Below are positions 1 to 64,000 of a stretch of DNA of 64,000 nt, in pieces. Position numbers and translations under genes: made by a program. Positions within the stretch are counted from its first letter, which is position 1. Each line of letters opens with the position of its first letter. Source of the stretch: Rhina ancylostomus (taxonomy: Eukaryota); NCBI GenBank assembly GCA_030265395.1, contig JARFYF010000017.1, positions 11,423,111 to 11,487,110 on the forward strand, given 5' to 3'. The notes beneath the pieces are model-generated. The model worked only from the letters and a program-made list of their open reading frames with translations, had not been told where the DNA came from and did no database searches.

Positions 1-605
1 CTTTCCTTCATTGGTTGGGGCATTGAGTATATGAGTTAGGAAGTCATGTTGCACTGTATAAAACTTTGGTTAGTCCACACTTGGAGTACTGTGTGAAATT
101 CTAGTCAGTCCATTACAGGAAGGATGTGGAGGCTTTGGAAAGGATACAGAAGAGATTTACTGGGATGCTGCCTGGATTAGAGTGTATGAACTATAAGGAG
201 AGGTTGGAAAAACTTTGGTTGTTTCCTTTGGAGCATCGGAGGCTGAGGGAGACCTGATAGAGGTTTATAAAATTATGAGAGGCATAGTGCAGACAGTCAG
301 AATCTTTTTCCCAAGGTGGAAATGTCAAATACGAGAGGACATGCATTTAAGATGAGAGGGGGAAAGTTTGAGATGTACAGGGCAAATTTTTTTTATACAA
401 GAAGTGTTAGGTGCCTGGTTCCTGTTGCCAGAAGTAGTGGTGGAAGTAGATACAATAGTGGCGATTAAGAGGTTTTTAGATAGACCCGTGAATATGCAGG
501 GTTATGGATCATGTACTGGCAGAAGAGATTTAGTTTAATTTAGCACCGTGTTTGGCACAGACATCATGGGCCAAAAGGCCTGTTCCTGTGCTCTACTGTT
601 CTATG
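1..605 (+). mobile_element. CR1/HER1-type LINE 3' fragment
   Basis: Degenerate ORF2 C-terminus (LYKTLVxPHLEYCV, RLRGDLIEVYKIMRG) followed by the 3' tail atgggccaaaaggcctgttcctgtgctctactgttctatg. Confidence 0.9.
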
Positions 606-699
606 AGAAAAAAAAATCATATCAATGAATTCAAGAAGTCAACAACTTCCAAAAAAACCATCAGAGATACTTGCAAACCTCTGCAGCTTAAATATAGCT

Positions 700-962
700 T
701 GTTTTCTCCTTTCCCTGTTCTGAGCAAGGGTTTTCAACCTGAAACTTAACCCAGTCCAGATGAAGAGTCGCAACCCGATACATCGACGGTCCATTCCCCT
801 CCATAGATGCTGCCTGACCTGCTGAGTTCCTCCATCTTGTGTGTTTCTCCAGATTCCAGATCAGTGAACCTTAACCCTGTTTCTCTTTCCCCACATATGC
901 TGCCTAATGTGAATACTTCCAGCATTTTCTATTTTTGTTTCAGTTTTCCAATATCTGCAGAG
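700..962 (+). mobile_element. Penelope-like element terminal-repeat fragments, three partial tandem copies
   Basis: Repeated ctga..aaggg....acc.gaaac and gatgctgcctgacctgctgagttcctcca motifs at ~720, ~757 and ~866. Confidence 0.7.
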
Positions 963-994
963 TCTTAAAAAAAACATTTATTAAAATCACAAGA

Positions 995-1440
995 CCATAG
1001 AACATTACAGCACAATACAGGCCCTTCGGCCCACCGTGTTGTGCCGCCCAACAAACCACACCTCCCACCATCTAACCCTTTCCTCCCACATATCCCTCTA
1101 TCCCACACTCCTCCATATGCCTNNNNNNNNNNNNNNNNNNNNNNNNNNNNNNNNNNNNNNNNNNNNNNNNNNNNNNNNNNNNNNNNNNNNNNNNNNNNNN
1201 NNNNNNNNNNNNNNNNNNNNNNGCCCACCGTGTTGTGCCGCCCAACAAACCACACCTCCCACCATCTAACCCTTTCCTCCCGCATATCCCTCTATCCCAC
1301 ACTCCTCCATATGCCTCCAACAACCTCTTGAACCTGTTCAACGTATCCACCTCCACCACCACCCCAGGCAGCGCATTCCATGCACCTACCACTCTCTGCA
1401 TGAAAAAGCTCCCTCTGACATCTCCCCTGAACTTCCCCTC
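995..1440 (-). mobile_element. CR1 LINE 3' fragment spanning a 100-N gap
   Basis: Minus-strand ORF MQRVVGAWNALPGVVVEVDTLNRFKRLL plus the CR1 tail. Confidence 0.88.
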
Positions 1441-1599
1441 ATTATTTTAAAATTACTATTACTACTCAATGCAGAACAGGTATGCCAAGAGACCTATGCT
1501 CCACTTTATGTCATTCTGATGCCAGTATTTGAATGCTTATGAGTAATAAACCTTAAGACTGCTCTGACATAGAAATTCACGAACTTTCCCACATTTCAG

Positions 1600-1843
1600 T
1601 CACGAGCTAGATTCCATCCTGACCTCCAGTGCATGTTCTCCTGTGTTTCCTCAGGGTGCTCTGGTTTCCTCCCACAACCCAAAAATGTGCAGTTTGGTAG
1701 GTTCGTTGGCCACTGTAAATTACCCCTATGTAGAACCTGGGGGGAGGGGTAGTTGATAGGATTAGTGTAAAAGCAAATGCTTGATGATGGGTGCAGACAC
1801 AATGGGCTGAAGGGCCTGTTGACATACAGTATTTCTCTATGAC
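1600..1843 (+). mobile_element. HE1-type V-SINE with CR1-derived tail (older copy)
   Basis: V-domain gtttcctcagggtgctctggtttcctcccaca, then ccactgtaaattacccc, then tail tgggctgaagggcctgtt...tctctatgact. Confidence 0.85.
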
Positions 1844-2313
1844 TAAGTTATAGACAACTGATAAACTCAAATGTTTCTCCATCCTATTTATCCAATATAG
1901 GAATAGTTAATATCAATCATTTGTAACCAGAATCAAATTGAAGGTCTTGACAATCAAATTGTCATGGATATGATTTTTGGATTTTAAGTAAAGAAGGCTC
2001 AAAGAGAGAGGAGGCAACTCACAAACAACTATAGACAGAACATCAAGTGGTCATTGTTGTGAGTTCTGTCTAAATTCATCTTGACTTAAAGAATAAGTAA
2101 TATTTACAGTTAAAAGAGTCGCTTGCAAGGAAACTGCAAACAGAATTGACAATCCAGAGAGAGAAAGGGAGCAAGATGCCAGTAGAGATGCCAGTTAATG
2201 GTTAAAGCTATGTAAGGTACGGAGTACAGAGCTCCTATTGGAATACCACAGTTTGTAATATTTTAGACCACTCCTTCACTATTTAAATGTAACAACATTT
2301 GTCATATTATTTA

Positions 2314-2662
2314 GAATCATAGTCATAGAGTCACACAGCACGGAAACAGGCACTTCAGCCCAACTGGTCAATACCGGCCAAGATTCCCATTTAAGCTAGT
2401 CCCATTTGCTTGTATATCCCTCTAAACGCTTCCCATCCATGTACCTGCCCAAGCACCTTTTAAATGTTGTTAATGTATCTGCCTCAAACACTTCCCCTGG
2501 CAGCTCGTTCCATATACCGACCACCCTTTGGGTGAAAAAGTTGCCCCTCAGGTTCCTAGTAAATCTCTTCCCTCTCACCTTAAACCTATGCCCTCTAGTT
2601 CTTGATTCCCCAATCCCGGGAAAAAAAACTATGTGCATTCATCCGATCTATGCCCCTCATGC
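2314..2662 (-). mobile_element. CR1 LINE 3' fragment
   Basis: ORF ESRTRGHRFKVRGKRFTRNLRGNFFTQRVVGIWNELP is the classic CR1 ORF2 end. Confidence 0.92.
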
Positions 2663-3809
2663 CCCTAGTTTTTGTATTTGTATTATTTTATGCAAAGCAT
2701 TTGGTTGGGATTTAACATTTGAAACGATTTGTGAGTTGTACTGCTCTGTAAGCCTGAACTTGTTGCCCCCAAATGGACAGGTTCAGGCCAAACTTAGAGG
2801 AAAGCATAGCTCCCATTTAGTCATAACAACCAAAGATGAATATCTATCCAAACTTTCATGTACATGTTTTTAAAGATGTCTCAGTGGTCAGCTTTTGATC
2901 ACACTCCTTCTGCTCAATACAATGTTCACAATTCTCACACCTTGCTGTAAATCCATGAGGCATTTTTCTCGTGAAAATGTCTTGTAAATTTAATGAAAAT
3001 TAAAAAATACCTGCAGATATTGGAAACTACAGAATTAATAATAATCAATTTTAATCTCTCCTTTTTCCAAACTGTGGGATTACAATCATTCAAAAACAAT
3101 AAACCTCTGGCTTTTGTTAAGCTGATTTTTGAAACCGTAATGTCAGTTCTAAAATACATTCAAACAGAAAATTACTTGTCTCAATTTAAAGAAATATTTT
3201 CTAGTCTTAATATTTTTTAAACTATTATGGTACAGAAGGAAGTAATTATCCCATTTTGTCTGTGTCTGCACAAGCCCTTGTACAAAGCAACTAAAAACAT
3301 ATTCCAGTGGTCTGCTCTCTCACCCTTCCTTTTCATCTTCTGATTCCTTTCAATCTGCTTGGCCCATAAAAGATGTAAAAAAAAGTACATTTGTAAAGTA
3401 CCTAATCAAATTACCATCTTTTTCCTTCCAAGATGAGATTCTTCGTATTGGTTCTGTCTAATCCTTTTAAATCTGGAAAAGTTGTTACATAACATGAAGT
3501 AGGGAACAAAAAAAGACAATTTAACTGACCAGATCAATAAATTTCACATTCCGACCATGTACAAGTCACTCTGCCATGAACTGTATCCCAATCACTTAAT
3601 TTCATGAGAACATAGCATTAACAGACTGCAGATTTGTTCCATTTTGAATTAGAAGAAAATTTTATGTTTTTCAATAGAATTTTTAAATTGGGCGTTTTGT
3701 GACAATTTTAAACATTGCCATTACTTTTCTGTGTGTTTGGCCACGAATGCATCTTGACTAAAGAGTAAATATCACCTCAATAGACAGTATGTGACCTTGA
3801 CAAGCTGGA

Positions 3810-4010
3810 ACCTGAAGACTCTCACTCATCATTTCAGTAACAGCTTCTTCCCCTCCGCCATCAGATTTCTAAATGGACAATGAACACAACCCCATTAATC
3901 CTCTTTTGCCCTATTTATTTATTTTTGTAACTTATAGTAACTTTTATGTCCTGTTGCCTCAGAACAACAAATATCATGACATATGTCAGTGATAATAAAC
4001 CTCATTCTGA
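3810..4010 (+). mobile_element. Rex1/Babar-like LINE 3' end
   Basis: aacagcttcttcccctccgccatcagatttct...gataataaacct.attctga, shared with copies at 5.6 and 30.4 kb. Confidence 0.75.
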
Positions 4011-4579
4011 CCAGTTACTGGGAGCACAGGACACCAATGTTAATTGCAGTTGCTAAGTCACAGAAGAAAAGGCCACTACCCATTGAAGCAAAGATAGTGT
4101 TAAAAATGTTGTAGTTTTAAGCACAAAAGTTCCATTGTGCTTATTTCGGTGCCAACCTTGCACAAGGCTGTCTAATTGTGTGAACTTTGTATTGGGAGAG
4201 GAGATCAAGCAGTTTCTGTACCATTCTCATTCAGAGTCTTATTTTCTTAGTCATATAGTCTTATGTTATCCTCCCTTGTCCAAGTTTGCGCTTCAAAGCA
4301 ATGGTGCCCTGTATCAAGGTTGCCTGTGAACCTCTTCTGGAGGAAGAGGCATTCTGAGGCATTCAATCCCTCAGGTCAGCTTTGAAATTGAATTGGATAT
4401 TAACTAATCATCCATTTACCAGCTGTAGTTCCATATATTTTCAATGTATTTACCCAAAAATAATCTACTGGTCTCAGTCTCGAAAGCTCCAATTTTCCAT
4501 ACCATTCTGGGAAAGATTGAGAGACTTTTATGTGAACATTCAAACAACTGATCCAAATCCAAGGATCTACCTGATCGAT

Positions 4580-5035
4580 CACAGAATCACAGAGATGGCC
4601 ATTTGGCCCATTGTGCACATGCCAGCCAAACATGGACTTTAGGTTAATTCCATTTCTTGGCTCTTGGTCGATAGCCCAGCAGGCTATTCAAGTGGTCATC
4701 CAGAAACTCCTTAAATACAATAAAATCTTTTGCATCCATCACCCTTCCAGACCAAAACCATCCAATGAATGAAATATTTTTTCTCAGATTCCCTCTAATT
4801 CTTCTGCCAATTAACTTAAATCTTTGCCCCCTGGTCAATGACCTCATAGTTAAGGGAAATAGTCCTTTTAGTTTACCCTGTTAAGGCCACTTAGAATGTT
4901 GTATGCCTCAACTAAATCTCTCCTCAGTTTCCTTCACTCCAAAGAAAACAACCCCAGCCTAGAGTTTCTCCACATAACTATAATTCTCCAGCCCTGGTCG
5001 ACTCCTCATAAATCTCTTCTGCACCCTCTCTAGTG
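4580..5035 (-). mobile_element. CR1 LINE 3' fragment
   Basis: ORF TRGQRFKLIGRRIRGNLRKN and CR1 3' UTR. Confidence 0.85.
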
Positions 5036-5593
5036 CTATCATCGAGATATTTATTATTTTGAAACAAGCACTGGGAAGATTTCCAATCTAGTGAAATATG
5101 ACAAATTTCTTTTTGCTGACATTTAATTTAGTTTCTTACTAAACTTGATACACAACTACAAGATGGTCTGCCAGAATGATATCATTCTCAGCTCCATCAG
5201 AATTATGCAGTGTGACAGTGGATATGTCACATAGAGGAAATTGTTCACTCAGTTGTAAGGTATATTTTGAGTACGTCGGAGATTAGGTTTAAACCCATAC
5301 ATCTGGACTGAAAAATATATCTGCTGGAAGCATGAATAATAAAGTAAAAAGAAAAATCCAGTTTATCAAGCCAACTGATAATTTAGTCCATGAGGGACTC
5401 CATAATTATCATTATCTTTTCCTGCCAGTTATTCTACATTCCTTTTACAGGTTTCTCCCTAACCTCCCCTCAGAGAAAATAGAACACATCTCTTTATTTC
5501 CATTACACATTAAGCATTCTGGACCAGTTATGCTACAAATTTCTACAGATGTACGATNNNNNNNNNNNNNNNNNNNNNNNNNNNNNNNNNNNN

Positions 5594-6030
5594 ACAGCCT
5601 GGTAATGGAGGCTCCAACGCACAGGATCACAAGAGGCTGCAGAGGGTTGTACGCTCAGCCAGCTCCATGATGGGCACAACTCTCCCTGCCATCGAGGCCA
5701 TCTTCAAGAGGCAATGCCTCTAGAGGGTAGCAGCTCAAGAAGGTAGCATCCATCACGAAGGACCTCACCATCTGGGACATGTCCTACTGTCAGGGAGGAG
5801 GTACAGGAGTCTGAAGATCCATACTCAACAGTTCAGAAACAGTTTCTTCCCCTCCGCCATCAGATTTCTAAATGGTCCTCGAATCCATGAACACCACCTC
5901 GTTGTTCCTTTTTTTGCACTATTTATTTATTTTTACAATTTATAGTAACTTTAAGTCTTTGCACTATACTGCTGTCGCCAAACAAGAAAATTCACATCAT
6001 ATAATTCAGTGATAATAAATCTGATTCTGA
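5594..6030 (+). mobile_element. Rex1/Babar-like LINE 3' portion (begins at a gap)
   Basis: Coding remnant (gcatccatcacgaaggacctcaccatctgggacat...gggaggaggtacaggagtctgaag) plus the same tail as the 3.8 kb copy. Confidence 0.8.
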
Positions 6031-6669
6031 TGTTCCACGCAGGTTCATTTTATGGCACTAACATTTCAGGATCCATCAAAACATTGAGCATTTGATCATT
6101 TCTATCTGGATGGACTCTCATGGCTTCCAATCTCGTTTCCAACTAAATGTTAATGGACCTTTCAAAAGGATACCAACCTGGCAAAACAATTCATTGCATA
6201 GTTTTCCATTAATTTTACAAATGGAAAGAAATTCCATCTTTTATTCTGAAATAAATGTAAAAAAATCTGACAAAATAAAGAAAATTGCACCTGGTAATTT
6301 TTATTTCCAATTACAGCAATTTCTGTTGGACTTTGCTCTGTCCAACCATCTGGCATAAAGATGTTTTTGGAAGTATTACAGTGTGTTTGTTTTAAAAGGA
6401 ACAAAGTCAAATCATTCGTAACTAAAATGACTGGCAAGTTATAAAGATCCATTTGACAAGGATAATTAAAACAAATATTTTATCTAATACTTAACCACAT
6501 TGCAGTAAGGAATAAAACAAAAGAGTCAAAATTAAGTAAGAAATATCAACTACCTCGAAACCCTATTTATATGACACTTATTCAGAATCCGTTTGCCTTA
6601 TAGTTAGAGGACTAATGTCACAGAGAAACTGTGGTGTAGTATACAAATGCTGAAGAGCTCAGTTAAAGC

Positions 6670-7700
6670 CAGACCATGGGAATGTACAGGAAACATTTCA
6701 ACATGTCATTCCTGTGCTGTCTTTCTGTAAAACTAGCAATGCTTTTGCTCTGCAGCCCCACTTTTGTCCATAACCTCACTAAGTTCCTCATCCTTGAAAA
6801 TCTCTCCAAATCCCTTTTAAAATGATTTATGGAGTCATCTTCCACCTCAGGCAGAGCTTTCCAATCTACTGTACTCTGACCTGAATGACAAAAAGTTCTC
6901 ATCTCAGCTCTCAACTTTAAATCTATGGTCTCTGCTTATTGCCCAAGCAAATGATTTCATATCTGCATGTAATCTGCCAAAACCTCTCATCACCTTAAAA
7001 TCCTGAACTGGGTTCTCCCAACCTTCCTTGTTCCAAAGAGAACAGACCTAACATATTCAATTGCTCCTCATGAATCTCTCAAAATGTGCTTTAAATTCCT
7101 TACATGCATTAGCGAAGGATATTTCATCTTTCCTAAAGTGCTGTGTCAAGGATTTGCTCCAATATTTAAGTTGAGGCATAATCAGTGATTTGCAAAGCTC
7201 TTCGCTTTTTAAATATTATAAATCCTAAGTAACTCTTAAACATTTTAAACCAATTTATTGAATAGCTCTTCCAATTTTAGGCTTTCTATACATAGACAAA
7301 AAAGATCTCCCTGCTCATCTCTGGTGATATATTTAGAACACTGCTTTTCCAAAGCAGACTTCCCAAAGTACATCATTTCACATTTCTACATATTGAACTC
7401 CTGTGGCCACACTTCTGCCCATTTTGCCATTCTCTATTATCTGAAATATGCAACTACCCTAATCACTATGATGCCAAGTTTCGTATCATCTTCAAACTTT
7501 AGAACATTCTCTCCACAGATAGCACAGAAAAATTGAAGGGATACTGACAAAAACTCATGCAAAATTTCTAACAACTTTCTGCTCTTATATTTTGTCTCTC
7601 GGCAAAAAAATAAATTCTGTGTGACTTTTGAACAACTTTATTGACATGTACTATTACTTTTAAAAATCTGTGGATAAATACTCTCTGAACTTTTTATCCT
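6670..7700 (-). mobile_element. Old degraded CR1 LINE fragment(s)
   Basis: ORF remnant WKALPEVEDDSINHFKRDLE and CR1-like antisense stretches. Confidence 0.6.
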
Positions 7701-7728
7701 TCCATACCACTTGTTATCCTGCCAGTTA

Positions 7729-7819
7729 AATTGGTAAGTTGATTTATTATTGTCACATGTACCGAGGTACAGTGAAAAACTTGTTTTGCATGCCATCCAT
7801 TTCATTACAACAGTGCATT
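7729..7819 (-). mobile_element. LINE 3' tail (Rex1-like family 2) running into a 469-N gap
   Basis: tttattattgtcacatgtaccgaggtacagtgaaaaacttgttttgcatgcc, also present at 41.6 kb. Confidence 0.7.
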
Positions 7820-10800
7820 NNNNNNNNNNNNNNNNNNNNNNNNNNNNNNNNNNNNNNNNNNNNNNNNNNNNNNNNNNNNNNNNNNNNNNNNNNNNNNNNN
7901 NNNNNNNNNNNNNNNNNNNNNNNNNNNNNNNNNNNNNNNNNNNNNNNNNNNNNNNNNNNNNNNNNNNNNNNNNNNNNNNNNNNNNNNNNNNNNNNNNNNN
8001 NNNNNNNNNNNNNNNNNNNNNNNNNNNNNNNNNNNNNNNNNNNNNNNNNNNNNNNNNNNNNNNNNNNNNNNNNNNNNNNNNNNNNNNNNNNNNNNNNNNN
8101 NNNNNNNNNNNNNNNNNNNNNNNNNNNNNNNNNNNNNNNNNNNNNNNNNNNNNNNNNNNNNNNNNNNNNNNNNNNNNNNNNNNNNNNNNNNNNNNNNNNN
8201 NNNNNNNNNNNNNNNNNNNNNNNNNNNNNNNNNNNNNNNNNNNNNNNNNNNNNNNNNNNNNNNNNNNNNNNNNNNNNNNNNNNNNNNNGTTGAATGTCTT
8301 TTGCTGTTAGTTGGGAATTTGCAATTGCAGACGTTGCTATTAATGCCAGCAATATTATCAATCCACAATTGCACAGAACTGAGGATACCATTAAGAGCCA
8401 TTGAATTATGGTACAAGTAACGACAATAAACCAATACCAATGCCATTGCAGGATCTGAACTCAAGAATCTGGACTAATTGTCCAGACTCTTCCTGCTATT
8501 CCAGTGAGTTAATCCTTACACGATCATATTTCAATGGTCTTACAACATCCACGTAAACCCCATCAAATGCACCATCTTAATCAACTTTCTCGATTATCTC
8601 AAATTATTCAGTCAGTCAGACATAATTTTGCCTTTGAAACATTCATGCTGGATTTGCTTAATTAAAACACATCTTTCCAAATTACCGTTTATTTTGTCTT
8701 TGACAGTTTTCGATAAATTCCACACATAATCGGTGCTAGACTGAGAAGGCTAAAGTTGCCTGGTTTAACCGTCTCCCTTTTCCTGGAAAGTGTCATAACA
8801 TCAGAAGTCCTCTGGTCCTCCAGCATTATTCTTGAATCCAGTGAAGCGTGTGACTAATACGTCTGTTATTTCTGCCTTTGCTCATTTCAATAACCAAAGT
8901 CCAGTCCAGGTGACTTGTCACCTTTATGTACATTGGGCACAGTACAAACCTTCTCATGGGTAAAAGTCCACTGCAAAAGGATGGATATTGTATTTGGATT
9001 TGCCAGTTGGATACCTATTATTAAAGCATCAAGAGCTTGGCATTAATTTTAAATGCACATTTTCACAACAGCAGATCAGCAAAAGAGCTGATCCCTTCAG
9101 TGTGTTCACTACATCTGGATCATTTTAATGTAAAGTTGAAGTAAATGGACAGCTAGTCATGCAGTAAATGTACAGATTTCAGAGAATTTATCACAGTTTG
9201 ACAAATTTACCTTAATTATATTCATTCAGAATTTCTATATCCAACTGATAGTTTAACACTGAGAGCTGTACATCATGCATGATTTTTTACTAACATTCAT
9301 GCATGTGCAGAATAGAAATATTATTGGTTTAGTCAGAGGACAATTTAACAGAGGACACAAGCAGCAGGAAAGTTTCAGTGGCAGAAAGCAGTTAACAATA
9401 ATTTTTATTAATTGGTATTTTAATGCATTCTTCTTCAGAGAAGCATGTAATGCTGTGCACCAGCCATAACTCTCAGTCTTTACATGTTCTTATTACACTG
9501 TAAAATAAATAACAAACAAGTTTGAACACTCAACCCATACTCCTGCTAGCTAGATTTAAAACAAGGTTGTCTAACAAAATACTTTGCCATTTATTCAAGG
9601 GAGGATAAATTTTTAAAAGCCAGAGATTCAAGATAAAATGCATCACAGGACATTTTTGAATAACTGTTATTTTTTTCCTAATGGCTCCAAGGAGCCATAC
9701 ACAATAACTCTTGTTTTAAAGGTCAAGTGAAAACACCACTGACTTCTCTGGTACTTTAACACCAAGTTAGTACAGTGCTTAACCAATAGCAGGTCAGCTT
9801 GCTGTGCTGGGGCATTCAATATATCAATTTTAATTCTCCCAAAGGTGACGTGATGCGTTATCACAAAGTGCCACACATAGTTGCCCAACCGTCAACAGAT
9901 GGGTTTTACCAAAAGATGGATTTTATTGTCCTGCAGCCTAAAGACAGAAATTTGCATACACATGACCGAAGTAGAGTCTGCTACCAACCAGCTGAAATTA
10001 ATTAATCCTCAAATTGAGACTCCTATTTAAAGACTGGCAATAGAAATGCCATCTTTTAATTCCTCAGTGGCACTAAGACTGTGCATACATCTAGGTTATT
10101 TTTCATAATTATTGAGCTATGGCAAGCTGAATAGCAGAATATTTTCATAATCGTTCTAAATAATAGTTGTCTTGAAATTGCGATCAATGTCACGAGGGAT
10201 CCCATCAGCCCTCACCATGAAGCCTGTAACCTGTACGTCACCACAAAACCTCCTACATTATTTTCTACTTTGCATTTTCCAGACAAGGTTGCCCAGGAAT
10301 CATATCCACTTTCTCTTCCATGGATTCTCTGGTACCTAGCATGAAATATTCCTGGTTTTCATCCTTTGTTTTTGCTTCAGTCAGGTTTTGATACCCAGAA
10401 AAATCCATTAAGAGACTTCCAATCCTGATGAAATGATCATGTAAAGTATCTGCTGCATACAAGCCTACCATGGGGAAAACATGCTTACCAATCCAAGGAA
10501 CATCAGCAAGTGTTGGCAGCAGTCAAATCTGCACTGTGTCACATTGAAGTTTAATCACACATTGCATTTGTATAGACAATGACCAGCTCGGACCAATCAA
10601 CCTTTTAAGACACTAGCTACAAAAGTCCCCAAAAGTAGCTCCTCTCCTCCAAATTCCACTGACTTATTGCTAATGCCAAAGAATACTCACACATTGGCCT
10701 GGTCCAATTAATTAATTGATTAACAGATTGGCTGCATAGGGATAACTTAGTTTAAAAAATTAACAATCTGTATTTTATCCACTTTACCTACTCAAATCTA

Positions 10801-11340
10801 CAGGAACTACTATTTTCTATTAATTAACCACTAACAGCATATGTATTACCTGAGATCACTGTTGATTGTCAAACAGGTCAATAAATTTTTAAACAATATG
10901 GTGAAAAAGTTTTCCTTAATTTGCACACCTTTGCCTTTTCAATTACCCTTCTAGTTCCAAAGACTGTCCAACACATAATGCTACTAAGTTTAATAAGTAC
11001 ACACAAGTACACTTATATTGTAAGTTAGGTATACACCTCAAGTGTGTCTCTTTCTAAAGTCATATTTTGTCATAAATGCAAAAGTTACTGTTAATTTTAT
11101 TGTTTGAAGTTCATTTCTGCCAGTAGTGAAGGAATGAGCACCATCTAAATATTCCTAAACATACATAGTCTCACGTCACAGATATTGTTGTTGGGTTTGC
11201 ATGTCCTGCTGTTTGAGTTCTAGGCTCAACTTACAGCAGCAGGTCAAACACAACATCCAAGACAAAAATAAAATCTTCAAAATGGCCACAGTTCAATTAA
11301 ATTGCTCAATGTTAGGTCCAACCAATAGTGAGGAGCACTT

Positions 11341-11425
11341 TGACCTGAAACATTAACTCAATTTCTCTTCTGCAAATGCTATCTGATTGGTTGAATGTTT
11401 CCAGCATTTTCTGTTCTTATTTCTG
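11341..11425 (+). mobile_element. Penelope-like terminal-repeat fragment
   Basis: tgacctgaaacattaactc...tttccagcattttctgtt, same family as the 0.9, 17.2 and 60.3 kb copies. Confidence 0.65.
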
Positions 11426-12542
11426 CCTTTCTTAAGCTCCACCTCTACCTTCTTGCTTCTCTCACTCCTGCGACACGTATTTCTTTCTGCATCATGTATC
11501 CAATCACATCACTCTTCTGAATAAGAACACAGAAGGCAGCTGGATAGTTTGATTGTGCTACAGAGAAATCAGACATGCATGTCATGCAAAGATCTCACAA
11601 ATGCAATGCCCCAAAAACACTTCAGACCAACAACAGGTGCTCCAAGAAGGGAGGACAGTGCAAGATTGATCCTCAGACAAAGAAGAGATCCATGATAGAA
11701 TGAGTCAGCTCCAAAGAAACAATAAAGGATGAGGGAGATATAAATGGACATCACCATTCTTTAAAATGACCAGGAAGAAATTAAGAGGAAATAATTATCA
11801 ACCAATGACAAAATAGTTTGACTGCATGAAATAAAATCAACTAATATCTAAGAGCAAGTACAATGCCCAGAGATTACAGAAACAGCACCTTGCTATGTTG
11901 TGCAGCAACCAGGGGCAGAAACTAGTAAGAAGGGGTCTGCTGCAGGCTATTTGAAGGAGGACATAACTGGAAGAGGATTATGAAGGAAGAAATTAGATCC
12001 TGTATGCTCATGAAGGAACCCTCAGGAAAAACATATCAACACTGTGAACAAACCAAAAAAAATGAAATTATACCCAAGAGAAGCATAAACTTGAAATATG
12101 ACTACAGAGAGCAGCAACCAGCTGGTAAATAAAAGCAAAAGAATGAGGCGGGTGTGATTGTAAAGACTATGATAGCAGAGTTCATTACAACTGCAGGGGA
12201 GAGAATGAACAATGGGGCAAATGGGTAACTCCTGTGGTGACTCAGAAAAGGTCTTTGCNNNNNNNNNNNNNNCAACATAGTGAAATTTAGCACAGTTAAT
12301 TCTTTGCTGATTGGTTTCTCTCAAGTGCGTACAAAAAATTGAGCCAATTACATAATTTGTGGTCTACAAATTTGTTAAGATTTTTTCCCACGGCCTACAT
12401 TGGACATGCACCAGATGTAAACCTTATGTATGTGGACAAAAACAATGGCACAAAGCTCCTTGCTGAAAATGTCACTTTTTAAAACTCAGCAAAAGCAGTT
12501 AATGTATTGATTGCAGTAAAGAACTTAAATCATGAAATTTGA

Positions 12543-12630
12543 ATGCTGTACAAAACTATTCACTTGTGCATTATAACAACCTTAACAGTATCTACAAGCC
12601 TTGAGTGTGTTTTTTCCAAACTGAAGCATT
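12543..12630 (+). mobile_element. hAT transposase C-terminal dimerisation-domain remnant
   Basis: In-frame MLYKTIHLCIITTLTVSTSLECVFSKLKH resembles the hATC motif LYKLLxIALTLPVSTASCERSFSKLK. Confidence 0.55.
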
Positions 12631-14740
12631 GCTGGCCAAAAGCATTAAAAAAAAATTAGAGTGAAGTTACAACAATTGTGTAAATGTGTGAAAAGTATTA
12701 CATATGTTTTTGGTGCAACTCTTCACACTTTTATTTTCTTGCCATTATAGGATTTCAGTGTACTTCTCGCGGAGCATTGAGCAAGCAGCTACTCAGTGGA
12801 GTGTTCAAGTAACTTCACAAGCACTTTCAATATATTTCATTCCTTTTCAAAGTGAGAACTTCAGCCTGGTTGTGTAAATAAGATCACCACAGTGTTAGTG
12901 CAATATTCATTCCCTTTTCCAACTGTCAATAATATCATAGTAGAGTACAGCACAGTACAAGCCATTTAACCCACAATGTTGTCAAATATCCTAAATATCC
13001 TTTGGTAATATCATGAAAATAGATCTGGTAGCAATGTGCCATGAAAGTTGAGCAGACTCTGATTTTCTCCCCCTTACCTGACACACAAGCTAAAGTCACG
13101 TCACCAAGCTCCAATTCATAAAGCATATTACTGCAGTAAAAAGAGACATGTAAAATCCAGATTATATAAAGTCATCCATGATGTTCAAAAACAAGATCTG
13201 TTGCAAATTGACTTCTAACTTTCCAAATGCATCCAACAAAAATTGCTTTAAAAATTGGTCATGATGATATTCATGATAAAATTGGGTTTGTGATGTGAAT
13301 ATTTTCTAAAATCAAAGATGGCCCATTTTTCTTCACTGTCATGGAATGGATAAAGCACAGAAGAGCCATTCAGCCCATCAGGCTTGTGCCAGTCCTTTGG
13401 TGGAGTTACCCAGTTAGTTCTAGTCCCAAACTTCTTTCACACTTTTCTTTCTGCTTTTGACCTTTTAAATAAATAATTCTCTTTTGAAATTTACTGCCGA
13501 ATCCATTTCTATCATCCTTAAAGACAGTGCATCTTAGATCACAACTCAGCTGTAGAAAAACATTTCTGAATGCCACCTCAAGTTCTTTAGGCTGTAAGCT
13601 CCAAGTAAACACTACATCAAGCACCACCAATCTTGTAACAACATTCTTTTTCTGAAACTTTATCCTGTCCACTGTTCCTACTGCCTTATCCTTCACTGTT
13701 GTGTTACCTGCATCACCTTCTCTCCAAAGAAGGCAGATATAAAATACTAAACAGAAAATACCGTCACAAGACTCTGAACCACTAGTTGGCCCCACCCGTC
13801 CTTTGACAACCCTTTTACAATTTACATCTTTTTAAAATATAGTTCAATTCCCTTTTATGTTTACATCTAACTCTCATACATTTTTGCCTCTTAGTTTGTT
13901 TAGACCTTGGCTGTGCAGTATTCAGCTTGTATGATGAACTTTACATTTGTCCCAAGTCTTGTTTTCTCAGTTTCTTTTTAACCTTCAAAAGCTTTGTCCT
14001 TGATCATTAAAGCGATACACGTTAGTATAGCAACCTCTCATTGCACTCTCTTTTGACAGTCAGCCCCATGACTTTAATAGAACTGGACATCAGGAGGTGA
14101 GAACAATGGACAGGCTGTGCTCTCAGACCCACTTAATGCTCACAGCCAAAGATTAATTTCTATTCTTACACTGATTAAACCAATGCAGAGCTGTAGCTTT
14201 GAATGTCCTAATCTTCCCTCTCATGGGAATGTGTCTACTCTGTATCTAAACCTCTTTGAAAAGTTCTTTTCATCAACTGTTTTGCCTATCAATTACTATA
14301 TGACAATTCTGTTATTCCAGTTTGTTCATTGGTTACAATGGTAATTTAGATCTTAACTTTAGAAACTGTTTATTTCTGCACCTTTCCTCTCAGAATTGGT
14401 TTCACTCAAGGTCCAGCTGAGGAAAGAATTACTGAGTAATATAAAGCACAAAATTTGCATACACCCAAAAGAATTCCAAAAAATGTTAACTGCATTGATC
14501 CATCTAGTTAAGAATGTGTAGTATTGGGAAAAGGTTCCTCAAATAAGAAAACAAAATGGCAACTCATTATTTTAGGTTTTGCTTGTTCTTGTCATTTGAC
14601 AAGCCTCAATTTCCTACAAATGTCAGCCAAATTAAAGGACAGAAAAAAAAATTAACAAGATCTTCACGGCTGAAATAATTGCAGGAAGTTAATGAGCTTT
14701 GACTTTGGTTAAGTTCTTTTTAATAATCTTTTTAATAAAT

Positions 14741-14940
14741 CCATGTTCTCCCTGTGTGTGTGTGGGTTTCCTACGAGTGCTCCGGTTTCCTCCCACATTC
14801 CAAAGACGTACGGGTTAGGAAATTGTGGGCATGCTATGTTGGCGCCAGAAGTGTGGTGAAACTTGCGGGCTGCCCCCAGAACACTCTTTGCAAAAAAGAT
14901 GCACTTCACTGTGTGTTTCTATGTACATAATACAAATAAA
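14741..14940 (+). mobile_element. V-SINE, young family, 5' truncated
   Basis: gggtttcctacgagtgctccggtttcctcccacattccaaagacgtacgggttagg...gggctgcccccagaacac...ttcactgtgtgtttc. Confidence 0.9.
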
Positions 14941-15639
14941 AACACCTTACCTTACCTTGTACTGAAATGTCCCAAGGTGTGAAGAATGAAAGTGTCCTGG
15001 AAACTAACTCTGTCAAGCACACATTACTTTTGCTGCATTGTAAGCACATAGTCCCTGTGCTGTGGTTTTACCACAACGGCATCTCATTTGTTCATTCCCA
15101 GTTCTGATCTTATCATGTTCTTCTGAAACGTCTCAAATGTCTGCAATATATTAGTTGACTATAGACTAGGCCATTCGTCTTCTCCATTTGTGATTAGAAC
15201 AGGGCAGAGTGCAAGAGGAACATTTGGCTATCCAACTTGGCTGTCCAGGTCATAATTACCCCACAATGATGTTTCAAGTTACAAAACCTATGTCCACAAC
15301 ATTATATCGACAAAACTCCTGTCAAAATAATAAACAGATACCATCCTAAAACTTCATGTTGGGATTAGTCAGAGCAATACATGTACACTTTTGACCCCAA
15401 AAACGAGTACATTTACTGGTAAATATGTCTCTGGTGAATTTGCTAATGCGTTACTTTTCTTTGAAGTGTCCCAATGCTCCTTTCCTGTCAGTTCTCTCCT
15501 CTCAGTTTGTACAGAAATTGAATCGCTGCAGCATCTTGCCGCTTCAACCTTTCTGTCCTGGCTGCTCCAACTCTGCATTGTTATGTCATCAGGTTTTTAA
15601 CCACACATATATTAATAACATTTGGCCTATCTTGTCCAT

Positions 15640-16560
15640 GACAGCCAAAAATGCACTTTCATTTCATCTCACTTCCCATCTCTCTGCCCTCTGGCTACAG
15701 ATTATGGCTCATCCAGATACTTTTCAAATATGCAAGGATTTCTTGCTCCACAAACTTTCAGGCCTTCACCATTGTTGGTTGAAATAATTATTCCTCAGTT
15801 CCTCTCTGTGTCCCTTGGGTACTAACTACCGTTTCTTGATAATGCAATGGGGTGAACCACATTGGCCGATGACAGGCTTCTGTGATCATTCCCCCAATAA
15901 ATATGTCCCTTCTATTTGCCATGTCTCAGATTTTATAATTTTAGACAACTGAATTATATCTCCTTCAGTGTCCTTTGCTCCAAAGCAAACGACCCTAACC
16001 AAGGCAGTTTCTCCTCGTAACAATAACTCCCTAGCCTTAACAAATCCCCAGTAATCTCCTCTGCACCCTCTCTGATGCCCTCAGCTTCCCAACTAGTTTT
16101 ATAAAGCATGGCCAATACAAGTAAGTAGCCTTTCTGTCTTCCTGATCCTACTAGCTATCCTGCCCGGCTGACTTTAGGGATTTGATCCCAATCTTCCTCT
16201 GTACTTTTGCGTATTCCATCATTAAGCATGCATTTTTTTGCCTTGTTCTCTCCAAATGCATTACCTCACATATATCCAAACGGAACTTCATTTCATAATT
16301 TTGTTCCCACCCAACCAGTCAATTGATATTTTCCTGAAACCAACTTTTCTTCCTCACCATTGGCCACTTGCCATTTTTGGCATCATTCACAAACTTAATT
16401 GTTGCCTCTACAGCTAAATCCAAATCATTCGTATATCACAAAAAGCTAGGACCCTGGTACCAAGCCCTATGGAACCCCACTGGTTACAGCACGCCAGTCA
16501 CAGAAATTCCTATAAACCATTTGAGTTCTGCCACTGAACCAATTTTTAATCCAGTATTTG
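15640..16560 (-). mobile_element. Old CR1 LINE fragment
   Basis: Antisense CR1 phrases: ctccaaagcaaacgaccctaacc, aatctcctctgcaccctctc, ccaaatgcattacctcaca, ccctatggaaccccactgg. Confidence 0.65.
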
Positions 16561-17070
16561 TGTGCCATGGGCAATCAAATGTTAATAATAGAGATAATTA
16601 AAAATCTGAAAATAGAAACCTAAAACTCTGTTAATGAAGTTGATTAGAAGGCTATCAGATAGCTGTGAGATCTCAACCGGCTTCACAATCTTCCAGCAAA
16701 ATTCGTCCCCTTCTGCTCTGACCTTTCCATGGCTGCAGTTTCAAACCATCATGGTTGGCTTCTCACTCCCTGCCACTGAGTAGATTTTACTCTATTCTGA
16801 CTGCAATTGTGGTAAAGTTAGAATACAACCGACAGGCAAGAATGCAGCGATAACTAAAGGTAACATCTGATTTTCGTCTGAACTCACAGTTTCCTACGCA
16901 TAAACTATCCCATAATGTTGATTGAACACCCTGCATCTATCTGGGTAATGGTCAGCTCGGAGGAGACCAATTAAATTAACCAGAATTACTTCGGTTTATT
17001 TAACAAAAGTGGGAAGATACCAACAATGCAGGCAAATAGAATTTCCTGGTAAATGGAAACTTTTAAAAAA

Positions 17071-17281
17071 TGTAGATGCTGGAATTCTGAAATATAAAAC
17101 AGAAAATGCAAGAGACCATCATTAGGTCTGGTGGCATCTATGAAATGAGATCCAGACCTAATGTTCCAGGTCAGCGACCCTTTGTCAAAACTATTGACTC
17201 TGAATGAAATGTTAACACTTTCTCTTTCTGTCACTTAGATGCTGTCTGACCTGTTGAGTGTTTCCAGCATTTTCTGTTTTT
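17071..17281. mobile_element. Penelope-like inverted (fold-back) terminal-repeat insertion
   Basis: Left arm aaaacagaaaatgc...aggtc...gcatcta is the reverse complement of right arm tagatgc...gacct...gcattttctgtttt. Confidence 0.75.
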
Positions 17282-17999
17282 AAAAAGAATTTCCTTTCTT
17301 TCTGGCAAGCTCCAAAGTTTTAAAACTTTTATTTAAAATGCCCAGTATCATACTGAGTACTGGAATCCATTAAAGTTGAAAATAGAGTTCAATGAATAAA
17401 AAGCTAATTTGATACTTTGTTTCATTGCTCTAATTTGCAAGGAGGCTTTCACTAAAAAAGAAAATAAACAAATCACCCTACACCCTTGGGAACTGTAAAA
17501 ACATGGATGTCATTCATCCTTGATTACCAAAGCAATCTTCTCCATTTCGATGTGGCTAATTTTTTCCCATGTTTTTAAATTACTGGAGAGATCACTAAAA
17601 TCACTGTAAGTGTTATGTATTGTGTGATTTTCTAAAATAAATTGTCACAGAAATTTTATATACAGTACAAAACTCTACACAGAGCCAAAATACTCATTTC
17701 AATTTCATTCAAGAAAGAACCATGTATATTGTAATGCTGTGTTACATTAAGGACATAATATGCTGGCTCTGAGTCAGACATGACTTTGGAACTAATTGCT
17801 TGCAATTAGCCATCTTGTGATATTCTTCAGATAGAGTGATTGTTACATTACCTTTCCAAATTATATCTCTGATGATGCAAATCACAGCACCAGGGTAATG
17901 TTAGGACAGAGAACCACTGGAGTGGTTCTTTGTTTTGGCATTTCTCTGAGGACTACAAGAATAGATAACGAGTTGAACTGAATTATGAAATCTAGGATA

Positions 18000-18830
18000 A
18001 TGATCCAAACTTAATGCACCTCCTTTTAAAAGTTTACAATTGTATAATCATACAAACCAAAAGAACTGTCTCCATAAATAAAGTTCTGTTGGGACAGATT
18101 GCAAAATGGGAAATATACCATTTGGTCAATTCCCAGGATGAAGAGAATGTCTCACAAGAAAAAGTTGTGCAGCTTGGGACAACACTCATTGGAGTTAAGA
18201 AGAATGAGAGGTATCCTTATTGAAACATATGACATTCTGTGAAGTCTTAAGAGGATAAATATCAACAGGAAGTTTTGCCACCTGGGGAAATCTAGAACTG
18301 GAGGACAGAATTTTAGAAGATTTTAATATATCTCTATTAGTCACATGTACATCAAAACACACAGTGAAATACATCTTTTTGCGTAGTGATTTTGGGGGCA
18401 GCCCGCAAGTGTCGCCACGCTTCCAGCGCCAATGCAGCATGCCCATAACTTCCTAATCTGTATATCTTTGAAATATGGGAGGAAACCAGAGCACCCGGAG
18501 GAAACCCACGCAGACACGGGGAGAATGTACAAACATCTTACAAACAGTGGCCTAATTTGAGATGGGGTCACCCACTTATGATGGAGCTGAAGAAGTATTT
18601 ATTCTCTTGAAGGACCATGAATCTTTGGAGTTCTCTGCCCAGCAAGCTGTAGAGGCTCAACCACTGACTATAGTCAAAGCTGAGAATGAAGGTTTTATTT
18701 CTGGAGTCGAAGTGGATCAAGGATTATGGGGAGCAGGCAGGAAAGTGCACACAAGGCTCAGATTAGACCAATCAAGGCATTTGTAAAGCAGGTTCAAAGG
18801 GCCATATGGACAATTCCTCCTCCTATTAAT
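18000..18830 (+). mobile_element. CR1 LINE fragment interrupted by a SINE
   Basis: CR1 text ggaaatctagaactggaggacagaattttagaa resumes after the SINE as ggggtcacccactt...gaatctttggagttctctgccc. Confidence 0.7.
18335..18556 (-). mobile_element. V-SINE, young family, nested in CR1
   Basis: Reverse complement of the SINE at 37.5 kb. Confidence 0.92.
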
Positions 18831-19004
18831 TATTCCCTACAAACAGTAACCAGTACAAAAGATTTAACATCAAAAAAGGAAGANNNNNNNNNNNNNNNNN
18901 NNNNNNNNNNNNNNNNNNNNNNNNNNNNNNNNNNNNNNNNNNNNNNNNNNNNNNNNNNNNNNNNNNNNNNNNNNNNNNNNNNNNNNNNNNNNNNNNNNNN
19001 NNNN

Positions 19005-19131
19005 TGGGTTTCCTCTGGGTGCTCCGGTTTCCTCCCACATTCTAAAGATGTACGGGTAGGTTAATTTGGGGTTTAAAATGGCCGGCGCGGGCTCATTGGG
19101 CCAGAAGGGCCTGTTACCATGTTGTAAATAA
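19005..19131 (+). mobile_element. V-SINE with alternative short CR1-like tail (5' part lost in gap)
   Basis: V-domain followed by ggttaatttggggtttaaaatggccggcgcgggctcattgggccagaagggcctgttacc...aataaa. Confidence 0.85.
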
Positions 19132-19199
19132 ACTCTAAAAATCTAATCAGGGATGGAATTAGAAACTATAGTTCCCTGGTGGTCTAAGACTAACTGCTT

Positions 19200-19700
19200 C
19201 ATAAAAGATGAAGCATTTGAAACATGATGTTCAAGAGCTCAGAAATGGAATGGCTCAAATCTCCCATAAGTTTACAGGACTGGAGGAGGTTGCATTAACA
19301 GGGAAGGGCAAGACTCTGGAGTGATTTGAAACAAAGAAATTTTAAAATCCAGCATATGTGTGGCGAATGAGCAGCACTTGTGAGTTTGAGTACCAGCAAC
19401 AGAGTTTTCAATGACACTAAGTTTATAGAAGCCATTCAAACATAGAGTCAAATTTAAAAGAAAAAAGGTATGGGTGAAGCTTTCAGCAGCAAATAAGCTA
19501 ACAAGTGCAGAAACAGTTGGTCTGTTGGAGGTGGAATGAGGCAGTCTTAGTAACGGTACAGATATGTGTTTGGAAGATCATCTTGGGATCCAGTATGTCA
19601 ACATGATGCAGTCTGATGCAGCCTCACACAGCTACCTGAGTGTGATAGATTCGGAGGCAAGACTGGAGAGCTTCCAACACGGAACAAAGGTGAAAACTGA
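19200..19700 (-). mobile_element. Old L2-like LINE fragment
   Basis: ggactggaggaggttgca...gggaagggcaagactctggagtgatttgaaacaa resembles antisense L2 ORF sequence; heavily decayed. Confidence 0.45.
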
Positions 19701-20571
19701 AAGGTTGAAATATAACCAGATTCTCTTTGGACTTAGAGAAGACGTAGTCAGAATCCGAAGTTTTAAAGTTAATTAAAACATCATAACATGGAGATACAAA
19801 TTTGTTAATTGAGTATTTTTTCTGTGCTATTCATAATGGTCTTTTATCAAAAACAACAGAAGTTATATGGTTGAATGTAACCAAGCAATCCTGAAAGATC
19901 ATTAAAAAATAGAACAATTATGTATTATTAAAAATCCAGAAATATTTATTTTCCAGTTTAAAAAAAAGATTACCGCAAACTTCTGGTACATATTTCATCT
20001 GAGGATTTGCAAATTAGAACTTGAAATTCATTGATCATTGACTCCTTGACACAACGTTACCAGACACTACGACATGTGGCTTTCTACCTTTTCAATATTG
20101 ACTCCTCTCTTTTTTCTTAATGTAATATTTCAGTTGAAAATATAGTTTCTGAGCTGATCTACAAAAGATGTTTGTATTGCAATACTTGAACTTCTCATCC
20201 TTGATTTTCATCAAAGCAGTATTTAATTGCATTTTTTCTCATGCTACAGTAACCTCAAGTGGTTCTTTGCAAGCCGTACTGATTGTCAAACAACAAATCA
20301 ATAAAGGTCATGCCATTGTGATTTAATCAATCTTTATTCCGTACAAAACCAAAATCAATCCTTCACCTTTGAACCAACTGGCCTGAGCATTGGAAGAAAA
20401 CTGTAATTGCGGTCACACTGATGCAGAGAGGCCCACTGCAGTTATGCACTGAAGCTAACTTGTCCTGGTTGCACCATGGAAATGTATTTCAAATATAAAA
20501 CTCTATAATTCGAATCTTGTAACTCAGTCCTATACATATTTACATTAAAGATTTCTTTTTTTTTAAAGATA

Positions 20572-21085
20572 AGACCATAAGACCAAATATAGGAACAGAA
20601 TCAGGCCATTCGGCCCATCCAGTCTGCTCCACCATTCTTCTTTCCTCAACCCCATTCTCCTGCCTTCTCTCTGTAACCCTTAACCCCCTTACTGACCAAG
20701 AACCTATCAACCTCTGCCTTAAATCCACCCAATGACTTGGCCTCCACAGCCTTCTGTGGCAATAAATTCCACAGATTCACCATCCTCTGTGAGAAAAAAT
20801 TCCTCCTCATCTCAATTTGAAAGGGATGTCCCTTTAATTCTCAGGGGGTGCCCTTGGATCCTAGACTCTCCTACTAATGGGAACATCCTCTCCAGATCCA
20901 GTCTATCCTTTCAGTATTCAGTGGGTTTCAATAAGATCCTCCCTCATCCTTCAGAACTCCATCGAATACAAGCCCAGAGCTATCAAACTCTCCTCATACA
21001 TTAGGCCTTTCATGCCCAGGATCACTGCTGTGAACCTCCTCTGTATCCTTTCCAGGTCCAGCACATCATTTCTTAGATACGGAAC
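20572..21085 (-). mobile_element. CR1 LINE 3' fragment
   Basis: (accataag)n tail, ataggaacagaatcaggccattcggccc, and antisense CR1 ORF end. Confidence 0.88.
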
Positions 21086-22621
21086 CCATCAGGAGAGCTG
21101 ATCAGTTTGAGATGTTGGATTTTTAACACACTCGCCATTTCAGAAAATCTGTCGAAAAGCAAAACACAGACGAATTTCACACATCCTGCCCTGAAAAGCT
21201 ACAACAGTGTTTAGGTTCAGGGAAAAAGAATGTTTACAAATTTGATAGATTCCTCCCCAACCTAAAGCAGATGGAACAGCACAGCTGAGAATATGATAAA
21301 CTGCTGCCGTGACCACCCAGGCACATAATTTTGTTAGGATATGCATATGCTATCAGGGGTGGGATCTGAACAGAAACATACGTTCAGACAAATGTGCAAA
21401 AAATTTCCATTTTGAGTATTTTTTTTTGCAGAAAGTAGTTATGAATGAGGGATACCCAAATCTGCAAAGCAAAATCATTTTACTAATTTAAATCATGACC
21501 ACTTAAAAGGAAAAGTAAATGGCCCAGAATCTGTGATGAAAGTAACAGTGATGTTATCAACACTATTATAACAGAGGAAATCTAACAGCAACTTCGGACA
21601 TTCACACTTGTGCAAATGAATGCACAGATACATGCACTATTGTCAGAAATATGCTCCATCGCCTGGTGCACTATCACAGTCTTACTGGATTCTGCACTGA
21701 AATGTTTACAAGGGCACGAACTTAATGCATTTGCCCGCAGGAACTACCTTTAAAAAAATGCTTGCAAGGCTGGGATTTGTGCATATAGGGTTAAATAAAT
21801 TTTTAATGACACAATGAAAATAACTACTGATCAACCTGTTTGAATTCGATTTCTGAACTGAACCTGTCTGAACTGAAATTTATTTTACAAGTGTGGAAAT
21901 TGCATCCCAAAGAAGATTAGCTACTTTTGTCTCTTTCTGCTCCCTACTATAATGCCTTCTTTATTTCTGAAACTTTCTTTTAGTTTCTAATCAACACTTA
22001 AATAAAAGTTATACTTATTCCATTATGCCTTGTTTGAACAACATGAGCTTTCAGCAATTCTTTTTCAAACTGACAATTTCAAGAGCCATGTTGTTGGTTG
22101 GTCTAGCAAGGTCACTGTGTATCCCCTGAGGTGAGGGTCATGCTGGAATAGATGCTGTATTCAAGGAAACTTCCACTGAAGGGCATAAAGTCCATGACTG
22201 CTTTGAATGAGATGAATCTGTCACAATGTTGAGCAAACTCACAGAGAACCCAAATGCGGCACACCGATACAAGACTGGAGTCAGGATACTTCNNNNNNNN
22301 NNNNNNNNNNNNNNNNNNNNNNNNNNNNNNNNNNNNNNNNNNNNNNNNNNNNNNNNNNNNNNNNNNNNNNNNNNNNNNNNNNNNNNNNNNNNCTCAGGTG
22401 AGTGTCATTATACAATCAGTCCAGCATGGAATCCATGTGCTGGACAACAAGGCATTAAAGGAGCCAAAAATAAGCCAGAACTCAGAACCATGACAGAATC
22501 ACAAGTGCTTTCCTTCACCACTAAGATCAAAATCCAGATCATTGTCTATTAGAACTTACAGGATCTATTCTGACAAGCAAAATAGTCACTAAACAGAAGT
22601 GTACATGGCACAAATATTTTA

Positions 22622-23605
22622 AATCATAATGGGACAGGTAAAGAAGGCCATTCAGCCCATCAACACCATGCACACTAATTAGAGCACTCCCATCAGCGAT
22701 ACTCCCCCACTCTTTCCCTTTATCCCTATATCATTCTCTCTCAAGTACTTATCCAACTTATTTTGAAGGTACTGATAGATTCTGTTTCCACCACCATGAG
22801 TAAAAAGTTATTTTAAAGAACAGTAATTCATGAAATCTAGTGGAACTAAAATTTTCTATTTTTTCCATACAGATACAGATTCAGGATAACTGCAAGAGAT
22901 TGTTCTCTGTTCTACTGATGCTCAGGTAGAAGTAAATTAGTTCCATAAAAGTAGTCTCTATAACATGAATATGAGTTTATAGAGAAAAAGTAGATTGCAT
23001 GCCAGGGAACAAGTGAGAAAACAATAGCGGAGTGAAGAAAAAGGCCCGACAAAAAACTTCCTGAAGGACGATGATGGAAAAACAAAGATCACAGAATTCC
23101 AGACAGCTTATGGCTGGGAAGGGAAGGTGGTAATTTGTCCCATTGGATCCATGGCAGATCTATGCAAGAACCATCCAGTTAGTCCCAGTCCCCTGACCGC
23201 TCCACAAAGCACTGCATTGTTTATTCAAGTACTTATCCCTTCCCTTTTAAATGCTACAATTGAATCTGGCTTCACTATTACACAGATCCTATTTTCTTCC
23301 GAATTTTCTTATACAAGCTGCACTTTCTTCATGTCACCTATTCTTTTCCCAATAAACATCATTCAGTCCCCTCTGATTCTTGACTCTTGGCTAAATAGGA
23401 ACAGTTTCCCATCTTTCAACTCTGTTCAAACCCTTCAGGATTTTAAGTACCTTTATTAGGTCCCCTCTCAACTTCTTCTGTTCCTGGAAGACCAAGCCCA
23501 ACTTCTCCATTCCATCTATGTAACCATATTAACCTGGGAATCAGTCCAGTAAATCTCTGCTGCACTCTCTTTTTGGCCTTCACATCTTTCGTCAAGTGGG
23601 ACACT
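22622..23605 (-). mobile_element. Two old CR1 3' fragments (about 22622-22800 and 23125-23605)
   Basis: aagaaggccattcagcccatc; aacagtttcccatcttt...cttttattaggtcccctctcaacttcttctgttcc. Confidence 0.6.
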
Positions 23606-24039
23606 CATCTCATTAGGGATGCTTGGCCTACAGGATACACAAAGTTAGTTATTATTTTTAATTCTGTAACTGCTTTTGATGTTAATTTAATGTTTTGTAA
23701 TTGTCTATAATGTACTTGATTTTGTGTATTTAAAAAAGATTTACATTCTTTTTAGGTATTTGCATCAATTTTGCTAATATTTTAAATATCTCTAAATATT
23801 AGATGTGTTTAACAAATGTTAAACAGATTCACACCTTTGACACGAAGTAATGCTCAGCCTGCAGCTTCTATGAAAATATTCTGCTCGGAATATTCTTCAG
23901 AAAGTTACAACATCCCCATTGACCCTTAGGAGTCTCCTGCACATCACCCTCAAAGAGACGGGGAGGCATTCAGGATGCTATTGAGAAACTTGTATCCATG
24001 AATTGGGAACACATAGAAGACCTGCTTAGGTAGCAGGAG

Positions 24040-24190
24040 GAGCCCACCACCAAACAAACTACCCACCCTCTCCAACATCTTCTGCCCCATCTGAGGTAGA
24101 GTACGAGATTCCCACCTTGGCCTCATTAATCACCTTGGAACCCACAAAACTGGAGTGGAAGAAAGTCATCCTTAATCCTGATGGACTGGA
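24040..24190 (+). mobile_element. RTE-clade LINE 3' end
   Basis: ttggcctcattaatcaccttggaacccacaaaactggagtggaa encodes a GLINHLGTH zinc-knuckle end, matching the RTE at 43.4 kb. Confidence 0.55.
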
Positions 24191-27100
24191 AAATGAAAAG
24201 ACTAGGCACACCTTTCAGGTCAGTGAAATCAGAACTCTGCATCTGGAACAGATGTGGGCAGGGCCTTTGGGCAATAGGCCGTTTTCAGGAAGATCCAATG
24301 CAACAACTAACCTTATCTGAACACAAAAATATTCATCATAGTGCAAAGGCTTTCTAAGGTACTCCCTTAGACCATAAAATGAAGTACAGATCCTCCTGCT
24401 ACTAGCAATATCTTCAAACTGATCATGGCCAGTATGCCAGTATAGCAACAAAAGCAATTGAAAAGTAAACTGCCGGACAACTAATTCTAGACATCTCCAA
24501 TGCAGGTCAGAGTAGCAACTGTGACTGGCTGTAATTTTTCTCATATTGAAGTGTTTGAATCCAATTCCGATTAATTCGGCACAGCCTTGTGGGCCGAAGG
24601 GCCTGAATTGTGCCGTAGTTTTTCTATGTTCTAAATGTCATTTTATTTTAAACAGAATTCCCAGTAAAATGAAAGTTGATACTGAAAAAGTATCTGAAAA
24701 AACTGGAAAAGCTTCAAGGTTGTTGATGTCCTTTGAGACATGGTTTCAATTCTGTAATAATTCTAACCAAATGAATATCAGGAAAAGAAATGGGGTGCGT
24801 GAGAATCAGAACAACTTGAACAACATATTGAGCCAGTGCCTCCGTGGGAATTAAGCATGTGTGCCATGGAAGTCCCAGAGTGGTGGCGTAAGTTAATTGT
24901 GGCAATTTCTGTGAAACTGTCTTCACTGCCAACTCCCCTGTGCCAGGTGATTTAAAGGCCCCAAGAGATGAGGGCAGTAGCGGGGCCAAGACAAGTGGGT
25001 TGAATCGATCAAGTTATCAATCCCAGCAGGTGCAGCCCCATTACTTCTGAGGCCATCAGTCCAACCAGTTGAGAGGATGAAAGATGGAAGAGGAATGGTG
25101 GGCAGAGGCAGAGTGGGGGAAATAAAATAATTCTTCATAAGTGGAATTTTGAGTAGGAAACAGTCAAATATATGTTAGTCCTCACACAATCCAGTGCTGC
25201 ACATGTGCTGTCTCAAATTTGGCCATCAGACTTCTATTTACACAGCTTCCTCTGAAGTCACTGAACAAAACAAAAAGTGCTTTGATGTTGAAAAACATTG
25301 CTAGTCTTCTACTGACACAGATGGCTACCAGCTACTTGACCGAAAACCACAGTGCTCTGAAATTTACCTGCATCTTCAAGCAGAGGCTACAATCACACAA
25401 TAAACAATCAAATTACCTCTTGTGCAAATGCGCTCAAAGACTGGGTGTTCTGCAGCTGACAAATAACTGGCATGAGACAAACATATGGACAGTTGGGGCC
25501 CCATTGAAATATCAATGGAAAATCTGGGCCATTGTTAACTCGTAACATGTCACAGATAAACTCAGTTGAGAAGGCAAATTAAAGCTTCAATTTCAGAAAA
25601 CGGCAGAATGAAGACTGAACGAACACACTGAACCTCGTTTAGCACTCAGGGTACATTGCCATGAATGAAAGTGTGAATGGAATCACTGCTAAGAATGTTA
25701 TTGTAGCATTCTGAGTTGAGGTGTGTTAGTGACAGTGATGCTGTGCTTGGAATGCAACATGGGCTGCCCTGCCCACTGCTGTGCCAGGAAGCTGCTATGA
25801 ATTCATGACTCGATGTGGAGAGGCTGCTCACGAGGGTGAGGGTTAAGCAGGTGGGGGGGCAAACAGTGTGGCCACTCAGCACTCCACAAGTCACTCCAAA
25901 CCCAGAGATTCTTCGACGGTAACAAACTCAAAATCGTGGTCATTAGCCTTCGAACTCATACTTCCAACCAGAGAGACAGACACTGGTTCCCTCACATCCA
26001 GCAAGAGGCGATGAGAGAGAAAACCATGGGACCTGTGCAATTTTTCAACAATTTTTCAACAGAGAAGGGGCTGTCAGTCAGCAGAGACATTTACAGGCCA
26101 GGGTGCATCACTGAGGCCCCCATCTCAGTACTCAGTGGCTGCAGCGCTGGGCCTAACCTGCCCAATGCCAGCCCTCGCACACACAGCTGTGGGCAATTCA
26201 TTGTTACAAGGCAAAAGTTCACCCCATCTCCCAACAGTATGCCACCTGAACAATGTCTGTTTTAAACTGCAGGAGGGTACGTACCTTTGAGTGTTTGCAC
26301 TGGAGGACCAAGAGTGCTAGAATGAATCTTCTTGGTAACACTAAGAGGGGTATTTATGTGTTGTTCAAAATAGTGGATGGACTTGAAGAGGTGTGGAGTG
26401 GTACAGTACAGCATTCAAATACTTGNNNNNNNNNNTTGGCTACTTTGACAGACTCAGTTTTGTCTGATTCATATTTTGTTGACCTCATGCCCCTCCCTCC
26501 TCTTCCCCCTCCCCCTTCCCCTTCTTTTCCCAGGTCCAGATGTGCTGCTGCAACCATTTGTTTTCTATAGAAAAGAAATTTTCTACTGAACAATTGGAAA
26601 AGATCATGTGCAATATACCAATATCATAACATCAACACGGATGATTTCCTTTTCCAGCAATATGCTGAAAGTAAATAATTGATACAGAGTAAGTTGTAAA
26701 TTAAAGCACTCAAACTGACCTAATTTCTAAACAGATAAGCAGTTTCTTCCTTCCAACTTAGATCTTTAATGTCTGCTGTTTTTCAGCAAACCATGGAAAT
26801 GACATAGGATGTAATTTTCATTTTCACACCATTGGTTTCAGTAGGATGAAAATTAGAAAGGTTCAATGACAGGCAATTGAGCCCCTACTACATTACCACT
26901 TAGTGGTGAGACTGGAAATGACTTCATACAGTATTACATTCATAGGTATTACATTCAGCATAAACCTTATTACAGTATGAAATAAACAGCATCTAATTAC
27001 ATACTGGTCATTATTTTGTGAAATTGGAGCTTGATAAATAATATTTCAGTAACACAGAGCATATTCTGCATGAGGTGCAACTGTAGTCTAAACAGTGCAT

Positions 27101-29538
27101 ATATCAGCAACTGGGCTACAATTACAATCCTTTAAAGAATAACTTCAGTTTTACAGAAAAGCAGACTCCATTGCAGGAATAAAAACATAGAATCAAGGGC
27201 ATGACCATATACTGTATATCTGTTGGTTCAAACTAATTTTATTAACAAAAAAAATTCAGCAATTTAAAGCTAACATTTAAATAAAACAACCTAAGGAACA
27301 TACATTTATCATTTTAACTACTTAATACAATTTAAATTATGCCACTTCCAATTAAGGAGTGTAGACTGCAGACGAACTTACATCCAACATTGTGCACTGT
27401 TTCCCAATTTCCTTAATCCTTCTTATTCACAATAAGAGTGAAGAACAAAAGTGTATAAAAACTTCAATTAAGTACAAAGTTAAAGTGCTATCCTGGACCA
27501 ATTTAGTACGATATAAAGATTAGAAACTCTCAAACGTCTCTCCTTAACTAGTTCCACCTACATCAGTGCCTTGAAGATATTCTGTCAACAGCATAAGACT
27601 TTAAGGTAAGGGTGGATTTATTGGATTTCCTCCCCGCTTTCTATCCCCACGAGGATACAGTCACCGCAATAAGGCACAAACTTAGTGGCTGAATGAAACT
27701 AAAGAGGTCATCATGGTGGTACATAGAAGCTCATAAAGAAACAACTGATCTAGCCAACCAGGAACAAGATCAATAAGCACACAGAACTGGAGAGAATGCA
27801 CTGGAAGAACGGATGCCAATTATAATGTCTATCTAGAGATGTGGGTACAGCATACAGTCAAGTGTGCTGTGACCCAGGGATACTGGGATTGATGGGAAGA
27901 AGCAGTAGGTCACCTATTAACAGGATGCCTAATGTAGCTTCTTAGTTGTGACTGGGGAAGGATCATAAGGTTTAAAACTCTGTGAGTACTGGTACACAGT
28001 AACCAATCATTATATCTGAACCATGAGCTGGAGAGTGCCTTGGGATTACAAGGCTGAAGGAGAATGTGTTTTCCAGAGATATATTGCACAGCAGGGTTTA
28101 ACAAACAACTTTAAGAACAGAAATTTTAAGGCAGAGGCTAAACCCTTTGACATCTAAAAGTACAATGCTCACTGATGTTATCAATAAGATAAGAATTTGA
28201 ACAGTTTTTTATGATGCAATTTAGTGGTAAGATCACAAGAACTTTTTATGGAAAAATAGAAAATATTTAATTGTAGTAAAAAAAATTGTTTGTGTTTGCT
28301 ACAAATTCTTGATTACCATTTTTATTGCAACAATGTCAACAAAGCAGACCACAAAGTTAGGAAGTACAACAGGAACAGATGACAGTTGATCATGCCAACA
28401 GACTCAGTCACTAACCAAACCAGCTCTCCCAATGTTACTCCTGGTGTTTATTTTGTTTATAAAATCCAAAACTTAGTTGGAAGCACACCAGTGGATCGAT
28501 AGGGTAAATTTTTTTTTACAATCAGAACTTTGGAAGCAAGGACTTTTCATGTGATTTTGCACATCATACCACACACGTAGATATAATATTGAGCATCAAT
28601 CTCCAGTTTTCATTAGACCATTTTATTTTTGATGAAAATAATTAATTTATAAAGTACCCCCTTTGGGATAACTGTTTCATATTCAAGTCCACACAGCTAG
28701 AAATTGGAACTATTGGAACTACACAGTCTGACTTCAGTGAAAATCAAATGTGTTTGAAACAAAATCAGACTCTTCATATGATTTCCATGGATCATGATTT
28801 GCATTCCTGATCTCTGTGTATCTGACACACCAAAGGGGATGTGCACAATTGCATGCATCGTATACTGCCTTGTGCTTCCATTCTTTCCCACATTCATGGG
28901 CATTGGCATCTGTGGGTAAATCACTCATACAGAAGCAGACACAGGAGTGAGCCGTACCCGAGTACTGTACAATAGCTCATGACTCATCCAAAAACACTAC
29001 TCAAGCTATCCTACTGATCTGCTACTCAACTCCAGTCCATCTACTAACCCTCACTCCTCACCATAACTGCAAGCAAAACAAAATCCCAACCACCAACCTC
29101 ACCCACAACTACAAATCCCACCCCCAGCGATCCTCATCGGCTCATCCTTGTTCTCCCTTGGCTTTGCAGCAGGTGAATGTAATGAGAAGTACAATTGGTT
29201 CCATCCTGGGGGGTGACGTTCATTGTGATAAAAGCTCAGAAATTGTGCACACATATTCCAAATGTTAAGACATCACTGGATATACATAACGATGCAACAT
29301 TAGAACTGCATCAGAGCAATATGACAACTAGCAACCACAATCCCAATTGGCAATGCAAGTATAATTTGACCCTCTGCACCAGAAACAAAATAGGAAGCAG
29401 CTTGATTTGCTAATTGTGGAACTCTCAAAACATTTCAAAATCACTTAGAAATGAAGTAAAATTGAACATTAAATAGCGGAGAGAGAAAAGCAGTATGGAT
29501 GCTGAAAAAACTGAGTGGGTTTTTCACCCAAAACTAAC

Positions 29539-29724
29539 CTGTGCGACTCAGAGGATACAATAATAACCCTCGCAGGTATTGAACGGCGCAGAACGTCTTG
29601 AAGCAGCTGCACCAGGTAGAAATGCCCCAAGTGATTGACTTGAAAAGTGGTTTCAAGGCCATCCACTGTCAATTGCCATGGAGAACCAAACACAGCGGCA
29701 TTGCAGATCAACACATGAAGGGGT
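29539..29724 (-). CDS. WWOX: WWOX internal coding exon (orthologous to human exon 7, short-chain dehydrogenase/reductase domain)
   Basis: Translates to [62 protein letters not shown], nearly identical to vertebrate WWOX. Acceptor on the minus strand is tttttgttgtgttttttccatAG|A, donor is AG|GTTAGT. Length is 186 nt, phase 2-2, as in human exon 7. Confidence 0.97.
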
Positions 29725-30386
29725 CTATGGAAAAAACACAACAAAAATCTCTCAAACTTTTAGAAGTGGACACGAAAGAACATTTTTTTGAAACAACTTG
29801 GGCTTGAAGAAAGATTGTGAATGGAAGCAGAGACAATGCAAGTAGTTATAAAAATATGGAATCAGAGCAAGTACATGGGATTGGTCCCAATGCTCATGTA
29901 GAGGATACACCCTAGCACAGCCTATTTCACTGGTGAAACTCCACACCAATTCTGTGCTACTCTCAGTGCCAGAAATGTTCTGAAATTCACAGCATTCATT
30001 CTCAAAAGTGTAAAGTTCATGAGATACAAACATTTTTTTATAAATGCTTTTTAAAAATGCCATAAACATTGAATCTTTTTTGATAACCAAACATGTAAAC
30101 TGTACATAATTTTATTTCAACCTGTACATCTCAGCAGGCCATAATTGAGGTTATCAATCAAAACGTCACTGTAGTGCATAGGGAGAACAGTAAGAAAAAA
30201 AGCATAACTAACATTTTGTTAAACTGTGTACCATACATTTTAGATGATTTCTCTTTCTTCCAAGACTGCAGTAGTCACATTTTACTGACAGAAGTTGAGC
30301 GTTATTGCAGACAATCCTTTCAGTATTTAAGTGATAAGTTTGATGAACTGAACCCCTTTGAAAGTTTAATGGTAGCTCAGCATTTG

Positions 30387-30685
30387 ACTTCTTCGAGGAT
30401 ATCTTCAAGAAGGCAGCATCCATCACTAAGGACCCTCACCATCCGGGACATGCCCTCTTCTTATAACTACCATCGGGGAGGAAGTACAGGAGCCTGAAGA
30501 CCACACTCAATGATTTCGGAACAGCTTCTTCCCCTCTACCATCAGATTTCTGAATGGTCCATGAAACTACTTCCTAAATTCCCTTTTTTGCAACTATTTA
30601 TTTATTTTGCATAGTAGTTTTATATCTTTGCTCTGTACTGCTGCTGCAAAAGAACAAATTTTATGATAATAAACCTGATTCTGAA
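30387..30685 (+). mobile_element. Rex1/Babar-like LINE 3' portion
   Basis: Homologous to 5594-6030 (aaggcagcatccatcactaaggaccctcaccatccgggacatgcc...aataaacctgattctga). Confidence 0.8.
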
Positions 30686-32432
30686 TTTCTTACACTGTAA
30701 CAATTGGCTGTGATCAAAGATGCAACTATTCCTATAATGTAAAANNNNNNNNNNNNNNNNNNNNNNNNNNNNNNNNNNNNNNNNNNNNNNNNNNNNNNNN
30801 NNNGGTGTTGAATTTCTCCTGCAGAGGGCATTGGCATTCATCCCAGGTACACAGAGAAATGGGTCTGTGGCATTTGGTGGGCTCTGTGGTTCATTTAAAG
30901 TTCAAACATTGTAGAGGATGCAATCAGCGAGAACACCAACTGAAATGTACAATCCTTAAGCAGTTTGCATATCAGCGTTGTGTCAGGCCTGAAATTGAGA
31001 GTAAACAGCTGTGATACAAGATGAGAGAAAGAGAGAGAGAGTTGGAAGGAAAGAACCAGCAACTCACAGCACAGTTCTCATCATTATGAGCACGACTGTT
31101 ATTCATTACTCAGGGAACAAATTTATTCCAGAATTTCTCTTTTCAAATCCCCAAATGTGGCATAAATTTACCTGTCCTCACCACTTTTATCAACCTCAGA
31201 CTAAACTAAACCAAGCAAAACATTGCAAAGTATTTTATCTGAATTTATTCACTTATGAAGATAAAATTATTGCTTTAATGTAATGTGCGACAAAGTAGCT
31301 ACAAGAAATCGCAAAATGTGGATCTCTGAAAAATCCTAACAACCCAAGGGTCCTTTAAAAATTTATGAACATTTCATAAGAACAGTACTATATTTTCCAT
31401 AATGGTAATTTTACAACTAGAACAAAATGAAGCATTTAATTTGCGGACATAAATGGAGGACTTCAATTTCAGATTTTTATTGTTATTAATATTATGCTGA
31501 ACAAGTCATATTCTGTGAAGTCTGTCCCATTGCCAGTCCAACTGCAACTAAGAAAAATAAACAGATCTTCATGATGTCCTCTGCAGTGATTTAAAGAAAT
31601 CAACAAAAATAAAGCTCTGTTCATTTCGACCAGAGTTACATAACATTGATCTACTTAATGTCTTCCTCAATTCATAATCTACTTGCAAAATTATGAAAGA
31701 TTAAAATGTTACACCACTCCATACTGATGTTACACCGCTGCATTCTTCCTAGATCCCAGCCAGACCCCCTTTATGCCAGATTTGTTTTTCTATGTTTGCG
31801 GATGCATGAAGCTCATCCTGGAATTCTCAGCAGGACTTGATGGAAATTCCTTCAGACACAAATGCATCAATCATTCCTCCTTTACTCATTTTCCCCTACC
31901 TGTTATACAACATTTGATGTAATCACCACAGAGCCTATTTCACACAAGCAGCAATTTTAGGGACCAATTGTCAAAACCCATGCAAGCAAAGAGGGAATTT
32001 TCACATTCAATCCTTCAGGGGAGATGTATGTGGAAAAATCTTTGAGCTCAAAGTGCAAGATCCATCCAGGGATTGTCTTGCTGCATGAGAGGAAAACAGA
32101 TAATGTTTAAAACAGCTGTGATATTTCTCATACAATTAATTTCTAAAATTTTCAAAATTATTTCTAAATTCATTATTAAAGCAAGGAGCAAGCAAACAGG
32201 GATAAATTGGATTCAGATTGANNNNNNNNNNNNNNNNNNNNNNNNNNNNNNNNNNNNNNNNNNNNNNNNNNNNNNNNNNNNNNNNNNNNNNNNNNNNNNN
32301 NNNNNNNNNNNNNNNNNNNNNAATAAATTGGATTCAGATTGACTGAATAAGCATTAGACAGGGTAAAAGAAACATTCTCTGAAAATGTATAACCAAGTCC
32401 CGAATAAGCTCATCTTTTCAACATATAAATTA

Positions 32433-32705
32433 AAGATTTCTTTATTAGTCACACGTGCATCGAAACACACAGTGAAACGCATCTTTTGCGTAGAGTATTC
32501 AGGGGGCAGCCCACAAATCTCACCACGCTTCTGGCCAACATAGTTTGCCCACAACTTCCTAACCGGTACGTCTTTGGAATGTGGGAGGAAACCCACACAG
32601 ACACGGGAGAACGTATCAACTCCTTACAGACAGTGGCCGGAATTGAACCTGGGTCACTGGCTCTGTGATAGCATTACGCCGACCGTTACACTACCATGTC
32701 TGCCC
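32433..32705 (-). mobile_element. Near full-length tRNA-derived V-SINE, young family
   Basis: Head with A-box-like ggtagtgtaacggtc and B-box-like ggttcaattcc, V-domain, and tail ...gtgtgactaataaag. Confidence 0.92.
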
Positions 32706-32899
32706 TTATTATATATTTATTTAAATTAATTATTTAGATGCAAGATTAATTACTTAATTGCTAAGAAAGATTAATAATTATTTAAATTAATTATTTAGGT
32801 GCAAAAATAGACCACTGGTCTGTAAATCAAGGTTTTCAACAAACACTGTTAGGAAACACAGCAGTGTAGAAAGATCATAACAGGAAGGGAGAAAGGGAC

Positions 32900-33580
32900 A
32901 CAAATAGTCTGGGAACATAACTATGGAATTCAGTGTGGGAGAGTATAAGATCATACGTGGGACTGAGGTAGTAATCGATACAAACCATCAGTAAATGATG
33001 CAAAGATAATCAAAAAGCCAAATGATTTTAGCTCAAAGGGATTAGAATTCCAAAGTGAGGATGTGCTATTTGAGATGTGCGTAGCCTTTGAGTTATAGGT
33101 ATCAGTCCTCAGAAAAGACATAATACCTCAGGAGAGGTCCAAAGGAAATTCATCAGATTGATACCAGAGTATAAAGAGTTAAATTATGCCAGGTCATGTA
33201 AACTTGACTGGTATTCCCTCAAGATTAAATGATTGATCTAATTTAGGAGCTTAAAATGGTAAAAGATTTCAATAGGGAGGATGTTGAGAAAGAGATGGAT
33301 ATAGAGCAACTATTTTTTTGTGAGAGGATCTCCAAGCTAAGTCAGAGCAAAAGCAAGAAATATTTCTTTGCACATTAAGGCTAGTGGAAGTCTGGAAGTT
33401 ACTCCCTCGAAGGGTTACAGATGCTGGGGGAATTGTAATTTTTAAGACTGAGATTAATAGATTTTTCTTAAGGAAGAATATCAAGGGATATGAAACAAAG
33501 AGGAGTAAATGGAGTTAAGGTGTAGATCAACCATGATCTAATTGAATGGCAGAGGAGGCTCAAGGGGCTGATATTCCTTA
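32900..33580 (+). mobile_element. Old CR1 LINE fragment
   Basis: aaaggaaattcatcagattgatacc; ttttaagactgagattaatagattt; gatcaaccatgatctaattgaatggcagagga. Confidence 0.7.
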
Positions 33581-36257
33581 TACTTAAAAATTGTCAAGAT
33601 AAAAGTTATGCTCTGAAAGCAAAATACTTAAAAATAACCTCCAAACTNNNNNNNNNNNNNNNNNNNNNNNNNNNNATGACTTTTGTGTTGGTTTGTTTCC
33701 AAAAAATATATAAATTGTTGGGGCTGATCAATGGGAGAAATGTCTTGGAGGAGTTATTGAGCCCAGGATTCAGAAAGAGATGAATTAATATCCGCAGAGA
33801 CAGTCATTAACCCAAAGTGCTTGAGGGATTGGGTGATTTCAACTATGTGTTAATTCATCTCCCTCAAACTGTCAGGCTCAGTTACTCCTCCTTGACAGTT
33901 CTTTCAACTTAGTCATCGGCAGTCAACGTTTGAACAAAAATGCTCAAGATGTTGACAAGGAATATATAAAAACAAAATTTGAAAGTTAAATCAAATCTAT
34001 TTTGTAATTTGTATCTGTTAAACACAAAACTTGCAATAAAAACAACTACTTTCTTATCTTTTTGCTGAATACACCAAAAAAGTATTAAGAATTTCACACA
34101 CACTGATGCATAGGATTCAGCTTATTTCAAAAAAGATATCAATTTAGTATGTTGCCCATTAAATGCCATGGATTGTATACGTAGGACAATTTAACACTGA
34201 TGTTACAATATTCACAATCCTGAGTCAGGCCTTCAATAACTTCCAAGTGCTGAACACATTTTGTTTAATACCAGTCTTTCCATTTAGTGACTGATTTAAT
34301 GACAAAATAAAAAGATTTTTTACTCTGACCATAAGCAGTCATTGATCACACAAGGCTTCAAAACACAATATTTGAAGATTAGTTCACAGATGGGACTCTG
34401 AATACTATAAGTGGCAGAAGACAGGACAGACTCTGCTGCTAGTAAAAGAACACATGTTGGAAGAAACTGAAGGAAAGAGGCAAATTTTGGAAAAATTTTG
34501 AATGAACTGATAATTATACCAAGGAAGATAGCACACTATTTCTATTAAATGTCTGAACTGTAAGAATCAATGTCAAATAAATAGCCTCGTGTAACACTCT
34601 TAACATAATAACTCAGTTTTCATAAAATTACCCATCCTCGTAAAGCATTTGCCTTCTTCTCAGTAGTGACATGAATCACTATCGAGATCAGCCTGGAATA
34701 AGCTCTGTCAATATTGCCTCAAAGCTGCAGGTGTACGTCAACAGATAATGTTTGACTACTTTGACCCTGTGTTTGCTCAGAAAATGCTGAAGCTGGGAAC
34801 TGATACTTGTAAACTCAAATCTAAATGGACCATTTCAGCATCCAATATTTAGTGGATGAACTAGATACTTTGTATTTAATGTATACAAATCAATAAGGGC
34901 ATCGTTATTGATTAGCTAGAGTTTTTTTTTATGTAAAACCAACTGTATCAAACAATGTGTGCTTTTTCAATATCCATGAAATAACACAAGAATGAATTGA
35001 ACCAGAGGTCAAATAACTGAAAATCAAACATGATTACATACAATGAAATATAAAATGAAGGAATATAAACGTCAAGAAAGGTTAGATTATGTATATTTGA
35101 GTAAGTTCTTTGTTCTAAGATTGAAGGTTCGCAGCCACATACAGTTTACCTATCTTTCTTATCTTAATGTGCCTCTGCTTTTCAGCATTCAGCCTCATGC
35201 TTTTGATAATATATACATTCAATATGGGTCAATGTGCAGACATAATATTCAATATGGGTTAATCAGTAGTCTTATTGTAAAACTACTGATATGGGTCTGA
35301 GTTTTCCCGACATATCTCCCGACATTGGGAGATATTGCAATTTATGCTATGCACTAAAATCACCATTCTATGCTCTTGCATGTCACTGCTAAGAAAAAGT
35401 CTGAGTTTATTTGGAGATCAACTTAGTTTCAAGAGTAAGAAAAACTAGAGAAGAGTCAAGTAGTTCGTCTGCCTCATTTCTTTATCCCATTATCTTTTAG
35501 AAATAGCGGTAGGCTGTGAATTTATTTTTAAAATATATTTTGATGAATAATTAGGCAAATAATCCTTTTAAATTGTTTGTGAACTATTGCACTGATGTAT
35601 AGCTTGCCTTCCTTACACCTAGTTAATAACTAGAGAAATAGAAGCAACACGCTACCTGGCCACTCAAACCTGAACCAAATACTACTGATGAATGATCCTG
35701 TGCTTCAAACCCAATGTCCTGCACAATCTCCACACTCTACCTCAATTTCAGCCTGATATATACTTAATTTGGAGATAACATTCGGCACTGAAATGGTTAC
35801 AGTGGGAAAAATCAGTCATCAATGGACATATCTGTAATTGGCAGTTTTGAAATCAGCAGAGACTTTTTTTTTTAAGGACTGCAATATTCAGGCATTGTGC
35901 AGAAAGAAGATTGGCCATCATTTCTTCAGATATTGGAGGTGTGTATTGCAGGTTAAGACCAGTATTTACTGCCCATCTCTAAATGCCCTCAGGAAGATGG
36001 TGGTGAGCTGCCATTTTGCAGCAGTATGGAAATGCAGTGCATCCTGGTAAATTCTTTCGTCACCAGGAACTAGTGATGATTATTCAAAGGCATATTCATC
36101 ACATATAGTTATGATCAACAATATTTATTAAATGTCCTACCAATATTTTGGAGAAAATTAACAGTCACTGAGGTGTGTACATTCCTTTCCCTTCAGCTCT
36201 TCCAGTTTTCTATGGGTGCTTTTCCAGAACTTCCTCCAACAACCATTAACATCAGCA

Positions 36258-36350
36258 GGGCAGCATAGCGGTTAGTGTGACGCTATTACAGCGCCAGTGA
36301 GCCGGGTTCAATTCCCACTGCTGTCTGGAAGGAGTTTGTACGTTCTCCCC
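36258..36350 (+). mobile_element. V-SINE 5' head (cut by gap)
   Basis: gggcagcatagcggttagtgtgacgctattacagcgccagtgagccgggttcaattccc. Confidence 0.85.
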
Positions 36351-36450
36351 NNNNNNNNNNNNNNNNNNNNNNNNNNNNNNNNNNNNNNNNNNNNNNNNNN
36401 NNNNNNNNNNNNNNNNNNNNNNNNNNNNNNNNNNNNNNNNNNNNNNNNNN

Positions 36451-36528
36451 TTAATATTTTGTACACCTCTATCATGTCTCCTCTCATCCTCCTTCTCTCC
36501 AAAGAGTAAAGTCCTAGCTCCCTTAGTA
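36451..36528 (-). mobile_element. CR1 fragment (5'-truncated end)
   Basis: ORF LRELGLYSLERRRMRGDMIEVYKIL. Confidence 0.85.
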
Positions 36529-36579
36529 ATAAAGCCCTAGCTCCCTTAGTTATAATGACAATCTTTCTCATTCCCTGTC

Positions 36580-37490
36580 AGTCCTAATGCAGGGTCTCAA
36601 CCCAATACGTCAACTTATATCTTTTGCCTCCACAGATGTGCATGACCTGCTGTGTTCCAGCAAATACAATCTCTTTCATCTGGATCCAGGCTCTGCATGT
36701 CTCTTTATGGGATTAAAACAGTCCCTTCTTAGGACCTCTCGCAACTCTTCATCCAGTAGATTGATGACTGTATTGCTGCTGCTTCCCGTTCTTGTGCAGA
36801 ACTCAGAAGTTTCATCACCTATGTTGCTGCTCTCCACCCTGCTCTCATTTTCTCACAACTTTTCTCCAATTCTTTTCTGCCTTTCTTGACAACTCCATCT
36901 TCATCTTGGTTAGCAACCAGTGTCCATCACAAGCCCACAGACTCCCACAACTATTCTGCCTCCAGCTACTTCCACCCTACTTCCTGTAAGGAGATCCCCA
37001 GACGCACCATACCCTCTTCATCATTCTGAAGGACCCATTTTCTCTGCTTTTCCCTGGTTCACTCTTTCATTTTCACCATCCTTCAATCCCCTATTCATGT
37101 GCTTTACATGCAGTGCAACACTTGCCCTTTTATACATTCCTTTCCCACAATCGAAGAACCCAAACACTCCTTCCGGATGAAACAGTGATTCACCCACTCC
37201 TCTTCCAATTTTGTCTACTTCATTCAGTGCCCACAATATGACTCCTCTGCTCGGTAGAAAGCAAAAGCAGATTAGGTAACACCTTCTTTCACTCCTTAAG
37301 TGGCCCAGAGCTTCTAATGGCTGTCATTTTAATTTTCCATTCCATTTTGATCTCCTTGTTTTTGGCCTCGTCCAGTCATCCAATAAAAATTAATGTAAGC
37401 TCAAGGAATGTCATGTCATCTTCCAACTTGGCAAATTACACCCCTAGGACAACACTGAATTAAACATTTTTGGATAACCTACCTTTCCAA
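36580..37490 (+). mobile_element. Penelope-like element remnant: terminal repeat plus decayed GIY-YIG endonuclease region
   Basis: Terminal-repeat motif at 36580-36700. Region 37160-37480 encodes frameshifted SSNFVYFIQCPQ...ELLMAVHFN...KLKECHVIFQLGKLHP, as in PLE endonuclease C-termini. Confidence 0.65.
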
Positions 37491-37527
37491 TTTGTGTCAG
37501 AACTGGCCAATTCTGACGAAAGCATGC

Positions 37528-37790
37528 TTTACAGCGCCAGCAACCCAGGTTCAAATCCGGCCACTGTCTGAAAGGAGTTTGTACGTTCTCCCCATGTCTG
37601 CGTGGGTTTCCTCCGGGTGCTCCGGTTCCCTCCCACATTCCAAAGACGTACAGGTTGCGAAGTTGTGGGCGTGCTGTGTTGGTGCCGGAAGTGTGGCGAC
37701 ACTTGCGGGCTGCCCCCAGAACACTCAACACAAAAGGCGCATTTCACTGTGTGTTTCGATGTACATGTGACTAATAAAGAAATCTTATCT
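37528..37790 (+). mobile_element. V-SINE, young family
   Basis: B-box ggttcaaatcc, V-domain and tail tttcactgtgtgtttcgatgtacatgtgactaataaag. Confidence 0.93.
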
Positions 37791-37879
37791 TAAATAGCAG
37801 ACCCTTCTAAGATAATGCTCACACTTAAGGAATCTTCATTTTGAACTACTGCATTCCAATCTTTGTATTGAGATGATAC

Positions 37880-38120
37880 ACAAGTAGTCCCACCAACTCC
37901 CCCCAGATACTACCACTCACTCACACACAAGGGGCAATTTACAGTGGCCAATTTATCTAATAACCCGCATGTCTTTCCAAGTGAGAGGGAAGCAGAGTAC
38001 TCAAAGGAAACTCACACTGTCCAAGGGAGAATGTGCAAACTGCAGAAAGATGGCACCAGAGGTCAGGATTGAGCTGGGGCTGTGAGGCAGCAGCGTGACG
38101 AGCTGTGCCACTCTGCTGCC
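37880..38120 (-). mobile_element. Old HE1-type V-SINE
   Basis: ggggcaatttacagtggccaattt...gggagaatgtgcaaact...cagaggtcaggattgagc. Confidence 0.75.
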
Positions 38121-39269
38121 CCTTTCTTCCCCTTTCCTTTGCTTTACCAGGATTTGCACTTGGGAGGTGTTCACACACCATCATGGTGTCCTACTTCAGT
38201 AAGTATCGAGATACTTATTCAACCTAACCGTTCAGTACTGGTAGATGGAGGTGGCTCAATTCCAACATGAAGTAAGAGTAGAACTTCTCTCCTCTCCAGC
38301 CTTTTTCACAGTCCAGTGTTTCTCAAGGTCTCAAGGATCATTTAAATGTCCAAAGAACTTATTCACCTCAACCAGACAAGAATATTCCAAAATTTTAAAT
38401 ATTTATTTGCTGATACAATCAGTATTATGGAAAGAATATACAAGAATGACCAATGATAGTGTGCAACTGGTACAGCATGATTTTTGGAAGTAGTAATTTT
38501 TCCATATGGTATCTCACTCACTGAATACATATTGAATCCAATTACACTGATGTAGAAATACAGTCTGGGCACACACTGAATTTCTTTGCAAAGAAAATAG
38601 CATACTTTAAATTTGACAGCTGTCTATATTTTAATAATAATAATTCAAGAGAACAGAAAAATTCAGTAAACAGTTTTTCACCAAGGGCATAATCTGTCAG
38701 AATCTGAAAAATCAGACTTGACAGAGTTCCCATGTTTCACTCCTTGTGAGGGAGAATAGCATGTTGGGCTAAGAAAAATAGAGGCATGTCCAGATAAAAC
38801 AGGACCACTGCCAAGCAAGGCACTATCACAATCCAAATAAGAAAAAAAGTTAGATGGAAAGAGCTAAAAACTGTTCCAAACCTTGCTTCTTATAACAACT
38901 GAAATAAAAATTACAAAGGAGCACACATTTAAAATACAAAAGTGATGCATCATAAATTGGGGAATGGGAGTAACAGCACTCATTGCAGATACAGTTCAGT
39001 GAAGGGAATTCATTTGCATCGCTTTTGAGAATGGCCCACAGCCCAGACCTCCCAACTGCATTGGAACCGATCACAGGATATTGAAGTGCCAATTATTAAC
39101 ACAGGGAAGCATGTCTGCCAGTCATTGTTTATAAATATGGTTCTAATGAGGCTGTAATTATCAATTATTAATGCTGCAAAACAAAAAAAAATAAGTAGTA
39201 CCATGGCTTATTCTTGTCATCCATGAAGTCAGCTTTATCCCCACCTTTTAAGTGAAAAGACTGTCACGT

Positions 39270-39390
39270 TAAGTCCCACTTGGAGACTCCAACACACCAT
39301 TTCAATTAACACTCCAATGTTCTAATGAGGAAGCAATGCATTCTCATAGGTTGCCTCTTTCAGTTCAGGCATTAAATCAAGACTCAAAGC
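39270..39390 (+). mobile_element. Deu-domain SINE fragment
   Basis: aagtcccacttggagact...acactccaatg...tgaggaagcaatgca...tctttcag. Confidence 0.5.
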
Positions 39391-39404
39391 ACTGTTAGAT
39401 ATTA

Positions 39405-39875
39405 GATATTTATTTATTAGTCACATGTCCATTGAAACACACAGTGAAATGCATCTTTTAGCATTACTGGGAATGTGCTGGGGCAGCCTGCAAGTGTCAG
39501 CACTCTTCCATTGACAACACAGCATGCCCACAACTCCTAACCTGTACATCTTTGGAATGTGGGAGGAAACTGGAGCACCCGGAGGAAACCCATGCAGNNN
39601 NNNNNNNNNNNNNNNNNNNNNNNNNNNNNNNNNNNNNNNNNNNNNNNNNNNNNNNNNNNNNNNNNNNNNNNNNNNNNNNNNNNNNNNNNNNNNNNNNAGC
39701 ATGCCCACAACTCCTAACCTGTACATCTTTGGAATGTGGGAGGAAACTGGAGCACCCGGAGGAAACCCATGCAGACACATGGGGAGGACGTACAAACACC
39801 TTACAGACAACAGCGGGAATTGAACCCGGGTCACTGGCGCTGTAATAGCGTTATGCTAACTGCTACACTACCCTG
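39405..39875 (-). mobile_element. V-SINE, young family, split by a gap with overlap
   Basis: Tail at 39405-39450 and head at 39810-39875; 77 bp is duplicated across the gap. Confidence 0.9.
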
Positions 39876-40129
39876 TCTGTTCAAATAAATGCAGAGGGTG
39901 GTGGGGTCTCTTGAAGTCTGAACCAACATATTTTCCTCTACGAACAATACTGACAATGGATTGTGAGATAATTTATCTGACTGGGATCTCCAAAATCTTA
40001 TTGTATCCAAAATGGCCTTTGCTTTTGCCTTCTTTTGACAATGACCACAAATCGCAGGTAGGCAATGAGCTATGACATGCTTTTGGATGTCTGGAATAAA
40101 TGGAATTTGGCTTATTTTTTTATCCTTCA

Positions 40130-40435
40130 TATACCTGAACTTATCAAAAGCTTTCTGATCTGCACCAAACCAACGTCAACAATCCCTTGTTGAATTAATC
40201 TGTGTTCCTCCCCAGTTCACCTTGATTTAAAAAAGATAGCCTTGGGCTTCTAAATCTATCCTTGATTATATCCATTTCTCTCCCAACAGGCCAACAACCT
40301 CCAAGAACGCTGCATTTCTCTACTTTGGTCACTTCTTTTATTCCCTGTTCACACTGCTCCACCACTGGAGGTTGTGCCTTCACCATCTGGACCCCATGCT
40401 CTGGAACCCTTTCCCTTAACCTCTCTGCCTACCCA
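40130..40435 (+). mobile_element. L2-like LINE ORF2 end
   Basis: tccaccactggaggttgtgccttcacc...ctctggaaccctttccct resembles GGRAFS....LWNSLP. Confidence 0.55.
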
Positions 40436-40744
40436 CAATTCAGAATCAGAATTATTATCACTGACATATCTCCCCCTCTGGTTCACTGTCAATCTTTTTC
40501 AAATGATATCAATGAAGTAATCTTTCCTCAAATGAAGGCACTATTTAAATACAGATTACTCTTACTGACTAATGTAACTCAAGAGTTCAAATAATGACTT
40601 CAGCCGGAAGGAGAGCAAAATGTTTTTCACAGTCAATGGAACCCGAAGATGCAGTTATAACTTTGAAACCCTCTATACTGTTTGTGGGTAATTTATCTTG
40701 GCTGAAGTGGTTTGCCTCCCTATAAGCAGCCACTCAGGAAGCCT

Positions 40745-41030
40745 GGGCTAGAACCAGGGGTCACAGTCTCAGACTAAGGAGTAGCCTGTTTAGGACTCAG
40801 GCAAAGAGAATTATTTTTCCTGCAAAAAAATGGAATTCTCTACACCAGAGACCTGAGCTCAGTCATTGGGTTCATTCAAAACTGTGATAAATGGGAGTTG
40901 TGGTTATTCAACAAATCAATGGATAAGGGATAGTGTAGAAAAATAGCACAGAGATCAGCCGCCATCTTGGTGTAGGTCAGCACAAACTGGAAGGGTCAAA
41001 TTCCTACTCACGTTACTGTTTCTTATGTTA
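40745..41030 (+). mobile_element. Old CR1 3' fragment
   Basis: ctagaaccaggggtcacagtctcag...gatcagccgccatctt...ttcttatgtt. Confidence 0.7.
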
Positions 41031-41619
41031 TGATTTTTGTATTTTCTGATGCCCATTAGCACCTTTAAAGTTGCTTGTGAGAACAAGTGGGACAATTCAA
41101 GGAGATTTCCTGAGTTCAGCAATTGATCACTAATAAATACACGCTCTGCATATGAGAACAGCTTTATCTTTAGGGCTCACTCCAATTGCCATCCTTATTA
41201 TTTGTTACACCACGTAGTATTGTCACGGATATCCTGCTTTTCTCAATCAAACAACAGACGTAAGTTACAGAAAGAATGCTTGCCTGCATAACATTAATTC
41301 ATTCAAGTGCCTTGAGATGTTTCAAAGGTATTTGCAAAATATTTTAAATGCAAACCTTTCTTTTCATGACTGAGAATGTTTTAATAATTACAAAAGCCTA
41401 GTGACCTGTAAATTTTATAAAACATAATGATTTGGTAATAGATTGATTCAAACCTCAATTTCAGAACATCTGAATTCAGTCATCAGCTGAACCACCTGCC
41501 TTTCATCCTTACTGGGTCTAAATCCATGTACTCCCTACCAGCAGCAATGTGCAAGGACCTTCACCATTAGGGTTGCAGTGGTTCAAGGCAGCAGCTCTCC
41601 ACCACTTTCTCAAAGATAA

Positions 41620-41840
41620 TTAATTGGTAAATTGGTTTATTATTGTCACATGTCAAGGAAAGGTGAAAAACTTTGTTTTGCATGCTGTCCCTACAGATCA
41701 TCTCATCACATCAATGCATCAAGGTAGTACAAGGGAAAAGCAATAACAGAATGGAGAATAAAGTGTTACAGTTACAGCGAAAGTGCACTGCAGGCAGACA
41801 ATAAGGTACAAGGCCATAACAAGGTAGATCGTGATGTCCA
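41620..41840 (-). mobile_element. LINE 3' tail (Rex1-like family 2)
   Basis: (aattggt)n tail and tttattattgtcacatgt..., homologous to 7729-7819. Confidence 0.75.
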
Positions 41841-41954
41841 TTAGGCATAGGCAAGGATGCCCAGATCCCCAGAAAATGAATAAATGAAAAAAAAATATCA
41901 ACTAAAGGTCAGGTGACAGCATTGAACCTGGCATTGTGTCTTCAATGGTCTGGG

Positions 41955-42295
41955 CCAGAGATTGAGCACGAAGATCTAGGCTGATACTCCCACTGGATTC
42001 CCAGTACTGCAAAAAATGTGACGAGTGTTCTTTGTCCGATGGAATGTTAAATCCAGTTCTCTCAAACACTCAAAGAAACACAGGAGTGTTATTCTTGAGA
42101 TTTTCCCTCAGTTAATATCACTAAAAGGCTAATCAGCTTATTACTATCAAAGCTGCTTGTAGAGTCGCCTCAACACAAGTTGACTACTGTATTCTCTACA
42201 TTAAAACACAGATAATTCAAAGGTACTTTATTGTCTATAAAGTACTTTGGAATGTCCTGAACTTATGAATTTTGCAACATTGTACAAGTCTTTCA
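41955..42295 (+). mobile_element. Deu-domain SINE (SacSINE1/AmnSINE-related), old
   Basis: ctaggctgatactccca...tccctcag..aatatcactaaa...aaagtactttggaatgtcctga...caagtctttc. Confidence 0.6.
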
Positions 42296-43419
42296 TCTAT
42301 TTCCATGTCTTCAAACTCTCCTTTGCCACAACCTCCTAAATGATAAATTTGTTTACAATAGCTTCGCAAGCTATTTTGTCATGACCAACATTACGTATTG
42401 CTTCCAAATTCTCTTATAGAAAAGATCTAAAGACTATTAAAACAGCATATAAAAAATTATTTACCAGGTAATTTTGGTTTGGTTTCTAATAGGCCACTGT
42501 ATAATTCTTTTCAATAAATTATCTATAAATATCAAAACATTTCCTTTATTATTAACTAGCAGCCGAACGTAGAGAATAACTAAACATTTAACCACATTAA
42601 ACAAAGTCTTGTGCAAGGTCAAATATACTAATTTGTTTGAATTTAAAAAATGAATCAAACACCTGGTCTTTCAACTGCAATTGCCAGGAATTGAAGCTGT
42701 ATGATTTAATAAAAAAGCAGTTAGATGTGTTGCAGTGATCTGCTTCCTCGCAAAAGGTTTCCATAAGGTAAATATTTCCTGTACTTCCTCCTGAAAGATG
42801 GAATGTGACAGAAAGTAGGGCACTTCTCAAGTGGCCAAAGGAAAAACACACACACTAGTTGAAACTACAAATTCAACAGATGAGCTTTCACTGATTGTGA
42901 CTCCCATGGCATCTGCCTTTTTCCCTCTGTACTGACCTTCTCACTGGCTAGAAAATTAAAGTTCAATAACCAACCACAAAAGACATGTCCCTTGTTAAAA
43001 TAAACATGCCAGGTCATAATCTCTAAAGCACAATATTAGAGAATGGTGCCCAAAAACTCACATAAAAATGATTTGCAATAAACTGGGAGTTTTACTTCAA
43101 TTTATAGCCAGCTATAAAACCACAAAAGGTGAATTATGGCATAAAATTGCAGTTTAATTTGTCATTTACAAGCTCATTCATATAGTTAATGTTTTAATAA
43201 TCTGTAGTGGTGAGTTAGGAAGACATTGCTCTCAAGTGTGTGTGGCTTTATCACAAGGTCAACTGTACAATTTTTGATATCTGCTAAATTACATTAAAGA
43301 CACTTTAGGTATTCACAGTTTCCAGTTGCCAGCAGTTAACCAGTGGCTCCTTCATCATGAAGGTGAAGATGAACAATCAAATCTTCAATTCTCTCTCTTT
43401 TACTTTGAGAGATCCTCAG

Positions 43420-43990
43420 AGATGACTTGTTTCCACTTTAGTACTGAGTTCTGAAGGACTGATGGGTCCAATGTGGGTCCTGCAGACTCTGTGTAAGGGA
43501 GGAGAGTGGGTGTGTGACAGGAGGGATGGATAGTTTTGGAGAGGGCACACTATATTCACCACTTGCATTGGGCTTCTGTGTGATCCCATGAATGGACTTG
43601 AAGTCCTCAATGCCAACACAAATACTTCTGTATTTTAAGATGTCAAGGGACAGAGATTCCAACTGGCAGGTGGACATATTACAACTTTCCAAGTTGGCTT
43701 TGAGAATACCCCTGCCCACCTGGTAATCTACTGACATAATGGAGCTTGAAGTAGAGTATTTGCTTCAGAAATCTGGTGTTGGACATATAAATGTGACCTG
43801 CCCGTCAGAGTCAACTGAGTTCCACCAGCAGATTGTTTGTTGCTGCATCTTCTCCAACCCTGACACTGAAGTTACCCTAGAGGATCTAGGTGCCTCTCTC
43901 TGGCATATGCACCAATATAAGGCAGGGTCTTTTCAAGGTCAGAGCAGAAGTCCTCTTTGGACACATCCATAGCTTCCAACACTTGGGTAT
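43420..43990 (-). mobile_element. RTE-clade LINE 3' fragment
   Basis: Minus strand encodes RAGHIYMSNTRFLKQILY, ILKANLESCNM and CRTHIGPIS, typical of the RTE ORF C-terminus. Confidence 0.75.
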
Positions 43991-44004
43991 ATAAGATATT
44001 CATA

Positions 44005-44303
44005 TATATTTATTTATTAGTCACATGTACATCGAAACACACAGTGAAATGCACTTTTTTGTGTTACTGAGTACGTTCTGGGGGCAGCCCGCAAGTGTCG
44101 CCACGCTTCCAGCGCCAACATAACATGCCCACAGCTCCTAACCTGCACGTCTTTGGAATGTGGGAGGAAAACGGAGCACCCAGAGAAAACCCATGCAGAC
44201 ATACAGGGAGAACATACAAACTCCTGACAGATAGTGGCCGGAACTGAACCCCGGTCGCTGGCACTGTAATAGCATTACGCTAACTGTTACACTACCGTGC
44301 CAC
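44005..44303 (-). mobile_element. Full-length V-SINE, young family
   Basis: Head gggtggcacggtagtgtaacagttagcgtaatgc through tail gtacatgtgactaataaa. Confidence 0.93.
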
Positions 44304-45361
44304 CCGAATATGCCCTGATGTACGTAGAGGGCTGGGTTTCTGTTAAAGTGAGCCAGAGGGTCATGGGACATTCACTTATCCCACAGGAGGTGTCATTGAG
44401 ATGCAAGACCAGCTTAATCCCAGTGACAAAGCCTGCACCATGAAGATGGTGTTTCTCTCCCAAAAAGGTATACCCACTGCTTTGTTCTTTGAGCAGGTCA
44501 TCACCTGCCCATTATGCTTCACTCAGGACAGCAATGTCAATGTAAAAGTGTCTTTGTTCCCAGGCTATGACAGAGGAGCAACACTCAGGTTGGTCACTAC
44601 TAGAGTAGGTCTTTAAGGTCCTGGCAGTTCAGATCCTGAACATCATTATTAGTGGCAGTTGCTCATGTGGGATTTCCTTTCATATGGAATAGCCATTGCA
44701 TACCAGTTACTGCACAGACTTGGTATTGTGTTGATGCAGTGGCAAGGGATACAAAAAAGGATATCAGGAATACACACACATAAGCAGACACACAGTGAAG
44801 TACCAATCAGCACATATCCACTCACTCACACACAGACGTGGGCTCAGGTTCAGATATCCTTGCTTCTCACCCTCAATTTCCTCTTCCTTGATGCTACTTT
44901 CCTTCAGTTGCCCCACTCCAAGGTTCCTCCCCACCATCCTCAGACTGCCTGCATCTTCTCTGCACCCTGCTGCTTGGGCTCCCCACCTCCTTCCTTCCCT
45001 GCATCACCCACCATTTCACCTGAAGCTACTGGCATCAGTCCTCCTGCATGCCAGGCTGGAGTATGTGAGGAATGAATGCTGCTCGATGGTGATGCACTGG
45101 CCTTTCCTCAGGGCTGCAATGTGATGGTGAGGAGGTCGGGGGGTGGGGTGGGGGGAGTGGGAGGAGTGGGTGGAACATGTGGTGGATTTTGGCTGGGATG
45201 CTGGAGTGGTGAGCTGAGATCTAAGAACATAGGGAGGGGGTAAAGCCAAAGGGCTGGAGGAAAGAGAGGGGAAAGGATACCTGGTGAGGGGCAATCTCAA
45301 ATAAACTTACTTCCAACTTAACAGACATGAATATTTTGAGAGGCATTTCACAAACTCTTTG

Positions 45362-45845
45362 AATCCATAATAGAGTCATAGAATTATACAGCATGGAATT
45401 ATACAGTTTCAGCCCAACTCATCCATGCCAACCAAGTTGCCTACCCGGGCTAGTCCCATTTGCCTGTGTTTGGCCCATATCCCTCTAAACATTTCCTATC
45501 CATGTACCCATCCAAATGTCTTCTAAATGTTGTAATTATACCCCCCTCTACCACTTCCTCTGGCAGATCATTCCACATACCCACCACCCTCTGTTTGAAA
45601 ATGTTGCCCCTCAAGTCCCCTTTAAATTTCTCCCCTCTCACCTTAAACTTATGTTCTATAGTTTTAGACTCCCCTGGGAAAAAAGACTGNNNNNAAAAGA
45701 CTGTGACTATTCACCTAATCTATGCCCCTCATGATTTTACATATCTCTATAAGGTTGCCTCCTATGCTCCAGGGAATAAAAAATGTCTCTCTTTATAATT
45801 CAAGCCCTCCAATCCTGGTAACACACTTGTGAATCTTTTCTGCAA
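45362..45845 (-). mobile_element. CR1 LINE 3' fragment
   Basis: ORF RGEKFKGDLRGNIFKQRVVGMWNDLPEEVVE. Confidence 0.92.
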
Positions 45846-45879
45846 CCTGTATCCTGAATATTATCTCTAGTTGTCTAAC

Positions 45880-46240
45880 AAAAAGATATTTGTGGATCAA
45901 AACCACAGCCCGATACAAAATGCAGCATCTGCCAGGTAATTCCCTGCCTTCCTGAACTCTTCTAAGATCTGGACTCTCTTCAACAGACATCTCAAACCAC
46001 TGGAAAATAGCACCAATGCTGTGCTTGAAAAATCCTCCAAATCCACTGACAGAGAATCAAATCAATAACAACATCCTCTCGCAGGCCAAAATTCCCAGAA
46101 CATAGGCCCTGATTACATTTAATCAGCTGTTCTCATGCCTAACACCAGGCTCCCATAACTGACACTCCATTCCAAGTTCTGGCACAGGATGTCCAAGGAT
46201 GTTCTCAAAACCTCCTGTCACCTCACAACTCCTGATACTG
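45880..46240 (+). mobile_element. RTE-clade LINE fragment
   Basis: Encodes a decayed VIPALL..SKIWTLFNRHLKPLE...KILQIH segment. Confidence 0.6.
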
Positions 46241-47959
46241 GGGTGGAAGTAGGTCATCCTGAGGGACTAGCAAGGAAGATTATCTTGATCAAAAATTTGG
46301 TTAGGACAACAGCTAAAAGGAACTGGACTGGTTAACATGTTGGCAGCCACAATGCAAGGTCAATCAGACTTCTTGAAGTTTGGGTATTAACTGGTCAGTG
46401 CAAGACACCATTCATTGGTGAAAGAACTCCACAGACCAAGGTCTGAATCTAGGCTGTACAGTGTCTGAGAGAGAGAGAGGAGGAACTTTATCTCCACTAG
46501 GATTTTCCCAAATGCAAGCCATCAGACACGGGGATATTCCACACAATTATGGCCTTGTTAGAAAGAGAACAAAAGTTGTTACTAAGGAAATACAGTTAAA
46601 CACAGTAAAGCCTTTTGCTCCGGATTTGTGGTTCAGGCACATTGTTGGATAGAGCTTCATTTTCCATCTTGCCATGTTATGCTCAAGTCAGAACACAGAA
46701 ATTCACTTCACTTAATCTGCTAAGAGGTTTCTGTAGGATTCCAAAATTATAGCTTCCAAGTAAAATCTGAATTCAAAATGCATTTTTTTAAAGATTGTTC
46801 CTAAAGCACACGACCACAAAAAGAATGGGAGACAGAGCTCACCAATGTATTCCAGTTTTACAAATTCTATCAAAATAAACACAGTGCTTGAAAGACAGGG
46901 ATTAATTGAAAAAAAATTATTGTAGTATGATGCAATTGAAAGCAGACAAAAATGTTCTCTATCAACACAAGATGCATAACACTGGCCAACAGCAACCTCA
47001 AGATTCCACATTTAAACTCCATTGGCCTCCAGATTTATATTTTCAGAGGAATTGTAGTATATTTTGCAGAAAGGTAACTACTACAATAATAATAAACACC
47101 AAAATGCATAATTATTTCTTTGGGCACTCTTCACCTAATTTTACTTCTTGCTGGTGTATATCAAAAAAATAAAATGCAATAAATTGTGGTTAACAATCCC
47201 CTATGTGTTCACATTCTGATCAGTTCATTGTAGACTTAGTTTCACAGATACATTAACTGGCTCCCACCCAGCTTTCCCTAACTGCACAAATGGGAACCTA
47301 AATAAAAATATCAGGAAAAAAAACATAGAAAGCTATTAAATAAACTGAGACTTTTGTATTTTATATATACACAGGTCCACATAATTTTGCTTTAAAATGC
47401 AGTTTCCCTAAGTTACTTCAGAAATTGTAATCCACTTTGTGAGCTTTACAAAGAATAGATGCTATGAATGTCCAGCAGTTTAGTGTGCCATTAATAGTAC
47501 AGCAACAATTATACACCAGATGCAAAAGCAGCTCAATGTTACTTTACCATTATGCTAAAGTTAGAATCTGCTGCAATATTATGTAGCGTAAATCATGCAT
47601 AATAATTCAAACCACAGTGTTAAACTACTTTTAATAACGCAAAGTGTTAAATACAGTTATACATCTGTGAAGAGAATGAAGACGGAGAATAAACAAGGAA
47701 ACGTAACAATTAAAAGATTCTGCAAAAACACATTGCTCGAATATAGTGCAAGTGTCTGGGATTAGAGCAAAATGTTTTTAATCTTCAACACAACATCAAA
47801 CAGAATATCATTCCTTCAGATAACTACTCCTCATTGGAGCTTGCTGCAACAAGGCTTCCCATATAAGGTTTGATGTACTGAATTCTTTTCAATAAAGCAA
47901 TCCTTAGACCTCTCAATATCACCTTTAAACTCTACAAAATATTCTAAATCAAGTATTTA

Positions 47960-48710
47960 TTTACTAGCATCATGTCTTACCTAATTGATTAAAGATGGAA
48001 GCACAAAGTCCTTTCAACACAAAAAACTGTCCTTTATATTGCTTCCTTGTTGGAAAAGGCAATGACGAGATGTAATTTCAGCTTTTTGAGTTTATTTTGC
48101 CTGTTTTTATACTTTGTGGCACTCACAATATATTTATTTATGGTTCCAGCAAAGGGAAACAAATTACCCTCTTAATCTTCATCTCTAGGACAACAAAAAA
48201 TTAAAACAAAATGCAAAAAGCATTAATAAATATCTGAGGGTAATTTGCTTTTAAGCTTAGGGTGAATAAGGTGAATTGAAATGCCTTATTCTTAAGCTTC
48301 AAAAAATTTATCAGAGTTAAACCTCAATTACAGATTAATGTTCGGTAGGCAAAGTTAATAACAAACATTATTTCAAGTCTCTTGGCAATGCCTGCCACAT
48401 AGAAAAATAGGCAGCATATAACAATTAGCTCCATTCTCACTGCCAGACTTGTCATAAGGAAGCAAACAGTCAACGTACAACAACAAATGTAAGTAACAGA
48501 TTGGTCATTTCTTTCTTCTACAGGGTACATTTCTGTCTCTCCTTCAATGCTCAAAGTGGGGAAATATTCTCACAAGGTACGTAATTAGACCAGCGTATTC
48601 AGCGATCCCCAATGACACTGTTATGAGAGGTGGAGTGCAATTTATTTATTTGAAAATCCCCTTGGCAGTAACCTCTGACACTAAAATAATTTCCCAAGGA
48701 AAAACATAGT
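47960..48710. promoter_or_regulatory. Candidate conserved non-coding element / enhancer
   Basis: Repeat-free unique sequence, dense in TAAT/TGATT homeodomain-type motifs, inside a TE-poor block. Conservation is inferred, not measured. Confidence 0.45.
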
Positions 48711-51700
48711 ATATGACTTCAATCAGTCTGAATGTCTGCAAATCGTCAATTGGTCCACGTGGAATTCTTTCCTTCTACTCCCGATACTACATCAAAACAA
48801 CTGCTAACATACATCTCAGAGATAAATGGCTTCATTTTCTTCAGGATATTCCGTCTTGTTCCCTGTAAAGATGAAATTTATCTTGTGATGCATTGGGCAC
48901 ACCCTAAAACATAATTTATTTAGTGTTTAATATCAGCACAGCAGTTCTGATGCAGAAAAAGACTATCAAAATGACCTTTAGCTATTATACACTGGAGGCC
49001 TGTCTTCTATTAAGTAGTTTCTCCTTCACTTATAACAGTTGTTTATGTCGTATTCTTTCCCTTCTCCTTTGTGGTCAGGTCAAACAGCAAGTTATTTACT
49101 AGAAGCGACTAGGCTGGGTATTGACTCTTTCTTTAAAAAAAAGAACAGATTATATTTCACCTGCAAATGACAAAGATATCACTTTCTTGCCTAGAGATAT
49201 AGCCTGTAATAGAGTTCAGAAAACCCATGACAGCTGTTCACTGCCATTCACACCTGAAAGACTCCGTGTTATGATGAAAATTAATGTTCTTTGACATCCT
49301 TTGAGACTTTCTCAGCTGTGGGAATAGCTAATGAAGAAATACAACCTTGCTCAAGTATTGCACATGTGGAAAAGTTCGGAGGTTTGTGTGTATGTACGGG
49401 GAAATGCATGGCTTTAATATCTTTCCCAATTGTGGCTACAGCAGTTGCCTTTAGATCCCGAAAATGAAGCGTTATTTTTGACAGAAATACAAACATCAAA
49501 TCTCAGCCTAATTGTTCATTAGAATATATGCAATTCATGTTGATATAGTTATACATATAAACAAAAAGGTGTGCAAAATAAGCTACATAAAAAAATGAAT
49601 ATGCATCTAATCATCAACAGAAAATAGCACATCTGGGATATTAAACATTTTTTAAAATAAAACTAACGGAGTGCAACAGGGAAACAGTTCTGATAATATT
49701 CTGCAATTATAATTGCTTAAGTTATCCAGTAGTGCAATTTAAACAGTTCCAATTGCAAACAGTTCCAAAAATGACAATGGAGTAGATAGAGTTCCCATGT
49801 GCAGAGTTGTTTTGCTTTCATTATTATTATATAATTTCTCTATATAGTTGGCTACAAAGGTTATTAAAAACACTGCATGGACAGTATTTTAAATTTTATC
49901 AAAATCAAGAGCTTAATGTAAGTAACCAGGCTAGACTTTTCATATATCCAACACGTCACCAGATTGCATAATGTCTATGTGTATTGAATGTTCAATCTGT
50001 TAGCTTGAGCACTAAACATTCTTTCAATGCAAAACAAAACGTAAATCTGAATTGCAGTTTAAAAGTAATACTTTCATCTGTTTTCTTCTTATAGCTTTTT
50101 CAACGACAAATTACTGAAGATCTGGACTTGAGGTTCAAACTCTTTAACAAGCACCTCAATACTGAAAGTGGAATCAGGATTATGCTTCCTTCTTACACAC
50201 AAAAAAGCAAAATGATATGGATAAGAGAAACTGAGAATGATAGAAATTGGAATCCTAANNNAGAGAATTCTGGAAGGACATGCACACCAGTGAGCCCAGA
50301 TGAAGGATTAAAGCATTAACCTACCTGTCCTTTCTCTTTAAGATGGCAACATGCCCACTGTGCACCCTTGGCACATTGTTTTTGCTTCAGATTCCAAAAA
50401 TCATCAGTTACAGAATATAGAGAGAAAATCTTAAACCATTGTAAATATGCACTGGCGCACTACTAAACATCAAATGCTCCAATTTTCTTGGCAAAATACA
50501 TTTGAAATAATTCCAGGAAATATCACCCAAAATTAAAAGGTTTTCTGTTAAATAGGTTGCATATTAACTGATAACAACACAAAGACAAGCTAGAAATGTT
50601 TGTCTTTTGGACTGAGGTACATCAGTCTATTGTATATTCAAAAAGTACCTAATAACTCTGTTTTAAATTCCTGTCTAATTGCAGACAGTAAATCATTTGA
50701 CACTGCACTAAAATAAACTCTGATGCATGTTTTAAAATAATCACTCCTGAGCAATTAGGTACTACATTTGTCAGTGTGAAAAATAGGTCTTAAATTACCA
50801 TATGCTGCATGGAAAGCACAGACTATGGAATATATAGCACACAATACATGCTCTTATATAATTATACACTCTGAAACACAGGAATTACTGCTAAAATTCC
50901 CCCTATGTTGTCCTCCCATCTTGACTGCATAGATGCTTATATGCATTTTAACCCAGAAATAGAGAAACCTGAGAAAAAAATACTGCTGCAACCATCTTAG
51001 CTTTGTTCACATGAAACTTGCAGTCCCTTCAAGATCACAGTAAAGCAAGATTGCAGCAGTCTTAACACTCAATGCTTTTGGCGTGAAGATGTAAAAAGAA
51101 CATCGCTGCACAATAATGCCCCTGGGAACAGTGTGACAATAGAAGCAGCTGGTTCGGCATTAAAATGTGTAGCAGGCCAATGACAGAACCTGGAGCTGGT
51201 GTCCCATCTAGTGGGGTGAAAGATTCCCCGACACAGCCAAAAGCACAAGGACTCTAGGGAGCTATGTGCTCACTGCATAAGAAAGACATAAATAATTAAT
51301 CATCAGAAGGGGTAAACAATGATCTTGTACACAGCCCAAGAGAGATCACAGTTAAGCCATCTTAAAAAAAACTGAAGTCAAATTCCAGAATGAATTTGGG
51401 GCCATGTTCAATAAATGCATCCAAGTCCCCACTCCACCACAGCCCTCCTCAAACCTGATGATCACCCACACCGCCTGGCTTTAACATCCTTCAGATGGAG
51501 TAAGTTCTCCTACTCTTAAGAGTGCAATTCACTCGTAAATTATAGATTTGATCTGACACAGCTTCAGACGCACAATGGAATCTGAGCATTAATTTATTGA
51601 ACTATATCACTCCTCCAAAATTCAATTATAGCTGCAAGACACTCAACTTCTTTTTGAAAATAATTAACAAAACTATGCCTCCAACAGTAGTAAAAATAAA

Positions 51701-51777
51701 TCAGTGAGTCACAATTTCACAGCTAAACTTGGCCTCTCCACTGGTGGTGTCTGTGGACCAAATCGCACCTACCTACA

Positions 51778-52235
51778 GAGTGATAGAGTAACATAGCACA
51801 GAAACAGACCCTTTAGCCCAACTAGTCCCATTTGCCAACATTTGGCCCATATCCCTCTGAACCTTTCCTATGCATGTGCCTATCCAAATACCTTTTAAAT
51901 GTTGTCATTGTACCTGCCTCAAGTACTTTCTCTGGCAGCTCATTTCATATATGCACCACCCTCTGCGTGAAGAAGTTGCCCCTCAGATCCCTTTTAAATC
52001 TTTCCCCTCTCCCATTAAACCTATGCCATCCAGTTTTTGATTCCCTTTCCTGTGCATTCACCTTTTCTGTGCCCCTCATGATTTTGTATACCTCTATAAG
52101 GTCACACCTCAGTCTACTGCGCTCCAAGGAATCAAGTCCTAGCCCAACCTCTCCCTGTAACTCAGGCCTTCAAGTCCTGGCAACATTCTCGTAAATCTTC
52201 TTTGCCCTCTTTCAAGATTAATGATGTCTTTTCCA
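51778..52235 (-). mobile_element. CR1 LINE 3' fragment
   Basis: ORFs LERGQRRFTRMLPGLEGLSYRERL and RLRCDLIEVYKIMRG...RGNFFTQRVV. Confidence 0.92.
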
Positions 52236-53869
52236 TGTTGACTGACAAAAGAAAAATACAAAACTAAATACAAACATTGCAAGATATTAAATGTATCAGT
52301 TAATCTGTTTGTTACATTGAACATCTTTCCTTCCAGTTTATTTTGCAGGGCAAGTTTGTAAAGGGGAATTTGAGAATAGATTTCCCTACTAGCTGTCAAG
52401 TTGGAGTTACTTTGGAAGGTCTAATGGAATTACATGTAATCGAAATTCAACTCCTATGCTCCAAAAATGTTTGCAGAAAGGGCCACGACTCTTACTTCAA
52501 TCTAATTCAATGTGTCGTATGAATAAAGTGAATTTTATTCCACCGTAATTTAGTCTATCTTAAAAAAAAGCTTCAGCAAAGGAAACCAGGTCTGAAATTT
52601 TAGTTGACATTCAGCATGAAGGAAAAAAAGAGATCTCACTTTGTGTAATAGATGTCTCATTGAACAGAATAAAAATCTTTCATCCAGGATTGAAAAGCCA
52701 CCCTATATTTGTGTCAAAACAGATTTCTCCCACCCACATTATTACTTGCTAAAGAAACCGCAGGAACTTGCTAATACATTAAGTCTGAGGGAACTTATTA
52801 AAGGCAGCTGAATAAATAAAGCCAACAAATTTTTCATACAAGATTAATCATATAAAGTAATATAAAATTTGTTGTACTTAATAACTATGTTCTATATTGC
52901 TTCTACCAAACTATCATTTTTCCCCACCAACATTAGAATCAGATGTTCAAAGTTACAAAAACAATTAAAACATTAAGCCTGCTTTTACACATCTAAAATC
53001 AAAAGGACACCAAAATTCACCAGCTCCCTAATCATTCAGAGGGGAGAAAAAACATAACGAAGCTTTCCTTGTAACGAAACTTGTCTGCAACTCTTGGTGA
53101 AATGTTCATTCAAATGTACTTACTGGCTCAGGTTCAGCAACAATCGCCTGCCCAAATCCTCCACCACTGTGGTTGAATATTTTGCTGGGGCTCAACATCT
53201 AGGCAGTAAGGGAGGTTTTCTTTTTGCAAAGAACCATTGACCTCTGGATTCATAGAGTGAATTCAGAGTTATTGCAAACATTCAGAAGGGAATGAAGCAA
53301 ATTCCTAGCGGTCTGGTATAGGAACACACATAGGACCCTCGGTCCCTCAAGACCACTCTGCAAATCTATTTGACCATGGCTGAAATGTACCCCATTTCTA
53401 TTTATCTGTTTTCCCCAGGTCCCTTGATACATTTACCCATCAAAAAACCATTGCTGTGAATCTAAAAATTTTTGTTTGATCTAACACGCTGGTGACCTTC
53501 TCAAAGAAATGTGCGCTAGCTTTCCCTTCACAATCCATGCTGACACCCTTTGATAAGATAATGTTTGTCCAAGTCCTCATTCACTATTTATAATCTGCCT
53601 ACAACGGATATTAAATCTTTCTCTTCATTTGCAAGGAATAGTGTGACAACTATAATTTTCAAATCTAACATCACAATTTGGAGAGCTTTGATGAATATGG
53701 TGCTGTTTATTTGGACGATGCCACTGCAAGGAGATATTTAGACTAAAAGGATAAGGACAGACTGGATAATAAGGTCCTACATTGGAGTAAAGCTGATGTC
53801 ATGATAAGAAAGGGCCCAGCAAAAGATGACCAGGAGCATCTAATTACAGTGAAGTCCACATGCAACCAG

Positions 53870-54470
53870 TGGTAATCATTCAACAACAAAATCGTGACAG
53901 TTCAGGGATGCCAAGCTCTGGGAAGGATGGATGGTAAAGCTAACAGGTCCAAGAAACCCTGGATGTCAAAGGATTTCAAAAGTTGATTAAAAAAAAAGCA
54001 GGTAGAGAGAACTAAAAACAAGGAGGGCCCTAGAGGAGTATAGAAAACATGGATGGGTACTTAAAAAAGTAACTAGGAAGGCGAAGAGGGGGTGACACCA
54101 ACCAACACTGGTGGACAAGGTTAAGGGAAATCCCAAAGTATATCATTAGCATATTAAGGGCAAGAGGGTAACAAGAAAAGAGCAAAGACATTAGGGACCA
54201 AAGTGGCCATCTGCACAAGGAGCCAGAGGACAGGAGTGAGTTCTTAAATGAATACTGTGTGTCTGTATTTACTATGGAGATGGATATTATAATTAGGTAG
54301 GAGGGAATGGAATTCTGGAACAAATTACCATTGATGTAGACAAGGTATTAGATGTTTCAGCGGGCTTAAAGGTGGATAAATCCCCAAGGCTTGATAAGAT
54401 GGCAAGGGAGGAGGCCGCTAAGATGCCGATAGAAATCATTAGATCTGCTCTCATGACAGAAGAGGAGGCA
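53870..54470 (+). mobile_element. CR1 ORF2 mid-region fragment
   Basis: aaaccctggatgtcaaagga; gttaagggaaatcccaaag; ttaaaggtggataaatcccca (KVDKSP). Confidence 0.7.
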
Positions 54471-55879
54471 GATGACTAGACGACAGCAAATTGCAGCATT
54501 ATCTATTCAGTTTCCCAAGATGTCACCTGGTGTACAGGTTCAAAACGCGAATGACCCCTCTCCAGGGCAACAATTCACTTCCTTCTGCAGCATCTCAGGC
54601 AGCAGACCCACCCATACCCTGCATGCAGCAAGTCCAGACGGCTCCATTGATTGGCCCTGGACAGCATTCTGAAGCTGCCCCATCATCACATGGGCCATCA
54701 AGGGCACCAAAGTGAAAGGGAGTAACCATCCAAGAGTGCGAGAGCCACCCCTGGAACATAACACTCAAACATTTAAACTGACCCAGGGGACTGTGAAACA
54801 GGAAGAACACTACAATGTGTAAGAGGTTTACAATTTTCCATTAGTCTATCATTTGATTTGACTTTATTGTTAAGTTTTCTCAATTCACTAAAATTGTTGA
54901 AATCCATTCTAATTTAGGACAAATACCTTACTTACTTGTGCAGAGACAAGTCAAATTGGTATGGGATCTGCAGCAAATGCTGCCATACCTCCTCTGGGAA
55001 AGCTGCTGATGTCACATGAACATGTTCAAGCTAAACCTTGATTTCAGTTGGATACTGAATGATGTTTTTCCCTTGAAAATTAAAACCTCACCTCAATGAC
55101 TGAATGATTGTGAAACATCTACACACAGCATAGCTGCCATGTTATTCTGGAAGAGATTGTGTACAACCTCACAACAAGGTTGATGACAAGCTACAGATTC
55201 TTATTCCCCTTTCTACTCTTGCAACACTTACCCAAGGCCACCTTTCAGGGACAGACTCCTGCAAGAGGCAGGGAAATACAATGGAGGCAGCATGGCAAGA
55301 TGAGACGGGTGAGTGTCAGTGAAAAATGATGATTTGTGCAAGAGAGATGAGTCTGTGTTGATCGTTTCCAAGTACTGTGATCCAAACGTTTCTAACATCG
55401 ACACTTCATCTGCTGCTGTGCTCCATTGTGTACCCTCAAATGGTCGATTAGTGCAACAGCAATAACATGAACCTCAACTGAAGTCTCATGAGAGATTTCT
55501 CAATGCTGAATAATTATGGACTTCATTGGCTTGAAACATGAACCCTCAGTGCATCACCCTACCCAATAAATGTCAATCTGATGAAAATGTTACGTGGATT
55601 ACTTTCAACCACAGTGACTCCGACACTGATTACTCACCATCAATGCTGAGCAGAACAACACAGAGTTCACAAGCTCAACCAATGATTAAATCTGCAGAGA
55701 GAGTCTGATTCAAGGCAAGTATATGTTCTGCAGAGATCATAGCAGTTTAGGCAACTGAATGAGCAATACGTACTTTTTCAGCAAGCCATTCATTGACGTC
55801 TTATACTCATTACAGGTAGACCTATGCGGCAGAATGGAAGGTTAATATGTAGCAAACAACAACTCCATGAAATTGAAAA

Positions 55880-56050
55880 GAAACTTGCAGATGCTGGAAA
55901 TCTAAAACTAAATCAGAAAATGCAGTAAAATCTTATCAGGTCAGTCAGCATCTGTGCAAAGAGAATCAATCAATGTTTTGGGTCTGTTCTGATGAAGGGT
56001 CACAGACCGGAAACGTTGGCTGTTCCTCTTTCCACAGATGCTGCCTGACC
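55880..56050. mobile_element. Penelope-like fold-back element with minimal hammerhead-like core
   Basis: 55939-55987 is the reverse complement of 56002-56050 (40/49 ungapped). CTGATGA..GGTC-aca-GACC..GAAAC GTT lies at 55989-56017. Confidence 0.75.
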
Positions 56051-56627
56051 AACAATGCCTCTACAGCTAATAGGTTTGTACTACAAAGAACCCCCAGACT
56101 GATGTAAGCAACAAAGACCCTTTGAGACCCTTGGCATTGTCCACAATGACTCTGTTACATGAATGTCTCTGTTGTAATTTGGTTCAACTGCTGTAATTGG
56201 AGAGCATACGGGTTTGAGTAGACATAGCAGGTAGCCCTTCTCCCCTGGAATCCACACCTGGTGGCCACTGAAAATGTTCAGCAGTTTGGACTTAGTTTGA
56301 AAACATGGCATGTTTCCATGAGGAAATTCTTTCTTGATCCACAACACAACTTGCATAGTGAGGTTGTGGATATCTTTCCTGTTCATGAAAAGCCCAAAGA
56401 ACCAAAGCCCCCTTGTTAGCTGTAGCACACTCAGAGGATTTTGGAAGATATCTGAGCAGCCTGCAGTCAGTTATGAAGTTGTCTTGTGAGGTCTCCTGAC
56501 GTCAGCTGAGCATTTCTCTAAATAGTGAGGAAAGCAACAAGTTAGCACCAGGGTATCGAATATGTGGAACTTTGTTATCCAATTGACATCTGTGTGAACA
56601 GAAGGAGCGGTTCGGGAATGGTGATAT

Positions 56628-56878
56628 TGTGGCGACTTACCTTTCACGAACCGGCTCCCAGGATCGCGAGCGTCATCGGAGGCCCCAACACAAGATGGTG
56701 CGGGGCATTCCTTCTTTGTTGGGCTAGTGGAGCCCGCGTGCGGGAAGGTCTTGTGACCTGCACGTGACGTCAGTGCGGGAACTGTGTTTATTAAAGGGGC
56801 AGCGCACTCCAGTCGTTCATTCGACTTGGACTCCAAACGAGTATCTCATGTCTTTATTCAGTGTAGCTAGTTGCTACA
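56628..56878 (+). mobile_element. Short LTR (251 bp), Gypsy-like
   Basis: TG...CA termini with imperfect inverted ends (TGTGGCGAC / GTTGCTACA), CpG-rich, CACGTGACGTCA and TATTAAA motifs; its 3' end recurs at 57980-58051. Orientation is inferred. Confidence 0.75.
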
Positions 56879-57979
56879 ACAGAAACATTTCCCTGAACCC
56901 TGGTGTTTTCATTTGACAATGAGGTTAAAATGGCACAGTCATTGCCATAGCCATTGACATTCTGTCAATAGCATAACCAATCTCTTTGCTGCTAACACCT
57001 TTCACTTTCACAAAAGAACTTCCACCAGAAGATTAGATCTGGATGAATAGTGATAACCCTGTTTCATTTTCCATTTCTAAATCGGGAACCATTATTACAA
57101 TTGCTGTAGACCCATTGTTTTCCTTGGTGAACTAAGCTGATTCATTGTAGGTATTGAATAGGGGATCTCCCTGGTCGACAAAACACAATGGCTTGGAAAT
57201 CTCATCACCAAACATAACATTTATGTGCTGTTTAATCTGAAGCAATCAGATATGTATTGCATCATTCATTCAGGGCACTCTTTTTTGTGCTTGGAGTAGT
57301 TTATTTTAAAAAATTCAAGCATGAGGACACATGCAATGTTATCCTATCCCATGCAACACATTTGGGCAGTTCTTTGTTAAATTCCATGTGGTGCTTACAT
57401 GGCCTGAAGATATGTGGAACCACTCAAGGAAAAGTAAACCTTAACAAGGAATGTGAGATCTGCTTCAGTGAAGCGTAAAGAGGTTTTAAGCTATGAAATG
57501 TGACATTTACCCTTGACCTGCGACTTAGCCAAGTTCCCGACTCACTCTGCAATGATAGAATGTACAAAGGAAATATTTTGCTGGAGATTTATCTAGATAA
57601 TATCTTCTACTATGTATGAATCTTTGGGCTTCATGCAGTGGAATTCTGCAGTGGGCTCTCACACAACACAAGCTAGCCGCCTTTATTTTGTCAGTTTATG
57701 CCTTTCCTGATGCGAAGAATTTTCCAGGCCAGCTACTGTCAACCTTACCTGACTGGCACTCAATTTGTAAAGAATAATGTTTTGATATGTTATTTATTTT
57801 TCCAATATGTTGGAGTCAGTGTGCCTTTTCTGTTTGTGTTCTGTAGGTTTAACCCTTGAATGAGACATTAAAGTAAAGCNNNNNNNNNNNNNNNNNNNNN
57901 NNNNNNNNNNNNNNNNNNNNNNNNNNNNNNNNNNNNNNNNNNNNNNNNNNNNNNNNNNNNNNNNNNNNNNNNNNNNNNN

Positions 57980-58051
57980 CCAGTCGTTCATTCGACTCTT
58001 GGACTCCAAACAAGTGTCTCGTGTCTTTATTCAGTGTAGCTAGCCGCTACA
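57980..58051 (+). mobile_element. 3' end of a second copy of the same LTR (starts at gap)
   Basis: ccagtcgttcattcgac...tctttattcagtgtagctagccgctaca, followed by ATAT. Confidence 0.8.
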
Positions 58052-58105
58052 ATATCATTAAAAGCTCAGGTTAACTAATGTGAATCATTTCTAGAAGTAT
58101 GCGAT

Positions 58106-58138
<33 letters not shown>
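58106..58138 (+). repeat. (GATA)8 microsatellite at a SINE tail remnant
   Basis: Eight GATA units directly followed by agtcacatgtacattgaaacacagtg (antisense SINE tail). Confidence 0.95.
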
Positions 58139-59649
58139 GAGTCACATGTACATTGAAACACAGTGTTTTTGCATTACTGAGATTGTGCTGGACCTAGAAA
58201 TGATCATTAGCACAATCTACTCCAGGCGAGGTCAAATTTGGATTGCACAGCACTGAAAACAAAAGCTGCAGGATCTCATTTTTAGATTTGTGTTTTCAAA
58301 GGCAAGCTCAAAAACTTCATTCCAAACATTTTTAATAAAATTAACTGCAGATTTCTTGTACCAAGAAAATCCACAATAGGGAGCAGTGGACACCAAGGAT
58401 ATACTGTTTGCAAGTAAGGCTTTCACAACTAATTATTCAAATCACAATGCAATTCTCTTTTGTGAATTATTAGGCAGCTGCCTGCAACTTTGCTCTACAC
58501 TGCTCTACGAACTGGATGTCTCCTGCAGCCACTGATTCTTCCACCAGGGTATTTACTGCATATTATTAAGCTCTAGGTTCCTTCAGTGAAATGCTTTAGT
58601 GTTCAGAGAATTATTACTGTCATAGCACGTGGCAATGTTGAGTGGAAAGCATTGCCTGGAGTCATACCAGCCACTGTACGCATGAACCTTTAACTTTAGA
58701 AGCCCACTGTGAATATTCAATTTAATAAGTCATTTTCCCCTTTATCCTTTTCTTAATAGGTCACAATAAATCCTGCAAAACATAATTATTTCTTTCAAAA
58801 TGTAGTTCCCATTTCATTTAGCTCTCTGACAGATACAGATACTTTATAGACTTTTTTAAAATTACAAGCTAAGATCGTATGTCACTTTATTGTACAGTGT
58901 ATTAAGAAAATTATTTTTATACTACACGTGTGAATAGAAGAGCAGTGGTTTATTTCTCTGTCAGGACCACTTTCAGACAAATGATTGTGCCATGTGTACT
59001 GTCCTTTAGGTATTACCCACAGAGCTGCTGTTTAATGTATGTAATTTTATTACATTATTTTAATGGGTCATAGTAACTCAATAACCTGTTGCACAGCATT
59101 TTTACTTCAAAATAATTCCTTATAGGAATATCAAGTAATACAATGAATGCTTAACTTCCCATGCCCTTGCCTATGCAGAAATGTATTACAATTGGACCAC
59201 ACAAAAGCAAGCCAGTTTAAGTGAATTATGCAACTGCTATAGTTGTGTACGTTTTTACTAAAACAAGAGTTTACAAATTCAAGTGTTCTTACAACTGTAA
59301 CTCGAAGCACTGCATCAGTGTACAGCGTTATTAACAGCATGAACTACAGTGAACATTAAAATATAATGCCTGTAGTTTTATACAAGGCATGTTACATTGC
59401 AGGGCTTACTGCAAGAGTGGACAGAAAAGAATAGCTTCAGTAATTAGCACAACCTGAGAGCAAACTCCGCTCAAAACTGCAACAGATGTGATCAGCAATC
59501 AGGGAGGGCACAAACTGCTCAAAATGGCAGTGTCTTTCCGAGGTGAAATTATTGTTCAGGTTTACACCTAATTCAACTTTGTACTGAAAATTTAAAATCT
59601 TCCATCAACATTTGAAATGTTTAAAAGAAATGGTTAAAATGTCTAAAAT

Positions 59650-59992
59650 TCTGAGAGGCATAGATAAGGCGGATGGTAACAGTCTTTTCCCCAGGTAGGG
59701 GAGTCCAAAACTAGGGACATAGAGTGAGAGGGGAAAGATTTAAAGCGATCCGAGGGGCAACTTTTTCCACAGAGAAGGTAATGAGTATATGGAACAAGTT
59801 GCCAGAGGAAGTGGTCGAGACAGGTACAATAGTATCATTTAAGAAGCACTTGATTAGGTACATGGAGGGTCAGGGCTTAGAGGGAAATGGGCTGAACGCA
59901 GGAACTTTGGACCAGCTGGATGGGCACCATGGTCGGCATGGATTGGTTGGGCCAAAGGACCTGTATCCATGCTGTATTGCTCTATGACTCTA
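59650..59992 (+). mobile_element. CR1 LINE 3' fragment
   Basis: ORF VMSIWNKLPEEVVETGTIVSFKKHL plus tail ctctatgactcta. Confidence 0.9.
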
Positions 59993-60269
59993 TTAACCAA
60001 TGGAAGCAGGCAGCACAGTTGAAGAAAGATATTTTGCTTTCCATCCAAAAAACTCCATTGATATACTTAAGAATGTAGTGTAGGGCTGTTTTTATTAGTG
60101 CTGTTGAAAGTGGGTTTAGAAGAAATAATAAGCATTTTTAGTAGGAGAATTTCACTTTAATGAGCCAGTTAACTGGCAGAACAGAAGTCAATTTTTCAAC
60201 AGAGCTCTTGTACTTAAATAACAAAATTAATATCTTGATGAAAGCTTGCAAACTCAAAATATTCCCTGC

Positions 60270-60326
60270 TTCTCTTTCCCCAGACGCTACCTGACCTGCT
60301 GAGAATTTCCAGCATTTTCTGTTTTT
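60270..60326 (+). mobile_element. Penelope-like terminal-repeat fragment
   Basis: cagacgctacctgacctgctgagaatttccagcattttctgttttt. Confidence 0.7.
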
Positions 60327-60949
60327 GCCAAGCTTCCTTAAAGGGTTGTATATTGCACAAAGTAGCATCAGCAATAATGGAAACTCAATTTACGTAAGTT
60401 GCACTTAAAATCCCTTGATTATTTACACTTGCTTAAAGATTTCAGATGAACTCCAAACCAAATGTTTAGTTTGGTCTAGCGTTCAGTTCAGGTCAGGAAA
60501 TCAGCTATCAACATACAAGCGTTGTGTGCTGTACCAGAGTGCATTACATTGAAAGATTGTTGTACAATGAAGGAGTTGTATTACAGTAACATCCTGATGA
60601 ACTATCCAGCCAAGAATTGGTCTACTTAGGTCATATGACAAACTCTGCTCAAGACTATGCTCAAAATTATTAGGCAATACAAACAAAATGTACATTATTT
60701 TTTAGTCGTGCAATGACAGCCCATTTAGATCTCGTATTCAGCAACAAGCTGAAACACAGAATAAATAGCCAAGTAGAGGTATTTAAAAGTTCTAATGTAT
60801 CTTATTCTTTGGCAAAAGATAGACTATATTTAGTGCACTGGTTATTAAAAATGTCATTCAGAAGAATTATAAGCTTCTGACATTGCACATGATGAGAGTT
60901 TTTGTGTATTTTGTTTTATTTCCCATCTAAAATCCAATTTTCTGGCTCC

Positions 60950-61315
60950 TCAGTGGCGCAATGCCTCCATGTTCAAATGTAGGTTCAAATCTAACTCCAG
61001 TTACTCAAGCACCAAATCAACGTCAGCATTCCAATGCAGCACTGAGGAAATACTACAACTTCAAAGGTATTGCCTTTCAGATGACAAGGTTAATCCAAGG
61101 CACTGTGTATCCTCTCAAACAGATGTCAAAGAGATCCTATGGCTTTCATCAAAGGATAGCAGATGCCCACAAAGTTTCTTTTTAATCGTAAACCCTTCAT
61201 CAATATTGGAAACTCTTTGTTACAACAGGTAAATATACTTCAGAATAATTTCATTTGAAAACTTTTGAGACGTCTTGAGTTAGTGGAAGGTACTGCATAA
61301 AAGAGTCTCTCTTTC
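60950..61315 (+). mobile_element. Deu-domain SINE, old
   Basis: ggttcaaatc head, tccaatgcagcactgagg...gcctttcagatga...ctctcaaacagatgtcaaagagatcctatggc, tail tttgagacgtcttgag. Confidence 0.6.
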
Positions 61316-62049
61316 TGCCCTGAATATTCTCCTTTCTTTGGTTTCTCCTGTACCTTGCACTAGTTCTCCAGTCACTGCTGCTGCTGTTCGGCAAAGAGCA
61401 TATGTCCAAGACTGGTCCAGAATTACTCACCAGCCTGTCTTACGCAGGGAGGTTTAATCACATCTCGCTGCCAAAGGAAATTACCTCAAACTTCAATACG
61501 TTGAAAATGTCAGTTCAATGCCTGGGACAAGAGCATAATTATTTGTATAACTGGCCAATTAAAATTGTGACCCTCTAAACTTTGTTTAAATCTCCCCTAT
61601 ATCCGCTCTTCTTCAAAGTTAGAGTACTTGTTTTGGAACTAAGATGCTTCCAACTGGGAATTAATCTTGTTGCCTTCAATATTTTTCCCCAAAGGATACG
61701 AAAACCAAATCATGCTCTAATTGATGGCCAACCAAAGTCCAGCACAAGAAAACAAAATGGTTTGCTTTGGTTTATAATCAATTGTCCTATCCATGCAATC
61801 TAACATATTTTTCACTTTATCTATTGCTTCATAGCAATGCTCATGAAGATTCAGCAATTAATGGACTCCAATACATAAATAATATTGGGAATTGTTTACA
61901 AAGTAAATACAAAGCAAACTTTCACACCGTGATTGTATCAATACTTGGCCAAGGTCTTGCATGGAATTCTACAAGAGAAAAAAATTAAATGAAAGAATCT
62001 GGCTAAATGAGGCTGCATTGTTTAATGTATTTTGCTTGATTATTTTAAG

Positions 62050-62930
62050 ATCATGGGCAAGACCAGAACTTATCAGCCTTCTTTAATTATTCCTCCAACT
62101 GTGATGGTGAACCACTAACTTAAATAGTCCTCTCTGTGCCGTGAGGTACTTGAACTGATCAGTTAGATATAGACTTCTGGAGATTTGACTAAGTGGAAAC
62201 GAAGGATCAGTGAATCATTTCAAGTCAGTGTGGTATATGACTTAAGAGTTATCATTGTTCCTATGTGCTAGCTGCCTTGATCCATCCAAGCAGTAGGTGC
62301 TCTTGCCTTGGTGTCGGTGTTGGAACATCTTTGACAAGCTGCTGTAATATATCTAGTACCTAAAATGATGGATGGGATGCCAAATTAACTTGGCTGATTT
62401 TCCAGGCTCATGTTGAACTTTGTTGTATCTGTACTCATCCAGGAAAGTACAGACAATTCCATTATACCACTGAGTTCTTCTTTGTAGATATTGGATAAAC
62501 AAGAAAATGAGTCACTTGGCAAAGAATAGCCAGTCTCTGACCACCTCCTGTTGCCTGCATTTGTTTTGTATAGCTGGTCTCGTTGGGTTTCTGCTCAATG
62601 GTATTCCCTAGGACATTGATGTCTCAGTGCTAGAAATGCAAATGTAGCTCAACTCTATTGGTTACTGCCTGTAAAGTGAGCTCAAGCCCAAATATTGTCC
62701 AGTCTTTCCTTCATGCAGGCATTAACTCAGTCATTATCTGGGAAGTTGCAAATAGAACTAAACATTGTTCAATCACCTGAAGACTAAATGATTAAGCAGC
62801 AAAAGGTGGTTGGGTTTAGGGCACTATAATATGGCACTCCTACAGTGATATACTGGAAGTAGGATGATTGGCCTCCAATCACCATCATCTTTCTTTGTTC
62901 AGTGTATGATTCAAGGCAGTTGAGGGACTT
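62050..62930 (-). mobile_element. Old CR1-clade LINE (second family) with RT remnant
   Basis: ORF end MVIGGQSSYFQYITVGVPYYSALNPTTFCCLI is a decayed GVPQGSVLGP RT motif. Tail pieces of this family are also at ~35955-36030 and ~41500-41620. Confidence 0.65.
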
Positions 62931-64000
62931 TCTTTGGGTTAATGTTAGCAATACATCCTGTAGCTTCTCAATTTTGATAACAGTGAGTATAAAAAAATGA
63001 GTTTGCTTCTCTTGCTGCAATATGCAGTCAGGTAAAACTTTTTTTGAGCAAATTCTAACTCTATTAAAACTAATAAGCATGTTCTTCTTATTATAATTTA
63101 AAGTAATTTCACTTGTTTTATATAAAGGAGAAATAAGAGAGTTAGGAATGAAGGACAACAATAGATCTACTCACAGCATTCCTCCAATGCTGATGTTTTA
63201 GCATTCTAGCATAAATACCTACTTCACATCAATCTGTAAAAGGGGGGACACTTACAAAAAAACACTAACAATTTGTCATGGAACTGGAGCAGTTTGCTGC
63301 ATTATTTATTTGTATTTTTCTCCTTATGTTTAAATCTTTATCTGAAAGACCTAATGTGCACACATTATATAAAAAAACTCACACTTTCACAATCAAGTTA
63401 AGTTTTCAAATGTACTTCCTTGCAATGAAATTATTGAAATGAAAACATTATTGTTTCAACATGAATTTCAAATTTCCATTTAATTCCAAAACAAATTCTT
63501 TTGTCTCAAGTTCCTTTTGCATAACCAAAAGATATAAGCCAGGCACTCTACTTGTGAATGTTGATTTAACTAACATAAACTGTGTATATTTGGCAGTGCA
63601 ACATGATCATAGAATGGCCTTGGCCTATTATTTAGTGGTTTATTTTATTTTAAATATTCCAGCCATCTGTCCCCACAGAGTGTACATGCGAATGTTTATT
63701 AAATCAGGAACAATGAGATACAGCTTCCAATGGATTTAGTTTCAGAGTCACACATTGGGCCTTTTCTGCACTTTCAACTGCAACAGTATGTTGAATTGTT
63801 GGGTAGCAGTTGTTTAAAGTAGATCAGTGACACCGCCAGTAATATTTATTTATTTATTTTCAAAATGTATTGCAACTTTACTGGGATCTGATTCCATGGA
63901 CCACACCCAAGTAAATTTTAAAGCCAATACTAATCAGCCCTGGAATCATCTTATCCAATCTTTTTCCTGGCTTCGTATATGTAAACCCTTCCAGCAGATC

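Follow-up and report, generated by a model that had tools for sequence, protein, structure and literature searches.

A hammerhead motif caged by an inverted arm in a Rhina ancylostomus intron: most likely a decayed head-to-head insertion of a Penelope-like retroelement

Introduction

A 64,000-nucleotide stretch of the Rhina ancylostomus genome (contig JARFYF010000017.1; hereafter the window) holds a hammerhead-ribozyme core enclosed in a hairpin. Such an arrangement may represent a ribozyme with its own off-switch, a hairpin of use to the host gene, or what a transposable element leaves behind when it inserts. In this work, we describe the locus, its relatives in the same genome and the predicted behavior of its RNA. 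The element is very probably a head-to-head pair of high-copy Penelope-like pseudo-LTR (pLTR) copies, most likely deposited in one old insertion that has decayed neutrally since. The present damaged copy is most likely inert debris and not an RNA switch.

Materials and Methods

Searching the genome with the element yielded 1,633 candidates, 40 of which were scored, many with matches on both strands. The family consensus was built by upstream extension of copies, using 29 seed loci. For abundance estimates in the 2.2-Gb genome, the sample consisted of 140 stretches, each of 10 kb and placed at round coordinates on large contigs only (1,225,876 non-N bases, or 1.23 Mb). The 5' ends of copies were mapped for the 238 of 280 sampled copies that aligned well to references carrying their own upstream sequence; these are ends of local alignments and therefore approximate. 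Folding energies and pairing probabilities come from a monomer secondary-structure model, with no tertiary or dimer terms. Positions are those of the window, and positions with a sign are counted from C3 of the hammerhead.

Results

Structure of the element

The 49-bp fold-back hairpin with a 14-nt loop described in the initial annotation is real. Its arms (55939-55987 and 56002-56050) pair without gaps through 40 Watson-Crick and three G-U pairs, with six mismatches and a longest perfect run of 11 bp. The + strand between 55930 and 56060 is predicted to fold at -64.6 kcal/mol (z -8.24), a stability reached by none of 200 shuffled sequences, and the - strand of the hairpin region at -61.6 kcal/mol (z -7.55). 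The hairpin is thus far more stable than random sequence, yet no more than the repeat family yields, since head-to-head pairs of its copies occur at 31 per Mb.

Direct reading of the + strand also recovered the hammerhead boxes where they had been placed: CTGATGA (55989-55995), an extra A (55996), the stem II strands GGTC and GACC (55998-56001 and 56005-56008), GAAA (56010-56013), CG, and TT (56016-56017). The predicted cut falls after 56017. Both reservations attached to the motif when it was first noticed hold. One was its cleavage triplet GUU, of the NUH type, which is also the consensus triplet of family 1 and is described as permitted but non-optimal for hammerheads (PMC9217987). The other was a G-G mismatch at the end of stem II: G55997 faces G56009, and the closing G10.1-C11.1 pair, termed highly conserved in PMC4209133, is lost. 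A G at position 11.1 is found in 2 of 85 arms of the subfamily and in 4 of 217 sampled copies, and the mismatch appears to be a private lesion of the present copy, not a family trait. Stem I is reduced to two U-G pairs, a G-C pair, a U/U mismatch and a C-G pair.

The full element spans 55870-56050 and is larger than the hairpin first described, as the left arm extends to 55870. We interpret it as two head-to-head copies of the hammerhead-bearing pLTR of an EN+ Penelope-like retroelement (PLE) (Table 1). The left arm is 83% identical to positions 482-597 of the family consensus over 117 nt. Its 5' end lies at about +14 to +16, it lacks CUGAUGA, and its G12 is changed to A. The right arm begins 3 nt upstream of C3, approximately at the predicted transcription start, and runs to +61, about 25 nt short of the usual tail-less ends. 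In model coordinates, the left arm ends at 591-597 and the right arm at 529-530, while tail-less arms elsewhere end mostly at about 545-575. The whole unit is about 180 bp long, with no ORF between the arms. As for a target-site duplication, the flanks match at only 7 of 9 positions, and the right arm ends early.

Table 1. Positions of the element's parts and of the nearest host exon inside the window
Feature	Position	Strand	Basis
Left arm, read as an inverted pLTR copy truncated in hammerhead loop II, with 3' tail	55870..55987	-	family consensus, HMM matches, arm comparison
PLE tail, 30-40 nt, left arm only	55870..55905 (approximate)	-	model end positions; inner boundary inferred
Fold-back, 49 bp, built from both arms	55939..56050	either	pairing and folding
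Hammerhead motif, minimal type I, with all 11 core bases and a GUU triplet	55984..56022	+	sequence, family columns, folding
Junction, 2-nt overlap GT compatible with both arms	55986..55987		consensus alignment and sequence
Right arm, read as a pLTR copy without tail	55986..56050	+	91% identity over 65 nt to consensus 465-529
Host exon, short-chain dehydrogenase (SDR)	29537..29725 (approximate)	-	Pfam adh_short E 1.6e-4 (below cut-off), SDR matches in PDB

Identity of the family

The hammerhead had been attributed to a Penelope-like element as its minimal type I motif, and both the family consensus and longer copies bear this out. In the consensus, the translated 5' part gives the C-terminus of an endonuclease, after which come a 3' UTR, the hammerhead and the tail. 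Five loci (L067, L069, L072, L083, L095) run continuously from the endonuclease end into the present hammerhead. Related ORFs matched Pfam GIY-YIG with E values of 0.0015 and 0.022, both below the curated cut-off. A related 312-aa ORF gave seven protein matches, all carrying PF26215 and six of them the RT domain PF00078, the best being a Chiloscyllium protein at 59% identity. The RT-bearing homologues are matched by the related ORF L093, and copies of the present subfamily match only the linker/thumb and endonuclease part. No intact RT ORF contiguous with the exact subfamily was seen. Four short endonuclease fragments had no relevant Pfam match, and one of them, used as a query for homologues, returned nothing. 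A C-x(2-5)-C-x-x-C linker, full in the related loci L071, L078, L080, L085, L086 and L093 and decayed in L089 of the present family, suggests placement in the Neptune clade rather than in Poseidon. In the literature on Penelope in sharks and elasmobranchs, we did not find the present family described; Repbase, subscription papers and supplements may do so.

Four subfamilies separate among the 156 of 242 matches covering the core, family 2 being the youngest (9% diverged). Genome-wide, 1,233 perfect minimal hammerhead motifs were found, against none in the control. Most of the 100 listed belong to the youngest subfamily, with a CTGAAGA core. By their motifs, the 1,233 copies would be better candidates for activity than the present site. 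Family 4 (e.g., L150:6662, L180:5836, L194:4581) has C at the expected A9 (CUGAUGC-A) in 22 of 25 cases, and in family 3 a part of the copies (17 of 38) carries A at position 4. Such families seem to have amplified with non-canonical hammerhead cores.

Abundance and geometry of paired copies

The unit profile found 280 copies in the sample and none in reversed decoys. Adjacent copies within 60 nt of each other formed 43 pairs, 38 of them head-to-head, one tail-to-tail and four direct. The geometry of the present element, that is, one full core and a second arm beginning in the 5' half or in stem II, was seen in 14 of the 38. A genome-wide count of this architecture had been proposed; what we obtained is the count in the 1.23-Mb sample, from which we extrapolate roughly 4e5 units, 6e4 fold-backs and 2e4 fold-backs with the present geometry in the whole genome.

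Exactly one arm carries the tail in 27 of the 29 pairs classifiable with the longer model, against 14.5 expected. Arm identity has a median of 78% across 35 pairs and is 82% in the present element. At the junctions of the 38 pairs, the arms overlap by 0-10 nt in 16 and are separated by unaligned bases in 22. No clear microhomology rule was found at these junctions, the copies being too decayed.

These pairs also bear on the reading in which the hairpin is itself the mobile unit, a MITE- or SINE-like master with a fixed junction that was amplified whole. The exact 18-nt junction occurs seven times in the genome and never in the control, and the starts of the short arm cluster at +8 to +20 in 12 of the 38 pairs, as a master copy might produce. 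Nevertheless, most of the seven matches belong to other layouts, the arm running directly into the junction in only two (the present site and L256). Moreover, pair junctions span -6 to +78 and are seen in each subfamily for which pairs were sampled (1, 3 and 4), and the tail lies on the short arm in 14 pairs and on the long arm in 13. Amplification as a unit is thus already largely refuted, and we regard it as very unlikely.

Two further head-to-head pairs of the same family lie in introns of the same gene, at 17073-17288 of the window and at L109:2801-3017. Solo or nested pLTR copies occur in the window at 708-958, 11338-11425, 36574-36663, 43814-43850 and 60232-60337, all on the + strand. 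A strand bias in the host introns was considered and rejected, as upstream loci are six + and six -. At 56620-56880 lies a dispersed repeat of some 260 bp, richer in GC, with a partial second copy (57980-58057) beside an N gap. It has matches of 87-92% in 4 of the 140 sampled stretches and is possibly a solo LTR.

Origin of the inverted arm

The 5' ends of copies peak at -5 to +1, where 43 of 238 copies begin, a density of 6.1 per nt compared with about 1 per nt at -59 to -20. The 39 solo copies of family 1 that start at this peak have no upstream sequence in common, and therefore the peak ends look real. Near the cut site, no copy begins at +23 to +29 and nine begin at +30 to +36, which is the background level. 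Long copies have a CAGT at -5 to -2 and, about 30 nt upstream of it, a motif that we take to be a TATA-like box; we likewise take the CAGT to be initiator-like. Both can be seen at L202:~8920-8960, L221:~2327-2365 and L209:~5240-5280, where CAGT is the 5' strand of stem I.

The preferred reading of the element, a single head-to-head insertion, would proceed as follows. RNA of the element would begin at the initiator-like CAGT that precedes the hammerhead core by a few bases. The element's protein would nick both target strands, and reverse transcription would be primed at two internal sites, one with and one without the tail. From uncleaved RNA this would give cDNAs of about 90 and 125 nt, one reaching the 5' end of the RNA and the other stopping in loop II, and the two would then be joined head to head at the 2-nt overlap. 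The sequence of these steps, from cDNA synthesis to joining, is a proposed one. Head-to-head joining would automatically yield the ribozyme "cage", and by analogy with known elements the inverted arm may be regarded as a standard product of Penelope insertion. For the Anolis element PAc, two internal starts of reverse transcription, on both strands and with an uncleaved template, are reported in vitro (PMC11167929), and an inverted truncated pLTR with a tail at one end is a described insertion layout (PMC8557442, PMC3846280). Self-priming on an antisense template, an alternative raised in PMC3846280, is a possible origin of the pair, as is a later deletion from a longer palindrome.

The clustered short-arm starts also give a hint that stem II favors stopping or joining of the cDNA, in copies too decayed for proof. 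A stronger version, in which stem II would be the preferred stop or joining point of the shorter cDNA and Penelope insertions would systematically be born with a caged ribozyme, we hold to be doubtful.

Decay of the core and of the arms

Core decay as fast as that of the flanks had been named beforehand as an argument against a functional ribozyme, and this is what the copies display. In 76 copies of family 1, the core has 149 changes against 150.4 expected from base-matched positions (ratio 0.99). The ratio in the other three families is 1.83, 1.27 and 0.84. All 11 core bases are kept in 19 of 146 sampled copies (13%), the present copy among them, at similar frequencies in paired (4/33) and solo (15/113) copies. 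Intact cores in family 1 (8 of 60) exceed the 4.3 expected under independence. Together with the intact core of the present copy, this excess weighs against a reading as neutral debris, although a spread of ages among copies could explain it. Each of the nine differences between the two arms lies on a single arm, and none is compensatory.

Stem I is closed by a U-A pair in family 1 and by C-G in families 2-4, and therefore the motif was probably under constraint in active ancestors. After insertion, arms and core have drifted with no sign of constraint. In a related species, a 122-nt contig at single-copy depth spans 55894-56013, which suggests that the insertion is probably common to both species. 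It has 4 differences in 120 nt compared with 45 differences over 849 nt in the flanking contigs (p 0.50, a short and weak test), and the insertion does not appear detectably conserved relative to its flanks. A second related species gave no contig across the junction.

Host gene context

The exon in the window and the preceding one, about 3.7 kb beyond the window end (L109, - strand), are presumably exons 7 and 6 of WWOX. Since these exons flank the element on the - strand, it lies deep in an intron, the nearest exons being 12 and 26 kb away. Its core reads antisense to the host gene and has no promoter of its own. The pre-mRNA strand has no complete core, as the left arm there lacks CUGAUGA and has G12 changed. 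In host sense, the left arm (55880-55945, -) has a pyrimidine run, several AGs and CTGAC; we take CTGAC to be branch-point-like, and the segment to resemble a cryptic 3' splice site.

The initial annotation proposed that the host-sense transcript carries a hairpin of pre-miRNA size. The hairpin itself stands, as the strand that the host gene transcribes is the one folding at -61.6 kcal/mol; a special pre-miRNA is not supported, the Rfam miRNA matches at the hairpin scoring 19-25 bits against cut-offs of 88-92. A broader proposal would keep the Penelope origin and have the hairpin in the pre-mRNA co-opted, either as a small-RNA precursor or as an ADAR substrate affecting the gene. Incidental editing of such duplexes is plausible. 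Against co-option stand the weak miRNA scores, the lack of compensatory change between the arms, the short perfect runs, the distance to the nearest exons and the estimated number of similar hairpins in the genome, and we consider it highly improbable.

Folding and the question of cleavage

The suggestion that the inverted arm sequesters the 3' half of the ribozyme is supported by fold prediction. With the ribozyme helices forced, the RNA folds at -40.4 kcal/mol, which makes the hairpin about 24 kcal/mol more stable. In a growing transcript, hairpin formation is predicted to reach 86% once the RNA extends to 56013 and about 100% once it extends to 56017, ahead of the completion of stem I. Stems I and II each have a modeled probability below 0.001 with the left arm; without it, stem II reaches 0.02-0.07 in the monomer model and stem I stays below 0.001. 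These values speak against the further idea that the two folds act as alternatives in an off-switch. The proposed search with hammerhead models, run as an Rfam scan, gave no hammerhead match, either at gathering score in the whole window or at E<=10 in 54-58 kb. A ribozyme switch would call for comparable folds and for purifying selection on both, and the locus shows neither.

In a regulated off-switch, a hammerhead in an antisense transcript would be kept inactive by the arm until a trigger, or a start inside the loop, sets it free. The motif does keep its 11 core bases and an NUH triplet, GUU sites are described as cleavable (PMC9217987), the hairpin and ribozyme folds are mutually exclusive, and the insertion probably occurs in a related species too. 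Besides the energy gap, however, the G10.1-C11.1 pair is lost and stem I is weak, the TATA-like box is absent because the arm begins at -3, no same-strand partner core for a dimer was found within about 4 kb, and the core is not conserved among copies, caged ones being like solo ones. PLE hammerheads are moreover described as cleaving weakly even as dimers (PMC4209133; PMC6765202), or only with the element's protein (PMC11167929). Such a switch is extremely improbable; any RNA across the site is predicted to form a long hairpin, not to cleave itself, and to be removed with the intron.

Discussion

The layout of the element is that described for complex insertions of EN+ PLEs (PMC8557442), including Pen2a of Adineta vaga (PMC3846280). 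The described insertions likewise have head-to-head arms of unequal length, a short junction overlap, a tail on one arm only, and a TATA-like box and an initiator-like motif at the start of the pLTR. They include an inverted 5'-truncated pLTR and a tail of 30-40 bp at one end (PMC8557442). The present element differs in its small size, in having no ORF between the arms and in the lack of a clear target-site duplication.

Its motif agrees with the minimal hammerheads of metazoan PLEs (PMC4209133) in the CUGANGA and GAAA boxes, one extra base between 9 and 10.1, a palindromic 15.2-16.2 segment, a short stem I and no helix III. The same source describes pairs of minimal hammerheads on opposite strands 100-700 bp apart. 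In contrast, the present copy lacks the G10.1-C11.1 pair, its stem I is damaged, and its second arm has no core. As in the Poseidon element PAc of Anolis (PMC11167929), two classes of 3' end define a tail, an ATG lies near where stem II begins, and copies do not end at the ribozyme cut site; the linker of the related ORFs, pointing to Neptune, is a difference. Non-LTR retrozymes (bioRxiv 10.64898/2026.07.22.740005) are also non-coding, PLE-related and provided with type I hammerheads. These are described as tandem repeats in direct orientation that hold two or more complete hammerheads, whereas the present element is inverted with one core, and an assignment to them was rejected for want of units in direct tandem that each hold a complete hammerhead. 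We therefore regard the site as a further instance of a known insertion type, an ordinary transposon fossil.

Co-option of an old Penelope fold-back into a conditional ribozyme, carried by an antisense RNA of the presumed WWOX intron, is hardly credible. Such a ribozyme would stay silent as long as the arm is paired and would cut when a transcript begins inside the junction or when the hairpin is opened by a protein. If true, this would give a vertebrate case of a transposon's ribozyme made conditional. As one of an estimated 60,000 such fold-backs, the site itself carries little weight. The copies of this genome, however, record the chemistry of Penelope insertion at scale: pairs carry a single tail, 5' ends fall where transcription is predicted to start, and no pile-up is seen at the cut site. 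This pattern agrees with the finding in vitro that uncleaved RNA serves as template, and the record could help settle how the inverted junction of these elements is formed.
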